From: Chara braunii
Taxonomy: Eukaryota; Plantae; Charophyceae
Direction of reading: 5' to 3'
DNA: 64,000 bases
Assembly: GCA_003427395.1 (NCBI GenBank)
Contig: BFEA01000027.1
Location: 838,550-902,549, forward strand
The notes under the pieces were generated by a model. That model saw nothing but the letters and a program-made list of their open reading frames with translations, was not told the origin of the DNA and did not search any database. Both the position numbers and the translations under genes were made by a program. Positions 1-64,000 of the stretch are shown here, piece after piece (the stretch's first letter is position 1; every line of letters starts with the position of its first letter).

Positions 1-240
1 TAGATCACTCTACACTTGAACAAAGGGGTGTGGCGTTACCATGGTGTGTCTCCTGTGTACAGGCCTTTCCTAGTAGAAAATTCAGAGAAACAATAGAACA
101 CATTTTTTTGCAATGTCCAGACTCTGTTTTGATATGGCGCAGATGGGACTATGTGTGGCAAAGGATAACAGACTTGGAATGGCCATGGGACTGGAGAGCA
201 ATCCTTCTAGGATATTGGAATCCAGCATTGATTGAATTAA
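1..240 (+). mobile_element. L1/Tx1-type LINE ORF2 3' fragment (C-terminal CCHC/zf-RVT region)
   Basis: ORF 30-341 reads LPWCVSC..ETIEHIFLQC..WDWRAILL, homologous to the copies at 3840-4020 and 7020-7190. Confidence 0.8.
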
Positions 241-939
241 GTGCGCAGGTGAACAGGGATTCGAATAACATAGGAGGGACCATCCAAATCATCCCCAACT
301 ACATCCAAGACTTCCCAGGGACCGAAATACTGTGGCAATAGTTTACGAGAGATTTCGAATTCCCGCCCTAGTTCACTAGCCTTTACCCAAACACGTTCCC
401 CTACCTGAAATGTGGACGGTTGACAATCCTAGGGGCCCGGACTACCCGGATACTTACAACATGCAATACTACATATCCCCAGGCTTCGTTGTTATTACCA
501 CCAATTTCCCTCTCTTCCGCCTCCTCCTTCCCTATCACCAACTCACAATAGTACCGTGGAATTCCATAGCCCGCTATTGGCCCTGCACACCATGCGAAAA
601 CTGACAACGGTATCAGGCGTATCGAGACTCGGAAATTACTCGACAAACCCGAACCGGAGTCGAGCGGCGCCGACAACTGGTCGAACCGCATGATAGTCAT
701 CACGACCCACGGGTTCACTAGATGAGAAATCAACCACGCAGACGCGACATGCAAAGACGGTAATCCCGGACACGATCTTCGCGTGCCATCTTGCACCATG
801 GTCCCTAACTTGCCACCAGAGATCTCATCTCCGACCTGGGACTCCACCCCCACTTTCCTAAAATACTTGGCTCACCCCCTTTTTCGCACTTCTGGGCCCC
901 CATCCCACTCCGATCAGGAAGTCGCATTGGGCGTGAGGT

Positions 940-3900
940 TGGGCGTCACAGCACAGCGCCACGCGGAGGAAATAGACCTACAATATCGATTACAACAACT
1001 CCAACAGCAAGAAGATGACACCAGTAGCGACGTTGCCCGTCTAACAGAACTGGCCAACAAAATACAAACATTGGAAACCCGGATCCTGGGTCATATCAAG
1101 CACCGATGGCAAGGAATCAGGATCCGTGGTAAGCTCCACCGACACAAAATGGAGGGTGCAATGGCTGAGAGATTTTTTAGGATGGCTAGAACAAAAGTAG
1201 GTCAAACAACTATTGAGGCCCTGGAGGAACCCAACCAACAACGAGGACCGTTGTATACCTCAACAACGGAATGTACAAAAATAGCAAGGGACTTCTATCA
1301 AGACCTCTTCACATCTGAATGTGGGGACATACCACTAACGTTGAGGCTGGCGGAAATTGAGAACTTTTTGCGCCCTCTCACTCAAACACTTACAGACCAG
1401 TAGAGAGAAGTCTTGGAGATGCCCCTAACGAAGGAGGAGATATGGACAACATTAATGCTCATGGAAGAGGAAAAGACCCCGGGCATCGACGGTCTGCCAA
1501 AGGAATTTTGGGAATCGATGTGGGGGACCATCTCCCAGAACTTAATGAACTATTACCGAGCAATGTGGGAGACGGGTCAAATGGGAGAACATAGGTCAAG
1601 GGGTCCTGACATTGCTGTACAAAAAAGGAGCAAGTTCAAACATGAGGAACTATAGACCCATCACCCTTCTCACAGTAGTTTACAAGATGGTGGTAAAGGC
1701 ACTGGACAAACGCATGGTTAAGGTAATGGTGGATATTATCCACCCCGACCAGATCGGATTCATAAACGGCAGAAATATCCACGATAATATATTCCTGGTC
1801 AATGAGATGATTAAACTTGCACGACAATCTAAACACAATGCGGCAATTATTTTCATTGACTTCAAAAAAGCCTATGACCATGTTGACTGGACCTTTTTGG
1901 ACAAATGCCTGAAAAAACTAAACTTTGGACCTCATTTCAGGCGATGGGTGGAAATATTACACAAAAATGCTACAACCAGAGTCATGGTCAATCACAACCT
2001 TGCACCACCCATCTCTCTCCAGAGGTCCGTCCGACAAGGAGACCCGATAGCACATTTTCTGTTTGTGATAGTAATGGAAGCCTTGGCGGCGAATCTACAA
2101 GCACATAAAGACATCAAGAGAATCCAAGTCGCTTCAATCTCGGAGGAAGCAATACCGGTATGTTCGCTGTTCGATAATGACCTAACCCTGATGGTGGATG
2201 CGTCACACACATCGATGGCTGAAGTGCAACACATGATGGAAAAATTTTGCACACTCTCAGACATAAGAGTCAACTGGTGGAATAAAACCCTGGGATGGTG
2301 GATTCACCATCTAGGATTTCGGCCTCCGGAGCAGCCACGGGTTAAATGGGTACCCAACGAGGCCCCCATCCGGATCCTTGGGATTTCACTAACAGTAAAT
2401 GGTAGACCATCAGTGAACAATGAAGGACTGCTCAAATCACCGCTGGAAAAATTGATACAATGGAAGGACAAACACACTTCATTGATGGGGCGCTCCTTGG
2501 TGATAAACAATGTGGTGCTTGCTTCGCTGTGGTACAGATCGGTCATTTGGGCTCTAGATAAAACAGCCCTCCGCCCATTGCAACGATAGATAGCCGCATT
2601 CTTATGGAGGGGAGATCACAAAAAATACAAGGTGAGCAGTAGGGTTGCATGTCAATCCATAATCCAACCAAAAGTCAAAGAGCGTGTGGGCATAATTGAC
2701 CCAGCAATACAAACCAAAGCTTTGGCGTTACAATGGATCAAACGACTGTTGTTTTGCCCTGGCATTCCATGGAAGGGGCTGACCCTGGAACAAATTGCAC
2801 GACTGGCCCCCGAAACAACATCGGATAGCAGTTCTCTAACATGGTTAAAAAATAGAGGTTGGCCAATACCGAGAGGGCACTTCAGCCAACATAACCTGAT
2901 CTCCCCAAGGGATCTGGCGGGAAAGGATCTGCGAAAAGACCCCTTCTGACCATCTCTTCTGAGGACATGGAGGAACCTCCCTCTGCCTGACAAAACCCAA
3001 TCGGAGTGATGGGAGGAGGTATTACGACAACCCCTTTTTTAGAACAAGAGAACTGACAGGAGGGGACAGGTCCTTCACTGTACGGATTCCCCCTGACGTG
3101 TATAGGTGAAAAGGGAGTACTCATAATAAACGATATCTAGGACACAACCACAATGGATTGGATCGACTGGGACCTGCTTAAACAACAAATGAGACATAGC
3201 CATAGATCGAAAGTTACACTCGAGGTCATAATAGAGTGGATTCCCCTGAGCTGCTGGAAAATCCTCAAAAAGGGACCCGTTTTGCAGGAATCCGACTGAG
3301 TGCAAATCCCGAGCAGTCAGGGACAGGTAGGCAATGTGGTGTGTTGCAGTCCCAAAGGTCCGGTGGTCGTTGATATATTTAAATTGGGCAGTGACAACAT
3401 CTTACATAGGCCCGTTCCCGAAGAAAGAAGATTTTTCCAAAACAAGGAACCGTCGCGAATCAGAGTGTAGGAAAATAGAGATAAATGGATGGCCTTCCTC
3501 CCAAGCACCCCGATCACTCAACTGTCGTTAGACCCAATGGAGTGGACATGGACTTTTCCCTCCGGAAGGGGCAAGACATGTATCAAAAAATTACACAGTA
3601 TAACAGTCAAATCAACATACAGATTACTCTGTCCCGCGACTAATCTACAGGACCAGGTTGAGGCTAGATGGATGAAGCACCTGAACATTAGCAAGGAATC
3701 ACTTCGGAGAGTCAAATGGTTCCAACTAGTTAAGATGAAACCTGCGAAACTGGCCTCCCTCCAACGGCAGGTAGAACATCGTTGCCTACCAATGAATGAC
3801 TGGCTAATAGACAAGATATCCTTGGAACAAAGTGGGCGGGCCCTGCCTTGGTGCAAACTTTGCTCTGATTCCTTCCCATCCAGGAAAAAGCCAGAAACAA

Positions 3901-4210
3901 TAGAACATATCTTCCTGCAATGTCCAGGAGCAATCTGGCTCTGGTGCTGGTGGGACAGGATCGAGGACCAACTTGAAGTAACGACATCCTGACCATGGGA
4001 TTGGAGAGCATTGCTACTAGAAACATGGCCTGTAGACCAAGTGGACAACTTCACCCACAACATCGTTAAATTGGGACGTAGGGCGGTGCTATGGGCGCTC
4101 TGGAGACGCCGTTACACATGCGAGATGGAAAGGGTGAGACTGGAAGGCCCCAAATTCACTGAAACCATACAATAACAAATCCAAACAGAGATAGCAACTC
4201 ACTGAGAAGA
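940..4210 (+). mobile_element. Degenerate L1/Tx1 LINE ORF2 (RT + zf-RVT), with stops and frameshifts
   Basis: KTPGIDGLP, NYRPITLL, Q.GFI.GR.I.DNI, IDFKKAYD.VDW, VRQGDP, decayed LFADD (LFDND), and C-terminal CKLC..ETIEHIFLQC. Confidence 0.93.
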
Positions 4211-4929
4211 TGTTAAAGCCCAAATTCGCCACACACATACACAACAAGACACAGACCAAAAAGTACAGGACTTATGTGCAAGACGGCTCGGGGGAAAAAA
4301 GGGGGGAAAGATTGGGAAGGTGGAAAGGAATACAAGGAGGAACCAAGAGGAGGAAGGGTTGAGTAAAGACTATCGGCTGTGTTTCCACGAGTGGACCAAG
4401 GTGGACTCCTCAATTCCAATGAGAACAACAGATGACTTCCCTGACCTTTCTCCCCCCCGACCAATAACCTGGTGGATTTGAGATGGTACGGGAGGTAGAG
4501 GGGAGCAGGGAGGAATGAGCGTGTAGCAGCAAGTATCTGCCACCCGACTTTGTTCTCCCCCTCCCCCTTTGTCCCTTTTTTTCATGCCCTTCTCAATGCT
4601 GGCAGGAATCCCCCTCAATTGGTTCTCTAGTATACTCTAAATTCAGTCATTATCAGACATTATAAGGGATTGACTATTGGGACTGTTTTTTTTTTCCTTT
4701 TTTTTTTTNTTTTTTTTAAACATGCTCCAATCTATTCGTGGGGAGCAGCACGTCCTGGGAATCGGGCCCAGCGTCCCATATGAAGACATATACAAAACAA
4801 TTTATGAACCAATTGAGGTACCGGGGCCATTTACCCGGTTTCAGCTTTGAGAGTATCCTCCAAGATCGTGAACAAGCTACTGAACTTCGGGATAGATGAT
4901 GAGGTGTGTATGCCACAATTTTTTTATGG

Positions 4930-6720
4930 GGCCAAACTAGATTGTGGGCTTTGGTGTGTTCTGGAGAGTTCGTGATACCTGGAGACAGATAAGATCCAGC
5001 CAATGCCTCCCACCCACCCCCGTAGTTTTTTCTAACACCGCCTTCCGTTTCTGCGGGCCTGCTGAGGCCAACCCATTGACATTGAGGGTAAGCAGGTCCA
5101 AATCCGCCACATGTGCTGCCCTGCTCCATGTCTTATCCTTACCATAAAAGACCTGTAGTTCGCCTCTGCCTGGGCCGGACTTCCAATCTCGTGTTTGCTG
5201 CTGCTGTGTCCCAGGTTCAGGTATGTTCATGACTCTCCAGTCTCACCCAACTTACCTTGTGTAGGATGGAGGGAATCTGGAGGATATTGTGCCTAAGGAG
5301 TGAGCGTAGACAGTGCTCGACGTCCTCGGTACTCCAGAGAGGGCTGTTGCGAATTCTCGACTGATGCACTTCCATAAGTTCCGCGTGTGATAGCCAAATC
5401 AAACCCGATTACTTGTGTTCTTGAAATCGGGCGAAGGCTACTCTTTGAGCCATGTGTGTTGTTCCCTCCCTAGACACCCATGTAGCCTCGACCCCGGGAT
5501 TGTACTATGTCGTCATAAACTCTCACAGTCAAATTGAAGAACCTTCTTCTCAACACTATCATAACCCTGATAGGATGACCACCCCTTCAAGGTCGCCCCT
5601 TTTTGTTGCCCGTTTCCTGACGGGGAGAGGCCCACCTCCCAGGTGCCTTTATTTTTCCTTACTGGGACAAAATGGATTCCTTTCGAAGACATGGTCCCGC
5701 ACCCCCCCCCCCTGCTTCAAGCATTGTCTCAATCGACGTCTCTTGGTTGGCTCGGTTTCCTACAATAGTCCCTTTTCTGGTTTGGGATTCTCGGGTGGGG
5801 GCCTTCGTGGAGGTTGCGTACGCCAAGGTTCGGCCACTGTTGTGCCTGTATGTTTTGGAGTCTCCGTAGTTTTTCCTTGTTCCGGGCAATGAAGGGCTGA
5901 CCCTTGTTGCTTTTGACTGTCACCTCTTGCAGCTACTTTTTCATTTTCCTTCTCCTTCGTTTGAAAATCCCCCTCTACTTGTGTGCTGGGTCCTTCATTT
6001 GTGGATGGGGGAGGCAACAACTCTGCTACTTTGTGCAGCACCCGAAAACCGATTTCATGTCATGCTATTCTGGAGGGCAAACCCTCCGTTATTGCTTTCT
6101 TGAGGCTGGGGCTTCTATCCAGGAAAGGGAAGATGCTCAGATAAGTGGCGTCCCAGAAATCGTCCGTCAGCTGGCCATATCGGTCTTTCAGGCTATTCAG
6201 GAGCCAGTCCGCCAGGTGGATCAGTTTTTGCTCCACCAGGATTTGTTGCTCCTGCTGGACCTCCTCAGCTTCTGGCTCCGGGGCCTCTTCCATAATTATT
6301 TTCAGGGGGGGGTGTGGGAGGCCCTACATCCATTGGGGCGGGGCCGAAGGCTGCCTTGAAGGGGTCAGTATTGGGAAACGGCCCGGTCGGAGGACCTTCC
6401 CCTCCCTCCATTCTAGGATGAACATGCTGCTGTTCCTGCGTGTCGGATGCAGAGGCTGTATCGTTTTCTTTGCTCGGAGGATGCTATGTCCCTTGCCCCT
6501 TCTCTTCTTCCCCCGCGTGCCCTTGCTTCTTCGCAGCTTGGGGTGTTCGCCCCCCTTCCTTTTCTTGTATATATTCCAGTGGAGACGGACCCGGAAGGGA
6601 GGGGCCTCTGGTGGCTTATATTGTTCCAGGGGCACTTTGGCTCTCCATTTCAGGTGTGCCTGCTCAAGCCCAGGTTCCTGTATAATCACCATGTTGTCTC
6701 TCCTCAACACAAGCGGTTAT
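4930..6720 (-). mobile_element. LINE 5' remnant: probable ORF1 pieces plus start of the APE endonuclease
   Basis: Minus ORF 4937-5230 contains LLTLNVNGL...DLICLQ (APE N-terminal motifs). The upstream fragmented ORFs are assigned to ORF1 by position only. Confidence 0.6.
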
Positions 6721-6759
6721 CGGGTAGCTGAAATTCAAGAATGAAAATTCTGAAGTAAG

Positions 6760-6870
6760 AGTTTTGGGCAATCTGAAAATCCTGAATGGTTCTGAAGTGG
6801 TGAAAGGTCCGAAGACCCTGAAAACCACATGTTTAGGCAGGCTGCATCCTGAAGTGGTGAAGGGTGTCCT
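6760..6870. repeat. ~110 bp dispersed hairpin-containing repeat, second locus at 10529-10775
   Basis: gttttgggca..ctgaatggt.ctgaagtggtgaaaggtccgaagaccctgaaaaccac..gcaggctgcatcctgaagtggtgaagggtgtcc is shared between the two loci. Confidence 0.85.
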
Positions 6871-6894
6871 TTTTTTTTTCTTTTTTTTTTTTTT

Positions 6895-8275
6895 AAGTTC
6901 GTTGTCACAAGGTCCAGGCCAGCGAAGATGGCCTCGCTGCAATGGCAGATAGAACATCGCTGCCTCCCCACAAATGACTAGCTTATAGATCGTACATATC
7001 TAGAGCAGAAGGGTCGGGCGCTACCGTGGTGCAGATCATGCCACACCGCCTTCCCCGCCCGCAAAATCCCGGAAACTATAGAACATATATTCATGCAATG
7101 TCCAGGCGCGGTGCTTACGTGGCGATGGTGGGACAGGATCTGGTCCAAGCTGGATACCGGCTCCAACTGGTCATGGGACTGGAGAGCCATACCTTGTGAA
7201 ACATGGTCCTCCCCCAGAGATAGTGTCTTTGAACATAATATGTTCAAATTGGGGAGGAGAGAAGTCATGTGGGCCCTCTGGGGAAAATGTTGCATCTACA
7301 CAATAGAGGGGGTCCGCATGGCCAGGGAAGAGGTAACAGACATGATAAAACAGTATATCCAGCAAGAACTCAGTGTACAGTGGCAAAAAGTTAAAAACCT
7401 GCTTGAGCTGTTTCATACATCAGATGACATATCACAAGCAATTCGGCAATTCTCCGGGGACTGGTTGGGCAATGAGAATGGGGGTTGGATCGCATTCATC
7501 CGATGGGACGTCAAGCCTGCCTAGGGTTGCCACCAAGAAGATTTCAGAAGAGATTACTCCATCGACTTCAGAGATTGGACTACAGTGGGACAGGAGACAC
7601 CACTACGACCACCCACAGACTTCCCCAACCCGTTTCACCACACCAACTGACGATGGCTGACATGCAATGGTATGGAGCAGAATGAGAAAAACATTCAACA
7701 CCGGTAAGGATCTGGAGCTGCCTGTTCAGCAGGTGGCAGCTGGAGATTGGCAGCAGGGGAAGAGCCGACTGGCAGGCACTTTCTCAGTTATCTGTGTTGT
7801 AAAAGAGATGAATTCAAGGGACGCTGGACCCGGTTTCCAGCAAAAAAAGGGACTGGGGCTCGTTGGCAAGGGTAGACATGCAATGGGATGGAGCGGTATG
7901 AGTGGGCCAGCGGCATCAATAGAAGGTATATCTCAAAGGTAGGGGGCTTGAGGAACCAGGGTGTAGCAGCAGGTATCTGGCGCCAGCTTCTGGGTGAAGA
8001 GGTTCGCCCCCCCCAACATCCTGCTCAGTCAATCCCTTGGACCCCAGGGTAATCAATGCTGGCAGGAACATTCCACATCTCCGTTTTTCTGATATGGTTC
8101 GAATTTTGCCCATGTAAGGGACGCTGGACCCGTTTTCCAGTAGGTGCCGCTCCCCACCAATAGATGGAGCTCCCCCCCAGGTGTTAGCAGTGTCTGCTCT
8201 TATCAGCACCGCTAACACGTGGGGAGCATCACGTGCTGCGACCCGGGCCCAGCGTCCCATATAATGGAAATACAT
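6895..8275 (+). mobile_element. 5'-truncated LINE: ORF2 C-terminus plus 3' UTR
   Basis: WQIEHRCLPTND, LPWCRSC..ETIEHIFMQC, same family as 940-4210. UTR blocks are shared with 4495-4795. Confidence 0.85.
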
Positions 8276-9341
8276 AGATGATTGATTATTGATGGAAATT
8301 TGGGATGATTGAGGATCATTTTGGATGATTTAGGATGTCAGAGTGGGTAATTGAGGTCATGAAATAGAGCTAGATGATGACTAATTAGAAAGATTGTCTA
8401 CTCATCACTGAATTACTATCCTATCCCTAATTTCCTGTATCCATTCCAAACAACCAATCACAATTGAGCCCGTGTTGTGCACCAATCAGGCCTCTTCCCG
8501 GTCTCACACCCCAATCTGGCTCGGTTACAGGGCAGCGCTACCCACCCCAGCTCCGACCATCGTCAGCCAGATTGTAGCCATTAGTCAAGTTTGCAGATTG
8601 CCTTCCTCCCTCGACAATTCCATACCTCTATACAAAGCCTCAAGCTCCTACATAAGCAGGTTACAGGGCACTGCCCCAACGCCGGCTAGCGTCGTTCTGG
8701 CGCCAACTCAACCTGGCCATTGCACAAGAAGACTCAATTAGGAAATTAGCAAATCCAGAATGCCAACCAGAAATCAAGGATCTTATAATATCATAATCCT
8801 GATCAGCAAAACTTTCTGATGATGAAATTTGATGAGTACCCTGAGATGATCACAAGATGATGGATAATGATGACGACGTTGATGATTATTTCTCTGCACC
8901 CCTCCCCTTCTTCCATGTATTCTCCTCCTCTCCCCTCATTTCCTTTTCTCTTCTCGCCGCCTCCACTGAGCCCAACCCCGCTATCACCATGAAGTTCCTA
9001 TCAGCCCCAACGAGAGAGAGAACCTCCCCATTCCCTTCTACCTTGAGGTAACTCGTTCCCCCAAAGGTGTACCTCAAAACTAACACTCTGACCTAGTCTG
9101 CCTCCGCTAGGAGATAATGCGCCCCCATACATATCTCCCAGCCCCATCCCAGGTCAGCTCCCATCATCTGCGTCTACTCCCTCGAGGGCAATCACCTCCC
9201 ACCTTGTGTTACCCTTGCGGAGTAGCGCTCCCTTCCTGACCAACCTACCTACCAACTAGACCATAGCCTATCTGGGAGATGATAATATAACCACCAACGC
9301 AGAGATAACTACTGATTGATGAAAAAATGAATAAAGAAACC

Positions 9342-9342
9342 G

Positions 9343-9383
<41 letters not shown>

Positions 9384-9387
9384 GGTA

Positions 9388-9416
<29 letters not shown>
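9342..9416. repeat. (GAT)n microsatellite in a GAT-rich tract
   Basis: Direct inspection. Confidence 0.95.
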
Positions 9417-9418
<2 letters not shown>

Positions 9419-10528
9419 TAAAATTGGCAAAAATAATTAAGGAACGTCGAACTTGCGATGCCCTAATGGCATCGGTGTGGAAGATTGACAACTCACTATT
9501 GCTGTAATGAAAATAGAAGATGACAATGATTACGATTTTTACATTGAAGTCCGGATGATGATCATGAAGAAGATGAAAAAAAGATAAATAACATGGATGA
9601 CGAATTAGAGAAGCCGATGATGATTACCACCGGTAACCAAATGAGGATTACAGAAATGACGGTGTCCTTGATGAAAAATCCCCGCTGAAATGACAATGCT
9701 GAAAAACTCGATGCTCTTGATGGATAACCTGCACAAGACAAAAAACAGACGAAAGCACATATATAGGTTGATGACGACCTCCTAGCCGCTCTCTTGATGA
9801 TACTCTCCCAGTGGCACTGTGATGATTTTTCAAGTAGGACCAACGTTCTCCGCACTTTGGTCTCCACGGGGATGACTCCACTTTCCTCCACCGACATCGA
9901 CTTTCGTCAACTCGCATGAGCTCTCCAACCTCTTTAAAGGTCTTGGCTATGGAGTACTTCATGTGAAAAACACAGGGAAAATGTTCAAACAATAGTTGCC
10001 GCTACCGTTCTCTCTTTTCCTCTGTGCTTCAGGCCAAATGCCACGTCAACCTGTGATGTAGTAATGACCCAGCGCCTCTGGATACCGTGCGTGCGTCAAG
10101 CGCTATTTTTCACAACATCACAGCACCCTTGCACTAGCGCCTCCCTCCCGTCAGCTGCCAGCACCGCGCCATGTGTCAGCTAGCATCTTACTAGTCACCC
10201 CAAGCCAGCGCCTCGCCAGCCACAAGTCACCAGCGCCCCACCACTCACCTGTTGCCAGCGCCTCGCCCCCCGCCAGCAGCCAGCGCCTCGCTGCACTCAC
10301 ACTGCCAGCGTCTCGCCACTTGCGAGAAGCCAGCGCCTCGCAACCTGTGAGAAGCCAGCGCCCCGCCACCTCCGACCAGCCTGCGCCTCGCCTACAAGCA
10401 ACCAGCATGCCACCATCCGCGTGCCGCGGCGGCCCGCCAGCCGTAGCGCTAGCGCTAACGTGCGCCAACCTTCGGCCAACAGCGAAGCAGCCGCCCGGGC
10501 TGCGGTGACCTAAAGTGGTCAAGTGAGA

Positions 10529-10775
10529 GTTTTGGGCAGTTTGAAAATCTTGAATGGTCCTGAAGTGGTAAAAGGTCCGAAGACCATGAAAACCACCCTT
10601 CACCACTTGAGGATCCAGCCTGCCTAAACAAGTGGTTTTCAGGGTCTTCGGAGCTTTCACCACTTCAGGACCATTCAGGATTTTCAGACCTGAATGGTCA
10701 TGAAGTGGTGAAAGGTCCGAAAACCCTGAAAACCACCTGTGCAGGCTGCATCCTGAAGTGGTGAAGGGTGTCCTG
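10529..10775. repeat. Forward-inverted-forward array of the 6760 repeat
   Basis: Forward ~10529-10596, inverted ~10597-10688, forward ~10689-10773. Confidence 0.85.
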
Positions 10776-11559
10776 AAGTGGTGATGAAAAATACTACTGT
10801 TGTTAACCTTCTCTCGTGTCCACCGGAGGACCGAGGCGTAACAACCAGTGACTTCCCACCTTTTCCCGTTTGATTGGGAAGATGACCACCCCTGGGGGCA
10901 TGACTACTGGTGCATTGTCGTCTTCTTGTAGCCTCACTACCTCTCGCAGTTTTTTCGGGGGGGGCTCCAAGTGACGGTCATCATCTGACTGTATCTGGTT
11001 TTCATCTTCGTCATCGTGGATGATTTCAGTCACCCTGCTTCGAACCCCGAAGGGACCATCAGGAGGTGGGCTTGGTTGCCTTTCCAAAAACCTAGTTGAA
11101 GCCTCTGGCGGTGTGGCCTTGTGAGATCCTCCGTGACCACTATCCTTTCCGTCTCCGGTGGTATGGTCGAACTGAGGTGTGGACAAGCGGGTATGGGATC
11201 TTGGGGGGAGTGCTATCAGATCCCTTATCGGTTGTTGCTGCCCGTCGTCCCCGGGCCGTTCTTGAATGGTGTGCAGCGTGATACAAAGTTCGTGAACCAG
11301 TATTTTGGGCCAGGCAAAACCCTCGTGGAGGAAGGCTTCCCCTGCATCTTCTAGGAGTGGCTGGGAGTTATCTTCTGGTTTCCCTTCAAATCGAGCCTTA
11401 GCGTAGTTGTCGATCTTGTCAAGGAAGTCATCCACCACCAGCACAATTGCAGCTTCTACATCCATCCAGTCAATTGCTGAGACTGTCTTGCGTTTATCAA
11501 CCGTGACCAGGACTCTGGGGCTATACATTAGGACTCATTTAGCTTCCCCCCAATATCTG

Positions 11560-11815
11560 TTGTTTAGTTTGTTGCCCAGGTTGTCTTCTGACATGGAGAA
11601 TATCTTGGTGAGGGTCCATTCTGTAAGGAATGCCAATTTTTGTTGGACTTCCACATTGGGCGGCAGGTTGTGTCCTGCAGGTGCGTTTCTTGGATGCAGA
11701 TTGCATCTGGCCATGTCCCCGTTGCCGGGCATTTGATCACATTCAAAATTGCTTCCTTTTTCTCTGCTGATGCTTGAATAAGTCCATTGACATTAAGGGA
11801 GGGAATGTCTATGTC
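11560..11815 (-). mobile_element. LINE APE endonuclease N-terminal fragment
   Basis: Minus strand reads SLNVNGL and, after a frameshift, PDAICIQETHL. Confidence 0.65.
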
Positions 11816-12257
11816 TGCCTGGGCTAGTTTGATGCCCCATTGGGGTGGCCTCTTGACTCGAGGGAAGACCCGGGGGGGTGGCGGACATTGACGGGGCGGG
11901 GGAGGGGGGGGAAGGGTGGTTTGGGAGTGACAGAGTGATTGCTCATGACCCCCCGTTGGGGTCGTTAGCTAGGGGGGAGAGTTAGGAGGCTGCCTTACTG
12001 CATGGTCCGAGAATTGGAGGGCCGCAGCAGTAAACTGTGTACTGCTGCTTGCTGCCGCGCCATTCGGTAGGAGTGGGTCCATCACTTCTATCCTTACTTC
12101 CTGGTTTCCAGCCCTTCAAGGCATCACCTTGATGGGGAGTACAGACTGTCAAAACATCCTGACTTTCTCTGAAAAAAAAAAAAAAAAAAAAAACATCCTG
12201 AATCTTTTCTGTCTAGACATAGTGGCTGCAACATTACAACACCCACCCCCTTGTCCA

Positions 12258-13652
12258 GTTGATGTAGCTCAGTGGTTAGAGCAGCGGTTGGAAATGCGCG
12301 GGTTCAAAACTCCGCAGCCTCGCGCATGGACACCGGCAGGGCGTTAGAATGACGCACGGCTGGACACACACTCCCCTGGGCTGACGCATGGTACTATTAC
12401 AGACACTCCCTGCGCACCACCCAGGGGGTCAGTCCATGGGTGTTGTATGCTGGTCTAGTCTTCACGTTGGGTGCTGGTTGTTGTTGGCTTCGGTCGCTCT
12501 GATGATCTCCCCCAGTCCAGACACTACACACATTATATCCACTTCTCACGGTAGTACAAGTGGTAGAACCCTCCAGTTTCATACTGTGGGTCACAGGTTC
12601 GAGTCCGGTTCTGGACTTTTGGGGGGTCCTGTCCACATAGACATGTCTCTACCACATACACACACAATGAGATACTACCCCAGATAGCACAATCCATACA
12701 CACATACCATACATACATATATAGCTCAAGGTACACACACACATACATGTACTAGTGGAGGTGGCATCAATTCAGAACACAGCACATAAGATAGGGCATT
12801 GTAGTTACACAACACAGGGTGTGGGTTCGAGTCTGGCTAGAGACTTTGGGGCGGTTTCTTGCACAGACCGGTCCACCATTCATATGACAATACAACCCTA
12901 CACACATATATACACACATATATATACAGAACACAATTCGGGCTTGGTGGGGGTCCGGACTACTGCTGGGGTTGGCTGGGATCAAGGCTTCGCGCTTGTC
13001 CCTGTCCAGCCTCAGTATCTAGAACCATGGCATATACACATACATGACTGGGGGTAGGCTGGGGTTTTCAAGGCTTCGCGCTTGTCCTTGCCTGGCCTCG
13101 GTATCGAGAACCATGGATAACACACAGATAGCACGTACACACATGACTGGGGCTGGCTGGGGCTCAAGGCTTCGCGCTTGGCCCTGTCCAGCCTCAGTAT
13201 CTGACATCTGTAGAAAGGAGAAACATGCCAGGATACATATATATAGTATACACATGCCAGAATGGGGGTTGGTAGGAAGAAGCAGATATAATACTAGAGC
13301 CTGGCGACCGATGCACCCGAGTAACGTGGCTTGCTTGACTGTGCCTCAACCGGGGCTGGGAGGGGCTCAAGGCTTCGCGCTTGGTCCAGCCTAGCCCCGG
13401 TGCCTAGAACTACTGTCTGGTCCAAGTCACCTCCATGGTGATAGTCCTGAGTAGTAATACTAAGGAAGGATGGTAGGGATAGGGGTGCGCTAGCAGAATT
13501 GCCGAGAGGATGGGTAAGGAGGTGGTCTTACGGTGAATAAGAGAATGTCAGGACAGCCAATAGCTGTGTCGGCGACCCCGTGTGTCCGGAGTCCGGTCTC
13601 TACAACAACCAGGGCTTTATTTACCAAAAAAAAAAAAAAAAAAAAAAAAAAG
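12258..13652 (+). mobile_element. Composite tRNA-headed poly(A) retroposon (SINE-like)
   Basis: Pol III A/B-box heads at ~12258-12315 (tagctcagtggttagagc..ggttcaaa), ~12545-12616 and ~12820. Four tcaaggcttcgcgcttg repeats, then a 3' module and A-tail at 13626-13652. Confidence 0.6.
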
Positions 13653-13837
13653 AGCACCTCTCACCAGTACTCAGTAATCACTTCACGGATGCTCCATGGT
13701 GGGGAGCAGCATACAAAAACCATACATTTGAGAGAACCCTCCAGAGTACATACACACATACACAACCATAGGGTTGGCACATACACAACCATAGGGTTGG
13801 CACATACACAACCATAGGGTTGAGAGGAGGTCACATC

Positions 13838-14302
13838 AACTGATAATGATGATAAGTGTCTCGATGATAAGTACCCCGCCTTAAAAATACAGCTAGGGTC
13901 TGTGGTGGGAGAGTAGAGGGCGTGAGTCACTGGTTGGTCTGCTGGGTTCTGACTGGTGATGATGATAGGCGTCTTGATGATAAGTACCCCGCATTAAATA
14001 TACAGCTAGGTCTGTGGTGGGAGAGTAGAGGGCGTGAGTTACTAGTTGGTCAACTTAGGGGGCTCACACACACACACACACAGGTCACGATCAACTGATA
14101 ATGAAGGTAGGTGTCTCGATGATAAGTACCCCGCCTTAAATATATAGCTAGGGTCTGTGGTGGGAGAGTAGAGGGCGTGAGTCACTGGTTAGCTTGGTCG
14201 GCTCCAACTGGTGATGATGATAGGCATCTCGATGATAAGTACCCGGCATTAAATATACAGCTAGGTCTGTGGTGGGAGAGTAGAGGGCGTGAGTTACTAG
14301 TT
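13838..14302 (+). repeat. Four ~100 bp units spaced ~115-140 bp apart
   Basis: gatgataagtacccc/ggc.ttaaa.ata.agctagg(g)tctgtggtgggagagtagagggcgtgagt at ~13838, 13951, 14092 and 14206. Confidence 0.92.
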
Positions 14303-14394
14303 GTTCAAATTAGGGGCCAATAGGTGATTGCTTGAGCCTGGCGTCCGAAGTACCCGTACGACGAGGCTCGTTCGACTATGCTTCAACCAGGGCT

Positions 14395-14638
14395 GGGTAG
14401 CTAGCCCTGGTGCCTGTCACTACTGTTCGGTCCAAGTTCCCCTCGATACGTAGGGTGATGGTCCTGAGTGCTGGTCACACTGAGGTAGGATAGTAGGGAT
14501 AGGGGATGCGCTAGGAGTATTGATGCGAGGATGGGATGGGTGGTGGCCTCGCTTCAGAGCGACCACGGCTGACCGCTTCCGGCGATCAATGTGTGCCTAG
14601 TTACTGGCCTCTACAACACCCTGGACCTTAAAAAAAAA
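14395..14638 (+). repeat. Second copy of the 3' module plus poly(A) seen at 13390-13652
   Basis: ctagccc.ggtgcct..ggtccaagt..gtcctgagt..gtagggatagggg..ctctacaaca..A(n). Confidence 0.8.
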
Positions 14639-14805
14639 NNNNNNNNNNNNNNNNNNNNNNNNNNNNNNNNNNNNNNNNNNNNNNNNNNNNNNNNNNNNNN
14701 NNNNNNNNNNNNNNNNNNNNNNNNNNNNNNNNNNNNNNNNNNNNNNNNNNNNNNNNNNNNNNNNNNNNNNNNNNNNNNNNNNNNTCCCACTCGAAAAAGT
14801 ACCGC

Positions 14806-15004
14806 TTAAACCACCAGTACTTGGCCCAGTTATTGATGCCGTTGGCCGAGTTATTGATGCCGAACCTCAAAGCACCTTGCGTGCCAAGTTTTCACGAACT
14901 GCCAGGGCCACATTTTGTTTCGCTTTGGCTGGCGCCTCCAGCAATTGTGGTCCGGTAGCCCGAAGACCGGCGGCCGATGCCTGGGCCAAGTACTGGTGGT
15001 TTAA
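14806..15004. mobile_element. TTAA-bounded MITE
   Basis: ttaaaccaccagtacttggcccag ... ctgggccaagtactggtggtttaa, a perfect 24 bp terminal inverted repeat. Confidence 0.8.
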
Positions 15005-17332
15005 GAAAACCCTCCATCCTTCCCCCATTCAGCTGTTGAAAAAGAATGTTTGTACCCTGCTCTGCTGCCATATGTCCTCCAAAGAATATGTTGGCTTTTC
15101 TGCATGTACGTGTGACAATGCTGTCACTGTACATTTTCCCGCGGATGTTCTTGCTGCACGGAAGTTGTTGCGGAAGGAAGCTGGGTATGATCTGCATTTG
15201 GGTGTGTGTATGCCTACATGCATTCCGGCAGTGTTGCACTTCCGAACCTAAGGCATTATCGATGTCAATCACCCAATTTGAAAGCAAAAAGAAGGCAGAT
15301 CTGGCAGATAGCTTGTGGCACAGGAACCAAGCATCTTCCCGTGAAGATATGTTTCCGCACTTTTGTGAACCATGTTTCCATGAAAGTGGCACAGCAACCT
15401 GTCGTCTTCCCCCGGAACACAACACACCCAAAGCAAAACATGCCACGTTTCCGCTAGTATGTGAACCATGTTCCATGGAAGTGGCACAGGAACCTGCCAT
15501 CTTCCCCCGAACAGAACACACCCTTATTATGGCTGTTATCAGACCAGAAAGATAGCTTGTAGACATTCATTATCAGGGTCCATTATGCTCTGGGTGGTAG
15601 TTCTGGACCACTACAGTACCATACCATGCACAATCCATGCAAAGTGATACCTTCTTGATTTGGCCATAAGCTGAAGCATCCATATGATTGAAGCAACTAT
15701 CTCATCTGGAACGTCCACCGGGGGAAGGTCCCACTTCCCCGAGTTCTGCTTTCTTGGCTCTGCCAAAGTTGCACACACAATACAGAATCCGGGTGAGTGG
15801 GGCCTTATCCCAGAACGACTCAGCAACAGCAATATCGTCATTTCAGATAGAAGATATATGGAAGGAAGGAAGGAAGGAAGGAAGGAAGAAGGAAGGAAGG
15901 AAAGAAGGAAGGCAGAAGGAAAGGAGGCAAATTACGAAGCATGAACCTGGCTGAAAACCAGAGCACTTTCATCCTGGGCTAAAACACAACGCAACAAGAG
16001 GGGGTTCCATCAGAAAAAGTGGGTAAAGTTCACGCAAACCAAACATTTAATACTGCAAGAGGGCATGACCCCAAGGAAGCGTGTTGATAGCTGCTTGTCA
16101 AAAGGCTGATATCCTAGAAAGTAATATGAAACTGCTCTTTTGTGACACTTGGCATACATAAGGCACTGCTCCCTTTTTCATACCAAAGGATGGAAGGCCC
16201 TCCACATGCGGTTTCCCTACTGTTTTCCTACCTCCTTGTTATAGCGGCCGTGCTCAACAGACTTGTTTCAGAAGCCTGTCCCAATCCGTGGGCTGTGGAG
16301 CCTTATGAATTCATATGGGAGACACGGGAATTTTTTTTTTCCCTCTCTTTTTTTTTCTTACACATTCTCACGAGACTCCCATCCTACCACTCCTCTCGAT
16401 GTATCTCCTGGTGCACCCCCACTCCATTTCTATCTTACCTCATGCGAGCAACATCACTCTCTACTGGAGCAACCTGACCAGACAGCAGACGCAGGCACTG
16501 ACGCTGAATGAGCTCCCCCATTCAGCCCCAGTTGAGGCACAAGCCTCGTTATACGGGAACCTCGGGAGCTAGGCGCATAATTCTCCACTAGTCCCGTGAG
16601 TCAGTGAGGGCACTCGTAGGCAGTGTCTAATGGTCGGCTAACCAAGGTCTAACCCATGAGCCCCCTACCTCTAAGTACCAACCCAGCATGGCGCGGTTCA
16701 TATATGGTTACTGTTGGTTGTTGAATATGCTGGTAGTCATGTGAGCTAGTGTGATATCGTAGTCTTCTTACTTTTGGGGGAAATATCCAACTCAAGTCTG
16801 TTGCCTCCGTATTGCCCTGCAGCGGAGCGTGGCGCGGCCCATATTAAAAAAAAAAAAAAAAAAAAAGGAGGTCTGTGTGCACAACCTACGATAATTAGTT
16901 AGAGGGCAGGTGTCAGTGCGTGACTCTGGTCAATAGACTGGCGAGGCGGCTATTATTACCAATGGCAAATCAACAGCAGATCAATAGCAGCACTATAGCA
17001 TATCACCCCTTAAACCACCAGCACTTTTCCCAGCCAAAGAACCTTTTGGCGCTCGGCCTCCGGAGCAAAATGGCTGGCAGCGCCAGGCAAAAGGAGGCCC
17101 GCGCCTATTGTTTTTTTTTATTTGGGCGTGGAGGGTGTTTCCAGCCCCAGAGAAAAGTGCCTCGGAAGTACTGGTGGCAACAAGGTGGTTGTTGGACACA
17201 AAGCCTTTGTACAATACGACGCTGGACCCAGTTTCCAACAGGTGATGCTTCCCACCAATAGATCAGAGCAGTTTGCATCAGGACCATATCATGGGATGCT
17301 TATAGCACCCATGATAGTAGCCCTGGTGGAAG

Positions 17333-17517
17333 TTAAACCACCAGTACCTTTGCCCGCTTGAAGGAAAAAGAGTGCAGCAGTTAAGACGGAAGTGCAGGCC
17401 CACCATGACATGGCTCGCGGTGGCGGGCAGGTACATCCGTGTGGAATCATTTTTTTGCAGCGCGCAGGGCAGTTTCAGGCCCACGGCTGATGTATGGGCC
17501 AAGTACTGGCGGTTTAA
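17333..17517. mobile_element. TTAA-bounded MITE, same TIR family (decayed copy also at 17010-17180)
   Basis: ttaaaccaccagtacc ... aagtactggcggtttaa. Confidence 0.72.
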
Positions 17518-18424
17518 GAAACAATAAAGAAAACGAGAAGTACGAAGGAAGGTGAAGCTCGCGTGCAATGATAGGTGGCCTTGGGAGACCCGTGGCAATT
17601 TTGCCGATGCAACGTTTTTTGGATATAATGTGCTTCATCGGGAAACTGCTGCACAGCTTGTGGTTGACACACACTTGTAGCTGTTGATGAGCAAGTCAGG
17701 ATTTCATATCCCAAATGGTAAGGAAAAATGCCCTGATCTATTCATGGAGAGCAGCATGTGCTGGGAACCAGGCACAGCATTCCATAAGTACGACAAGGCA
17801 AGTTCATTGACATAAAGAGGCAGAATTGAGACCACACTACAGCATTCACATGCAGTTATTGCTCACTGGTCATGAGCTTAAATCCTGAATGGTACACACA
17901 TGTAGTTTTGATAACCAGGTCATGAGCTAAAATCCTGATCACAGACGTTGCACAGCGCTATCTGTGATTTTTCCTAGCGCCACTTCCTCGGCACTGCCTT
18001 GGGGACAGTAGACAGCATATCAAAGGAAACTGTGGCCAAGGGATGGCAAGCCCTAAAATGCCTGAGATAATGAAGTTTTCCCTGCCCAACCTCAGGAGAA
18101 TTGAGGCCTGGGATAAAGTTCCGTGCAGCCTCTGCTCGGGAACAGACTGATTACGTACGCGAATGGCGCTACCTTCCCTTTCGAACAGTCCCCTTGGCCC
18201 TCTGCACAAACATGCGATTGTTGCATTATAGAGGTATGGGACTAGGAAACAAACGAATGGCTGTTCACCCAGTACCCAGCATTCCGATGAAGAGCCCCGA
18301 GGAATTCCCAGACATGTTCCCCCCGGCAGCCACAACCATCGTAGAAAGACAATGGTTTGGTCAGCAGTAAGGGATGTCGGACCCAGTCTTACTTAGCTCG
18401 TCAGACCAGCAGTCATCGCAAGAG

Positions 18425-19740
18425 CGTAGGTATAAATCAGCTATCTGGGCATTAGACAAAAATGCCCTTCACCCCTTGCAGCGTCAGATAGCTGCCTTTC
18501 CGTGGAGAGGAAATCATGAGAAGCGCAACATGATCAGCAGAGTGGTTTGGCAATCCATAATCCAACCCAAATCGAAAGGTGGATTAGGCATTATCGATCC
18601 TTCGATACAAACTAAAGCACTAGCGATACTATGGCTCAAACGTCTACTTTTCAATCTAGAATCCCCGTGGAGGGGGTTAGCTCTGGAACATATCACCCGC
18701 CTAGCACCACAAACAGTGGAGGGGAGTTACCCGTTGATGTGGCTGGAAAATAGGGGATGGCCCATCTCAAGAGGAGGTGCGCAGCAACAGCAGCGTGATC
18801 CCCTCCCCGACTCACCCAGTCAGGCAACAAGGGCCAACCTGCGCAATGACCCCTTTTGGCCTGACCTTATGAAAATATGGAGAAGTCTTCCCCTACCGGA
18901 TAGAACTCCACCAGAGAGATGGGAAGAGATGGCGTGACAACCCCTTTTTGGTAACAGATGGGTAGCAGACTCGAGGGGACAGACCCTCCATTGCATGGAT
19001 TCCCCATGACAAGGCTGGGGCAGGCGAGGAATAACAAGGATAAAAGACATATGGGATACTAAAAAGAGAAACTAGATTGACCCGGGCCAGCTAAGAGAGA
19101 GACTACGCTACTGCCATCGACCGGAGGAAGCGTTGGAAGCTATAATAGAAAAGATCCCCCTAGCCCGGTGGAGAATCCTCAGGAAAGGCCCCACCCTACA
19201 GGAATCGGACTGGGTGACATTGAGGGATTGACCAAGTGAGGTGCGCAACATCATCTACTGCGAGCCCGACGGATCAATAAGAGTGAACCTCTTCCAAATA
19301 GGTTGGAATAACGTCCTTCAAAGAACCTCTCCGGTATGCTAAAAGGAGGAACTTTTCATAATTAGTGTGCTCCATGAAAGAGAGCAATGGATCGCCTACC
19401 TCCCCCAAGTCTCGGTCCACCAACTCGCCCTAGACCCGTTAGAATGAGAATGGACAACACCAGCGGGGAAAGGCAGAAAATTCAGTACATCATTATATGG
19501 CCTAACAATAAAATCGACCTACAGGCTCCTTAAGACGAGAATAAACCTTCGTGACCGGGTGGAGACATGTTGGATGAACCCCTTAAACATAGACAAGGAC
19601 AAGCTAAGAGACATAAGGTGGCTCAAAACAATCAAAGAAAAAACAGCAAAATTTGCCTCACTGCGATGGCAGATCGAGCACCGCTGCCTACCGACAAATG
19701 ACTGGCTGATAGACAAAACGAACCTGGAACAGAGAGGGCA
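18425..19740 (+). mobile_element. LINE ORF2 post-RT fragment, cut off at 19740
   Basis: YKSAIWALDK..WQSIIQPKSKGGLGIIDP..WQIEHRCLPTNDWLIDK, homologous to 2530-3840. Homology ends abruptly at LEQRG. Confidence 0.88.
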
Positions 19741-20910
19741 TGTGATGAGCGAGGATCCGTACTCGGCGGTTTCCCGTACCCCTAAGGGAAAATCCCGCAT
19801 GGAACCCCAAAGTACGAATTCAAAATAATGGGAAAAACGGTGCTTAATTTTTCGTTTTGTTTCCTTTTTCTTTTGTTTAAGAGGGGCGGAGTAGAAAATA
19901 TAATTCGGGTCTTGCGTGGCCGGTTAACGGTCGCGCGAAAGAATTCAAGAAACGGTTGGGAATTAGCATGAGTAGGAATTTTGAATTTTTTCACGTGCGG
20001 CTGTTTTCGAATTTTTGCGTGCCGTGTGAACCCATCCTCCCGCTCGGCATTCCCGCGCCATCTTCCCTTCTTGCTATGTATCTCCCTTTTGCATGTTTCT
20101 TCGACTTCCCTTTGAGCGAAGTCTGATCCACTCCTCCTCCTTTCCCTGCTAATGATTGGTTGTCTGGTTGGGTGATCGGCGCAATGTGGTGGTCGCGGGA
20201 AGCGCACCCCACTTGGACGACCACCCCAATCACGCAGACCATTCGACTCGCCTCCTTTGACTTTTCTGGAAACTCGGCCCCTCTTCTGTCCTGCTCATCT
20301 ACACCCCGTGCTTTGTGCAGCCTCTCCGCCGCCTTCTGCGCTATAAATTCTCACAAACTCTTCCTCTCACCCTCTTGGATATCGACTGTAAGTTGCGCAA
20401 GCTATGCACGAAGCCCGCGGTGCCGGAAAGGCTCGACGTGCACTGTGGTGGGCGGAGTGACGGCGGGTGGCGGAGTTAGCAGTGGACTTGGGGGTCAAAC
20501 AGTCGGAGGGGCGCAGCGGTGGTGGAGATCAGATGTCGACAGCGGCAGGGCCTTGTGGCTATGGTTGCCGGTGGTCTTGACGGATTGGTTGCCCGAGTGG
20601 CCAATCATGAGAATTCCGTATTTTTAAAGACAAAGTTTTTTCTCTATTGCTGCTTTGTCCCTGTGTGATGTGTGCATGACTCCAAAGGTTGGGTAGTCTG
20701 TTATGCATGTCGGGTATGACAATCTATGGATGTTAAAGGTTTCAGTGAGGGCTCTCTGGGTATGCATGTATGTATGCGCCTCTGTGCCTAATGAGCGGAA
20801 GAATTGAGTGTCGATTGCTTGCATAAGGGTATGAATGCATTGGTTCCCGTCTCCCTTCCTTTTTTATCAATCGCGCGAGCGTGTGTGTGATACGCGCCTA
20901 CCTCCTTTCC

Positions 20911-20987
<77 letters not shown>

Positions 20988-21000
20988 GTGCTGGTCGGGA
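19741..21000. mobile_element. LTR-like non-coding segment starting TGTGATG, inserted in the LINE
   Basis: TG start exactly at the LINE breakpoint, TATA-like ctataaa at ~20341, (CT)n at 20914-20985. The right boundary is uncertain. Confidence 0.5.
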
Positions 21001-21774
21001 CCCCAAGAGGAGGCGGATACTCCTGGAGAGATCGATCACCCGCGTTCTCACAAGGCGGTCGACCTCTCTATATGCACCACGGGTGCCCGACACCGCGGTC
21101 CGGGTGAGGACACAAAGAAGAGACGGAGAAAGGGAGCTGGGCGCATCCGTCTTCGGCGGTATTCGTTAATCTTTGCATGGAGTCAGGTTTTCTCCCGACG
21201 GACGGAATCGTGGGCCGTGGCCCAAGCTTGGACCTTGGCTCAGAGCGTCGCAGCGCGCCTCCGCCCTTCCCGATCGCAAACGACGATGGCATATACTGCG
21301 ATGCGGACGTGCGAAGGTTGCTGCGGCGCACTGAGCCAATCCACCTTTACAACTCGACTCAGGTGCGCCACATAGGCGGGAGTGGGTTTGTGTTGATTGA
21401 GCGGTTTGCGTCGCCGCCTTTAATTAAGTCGTACATCGACCTCACGGTGTTGCCCTAGTCTGCTGCGCACGCCACCTGGCAACCACAGTTTAATTGTCAT
21501 TGGTGTCGCCAGGGAGACTCGTGCTTGTGGCGACGGTTGGTCGTGGGGTACAAAGGGGTTACCCGATTCCCCGAACTCTCCCGTAATGCGGGTGCATTCC
21601 ACGCCCATTTTCGAACTTGGGTTCCATCGACATGTCTGACCCCGTGCCACGCCGTCCCCACAGACTCGACGAGTCCGACAACGATGAGTCCGACAACCAA
21701 CGATGAGTCCGAAAACGACACCTGAACCTGCTTCCGGGGCCTCTTCCCCAAGGGCCGCGCGAACCCTGTGTTGC

Positions 21775-22809
21775 CAACCCATTAGACTGAGAGACATGGG
21801 GAGCAGCGTGTCGGAGAGCAACGCCACGCCGCGTCAGTAATTCCTCTACTTCGGCCTTGAATTCGGACCCGTTGTCAGTTAGGATCTCCTCTCTATCTAG
21901 ATGGGTATTGAGGAATCGGTCGATATATGTAGCTATTTCGGAGGCTTTACGTGTCTTACAGGGATAAACTTCGATATACTTTGAGAAGTAATCAATCAAC
22001 ACCAAGAGAATAGAATATTCACAACGGTTGGGGCAAGGTGATACCTCAATATCTGTTGTGTCCATACTGACTCGCTGGGAAGGACGTTCTACCTCCATGG
22101 GGACTACTATGTTTGGGCCACGAAGGGGCGCACGATCGGCAACACAGACTAGACAGTTAGCGACCACGTGCTTCACGTCGTCGCAGATATTATACCAGAA
22201 CCATCGATTTTGGTCGATAGTTGCTTCGGTGACACGTATCGTGAAATGGGCAGTTTGTTCCTCGTGCACCGATCTGGTCTAGTCATATCGCTGGAAGGGA
22301 TGGGGAACCGTCAACCACAACCCCGATCCGTCTGTTTTGCGCTTTTCTAAATCGCCGTTGATCCTTAGATAATCTTGGGACCTCTCAGTTGCCCAACTCC
22401 TGTCGTGATTAGTGAGATGGTCCAGTGGTGTGCCTAGTAATTTAGCCAATAATATTTTATCCATCCATACTTCAGCCCTTCGGTATTTTTCGTCGTATTC
22501 GGGGTCGTCAGTCCTGGCGGCCTCGAATCAAACTTCTGTGGGGAGCTTATCCGTTCGACACAGAGGGCATTTCCATGCCTTAGTACTCGTTTGATATCGA
22601 ATACATGTGCCATGTGCGAGATTAACACACGTGGCGCAGTCCACCCAGTCAGTGAACCCCGATTCAACGGGATAGCAGTCTACCCCATAAACCCGTGAAA
22701 TGCACGTGCAAAAATAACAGAATTTGTCCGGAAGATCGGCGAAAAATTCCAAATGCGGAGGAGGAGGGGAATTGATGGGGTGAGGAGCAGTAGAAGAAGG
22801 GGTCATCAT
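21775..22809 (-). pseudogene. Gypsy copy A: PHD finger + integrase (frameshifted, C-terminus deleted)
   Basis: CYFC..WVDCATC..HGTC..WKCPLC; H..H..CLVC; MDT..LIDYFSKY..TDNGSEF..SNGLA, after which homology to copy B is lost. Confidence 0.9.
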
Positions 22810-22856
22810 GGTTTGGGGAAAGAAGAGAGAGAGAGAGAGAGAGAGCTCGTGTCCAC

Positions 22857-25800
22857 TTAATCCTTCAAAAGGATCTCCACTTCACCGTACAGGGGCTCGT
22901 GTTTTGGCTCTGGATCGTGCCACGGCGTCACTTCCTCACTCTTGGGTACCTTACCGGGTCGATGCAACCGTGTCAGCCCGTCCGCGTTGTCGTGTCTCTC
23001 GTGCTTCCGATGACGAATGTCAAATTCCATGCTCTGCAACGTGGTAGTCCATCGTTCGATCATTCCCGAGTAGTCCTTGGACTTCTTCAAGGCCAACAAT
23101 GGTTCATGATCAGTCACCAATGTGAACTTCCGACCATATAAGTAAGCCCGAAAGTGGCTGATTCCCCACAAGGCCGCGTAGCATTCCCCCGTTGGAGCGG
23201 AGTAATTCCTATTGCAGGAAGGTACCGATTTAGACAAATATTCCACCACATGTTCCAAGCCATTAGGTCCCACCTAGGCCAAGATCGTTGAGATCGCCTT
23301 GGGCTGCCAATCGGTGATGAGGACAAAAGGCTTTTCCGGGTCTGGTCTTATAAGGACCGGAGTCGAAATCAGAGCCGCCTTAAGTTCTCAAAAGGTCTGA
23401 TCGCACTGCGCGGTCCAAATCAACGGCTGCTCTTTTTTCAGCAGGTTCGTGAGTGGTCCCGCGATTGTTGCAAATCCCTTGATAAACCTTCGATAGTACG
23501 AGGCTAGTCCCAAAAAAACGCGTACTTGTGTAACTAACGTCGGCACCGGCGCGTCTTTTACCGCGGCTACCTTCTGCGGCTCCGGTTGCAGCCCCTTGTC
23601 CGTAACCACGTGGCCGAGAAAGGAAATCTTTGTGAGGAAAAACTGACATTTCTCAAGGGTCACCTTAAATCCACCATCCTTCAGTGCGTGCAACGTCCAT
23701 TCAATGTGTTGCGAGTGCTCTTCGTAGGAACTCAAATACACAAGGATATCATCCATGTATACAATCACACAATAATTAATAATACTCTGTGTCAGCCTTG
23801 TTTTTCGCACGAAGTTCTGAAAAATCATGTTCATCGCACGTTGAAACGTGGATGGGGTGTTGCAGATCTTCATCGGGCATCGAACCCATTGCCAAGTCCC
23901 TTCGAAAAGAACGAAGGCCGTCTTCGGGTGATCTTCCTTTCGAACTAGGACTCGGAGATGGTGGAACCCATGAGGAACATCAAACTTACTGAAAAATCGA
24001 GCACCACCAATAACATCCAATAATTCATCAATCCGGGGGAGGGGTTATGCGTCCTTAATCGTGATATCATTCAACTTTCAATAATCAATGCATATACGAA
24101 TCCCTCCCGCCTTTTTCGGTACAATCACCACAGGGAAGGATTACGGTCCTATGGCGGGTTCGATCCACCCATTAACTTTAAACTCCTTCACCCCCTCGAA
24201 CGCAACTCGTCGTTGTGCTGGAGAGTATCGATAAAGGGCGCGACTAATTGGCGGATGATCCCTTGTGAGGATCACATGTTCGATCACACTTGACAACCCA
24301 ATATCACAGTCATGCACACTCAGCACCTCTGCATATCCATGCAATACATCGATCAAAGACTGGCGAATTTCACAAGGAACATGACCAGGTAGTATGATCT
24401 TTGATCATTCGAAAAGATCCAACTGTACGTTGATTTGCCCTAGTTCTATCGGTGGCCTCCCTTCTACGCAGGAGAACATGGAGCTACTGGTGCGGACCGA
24501 AAAAACAGTAGCAAGCATCTGTAATTCGGTCGGGCTTATCATTTCGATTTCCTTAGTTTTGGCACCAGTCTCGACATCCATAGCGCTGGCGGTTATTCCC
24601 ATCTCAGTCAGCTTCGTCATTTTCTGCATTAGATTGGGAACATCATTGATCGGAGCTTCGGCCTCCTGCGTAATTAGTGCGATCACAGCGTTTTGCGTGA
24701 GCAGGGGCCTGGGCGGGGAAACGGAAAAATCCAAGTATTGACCCATTTGTTGATATCTTTCTCGCAAGGAAAACACGCCCTCGTACAAGGTTCGAGGGGG
24801 TTCCAAGAGGTCAGCCATATCCGAAACTTGCAAGATAGGTTCTCCTAGAAAAGATGTTACTGAAATTTGGGCTTCTGTTAGTGCACGCAGGGATAAAGGC
24901 GACACAGGGCCTGTTTGGCTATCTTCTATATCCAGATCAAATGTCCTAGTAGTAGTCGGATTTATCCGGAACTCTTCTTTAGTCTTGTGACCGAACAACT
25001 CAACTAACTGACTCTATTCCTTTTTAGTAGGCATGCAACCCAGCAGTCAGTCATAGTCTCGCTCATCATACTCGTCATCCTGGGACAGGTGTCGGTCCTC
25101 ATCACTGCTTTCGGACGACTCTTATGGGCTCGGGACTTGTATCATTCCTATTCGGGGGAGGTCGGGGGTCTTTCTTGGTGATCGAGTGAAGACTCGTAGC
25201 AGAAGTGTTTGAGGCTTTCCTCCAGTATGTGTAAGGACGAGCTGCTTGGAGTCGAAATGTATTCGTGCGCCCATAGCCATAGCCCAAGGCAACCCCAACA
25301 GTACTGAGTATGACTGTACATCGATTACTAATGCGTTGACCAAGACATGTACTCTTCCTACCTTAACGGCTACGTTTTCAATAATCTCGACTATGTTCAT
25401 CCTTTCTTCGTCGATGGAGTTGTAGTTATCTCATCTGGTAAGGGAAGGATCGAATTCAATCGTCCAATTTTTCGGACGGTGTCCAAAGATATCGCTACCG
25501 CAAACGATCCTGTATCAATCAGGGCATTGAACGGTTTTCCCCATACCTCACAATCACACTCCGCACTTTTTCACAGAACAGATCAAACTCAAACGAAGTG
25601 GTCTTTCTATGCGTATGAAATGGTGGCGAATCGAGCAGTCTCGAGTGCGTCGGGCATGGTGGATATCAGTTCCGATAGAGGAGGGTCTACTTCTGCCTCA
25701 TCGTCCTTCTTTTTCTTCAGCATCTTCTGAATGCGTTTATACGTAAAGCGTTTCTGTTTTTTTTGGCATTGCTAAAGAAGTTTGTCATTCGCAGCTTCCG

Positions 25801-27000
25801 ATATGGTCAGTAGATGTCCCACGAGGACAGGGACTCGGATATCCAAGTGTTTGAGCGTCTGAAGCACATCGATCTCCCCTGTTCGAAACTGAGGACCGAG
25901 CTCTAATCCTCGCTCCACCCATTCGAATTCATCCTTATCAGGTCGGATTGCTTCGATCAGTCGTGCTAGTTGGAGGCATTTTGTAGAATCAACAACATCG
26001 GCCGCTTCGGAAGATGATCCCGAAGTGGACGCGATGGGTTCAGCCGATGGCTCTGCAGGGGGAGGGTCAGATTCCCTTTCTCTTGCGGCTTCTAATAGTG
26101 TGGCTACCCATCCCTGATTCAAGGCGATAGGCGCAACTGCCGGCAGGGGCTGGTTACGCCTTGGCAGGGGGTAGTCGCATGCAAAGTGTCTGGATTGCTT
26201 ACAGTTGTAGCATTCGACTCTTCCTGCTGGATTGACCACCTAATTTTGAGTTGTAAGTGCTTGGCCAGGGGCAGGAAGGGCAGCCAGCATGGGATACGAA
26301 GGAGGAGCGGGACGCGGAGAAATCGAGTTAGTTTTTATTAGTTCGTCATGATCTGTTCCAATCGATCCATCTGAGAAGTCTGCATCTGTATCAGATTGTT
26401 CATCCACTCAGATTGTCTAGCTGTGGCGGTATGAATCATCTGGGTTAGATGCAGGTTAGTGATGGGTACTGGCGCAGCCTGGGGCATGACGGTGTTCACA
26501 GGCACCATCTTAGGAGGGAGGGGAAGGACAGAAGATAGGTGATGAGGGGAGGGATCCAGCGAAGGTCCGTCCTGATAGCCGTGATCGGGGCGAGGGTAGA
26601 ATCGCCCCACTGGTCTGAGCCACGATCGCCGCTTAGCAGCGACATCCTGTATCGTATCCGAGAGGTCTTCGTCCCCCTGACCTATGTATTTGCGTGTATC
26701 CATCAAGTTGAGTTCAAGTGTTTTAGCGATGATGAATGGTAGTTGGTTTGTCTTAGGGGGAACCTTCTTTTGTAGCTTTGCTTTTAGCACTCGGTTACGA
26801 AGATGATCGTTGAACAAATCTCGAACAACGTTTTCTTCTCGCCCCGATTTGTCTAGCGCGGTTTGAAATCGGTCCATAAAATCGGGTAGTAACTCTCCGG
26901 GCTCTTGCGGTCGAGTTTTCAATACGAACCATGCAGCATCCTCACTGACTTTGTCGAATCCTTCTAGGAACGCTTGTTTGAAGGTATCCCAATCTACCCA
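22857..27000 (-). mobile_element. Ty3/Gypsy copy A: gag-protease-RT-RNase H (degenerate)
   Basis: Gag QEPGE..DFMDRF, zinc knuckle CYNC..HFACD, LIDTGS protease near 25510, RT PKTAF..YMDDILV..CQF..FLGH, RNase H PTGECYA..TDH. Confidence 0.95.
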
Positions 27001-27318
27001 CCTATGTCTTCTAAGCCAATCATGAGCAGTGTTTCAGAGAAGCAGGGTGATGACGCGAGGGAGATCCTCTCCGCCATATCCCTGAGCTTGTATGGCCTCA
27101 AGCCATGCCTCGGGATGGGTATGATTGGGGTAAAACGGGAAGGTGGCGAGGATGCTCACCATCACCCGAGGAGGTGCTCCTTTAGCATCAGCCGTGGGCA
27201 TCTCTGGTTGAGTTTCGACATACCTTTGTCAGGTAACCGGAGGACTCGGCCGATTAGATCGGTTGGCGGTTCTTCCTCTCGCCAACTCGTCTTACTAACA
27301 TCGGAACCAACACGTGTC

Positions 27319-27331
27319 GGCTCCGATACCA
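27319..27331 (-). promoter_or_regulatory. Primer-binding site for initiator tRNA-Met
   Basis: Minus strand TGGTATCGGAGCC vs canonical TGGTATCAGAGCC. It lies upstream of gag, exactly where homology to the LTR end at 40960 stops. Confidence 0.8.
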
Positions 27332-27800
27332 ACCTCACGGCCTGCGCTGCCTTCCAATCGGAGCGTTGCGGTTCGTGGAAGGGGCCCGGGAAAGGCAACG
27401 ATGATGGGGTGTGCCAAGGATTTTTGGAAAATTGAGTGTGGGGACACAGACGAAACTGAAATCCCCCGTGTTGGTCCGACTGTAGTAAGAAGAAGATTCG
27501 TCGCCGCACGGGTTTTAAGGGAGAAAAAAGCGCGCACGGGACTCGCAACTATGAAAAATTCAATCCAAAAAGTATCGTTGGACTTCCCAACGAGTCGTCA
27601 CCCTTTGTTTTGCGTGAAAGGGGACGGGTACACACGTGGTATCTCGTTTTCGGATGAGGTCGCGTTGTTGGGCGGCCAAAGCCAGTTGGCCACCCGAAAT
27701 GAGACAATTTGAAGAGTCGATTGATCAGGCACGACCGTGTTAAGGGACGAGCGGTAAAAAACAGGACACCTAGGTCGACCCTGTTTTTCGACCCGTCTCT
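27332..27800 (-). mobile_element. 3' part of the 5' LTR of Gypsy copy A
   Basis: Reverse complement of 27332-27670 aligns with 40630-40960 (tcggaccaacacgggggatttcagtttcgt..tccaaaaatccttggcacacccca). Confidence 0.72.
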
Positions 27801-28167
27801 CGTTGACACTAACCTTACTTTTTTTTTTGCAGATGAATATACTAATTTATCCCACCCTTGACACCCTTACCATCAGCTTATTTTCCTTTTATTTCTATTC
27901 CCTCCATACCCGGTCGCCGACGTGTGCGCGGGTCTCCGCACAGTCGGTTTTGCGCGGTCGAATTGGGACGATTTTTTTTAATTATTTGTATGAATAAATT
28001 TAAGAACGCGGTTAAAATAATTAATGATGAAAAGGAACTCCAAGCCCGCGATCTTGAATGGTACCTTATTTTCATTTTATTTTCTCTTGATTATGTATAC
28101 CCCCCGACGTTTGTCCTAATCTAGGCTATTTTGTTACCCCGCTTATGACCTGAATGCGAGTGACCGT

Positions 28168-28176
28168 TATTATTAC

Positions 28177-28230
<54 letters not shown>
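28168..28230. repeat. (ATT)n microsatellite
   Basis: Direct inspection. Confidence 0.95.
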
Positions 28231-28231
<1 letters not shown>

Positions 28232-29079
28232 ATTAAGAGTGTGGAGAGCGGGGTGCGACGATTGACTATTTTGCGGTGTATGGACCTGCTCATACGGGGT
28301 TTTTCTAAGTGAGGGTTTTTCTAAGTGAGGGTTTTTCTAGTCGCCATCGGGCCTCACTTGTCCGTCGCGTTATGGGCTCCGGTCCGGGATCACGACGGTC
28401 ACCAGTCCGGCGCAGGTACGGTTCATGGATGCGGCTCGTCGGTGTGGTTTCCTGGTACGTACGGTTCATTGGCACGGTGCATTGGTACTTGGTGTGGATC
28501 ATGGTGGGGTTCATTTGGATAGTCCATTGCAACAGGTCCAACCCACTCTTGTCGAGCCTCGGTTGGAGATCCATACCTGGATCAGATTACTGCGGACTGT
28601 GTGGAAGAAACAACCACTGGGCCAAGAGCATCTACGGTACTGGGACTGCAGTGGATTGTGCTGCGGCCACATGCCCTATATTGACACTGGGATTGCAGCG
28701 GACGGGGACTGCCGGTATGGCGGTTGTGCCAGGCCTGGATCTGCACCACAAGAATTGTTGTTGGACCTGTTTTTGGACATACTGGTACTAGACCAGAGGT
28801 CTGTTCACCGGGCCTGGATCTGTAGTCTCGGCCAACAGCTGGTACCGGCCGGTACCGGCCGGTACCCCTTCCTTTTCGGGCATGGGCCTGCCTGTGCAGG
28901 TGCCAGCTCGACTGACAACTATACAAGCAAGGGTTTTGACTTTGGGAAGGGACCGCGCGCATGGCGTACGCCGCCCACGGGGAAGGGAAGAGAACGAAGC
29001 ATGGAGGACATGAGAGGGGGAGATGCGCATTAGGGAGACGACGGCGCGCAAGGTGTGCGCCGCCCACCAGGGTGGCACC

Positions 29080-29290
29080 AAGAGAGACAACGAGAGAGGA
29101 CTGCGGGCAGAGAGAGACAACGAGAGAGAGAGAGAGTGCACAGTGAGAGAGAAAGAGTATGCGTAGTGAGAGAGAGAGAGAGTGCACAGTGAGAGAGAGT
29201 GTGCGCAGTGAGAGAGAGAGAGAGTGCATAGTAAGAGAGAGAGAGAGAGCAGTGAGAGAGAGAGAGAGTGCGCAGTGAGAGAGAGAGCAG
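29080..29290. repeat. GA-rich minisatellite (gagagagagtgcRcagt units)
   Basis: Direct inspection. Confidence 0.9.
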
Positions 29291-29859
29291 CACTAAGGGT
29301 TGTGGAATTGTGAGCAGCACGGGGAAGTTGTGCGTGCATTTGTGATGCTCTATTGATCTAACGTACACCTGAGGTAGAGAGACCAAGAGAAGGAGAGTAA
29401 CGGGCACGCGATCATGCAAAACATGAAGCTAGTAAGAGGGCGATGAGTTGGGGAGATTTAGTCGAGCAAAGAAAAATGAGCCTTGGGAGAGTAAGAGACT
29501 GTGAGCAGTGGTAGAGAGGGAAAGAGAGAGAGTGAGGAGAGAGACATAGAGAAAGAGAAAGAGAAAGCGAAAAGCTGACCGTCTAAGAGCTGGAGAGAGC
29601 GTGAGGAGGCGCGCGAGTCCAGATGTGTATTTTCTAAATTAAAAAAAAAAAAAAAAAAACTCTTTAGTAGCAATAGTAGCCAGGTTCATCCCAGTCAATA
29701 GGCGACAATGAGGTTGAGTGAAAGAGATCACGTGCGCTAGGTAAAGAGATGAGTAGAGTGAGTCAAGAAGAGAGAGTGAGAACGTATGCCAGAGAATGGA
29801 AATGGTGATAAGAACATGAGCCGCCACTCATGAGAGAGAAAAAAAAGGGGAATCATCTT

Positions 29860-30105
29860 CTCATGATCTAATCTGCTGCTTCATTCCCAATATCTCGCTT
29901 GGTGAGAAGATGAGTTGTTGCGCACGAGGAAGAAAGAAAAGATGATGTATATTCTCATGTTCAATTTGCTGATTCTTGGCCAATATCTCGCTTGGTGTGA
30001 AGGTGAGCTGTTGCGCACGGGGAAGAAAGTAATGACGATGTGTATTCTCATGTTCACTCTGCTGGTTCATACCCAACATCTCGGTTGGAGAGTGGATGAG
30101 CTGTG
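29860..30105. repeat. ~95 bp tandem repeat, about 2.5 copies
   Basis: ccaatatctcgcttggtg.gaag.tgag.tgttgcgcacg.ggaagaaag..tattctcatgttca. Confidence 0.85.
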
Positions 30106-30291
30106 GCATATAAAAAAATATAAAGATATAATAATAATAAGAATACAATGATGTATCTTTCCATGATTTAGCTGTAGACTCCTCCCTATCCGAATACGGT
30201 AGTGAACAGGATCTGAACTCTCCTTTGATCACACACACCAGTGGGGGAAGGCCTTGCCACTCACGCACACACACACACACACACACACACT

Positions 30292-30333
<42 letters not shown>

Positions 30334-31309
30334 AGTCAATTGAAGATCACGGCAGTAACAGACAACTTACACACATATACACAGAAGTTGAACCTGTCCT
30401 CACAAATCGGCCCGATTTATTCGCAGGCCATTCAAGACCAGTGACAGTGGAGCAAAGTTTATCATTCTGTATGAGACTGCAGCACCAAGGCAGCTAGATC
30501 CATTAAAGAATATACAAGATAGCATCAAGGTATGAACTCGGGTCTATATTCCAACAGTGCAGAGCTCGTGGGTACAAGTGGACTACTTGGAGGGCCTGCA
30601 AAGGGGAAGAGGTAAGAGAAAGAGCACAAAATGGTGCAGACTCAAACGAATTCAACAGAGAGAGCGTTTCTCCCATCGCCTTGCAGGCGGAGTTGCAGTC
30701 CGCTAAAGCTGGCTCTCTCTCATATCCACCCCTTCATCTACTCATATGTGATCACCCTTCTGCCCAGAGGGCGTTGAGGGGGAGCAACCCGCAAAAGATC
30801 AAAGCATAAAGTTCTCAAACAAAAGCTCAAAACATGAGAGGGTTTTTTGTGCACTGCTCCGACACGATGACGTTTTATTGGTTACTACTCTCGGCTGCTA
30901 AGTCCAGTTTAAGATCGGAATTCATTTGCTCAAGGGGGCCTTCAAAACGGAGACTCCGACCGTTCAAATTTTCAAACAATCAAGATTTAGACATAATGGT
31001 GATGATTTCAAAACGAACATTGATTCTGAAAATGCGGCAAAGCCATTCGTAATTTGTGACACTGACTTTGCTTGGGTTAAACTGCAGAATTACCGCAGGG
31101 TTTTGGTCGAGCCTTATTCTTACCCTGGTCAGGGCCAAGTGGCTGGTTTGCCCATCTTGTTAAGTGCATGTTGCTCCGACAGTTCAAGTTGACCTACGAT
31201 CAATTTGTGGAAGACGAAGTGCGATCATACCTGTGCAAATCCGAGACCCTCCACGGGAGACCCTACGAGTGAATCTCTGGCAGAGTGAATCTCTGGCCAC
31301 TACTAAGTA

Positions 31310-34300
31310 GTCTGAATGGATGAGTAACCTGATCCAAATGCAGGCGGCTCACATGGAACGGATGGAGCAGATAATGAGCTGGCTCATTAAGCCTAACCCG
31401 GCTCCGGCCCGACCTACCCCTGCATCGTTTCCGCTCTTACCTGCTCCACCTGCTCCAGGATTCGCCCCCCTGTTTCCCCTTCTAGCTAATCCGGCAGGAA
31501 AGATCGAGTGTTTCAACTGCAAACAGCCCGGGCATTTCGCCCGAGACTGTCCGCAGCCAAAACGTAATCAGCCCCCCCCTGCTGCGGCCCCAGTCGCCCT
31601 TAATCACGGACGAGTGGCCGCTCTGATGTACACGGACCAGGGAGGAGAGGTCGTAGCATACGCTCCAGAACAGCCTTCCCCTTCGAAGACAATGGCGTCG
31701 ACATCAGGGGCCTCTTCCTCTGACGCTGCTGACGTGGTCGATCCTCTCGAGTATTTCCATCTTGTCGGAATGATCGGAGCGATCCGATCGGCCCAGGATG
31801 ATCTCGAATGGGTCGATCGCGAATCCAATCCCGGACCGCAGTTTCGGACAGGAGATATTGATGTGTTAAAAACACTCAAGCAATTAGATATTCGTGTACC
31901 TATCCCAGTAGGACATCTGCTCACCATATCTGAAGCGGCGAACGATAAACTTCTACAACATTGCTAGAAGAATCAAAAGCGCTTCACCTATCAGCGCATA
32001 CAACGGATGTTGAAGAAGAAGGAAGGAGGTGAGGAAGTTGCACCCCTCGAGCCAGATATAAAAGAACCTGAACCCGAAGCCGTACGCGTAGCCGCCATCT
32101 CTTTAGCAGAAAAGGATCACTTTGTACGAGCTCGACCAGTACTATGGAAAAGTGCGGAATGTGACTGCGAAGTTTGGGGTAAGCCGTTTAACGCCCTCAT
32201 CGACACAGGGTCTTCTGAAGTAGCCATAACATTGGAGACTGTTAAAAAGACGGGACGACTTGGATCCATTCTTCCTCAATCAGGCAAAGACAACTATGTC
32301 TCTGCCGACGAGGAAGTAATGAACATTGTAGGCGTTATCAAGAACGTAGTTGTAAAAGTGGGACGAGTACACGTTCTTGTTAACGCATGTGTAATAGATG
32401 TACGTTCCTACCCTGTGTTGTTGGGATTACCTTGGGCAATGGCGGTAGGCGCACGACTGCATTTCGATTCGAAACAACTGGTGCTCACACAAACTGGGGG
32501 AAAACCTCAGACTGTTCCCTTGCGGGTTTCCACCCGAACGATAAAACGGGTTTCCAACTCACCCCAAATAGGGATGATCCGAGGCATTGATCCCGAGCAA
32601 TGCTTCCCCTTGCGCCTCGGGGAGGGAATCAGGGAACGAGAATACGAAGAAGAGATGCCCAGTAAAGAGGAATGGAAACATCTGGTCAAACTTTTCGAAC
32701 ATGAAACCCCCGAAAAATTTCGAGTGTGCCCCAACATCGCTCGAAGCTTCCACGTGGATTCCGAAGACAGTACATTCACACCTCTAACAACCCAGGTCAG
32801 TCCTTTTGTCCTCCTTGGGGAACCCATATTACAAGTCTCCGATCTGGCTGATGATTTGGAACCCCCTTGCACCTTGTACGAGGGAGCTTTTTCCTTACGA
32901 ACGCGTTATCAGCAAACGGAACAGTATTTGGACGTTTCTGTTTTCCCACCCCGATCATTGCTAACAACAGGAGCCATCATCGCCTTGATTAAACAAGATG
33001 CGGAAGCACCGGTAAGTGATGTTCCGAATCTAATGCAAGAAATGACGGATCTAACAGGACTAACTGTGGAACCGACTTCGGTTGATTCAGAGACTGATGC
33101 TGAAACTAAAGAAACGGAGATGATCAGCCCCGCTGAGTCCGACGTGATAGCAACTGTCTTTTTTGTTCGCACCAGTAGTTCCGTTTTCTCTACTATCCAT
33201 GAGCGGCGGGAACGGCCACTTGATTGGATCGATATGCCCCTTAATATGTCCGGGGAATCAACGATCCCCCTCCCGAGTCACGTTCCCACGGAATTTCGGA
33301 AGTCGCTAATCTGTGTATTGAATGGTTATGCAGCTGTGCTGAGTATGCATGACAATGATATTGGGTTAACTAATGTAATTGAACATGTCATTCTCACGGG
33401 AAGTCATCCACCCATTAGCTACGCTCCCTACCGATACTCGTCAGCTCAACGAGCGGCCGCCTTTCAGCGGATTAAGGAATTCGAAGCTAATGGATGGATC
33501 GAACCCGCTATAGGACCGTGGTCTTTTCCTGTAGTGATAGTACGCAAGAAGGCTGGGGGGATTCACATTTGCATTGATTATCGAAAGCTGAATGAGATCA
33601 CGATTAAAGATGTGTATCCCCTCCCCCGGATTGATGAGTTATTGGATGCGATTGGGAGTGCTCGATTTTTCAGCAAGTTTGATGTTCGCCATGCGTTCCA
33701 TCATCTTTTTGTCCGAGAGGAAGATCGACCAAAAACAGCGTTCGTGCTTTTCGAGGGCACGTGGCAATGGATTCCATGTCCAATGGGTATATGCAATGCT
33801 CCTGCAACTTTTCAGCGAGCCATGAACATGGTTTTTCATAATTTCGTATGAAAGACTCGTTTGGCTTAGAGCATCATCAACTACTGCGTGATTGTGTACA
33901 TGGATGACATCCTAGTGTATTCGAGTTCTTATGAGGGACACGTGCAACACATCGAATGGGCAATGCATGTGTTACGAGATGCAGGTTTCAAGGTGGCGCT
34001 TGAGAAGTGTCAGTTTTTCCTCACCACCATTTATTTCCTAGGGCACGTGGTGACAGACAAGGGACTCCAACCGGAACCGCAGAAGGTGGCAGCTGTCACG
34101 GACGCGCCAGTGCCTACCACTATCACGCAAGTTCGCGCCTTTCTGGGCCTAACTTCGTATTAAAGAAGATTTATCAAGGGCTTCGCGGCAATTGCGGGAC
34201 CCCTCACAAATCTCCTGCGCAAGGAGCAGTCGTTGATCTGGACGCCGGAGTGCGATCAAGCGTTTTTCAAACTCAAAGTTGCGCTCATTTCGGCTCGAGT

Positions 34301-34793
34301 CCTTATAAGACTGGATCCCAAAAAACCTTTTGTTCTAATCACCGACTGGCAGCCAGAGGCAATTTCGGCAATCCTTGCCCAAGTGGGACCAAGCGGACTC
34401 GAGAGTGTGGTGGAGTATGCGTCCAAATCAGTACCCGCCTGCAAGCGCAACTACGCCGCTCCGACGGGAGAATGCTATGCGGCTCTCTGGGGAATCATTC
34501 ACTTTCGTGCTTACCTGTATGGGCATAAGTTCACCCTGGTGACTGATCATGAGCCTCTGTTGGCTCTGAAGAAATCGAAGGATTACTCGGGCATGATTGG
34601 GCGATGGGCAACGGTACTCCAGAGCATGGACTTTGGCATCCGCCATTGGAAGCATGAGAGACACGGAAACGCAGACGGACGGTTACACAGGCCTAAGAAA
34701 GTTCTGAAAAGTGAGTAGGCGATCCCGTGGAACGAACCCGAGGAGAAGATTGGACCTCGGTACGACCAAGTGGAGATTTTGTCGAAGCAGTAA
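31310..34793 (+). mobile_element. Ty3/Gypsy copy B: gag (3' part)-protease-RT-RNase H, one frame with in-frame stops
   Basis: CFNCKQPGHFARDC, ALIDTGSS, CIDYRKLN..YPLPRIDELLD, YMDDILV, TDWQ..PTGECYA..TDH..HGNADG. Ends VEILSKQ* at 34791-34793. Confidence 0.96.
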
Positions 34794-34853
34794 GTGACAC
34801 GAGGACTAATTTGCCTCTCCCCAATTCAGTCTCGTCTCTTCCCCTCTATCATC

Positions 34854-36587
34854 ATGACTACTCCGCCTGCCTTCACAACCCCTTCTTCTCCTACTAATTC
34901 TGCCCCGCTTACTTCCTCAGCTTTCTTTGCCACCCTCCCCGATAAATTCTGTTATTTTTGCACGTGCATTGCACGGGTTTATGGGGTCGACTGTCATCCC
35001 TTCGAAACTGGGTTTGTCGATTGGGTAGAATGTGCCACGTGTGTCAATCGTGCGCACGGGGCCTGTGTACGATATCGAACGAATAGCAAGGAATGGAAGT
35101 GCCCCCTCTGTAGAACGAACAAGCTCCCCACGGAGGTTCGATTCGAGGCCGCCCGTACGGACGGCCCTGAATACGACGAAACATACCGACGAGCGGAGGT
35201 CTGGACAAATAAAATTTTATTGGCAAAATTAATGGGGCTATCATTGGGTCACCTCACCAAACACGACAGATGTAGGGCAACCGAGAGATCTCGGGATTAT
35301 CGATGGATCAACGGTCATTTGGAAAAGCGTAAAATTGACGGATCGGGTTCGTGGTTGACGGTTCCTCATCCATTCCAGAGATATGATTGGATCCGATCTG
35401 CTCATGAGGAACAAGCTGCTCATTTTGCGATACGAGTCACGGAGGCAACTGTAGAACAAAACCGATGGTTCTGGTCGAATAAACGAGATGATGTCAGATA
35501 CATTGTCACTAATTGTCCGGTCTATGCCGCTGATCGCGCCCCCATACGGGGACCAAACACGATCGTACCAACGGAAGTAGAGCGTACTTTCCAGTGAGTC
35601 AGTATGGACACGATTGATATTGACGTGCCACCTGGCCCAAACCGCTGTGAATATTCTATTTTATTAGTATTAATTGACCACTTTTCCAAATATACCGAAG
35701 TATATCCCTGTAAGACTCGAAAGGCCGCAGAAATAGCCACGTACATCGAACGGTTCCTCTATACCCATCTAGATACGAAAGAAATTCTAACCGACAATGG
35801 ATCTGAATTTAAAGGTAAGGTAGAAGAACTACTGGCGCGAAGGGGCGTCACGCTCCGACATACGGCACCCCACGTGTCCCAGTTGAACGGGTTGGCCGAG
35901 AATGCCAACCGTATGGTTAAGACCCCCCTTCGCAGGAACTTAGCGGCACACGATGCGTGTCCTTGGCCCGAAATCGTATGTCAGATCGTCGGGATCCACC
36001 GGGCCACTACTCACGAGTCTACGGGGTTCACCCCCTTTCAGCTTCGAACTAATAGCCTCCCCTGTGTCGATTACCGGGGTAACTCATAAATTGCCGAAGC
36101 AGGGGGTAGAGACACGCGTGCGGCCCTCAAAGCCAAGGCCAAGAGGTACGCCGACTTAATGGAACGGGCCGTTCCGAAGCTAGCCCGAAAAAGGCAAGGG
36201 ATGACCGAACTGGCCCACGGTAGACAGATCTGTAGTTATAAGGCTTGGAACGGGAATGCTGGGCCCCAATACCAATATAAATTTGGGGACCTAGTGCAGG
36301 TGCGTAAATGTGCACGAGACCGGAAACTCGCTCCCAAATTCTCTGGCTGTTTTCGCGTTGTCGAGCTCAGACCCAACGGCGCTAACACGGTGCGCATTGC
36401 GCCTGAGGCTAGCGCCAGTCGTAGCTCCGTCCCCATCGTGCGACATACCTCCTACCTCCGTCTCCTTCCTCCTTCCGATCTTCCTCCCTCTTCTCCTTTG
36501 GAAAGCGAGGAAAACAACGACGATCTAACCCTCTCTCCTCTTTCTCCCTCCTCCTGTCCCTCGTACTCCTCTCCGACCTCGCCATGA
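34854..36587 (+). pseudogene. Gypsy copy B: PHD finger + HHCC + DDE integrase + GPY/F-like tail
   Basis: PHD at 34950-35111 (CYFC..WVECATC..HGAC..WKCPLC); MDT..IDHFSKY..TDNGSEF..NGLAENAN; KLAPKFSGCFRV. Confidence 0.92.
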
Positions 36588-37006
36588 GTTTTATCACGGA
36601 GCGGGTTCTTGACTTACAGCTGCGGCAGCCACGTGGCTACATCTCTGAAATCCGGCAAGTTTGTCACCCTTGGCTCAATACGGACCTCCGCCGGTCGATG
36701 CGATTCTTCTGCGACGAAGGTATCTATGTCGCCGCTGCGTTTCGGATAGAAGGAAGCCCTCACGCGATAGTGTTCGCAGAGGTTACTGCAGTTCATCGAC
36801 GAGCGGGTCCCAGAACGAGCCACGTCACCACAGCGGTGGGATTCACCGGTGACATCAGCTCGGTCAACCCGCAGAGGCATACCGAGATCTTGGGCTCGCT
36901 GCGCGAGTGGACGGAGCAAGTCTCCAACGTGTGGCAGCACGTCCTCGCTCGAGAAGGATATAACATCATTCCGATCTCTGCATCGGACCTTGACGGCATT
37001 CGCTGA
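36584..37006 (+). CDS. Additional 140-aa ORF 3' of integrase, unknown function
   Basis: ATG overlaps the integrase stop (ATGA). The ORF is uninterrupted and not low-complexity. Confidence 0.5.
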   Translation: MSFITERVLDLQLRQPRGYISEIRQVCHPWLNTDLRRSMRFFCDEGIYVAAAFRIEGSPHAIVFAEVTAVHRRAGPRTSHVTTAVGFTGDISSVNPQRHTEILGSLREWTEQVSNVWQHVLAREGYNIIPISASDLDGIR

Positions 37007-37062
37007 GCACCGCACGAGCTACCAGTTGTGATTCCAAACCTCGTTCCCTTCCTTCATCCCCA

Positions 37063-37820
37063 ATGAACCACGCCAATCTTCTCGCTCCTCTCTCTATCTT
37101 TGGTCTTCCCTCTCTCTTCCCGACCTTCTGGCAATCCGATCTGCACCCTTCTCTCTCCTTCTCGTTCGAACCCCTTTCGGTCCCTCTTATCAATCCTGGA
37201 CATTGGCAGCTGTGGCGCGAAACTTTTGAGGAATTGTCTTTCTGTCTGGCCCGAGTACAAGTGAAGTGGACGGGCACTGTCGAGCACCCCACGTGGATCG
37301 AGAGTCTGGAGCTGCTAATCATACAAGGTTGGAGGACTTACACGGAAGGAGATCTTATTGGATTCCTCTTTGGATTGGTACAACCGGGTCGCCGTCAATT
37401 AATTGCACAGGAGCTCATCGCACCGATCGTACAATTGGCGGACAATTTCTCGCCCAACATCTACTTTCAAAGTGACGACAGTCCTGCTCCGTACATTTTC
37501 GAGCGATCTTTGGACCCGTACCTTCAGTGGACTTCGTGCTTGGAGGGACGAGGATACGCTACCATCGCGGCAGGAGTATCTGAAGCCGTACGAGATCACC
37601 CCTTACGCCTTCTACCTGAGGGCAGGAGAAGTGGTGATCGACGACGACGACAACGAAGAAGAAGACAACGACGAGGAAACATCGAGGGAGGGAAGCCATA
37701 GTGAACATAGTAAGGGCGAGCTAAGTGAGAAGGAAGAGAAAGAAAAAGGAATTGGATCCGAGTGGGAAGCCCCGCCGGCGGAAGCGACGCGCACGGAATC
37801 GGAAGCAGAGATCTTGCCAT
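37063..37820 (+). CDS. Second additional 3' ORF, probably frameshifted near 37545 into an acidic tail
   Basis: ORF 37063-37701 has a globular-looking N-terminal part. The alternative frame continues EDTLPSRQEYL..DDDDNEEEDNDEE. Confidence 0.45.
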
Positions 37821-37969
37821 GGATGTTGTCGCCACCTCATCCGCAACTCAAGTCCTGTTCTGTTGATACATTTGGTTCCTCATGCATCACTCTGTTTTCC
37901 CCTCTTCTTTTTCGCCGTGACATGCAATCAGGAGATCGCATAATTTTGGAACCCCCTGCGCGTCACATA

Positions 37970-51500: not shown

Positions 51501-52858
51501 TTAAACCACCACTCTACCCGAAGTCGAAAATTCGGGGGACCGGTAGCACAGGTTCATGAGGGCTAGTCGAAAATTCGGGGGACCGGTAGCACAGGTTCAT
51601 GAGGGCTACCAGTAGCACAGCGTGGAGAACCGGCAGAGTGGCGAAAATGGAAAATGTGACGAATTTCCGCCACAACTTATTTTGTGGTTGAAATGCTTTT
51701 TTTTTTTTTTTTTTTTNTAAATATTTTTCCTGGAAAGATCACGACCAAATCTACAGACCCTCCCATTTTCTGATTCGGGCCTGGGTTGACAGTGAAGTGG
51801 CAGGCTGCTCTTTTTTTTCCCTCACCGCCGGGCCTGTTCTTGCCGACCCTGATTTTCACTGTGCCTCTAGTTTTTTCTTTCTTTCTTTTGTTATTGCCAT
51901 GTCATGGAACATATCTTTCTTTCACTACCTACCTACCACTACTCCTAATGCTATACAGGGACCCCTGCAAGGGATAGCTTTCTACCTCTCTTCGGTGAAG
52001 GGAGGTCAGAGAGGTAACGGCACATGTTTGCCCCTTTGCCCTAGCGTTTAGGGTGCAGGGTTGGGCCCGCCTGGCTAACACAAGGACCAAATCATTATTT
52101 GCCAGTAACTGTGCCTCCCTTTTCATCTTTTTCCACCCCCATCGAGTAACAGTAGTGTCCAAAGCCAACACTCTCCCACACACCACACACAACCCACTCA
52201 CACGCTCACTCACACCCGTGTTGGCTGAAGACCTTACTAGTACTGGCTGGGAGGATCCAGCTGACTATCTCACCTGGTTGGCACCAAGAGTGCTGTGCGC
52301 CTAGTTTTGCCGAGCCTGGGTTCAGTTCTTTTTTTTTCTGCCCGGTACTATTCTGAAAAAAGGTTTAGAAAAACACAGCCAGACTTTCAAAAAAGAATAA
52401 GCACATCCACAAAAAACAAAAAGAGAAAAAACAGACACCCCTTTGGATATGATATCAGGTACCCCAAAGTAGTTGTGTGAGTATGCCCTCAGTGAGGGCA
52501 TTAGGGCAGGGGTGTTGGGTCCACAAACGAAGAAAACTCGAAACTGAACTTAGGGTGGGAAAGCAGGTTCATACATTCTGCAAAGTAGTAGTGTGGGCAT
52601 GCCCTCCTGCACAAAGTTTTAGCAGCCTGTGGACTGCCCCGTGCCTCGTTGGCAGTGCCTTCTTGTGAGTTTTAGTGTGAGCACAACTTCATGCACGGCC
52701 TTCCCCGACATTGTCTTTTGTTTTTCGTTTTGTTTATCAAACAGGCCCACAAAACCCAACTGCAGAGCCTCGTTCGGCCCCCGAAAAGCTCGGAAAAAAT
52801 GGAAAAACTGCCAGTTTTCCCATTTTTCCCAAGAGCGAGCAAGGTAGTAGTGGTTTAA
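51501..52858. mobile_element. Larger non-autonomous member of the TTAA/ACCAC TIR family
   Basis: ttaaaccaccactctacc ... ggtagtagtggtttaa, with an internal 43 bp tandem duplication at 51523-51608. Confidence 0.5.
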
Positions 52859-52942
52859 AGGCAACAGCCTTGAGATATCATCATTGAACTGACCGGCTCC
52901 AGGTAATTCAGAACGAATTATGCTGGTCATCTGATTGTGTGT

Positions 52943-53000
52943 GGATTCAAACTCGGGTCTCTATTTCAAGAGTTTGTGGGTGTACCAACTGAGCTAGGCC
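52943..53000 (-). pseudogene. tRNA-derived head (related pieces near 49820-49880 and 60790-60855)
   Basis: Minus strand ggcctagctcagttggtac..gagtttgaatcc. Confidence 0.5.
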
Positions 53001-54756
53001 TGCAGGTCACTTTGGAAAGGTGCAGTTGCAGCCTTGTGAGCCTTGGAAGGTAGATTTGTCAGCTTAGGAGGCTGGTGTGAACTGGCGGTTTAATCAATAT
53101 GACTAAATGTCTGCACCATTCAGCCAGAAGGCTGAAGGAAGGGTAACCACTTTGATGGAAGGGAACGCCCTTTGGAAGGTGAACTTTGTCATAGACGAGA
53201 GAACAAGGGAACGGACTTTGATGTTTACCAGGGTTTAATCCCGTGGTTGAGTCCGTTCATTATGAGCGTAGATCCAGTAGTCTAGTCAGATGTTGTGGGC
53301 TTAAACTCAGGGTGAGTAAACTGGTTCGAGGCTGTTATAACACATTACAACTCCCTGGGGGTATGGGTGTACACCCATAGTGAATGAGCCCATAGGTAAC
53401 TATAGGTTAAACCCATGCCAAACCCATGGCAAGGCCGATGTGCCTACCAGAGTTTGGACACTTGACGCGCTGGTTAAGATGGGGAGGTATTTAGAGAATG
53501 CCTCCCTCCTTGCGCGCCTCCCTGGCCCAACTCCATCCCTTTTGCTTTTCCGCTGTTGCTGCCTTCCTTTTTCTCGTTCAGCCGGTAAATAGAAGGACAC
53601 CTTCAAAACAAAAAGGAAAAAAAAAAGAAAAAGAAAGAAAGACCCCTTCAAGCTTTGAGCTTTTGGGATTTGGGGCCTCAAAGTTTGGAGTTTGAGGTCA
53701 GTTTGGAGCTTGAACGCCAGAGAGAGAAGATTCTGAAAATTTAGTTTACACAGTAGGCGATAGGGGTTTAGTGGACACCAGACCTTAAAAACAGAACTTG
53801 CAGTAGGACATGAACATTTAAACCACCGGTGCTTGGCCCAGCTATGGGCCACGGAAAAAAAAAAAGTAGAAGCATTTCTAGTCGAATGAATTTGGCCGTT
53901 CCTGTAGTGGCCCGTATGTTTCCTAAAGTCGTGGCTTGTTTCAACCAAGCAACCTCCTCGAATGGAATGGAAATAGCAGGGAAGACAAGGAGAACAAAAG
54001 GAGGATGGAAGAAGAAGAAGAAGAAGAAGTCACAAAGTTCCCGAATTGCGACTGAATGGGTCGTAAGAATTTTGCGCAAAAACAGTGCGAAATACGTTAA
54101 ATGATAAGCATGAAGCTCGTGGCACAGCGTCCCTATGCTGCATTTCATCCGGTTGCCAAACCGGAATCGTCAGGAGTCTTGTTCGACTTGCGAGGACTCT
54201 GGCTCCAGGGTTAGGGCATGCTCAGACTGGGATGTTTCCTTGTATGCATCTGACCCATACTTGCAACCGCACGAGCCGCACATTCGTGCGTTGCGGTGCG
54301 GAGTACAGCGTGCGGGAGGTGCTCGATCTCCGCACATTCCGCACCCGCACAGACCAGATCCATGCGGAGATCCGTGCGGGGGGTGGCTGTGCGGGTGCGG
54401 AAATGTGCGGGGACGTGTGCTACATGTACCGCACCGTGCGGGACATTTTTTTTTTTTTTTTTTTTTTAAGGGGGTCTGAGGGGTCCGAACATGCTGCTCC
54501 TTTATCAAATCTCTCCTTGACCATGTCGGAAGGGAACTTGCTGCTCATTGTTGCGACCTGCACACATAAAAAATGGGCAGGACCACCAAATCAGCCATAG
54601 TCCCCATTACATCCCCAATTCACCCACACCTGCCAGCAATCGCCGTCTTCGGAAGTCTGCCTTCAAATCAAGTGGACGATTATAAAAATAATTAATAATA
54701 TAACAGAAACGAAGAAAAAAAGACAAAAGGGGGTATGTTGTCTGCCTTGAAATCAA

Positions 54757-55290
54757 GTGGAGGAGAGATGCACGGCAGATGCAGGAGATATGGAGGAGAG
54801 ATGGAGAGATGGAAGAGAAAGGTGGTGAATGGAGGAGAAATGAAGGTGGAGGGGATATGAGAGGGAGATGGGGATCTGAAAGAGAGATGGAAGGGAGAGG
54901 GCGAGATATGGAGGTGGAGGAGAGATGGACATGGAGGTGAAAGGTGGAGGTATGGAGGAGAGATGATGTTGCACCTGGTGGAGGCATGGAGGAGAGATGA
55001 AGGTGGAGGCATGGAGGAGAAATGAAGGTGGAGAGATGGAGGAGAGATGGAGGAAAGATGGAGGAAAGATGGACAGGTGGAGGACAAAGGTGGAGGCATG
55101 GAGAAGAGGTGAAGGTGGAGGGTATATGAAGGAGAGATGCAGGAAATATGGACAGGTGGACAAACGTGGAGGCATGGAGGAGAGGTGAAGGTGGAGGGTA
55201 TATGGAGGACAGATGGAGGAGAGATGGAGGAAAGATGGACAGGTGGAGGACGAAGGTGGAGGCATGGAGGAGAGATGAAGGTGGGGATAT
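54757..55290. repeat. Purine-rich minisatellite (ggaggcatggaggagagatgaaggt variants)
   Basis: Direct inspection. Confidence 0.9.
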
Positions 55291-55385
55291 GACGGGGAGA
55301 CTGGGATATGGCGAGCACTGAGTCCAGGAACAGGAAACAACGGAAAAAAAAATGAGCGGTATTTCCAGCATTTTCCATCGGAGGG

Positions 55386-55866
55386 GATATCGCGAGGAGA
55401 TTAGCATGACCCCCTAAAGTGCACTGTACATCAAGCCCTAACGGCCCCTGCGCATCAAGCCCTACAGGCCCCTATAGATCAGCATAACCCCTGCGCAAGG
55501 ATGACAAACAAAAATCGAGAAAAGGTCGAGAAACAAAACCAGGCTCCTTTGGGACATCCGTTGCAATGAGAACGACACAGAGATGATTACCATGACCCTG
55601 ATGCAAGGCTGACACACAATTCGTGAAAAGGTCCAAAAAAAAAAAAAAAAAAGCTCAATAGATCGGATTATTTTCGAAATTTCAATACCTAGGTGAGAGA
55701 GGAGGATGAGGTGGACGCAGAGGTCGTGCTAATCTTCTCTGTATCGTTCCCAATCCTCCTCCATTTCGTGACTTTGGGAACGATACAGAGAAGATTAGCA
55801 TGACCTCTGCGCAAGGATGACACACACAAAATTTAATAGAGAAAAGGTTGGAAAAAAAAAAGAAAA
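55386..55866 (+). pseudogene. U6: Cluster of U6 snRNA-derived copies
   Basis: Fragments at 55386-55414, 55443-55454 and 55476-55527; near full-length copy 55543-55634 plus A18; inverted 55716-55753; and 55774-55850 plus A-tail. Confidence 0.88.
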
Positions 55867-55889
55867 GCTCGATAGATTCATTACCTGGG

Positions 55890-56345
55890 TGGGAGAGGAG
55901 GACGACCTGGAGGAGGAGGGCAACGAGGAGGAGGAGGAGGAGGAGGAGGAGGAGGGCAAGGAGGGCGACGAGGGCGACGAGGAAGGGGAGTAGGAGGAGG
56001 CCGAGCGGGAGGGGGAGGAGTTGGACGAGGGCTCGATAGATTCGTTACCTGGGTGGGAGAGGAGGAGGACATGGACGACGAGGGCGATGAGGAACGGGAG
56101 CAGGAGGAGGAGGAGGAGGAGGAGGAGGGTGACGAGGGCAATGAGGAAGGGGAGGAGGAGGGGACGGAGGAGGAGGAGGATGAGGAGGAGGAGGAGGAGG
56201 ATGAGGGCGACGGGGAAGGGGAGGAGAAGGAGGAGGAGAAGGAGGAGGGTGACGAGGGCGACGAGGTAGGGGAGGAGGAGGAGGACGAGCGGGAGGAGAG
56301 GAGAAGCATGCAGAGGAGGCAGTGAGGAGGATGAAGGGGAGGTCG
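55890..56345. repeat. (GAG)n-rich low-complexity tract
   Basis: Direct inspection. Confidence 0.9.
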
Positions 56346-57166
56346 AGGCCAGTGATACTCACCGGGCGATGGCGGCAGCTCCTCCCTCACAAGGCAGCAC
56401 GGCAGCACGGCAGCACTTCAGCACGGGGCAGCACTTGAGAATGGCGGCAGCTCCTCCTTGAAATGGCAACAGCACTCCTCGCAGGAATGGCCGTGGCCGA
56501 CCAGAAACCAACGCAAGAGGCCCAGCCAAGCCCACCCACACAGTACAAACAGGTTTCAAAAATTCGAAACCTCGCGGTCCGGCCTTGAGCGCGGGCCTAA
56601 ATTTTTTTTTTTTGGCCTTGGCATCAATTTTGGCCGGGGCCCTCCAATGTGCCGTTTCGACCCCCGCCTTTTTTTTGGTGTGTGTGGGGGGGGTTCGGGC
56701 CGTTCCCCGCACACCTCGTGCACCGCGCGGGAACGGTCGGGCGCGTGCGCGGAACGTCGGGAAACTCGCGCACGACGTGCGCTTGCAAGTATGATCTGAT
56801 TCTGACCTCATTATTACCCAGAAAGTTCTAGTGTGGGTTTGTAATTGTCAGTCTCAGAGAAAAAAAGGGAAAAAATCCAGTCTCTCTCAGTAACTGCATG
56901 GCAGGCACTTCGTTAGGGAATGAATGAACGCCATGGTTTGTCTAGCTCATTATTCCCAGTTCCCAGTGGCACTTTACTTTACTGCTGTACGCGATGGCGT
57001 GAACATGGTCAGGAAATGAAAACATTCTTATGAAGGGCGCACCAGCAGTTTGCCATGTGCTCATGGGTTAATCCCATGGATTGGTGGATGGGAGCAGGTC
57101 TTTCGTGAGACATAATTTCTTGTTCCCCTTGCAGTTCCTCTGGGTGTAGGTTGTGGCTTAAGTCTG

Positions 57167-57236
57167 TTTTTTTTTTTGTTTCTTTTATTTTTTTTGGGAG
57201 CGTTTCTTGATTTGTGTGTGTCATCCTTGTGCAGGG
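57167..57236 (-). pseudogene. U6: 5'-truncated U6 retrocopy with A-rich tail
   Basis: Minus strand ccctgcacaaggatgacacacacaaatcaagaaacgctccc followed by an A-rich tail. Confidence 0.78.
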
Positions 57237-57596
57237 ACTGAATGTTATTGTAGTAATCCATCGGGACTTGAACTCCTGAGCTGTTTGTTAATATTTACCT
57301 GTGTACCATTCAGCCACCAGGTTGTGATCAGATCATTTGTGGGAATAGGTTTTCACAGGGCTTTCCTCCAGAAAAGTGGTGATTGGAGCATTCCATGGTG
57401 GAAGGTCTGGAGTGTGCTTTGTGCTGATATGCTAATGAGATGGGTAGGTGGATGGGAGAAGGAACTCTATGCTTTTTTTTCCTCTAACGGTTACAGTTCG
57501 CCCACGCTTCTTTTGGGTTTTGTGTATGCTTGGTTGTTTATTTGTGCAGGTGCTTGGTCCACTTTGCCTGAGTGGGGGGCACTCAGGCTTATCTGA

Positions 57597-58222
57597 ATGG
57601 CATTTTCACCTTCCCAAGCTGCCGTGTATGCCTTATGCGATCGGGTAAGAGGTCAACCGCTATCCGTTGACTGTAGACACACAACACAAATGACAGGACT
57701 AAATCCACGGGCGACATCTCTGCATATGATGGAGAATTACACTCATACATGGGTTGGAACAAGCACAGAGTACTCGTCAAGTTCAGAAGCGCAGCTGACA
57801 AACAATGCAGGGCGCAAGGCTGGTCCGGGAGACTCCCGATCTCGAAACAGAAACCGAAAAACAGAGCGTTATGGTTGCCGAGGATTTATTCACATGCAGT
57901 TCATTAGTCGTGCGATTATGCGAAGGTTTCGCCGGAAATCCTTACCAGCTCAGGCTGCAGGAGTCAGAGCCACAACCACAGTGGACTCCTGGAGACCGCA
58001 AGCGAGTGCGGGCAACAAGGAGAGTGACGTGACAGAGGGGTACTTGACAGCTTCAGAAAATGTTCCCGCATGGCCCAAATTGTCCTTTGGTGCAATGATG
58101 GATCAAGGGCCAAGATTGGAGATGGAGGATGAGATCTGTGTTGTGGATGATGTGCCACGTGGCTTCCTCTATGCTGGGGTCTTTGATGGCCACTGTGGTG
58201 GTGCTGCTGCGAAATTCCTAAG
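57597..58222 (+). CDS. PPH1: First coding exon of a PP2C phosphatase, PPH1/TAP38-like, with a long N-terminal extension (possible plastid transit peptide)
   Basis: QGPRLEMEDEI..FLYAGVFDGHCGGAAAKFLR matches PP2C motifs 1-2 and resembles TAP38 (QG.R.EMED..YAAVFDGHAG..KFLR). Acceptor ttgtgcag at 57549, donor AG|GTGAGA at 58223. The PP2C call is strong; orthology is less certain. Confidence 0.8.
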
Positions 58223-58599
58223 GTGAGAAACTCTCTTTTTCTCGTTGCCACTCTAGCGAGCTGTTCTATGTCTATGCAGGCTCCTGTCGCTCCCTTCTTT
58301 TTTCGTGTTTGTTCTCTTTTCACGTTTTCTTTTCTGTGATCAGTTTTTCTCCATGTACGCCATGCCAGAATCGGATGTGTTTTCACTTATCTAAGATTAC
58401 ATAACATCAATTATCTTGATTGCCTCTGGCTGCTAAAAGTGGAACGTTTTTCTAACCCACTACAGCCAATACGGATTGCATTCCAGGCTCTGATGAGTCT
58501 GATCCCAATTTGTGTGCCTGGTGGGGCAGGGTCGTGCGAGAAGACAGGCGTTTTTCCACTCCTAGTATTCTCGGAACCGTCGATGTCTCAGGCTTTCCC

Positions 58600-59618
58600 G
58601 ATCCGTGACGTGGAAGGGAATCCCATCATCCATGCTATCGGAAATTTGCGAGTTTAGACATAGACTCGAGCGTGGGTCTTGCAGATAGGCGTGTAGGCGA
58701 CGCCTTTTTTTTGGTCGAGCCCAATTGGTTGGATCGGATTGACTGGCTATCCTTTGGTCGGGGGATCGTCTGATCAGTTCGACATGCCAGCCCAGCACGT
58801 GGCCCTTACACTCTCGAGTGCGCGTGTCAAGAAACAGACATTAGGAAGGCAATCAGAGGGTAATTCACATATTTGAATCAGCCATCCACTTATCAGTCAA
58901 AGCATACATCAGCCAGGACCACCGAGTTTTCGTTAGATTTTCCTTTCTGCCCAAACAGGGACGGGAAACTAACATGCATACGAGTGATCCGACAGAGACA
59001 GTGTCAGCAATCGGGTGATTGGTTCGCCCGGCAACTTAGTTTCACAGACGCATTTTCCCAATACTCATGCATCAATCGAACTCAAGGGCTGTGCGAATTT
59101 CCAGAAAAGCATAAACGAGAGACCGACAAAGGTTTATGCATCAAGCCATGGAACTGAAGAAGACTGCATCATCATAACCCAAGCTCACCGAGGTCACGCG
59201 CAGACAATCGTCGTACCCGATCACACCATACTGCAGTGAAACAGGAGTGAGGAGGAAAAATCAAACCGATCGCTAAAAAAAAAACACAAACAGGGGATAG
59301 TCATAAGTAGAAGAGGGCCGACGCCACTTGTCAAAACTACACAGACGAGGAAAAGAAGGACACCATCCCACACACAAGATCCGAAGGTTGGTGCATCCAA
59401 CCCGAGTGCAGAATGGGGACTAGAAAGCGACGGAATTCGAATTAAGCCAGCATCCAAAGATTGCGTGAGGAGGGGTGAGGGTAGCGCGCAAGTTCGTTCT
59501 TCACACACCATAAGCAGAAAATCTGAGACGATTCACAAGGAGATCCGACACGGCCGCAACTAGTTCGGCCAAGGTTGAAATCAAAATTTATACAGAGGGT
59601 TAGAGGAAGGCATCATCC

Positions 59619-59651
<33 letters not shown>

Positions 59652-60649
59652 CTCCACGCCACATCACCTCCGATGGGGGCAGTCCATCGCCTCGCACCAA
59701 CACCGAGTCGTCACCCCGCTTAGTCCGAGCACGCAAGCCAAGTTTGCCCGTGGGTCACAGTCCGTCGTGGACCGCACATCAACCCTGCCTACCCGGCACC
59801 AGCTCGTCGGGTCGCCTGACTCACTTCTGCTCATCTTCCCACTTACTCGTTAGCCAATCCTCACTAACCGCGCTAACTTCCAAATTCTTAGAGAGAAAAC
59901 TAATCGCGCTTGCGAAATTCATAGCGTGCATGCTTGCGCGAGGAACCCGGAATTATGCCTAAGTGAGGGGAAGGGGAAGAGAAGGAAATGCCTACGCCTG
60001 CATGGCCAAGCCGCAGCGTGGGGGACGCAGCCACACTCCACGCATCGATCTGGTCATGCAGTCGTTCAGGCCAATTAGAGTGGAGGACGAGGTATGCATG
60101 ACAGAGGGGGAGAAGGCGGGGAAACACGAGAGAATCAAGAAGACAATCGCGCCCGCCAAAAATTACAGTTACACGCAGGATTAAGGGCGCCGTACAGTCA
60201 GAGCCCAGTCCCCACTGCGGTGGGAGGTGCACAAGCAAGAAGCGCAGCGCAACAAGATTTCAGAGTACCTAAATTCCTAGTCTAAATCCTATTTGCAAAA
60301 GAAATTCCGAAAAGACAAAAAAAGAATTCCGAGAGCCCGCCATCCGTTGTAAATTTGAAAAACGACATTCTTGCGCGCTAATCGCGCCAAAATTCCCATC
60401 TCCCATAGCAGAACAAGAAAGAAGCTATGGCAACCGTTATTTATCGCGCTCGCTAAGGCGCGGTCACTCCATCGTCTGCGCAGGACTTTCCCAGCCCCGG
60501 TCTCGAAAGCCAAAAAGAAGGAAATCCATGCAACTTGTCAAGTTGTCCAGCCGACCCATATCTATGCATTCCCCCCGACCAACCAGTCCCCAACCCCCGA
60601 GGCCGCTTCGTGCAGAAAGTCGTGCGATTGCAGAAAATAGTTCGTCACA
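58600..60649 (-). mobile_element. LTR-like insertion in the PP2C intron
   Basis: gttcgtcaca at 60640-60649 is the reverse complement of the LTR start tgtgacgaac at 37970. The left boundary is not defined. Confidence 0.4.
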
Positions 60650-62046
60650 GTCTACCGCCATATGAACTAACCCCCAGCTAGGACTGGAAGGGGCGAAGGT
60701 CTCCGGGAGAACCCAGCACCCTACCAAGACCAACTAGGGAGGGCAAGCCAACTATGTCGGTTGGCGAACACCAGGCACGCCGCAGGTGCCTGTGGGGAAC
60801 TGGACCCATGACCTCCTGAGTGCGGCTTGAGTGCGAAAGCAACTGACATAGGCCGCTGGCCCTATGTCACTTCGGTTCCAATTCCACTGGCAAGTCAGAA
60901 AAAGATCGGACACACTCTCAATACTTCCCCATGTTGCGGCCCGGGGATCCCTGACAGCATTGATACTTCCCGTGGACGGATTGATTGTCAGTTGAGGCCA
61001 TGCTTGCTTGGCAAAATCCCTGCATGTCTACTTCGTACCCCTTTAAAAACATGCCTGAACCAGCTAGAATAATACCTCTCAGTCCATGCCTGTAAACTGC
61101 CTGACATCGTTGACAGCTTAGGCTAGTTTTTTATGGCCTAATTTCCCCTGACATTCTCTCAGTTTTTCCATTGTCAAACCTCTCTCTCTCTAGCCCTCTC
61201 TCTCTCTCTCTCTTTGCATCTTGAGCATGACCTAGGCTATAGGTCACAGTCCCTGTCAAACACACTACCTCTGGGCTGTGCTCGCAGCTAAGGTAAAAGC
61301 CTGTTCTCTAAGTGAAGGGGTGATGCCATGCTCCAAGCGAAGGTGTGAAGCAGTGCGTGGAGGTAATATATGATGGTGTTTGATGGGCCAAAAGAACTGC
61401 CCATGTTCCTCACTATGCTGCTTGTCATCGAGGAGCAACTGCACTGCTGATTGTGCTATTACTATTGTCACCCATGGACACAGGTTCAAACTTCAAATGG
61501 CTAACTTTCTTTTAGTATCCAGGTAGAGACTGATTGATGAGCTGACATTATGCGTACTGAATCTACTGATTGATAAACTGGCAGCTCAACTGTTGCGGGA
61601 ATGTCCTCCCCTTCTTCTGGTAAAAAAGAGAAAAAAAGCGCGTTCACATACTCCCGGAGAGCATAGTCCTTTCTTCTTCTGGTTGATGGCCGCTGTACAG
61701 TCACAGAGGTCTCGGTTGTTCAAGAAGATGGCACACATGTGGTGACTTTGCAGCTGCCCCTCATGCCTTGAATTGGGTTTTGTTCGATAAAACATTCTGG
61801 AGCTTGACAAGATGTATCAGCAGCAATGTGGGGGACATTTGATATGTTATTTCATGGTTTTATCCAACAACATACATCTCACACAGACACAAAAACAAAA
61901 AGAATGTATACATATATATCGTCAAACAGAACTGCCCGGTAAACTGTAGGCAGAGAGGGAGAAGAGCACAACAAACGAGGGGCTGTGACAGACTGTTTGG
62001 TTGGAGTTTCACCAACTGATCAGAAGGCTGAACCCATATATATATA

Positions 62047-62083
62047 CTGATGAGTCGGTGAAACTCCGACGAAACAGTTTGTC
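62047..62083 (+). ncRNA. Minimal hammerhead-ribozyme-like core
   Basis: CTGATGA-gtcgg(tgaaact)ccgac-GAAA-ca(gtt)tG-TC. Helix I is not evident. Confidence 0.6.
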
Positions 62084-62309
62084 ACAGGCCCTCGTTTGTT
62101 GTCCTCTTCTCTCTCTCTGCCTACGGTTTACCGGGCAGTTCTATTTGTGACGATATATATNNNNNNNNNNNNNNNNNNNNNNNNNNNNNNNNNNNNNNNN
62201 NNNNNNNNNNNNNNNNNNNNNNNNNNNNNNNNNNNNNNNNNNNNNNNNNNNNNNNNNNNNNNNNNNNNNNAGGCAGAGAGAGAGAAGAGGACAACAAACG
62301 AGGGGCTGT

Positions 62310-62346
62310 GACAAACTGTTTCGTCGGAGTTTCACCGACTCATCAG
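62310..62346 (-). ncRNA. Second hammerhead-like core in inverted orientation (third, decayed copy at 61987-62023)
   Basis: Exact reverse complement of 62047-62083. Confidence 0.6.
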
Positions 62347-62360
62347 GAGGCTGAACCCTA

Positions 62361-62423
<63 letters not shown>

Positions 62424-62802
62424 ACGCACACGCGCATGGGTGTGTGTGGTGAGAACTTTAGACATATGGCCGCTTTTCAAAGTTAATACATTCTTTTTTC
62501 CCCTAAGGGCCCCACTGCTGCACGTTGTGTCTGGGGGCTTGCCAGAAAATCAGTCAGGTGCGAAAAGGGAAATTACAGGTAGGTTCTTCTTTATTATGGA
62601 GGATCAAAGGGAAAACACTTTTTGAAACCAACTTTGACGGCCAAGTGGTATCTAAAAAACTTGTCAATTCTGGCCCAGAAGATTCCCCTCCCCCCCCCGC
62701 CCACAATTCACAACTCAATTTTACTCCTGCTTGAATACCCACCTTGTAAAACCTTCCAAATAGATGAAATAATCAAACAAAGGTGCGTTTCATTCTGATA
62801 GC

Positions 62803-62975
62803 AATGCTGGGGCCTGCATTTCAATAAGTCTATCTTCTGTGTTGATAAATGGACCTTTTCTTGAAGTTACCACTTCCTTAAATGCTGGGGCCTGCATTTC
62901 AATAAGGCTATCTTCTTAATGCTATCTTCCAAATGCTGGGGCCTGCATTTCAATAAGGCTATTTTCTGTGTTGAC
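62803..62975. repeat. Three copies of aatgctggggcctgcatttcaataag
   Basis: Direct inspection. Confidence 0.9.
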
Positions 62976-63025
62976 ACGTAGGCTGATCCAAAAAGCCTTC
63001 CATCATTCTTGAAGTTACCACTTCC

Positions 63026-63241
63026 TTAAACCACAAGTACCTCGCCTAGGCAAACTTGAGAATTGAAATTGTGTCAATCCTCCGAGCTCTTTGGGGGGAT
63101 CAACGGTGTTACCGGACGACAAGGGCTGGCGGTGCCAGGCAAAAAAGGAAAAACAGTGCCCCACTGGCGCTTTGTTTCTTTTTTGGTGCGCAGTGCCAAT
63201 CCTCGTGTGGAAAGTGGCTCAAGGTACCGGTGGTGGTTTAA
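63026..63241. mobile_element. TTAA-bounded MITE, same family as 14806
   Basis: ttaaaccacaagtacc ... ggtaccggtggtggtttaa. The interior (gctggc.g.gccaggcaaaa) is shared with 17072-17092. Confidence 0.7.
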
Positions 63242-63889
63242 AGCATGCAACTTTAATGATTACTCCCATGTTAAGCGTAAAAAAAAGGGGGGGGAAAAAA
63301 AAACTTGTGTTTTGTGTTTACTCAGACTTACTCTGTATACTTACATGTCAGTCTTGCTTGCTGGTGAAAAGCAACTGGACTAGTGCCCACTGGAATAGAA
63401 TGGCTTTCAAGGCGGAACTCCCCTGAGGATGGCCAAGTAACTGGCATCAGCCGAAACATGTCAGGAATTGCAAATATGTGAAGTCGTCGATCGTCTCGTT
63501 GCTTCGGTGGTGACGGACGATATTTATGTTTGTTCTTGGAAACACCTTCACGATCCTACTGTGTCATTTAATGAACTTTCATCATGTGCTTTCTCCCCTA
63601 ACCCTCCATTTTGAAATTTGTTGATGCTGAAGGAAGGGTTGGTCAGGCCAAATCCGTAAAGGGTCTGTTCCTATCTCAACAACCGAGCTGGTGCCCACCA
63701 GAATAGAAAAATGGGCTTTTTTTAAGGTTTTTTTTTCTTTTTTTTTCCCCCTCCGGTTATCCTCTCCTCTCAATTCTGGTCAACATTCCAAACATCTGTG
63801 GTTCACTCCTACAGGAAAAGGCTTCCCCCTGATCCGGGCACCAGTGATTACCTGATGCTATTATGTCTATATGCGTGCAATGGAAAATG

Positions 63890-64000
63890 AAGGTGACTGC
63901 TTTTCACCTAACCACTCAAGGTGACTGCTTTACCTAACCACTCAAGGTGACTGCTTTACCTAACCACTCAAGGTGATTGCTTTTTACCTAACCACTCCAG
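63890..64000. repeat. ~26 bp tandem repeat (aaggtgactgctttacctaaccactc), 4 copies, running off the window
   Basis: Direct inspection. Confidence 0.92.

Follow-up and report, generated by a model that had tools for sequence, protein, structure and literature searches.

The Ty3/Gypsy family analysed here, from the streptophyte alga Chara braunii, carries a C4HC3 zinc finger attached to its integrase, and this finger is a conserved module under purifying selection. The reading that we favour, with a probability of roughly 55%, is that it is a functional PHD-type finger that forms the integrase N-terminus in a Chara-lineage Gypsy family, tethers the integrase to chromatin and biases insertion.

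Two degraded Gypsy copies with a finger ahead of the integrase

The window, i.e. the whole 64-kb stretch of C. braunii DNA that was analysed, contains two collinear, degraded Ty3/Gypsy copies in opposite orientation, copy A on the plus strand and copy B on the minus strand, with ~73-77% DNA identity. Pfam searches with the ORF pieces of copy A gave the domain order gag with a CCHC knuckle, protease (PR), reverse transcriptase (RT), RNase H and integrase, and copy B is collinear. This agrees with a preliminary description of the sequence, which had recognised a Ty3/Gypsy pol. The features are as follows.

31320-34718, plus strand: upstream part of copy A with gag including the CCHC knuckle, aspartic protease, RT and RNase H (Pfam zf-CCHC, Asp_protease, RVT_1, RT_RNaseH)
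31320-31967, plus strand: gag with CCHC knuckle, copy A
32007-34163, plus strand: protease and RT, copy A
34233-34718, plus strand: RNase H, copy A
34791-34793, plus strand: TAA that ends the PR-RT-RNase H frame (after ...EILSKQ in copy A and in its close copies L008-L010)
34794-36587, plus strand: finger-integrase region, copy A
34854-36587, plus strand: PHD-integrase reading frame of copy A, from the conserved ATG (ORF list; Met-Thr-Thr-Pro start in copy A and L008-L010)
34950-35111, plus strand: C4HC3 PHD-like zinc finger of copy A, first to last ligand codon (regular expression; Pfam PHD E=0.0077)
35112-35378, plus strand: conserved linker from finger to HHCC, an N-terminal extension of integrase (conserved in Chara copies and Gypsy-DNMT polyproteins)
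35379-35531, plus strand: integrase HHCC zinc-binding domain, second Cys replaced by Tyr (Pfam Integrase_H2C2 E=2.4e-5, residues 196-246; alignment to copy B)
35604-36089, plus strand: integrase catalytic core, rve (Pfam rve E=7.2e-10; ORF after the Integrase_H2C2 ORF)
36159-36587, plus strand: integrase C-terminal region (faint SH3_Tf2-1 and MLVIN_C matches only)
~26900 down to 21757, minus strand: whole extent of copy B, cut off inside the integrase core
22558-22719, minus strand: C4HC3 PHD-like zinc finger of copy B (regular expression; eight ligands intact)
21757-22845, minus strand: PHD-integrase region of copy B, cut off inside rve, with two in-frame stops (tblastn)

All six frames of the window were searched for stop-free matches to the regular expression C-x2-C-x8-30-C-x2-4-C-x4-5-H-x2-C-x8-46-C-x2-C. 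Exactly two were found, 34950-35111 (+) and 22558-22719 (-), which are the places where a C4HC3 motif had been described before in both Gypsy copies, and 100 first-order Markov simulations of the window yielded no match. Both fingers share the spacing C-x2-C-x23-C-x2-C-x4-H-x2-C-x11-C-x2-C with W-x-C ahead of ligand 7, and each is flanked, within its degraded copy, by RNase H on one side and the integrase HHCC on the other. They differ from each other at 13 of 54 residues and at none of the ligands, so that the preliminary description was right in stating that all eight ligands are intact despite other substitutions. Its estimate of about 100 residues between finger and HHCC was also accurate: in the ORF 34794-35597, 98 residues separate the last finger Cys (residue 106) from the first His of HHCC (residue 204).

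The HMMER search of copy A matched Integrase_H2C2 and rve, while the PHD expected from the preliminary description stayed below the cut-off. Neither 36159-36587 nor three ORFs downstream of it matched Chromo in Pfam, and the C. braunii homologues P0003 and P0004 did not match it either, in keeping with the earlier remark that a chromodomain is not seen. Two more sense ORFs, which have no Pfam match, follow the integrase at 36584-37701 (+); by eye, they show an unscored likeness to the C-terminal parts of the C. braunii models P0001, P0004 and P0013.

Copies A and B are both dead. In copy A, in-frame stops occur at 34716 and 35595 in addition to the conserved pol stop (34791); the PHD-integrase frame is interrupted at 35595-35597 and 36087-36089, and a Tyr stands in place of the second Cys of the HHCC domain. 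The finger-integrase region of copy B is 69% identical to that of copy A over 260 residues (tblastn), and its rve match stops at residue 103. Repeat search and self-BLAST revealed no intact LTR pair in the window. The sole LTR-like match is an inverted one of 160 nt (27330-27489 versus 40961-40805, 84% identity), whose two arms are placed as a 5′ LTR for copy B and a 3′ LTR for copy A would be, and an N gap (38642-39627) breaks the 3′ side of copy A. Both Gypsy copies are flanked by GA/CT-rich microsatellite arrays (29076-29308, 20880-21000 and 30260-30340), the first of which is a GA-rich tandem array with a 23-nt period. Elsewhere in the window, 2531-3097 and 18429-19010 (ORF 18374-18937) are two diverged copies, 66% identical, of what by eye appears to be the C-terminal part of a non-LTR retrotransposon ORF2.

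For the RT, dozens of C. braunii gene models show up to 89% identity, compared with at most 49% for the nearest RTs from outside Chara; Chromo occurs in none of the 120 best matches listed. A HMMER search with the finger-integrase ORF against 1.84 billion representatives gave 37 matches, with C. braunii models as the best ones; the seven that were looked up are C. braunii or metagenome records, so that a close tie to chlorophyte elements was not apparent. The 267-residue ORF had no match in a word-index search, in which the relative P0014 retrieved two close relatives only, and a scan of metagenome contigs with the finger-integrase alignment gave 52 pattern matches, none of which was confirmed. 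In a DNA run from the same organism, ~19,000 contig pieces were at least 90% alike to copy A on 5.9 kb, which shows how highly repeated this family is.

The order RT, RNase H, finger, integrase was also found in the C. braunii sequences L001, L003, L004 and L008-L010. Beyond copies A and B there are subfamilies formed by L001 and L004 and by L003 and L005, together with the close copies of A (L008-L010). The metagenome contig L002, which is ~31-33% identical, has the same order, and two further contigs of its family, L006 and L007, have an upstream ORF followed by the finger ORF. Every Chara genomic copy that was read through the PHD-integrase frame (A, B, L003, L004, L005, L008-L010) has a stop, a frameshift or a lost ligand, while L001 was examined for the finger alone. 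Several of the C. braunii gene models among the matches are transposon chimeras or fragments. In one model of 1843 residues (P0007, GBG87853.1), a Gypsy RT-RNase H-integrase appears to be embedded in unrelated sequence, and by eye its flanks resemble a host gene.

The reading frame of the integrase

The stop that ends the PR-RT-RNase H frame has an equivalent in copy B, after ...EILLKD. The conserved pol TAA sits within CAGTAAGTG (34716-34856; L008:8440-8640, L009:8554-8760, L010:9241-9440). It is followed by a variable pyrimidine-rich spacer and then by a conserved ATG (34854-34856 in copy A), which lies ~30 codons ahead of the first finger Cys and starts Met-Thr-Thr-Pro in copy A and L008-L010 and Met-Thr-Pro in copy B. 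The metagenome proteins P0046 and P0032 begin with a Met just ahead of the finger. Taken together, the conserved stop, the conserved ATG and the Met starts place the finger at the N-terminus of the integrase's own frame, and judging from these sequence features the integrase seems to be a separate ORF.

Relative to RNase H, seven copies have the finger in frame +1, two have it in frame 0 and two in frame -1, a variation that a non-coding spacer fits. The same distribution disfavours a single programmed frameshift, for which the combination of spacer and ATG is the better substitute. At the pol stop there is an overlapping GTAAGT, with a pyrimidine tract and an AG further downstream. An intron between RNase H and the finger was nevertheless rejected as a general answer, because excision of 34790-34920 or of 34790-34829 leaves the frame unrestored, in the metagenome family there is not enough space for one, and no RNA read with the joint was present at the low depth available.

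Of three poly(A) RNA runs, one has reads in each of the element's 30 bins, with the first mate mostly on the minus strand. In that run, 390 of the 443 reads, at low depth, are 90-95% alike and therefore stem from sibling copies. The copy in the window is itself essentially silent. In several of the sibling-copy reads a base is absent at 36086-36088 (5 of 14 and 3 of 14), and copy A may thus hold a private one-base insertion beside the stop of the rve ORF.

PHD-like features and the RING alternative

From ligand spacing and sequence, the finger is a predicted cross-brace two-zinc finger of PHD-like type with presumptive zinc binding, and the assignment to the PHD class is probable. The choice of PHD over RING as the subtype is one that we infer, and a C4HC3 RING variant is the live alternative. 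Scores that bear on this choice are weak in either direction.

With Pfam PHD (PF00628), copy A gave E=0.0077 and 16.7 bits, against a gathering cut-off of 24, and copy B gave E=0.54; no member of alignment A3, which is described below, reached the gathering score. The zf-4CXXC_R1 profile scored about equally (E=0.0025-0.015), also below threshold. A profile search of the PDB had the PHD of PHF7 on top (E=0.0037), followed by ING1/2, ASH1L, MLL3, KAT6A, YNG2 and other PHDs. Comparison by hhalign with four PHDs from related elements, which are confirmed by Pfam at E 1e-9 to 1e-11, gave a probability of 62% (E=7.8e-5), and every ligand is in register across the 50 aligned columns. Among ESM clusters, the closest neighbours are those of PHDs (score 0.81), which serves as a lead only.

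AF2 models were made of the window finger and of the finger of P0014, with moderate pLDDT values of 66 and 68. Foldseek matched the P0014 model to PHD fingers in nearly all cases, at weak E values of 0.2-1.8, and VIA-align related it to the PHDs of TAF3, Pygo and VIM1 (Z 3.4). For the window model, Foldseek returned PHDs mixed with RINGs, and in the wide VIA-align and Atlas shape searches C4HC3 RING variants were in the lead (RING-H2, RINGv, Nse1, Slx1). No fold match was significant in these searches, the best values being E=0.04 in Foldseek, Z 4.5 and TM ~0.5. The finger thus looks like the PHD proposed in the preliminary description by ligand spacing, sub-threshold HMM and profile matches and fold lists dominated by PHDs, but no PHD HMM passes its threshold; the shape searches do not tell PHDs and C4HC3 RING variants apart, PHDs dominating for P0014 and the window model being split, with RING variants ahead in the wide searches.

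A finger of the Slx1, Nse1, RINGv or PHF7-module type would not read a histone tail; it would bring an E2 enzyme, or else a particular host protein, to the integrase. We regard this as rather unlikely, although several results are compatible with it: the wide VIA-align search of the window model was led by RING-H2 EL5, RNF4, Nse1 and Slx1 (Z 3.6-4.5) and the Atlas shape search by RINGv, zf-RING_2, SLX1_C and APC11 (TM ~0.5), RINGs stand among the PHDs in the Foldseek list, and PHF7, the best PDB match by sequence, is an E3 ligase. The ligand pattern points the other way. C-x2-C-x4-H-x2-C together with a Trp two residues ahead of ligand 7 suits a PHD, while the spacing of RINGv is C-x-C-x7-H. 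Furthermore, the profile matches by sequence are almost all PHDs, and PHDs are found almost exclusively with the P0014 model.

In PHDs that read H3K4me3, a Trp usually precedes the His ligand and forms part of the methyl-K4 cage. This Trp is absent in all family members of A3, which makes a canonical methyl-K4 cage unlikely.

Constraint, possible roles and known systems

Alignment A3 comprises seven sequences with 24-71% identity, i.e. the window finger together with C. braunii and metagenome relatives. Within the finger, every ligand except one is invariant, as is the Trp two positions ahead of Cys7; the exception, the eighth ligand, is lost solely in a dead copy. A Leu ahead of the first Cys and a Thr-Glu right after the finger are the other invariant columns. 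The full C4HC3 spacing is present in A, B, L001, L009, L010, L002, P0046 and P0032/P0038 (the proteins of L006 and L007). Nei-Gojobori estimates of dN/dS were made by segment:

Finger: A versus B 0.106; A versus L008, L009 and L010 0.03-0.09
Linker: A versus B 0.128; A versus L008, L009 and L010 0.25-0.41
HHCC: A versus B 0.075; A versus L008, L009 and L010 0.11-0.18

The finger values are 0.03-0.13 overall and are the lowest of any segment among the close copies compared. The spacer ahead of the finger is under far weaker constraint (dN 0.52 for A versus B). Low dN/dS and conservation together show that the finger was maintained during the active life of the lineages, and neutral evolution of the segment, a possibility raised in the preliminary description, is rejected at dN/dS 0.03-0.13. 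Dead copies have lost ligands (Cys to Phe in L003, Cys or His to Tyr in L004 and L005, Cys to Trp in L008), as is expected once selection ends.

In this family, the PR-RT-RNase H frame ends at the conserved stop, and a second frame, opened by the conserved ATG, encodes the finger, the conserved linker, HHCC, the DDE core and the C-terminal domain. As both lie in one separate frame, the finger travels with the integrase. Its most likely role would be to tether the integrase and the cDNA complex to chromatin, leading to a bias of insertion sites. A histone tail is the probable partner, although the lack of the cage Trp that normally precedes the His ligand makes methylated H3K4 an improbable one. 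From the opposite end of the protein, the finger may thus do what the C-terminal chromodomain does in chromoviruses. Histone binding and integration targeting are what we infer for the finger, and chromatin-guided integration appears reasonable by analogy. Precedents are chromodomains, by which integration is directed (Gao et al. 2008, cited in a passage of PMC6673714), and the PHD-bearing Gypsy-7a_cRei with the excess of intergenic insertions that is described below.

The strong constraint would also suit an essential part of the catalytic complex. The finger could be a structural or nucleic acid-binding extension of the integrase N-terminus, of the retroviral N-terminal-extension type or akin to the CDCA7-like 4CXXC DNA binder, which acts in intasome assembly or cDNA end binding and not in site choice. 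Its position directly before the conserved linker and HHCC and the zf-4CXXC_R1 match (E=0.0025-0.015) are in line with such a function. However, that match is below threshold and covers part of the profile, most Gypsy integrases function without such a domain, and Gypsy-DNMT elements have linker and HHCC without a finger at this place, their PHD being C-terminal instead. We therefore consider this explanation quite unlikely.

It is very unlikely that the finger acts after or apart from integration, e.g. by hindering silencing by the host or, via chromatin binding, by boosting the element's transcription. The passages cited for transposon-borne PHDs in PMC9940879 and PMC8557442 speak of chromatin remodelling and not of targeting, and related elements bear a DNA methyltransferase, i.e. 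an epigenetic effector (PMC5890265). Yet the finger is in the integrase frame and adjoins the DNA-joining domains, and a separate, released protein is without support. Lastly, that the finger is a chance Cys-rich stretch or a decaying relic without function, as the death of all window copies and the absence of a Pfam call might suggest, has practically no probability left and is already refuted by the tests of selection and conservation, as the pattern occurs in 0 of 100 simulated windows, the ligands are invariant across lineages that are ~30% identical, and dN/dS is 0.03-0.13.

The architecture is not new in kind and opens no new category. The preliminary description knew of no described Gypsy clade with a PHD ahead of integrase; however, Gypsy-7a_cRei of Chlamydomonas has been published with the order RH, PHD, INT, and PHD has been called a common accessory domain of C. 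reinhardtii transposons (PMC8557442). According to the legend of Fig. 6A and the accompanying text (Craig et al. 2022, PMC9940879), the full order of Gypsy-7a_cRei is GAG, PROT, RT, RH, PHD, INT. The same text gives intergenic insertion as 2.6 times more frequent than expected, and its authors discuss a possible part in insertion-site choice. As far as the legend gives the order, this element and the Chara family are both green-lineage Gypsy LTR elements with a PHD between RNase H and integrase, a likeness of published domain order. As presented in that source, Gypsy-7a_cRei is a chlorophyte element that is active in the laboratory and has its PHD, recognised by the authors, within one Gag-Pol polyprotein, whereas Chara is a streptophyte, its finger is below the Pfam threshold, and its finger-integrase frame follows a conserved stop.

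According to a preprint (10.1101/2021.11.30.470311), RT and integrase domains of retrotransposons are often joined to PHD or Chromo, no other reader domains are fused as frequently with domains of transposons, and Chromo-Gypsy elements have expanded in C. braunii. Despite the great abundance of the family in the C. braunii genome, a survey that looks by domain for transposon-captured chromatin readers would probably overlook the Chara finger, as its Pfam score is below threshold. Our literature search found no paper on the Chara family. The present analysis adds a Chara (streptophyte) lineage to the green-algal Gypsy elements with a PHD-type finger by the integrase, and the selection tests place the finger among the best-kept parts of the N-terminal region of the integrase protein.

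A more far-reaching scenario is possible, but we hold it to be doubtful. A streptophyte-alga Gypsy lineage would have swapped C-terminal chromodomain targeting for a highly diverged N-terminal PHD, on an integrase in its own frame after a conserved pol stop; the PHD would have been acquired independently of the Chlamydomonas PHD-Gypsy and would read a mark other than methylated H3K4, which would explain the spread of very many copies in the ~2-Gb Chara genome.

The nearest detectable relatives of linker and HHCC outside the finger-bearing family are Gypsy-DNMT polyproteins (P0019, P0021, P0033), which are PHD-carrying Gypsy elements as well. These distant polyproteins match query residues ~130-250. 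A C-5 cytosine methyltransferase lies between RNase H and integrase in the metagenome Gypsy polyproteins P0019, P0021, P0027, P0029, P0033 and P0037, several of which have a canonical PHD after the integrase core. The Gypsy-DNMT elements thus differ from the Chara family in two respects: a cytosine methyltransferase occupies the RNase H-integrase junction where the Chara family has the finger, and the PHD, canonical by Pfam (1e-9 to 1e-11), follows the integrase core, whereas the Chara finger precedes the integrase. They are of the kind of KnitGypsy-Dnmt3 from Klebsormidium (PMC5890265).

More distant parallels exist. The PHD of CR1/L2 ORF1 is likewise an accessory domain of a mobile element, but it belongs to a non-LTR ORF1 protein. 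REM1 of Chlamydomonas was reportedly described by Perez-Alegre et al. in 2005. Like the Chara family, it is a green-algal LTR element, and passages of PMC6673714 and PMC8557442 cite it as PHD-bearing. Ginger1 transposases also join a Gypsy-like integrase to a PHD (PMC2836005); unlike the Chara family, Ginger1 is a cut-and-paste DNA transposon, and its PHD is C-terminal.

Chromoviruses such as MAGGY and Tf1 resemble the Chara family in having a domain of the histone-reader type on the integrase, a property that is presumptive for Chara, and for the chromodomain targeting to marked chromatin has been shown. They differ in that their domain is a C-terminal chromodomain, whereas the Chara family has a PHD-like finger at the opposite end of the integrase and no chromodomain. 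If the finger guides integration, it could naturally be compared with the chromodomain Gypsy families, which have likewise expanded in Chara.
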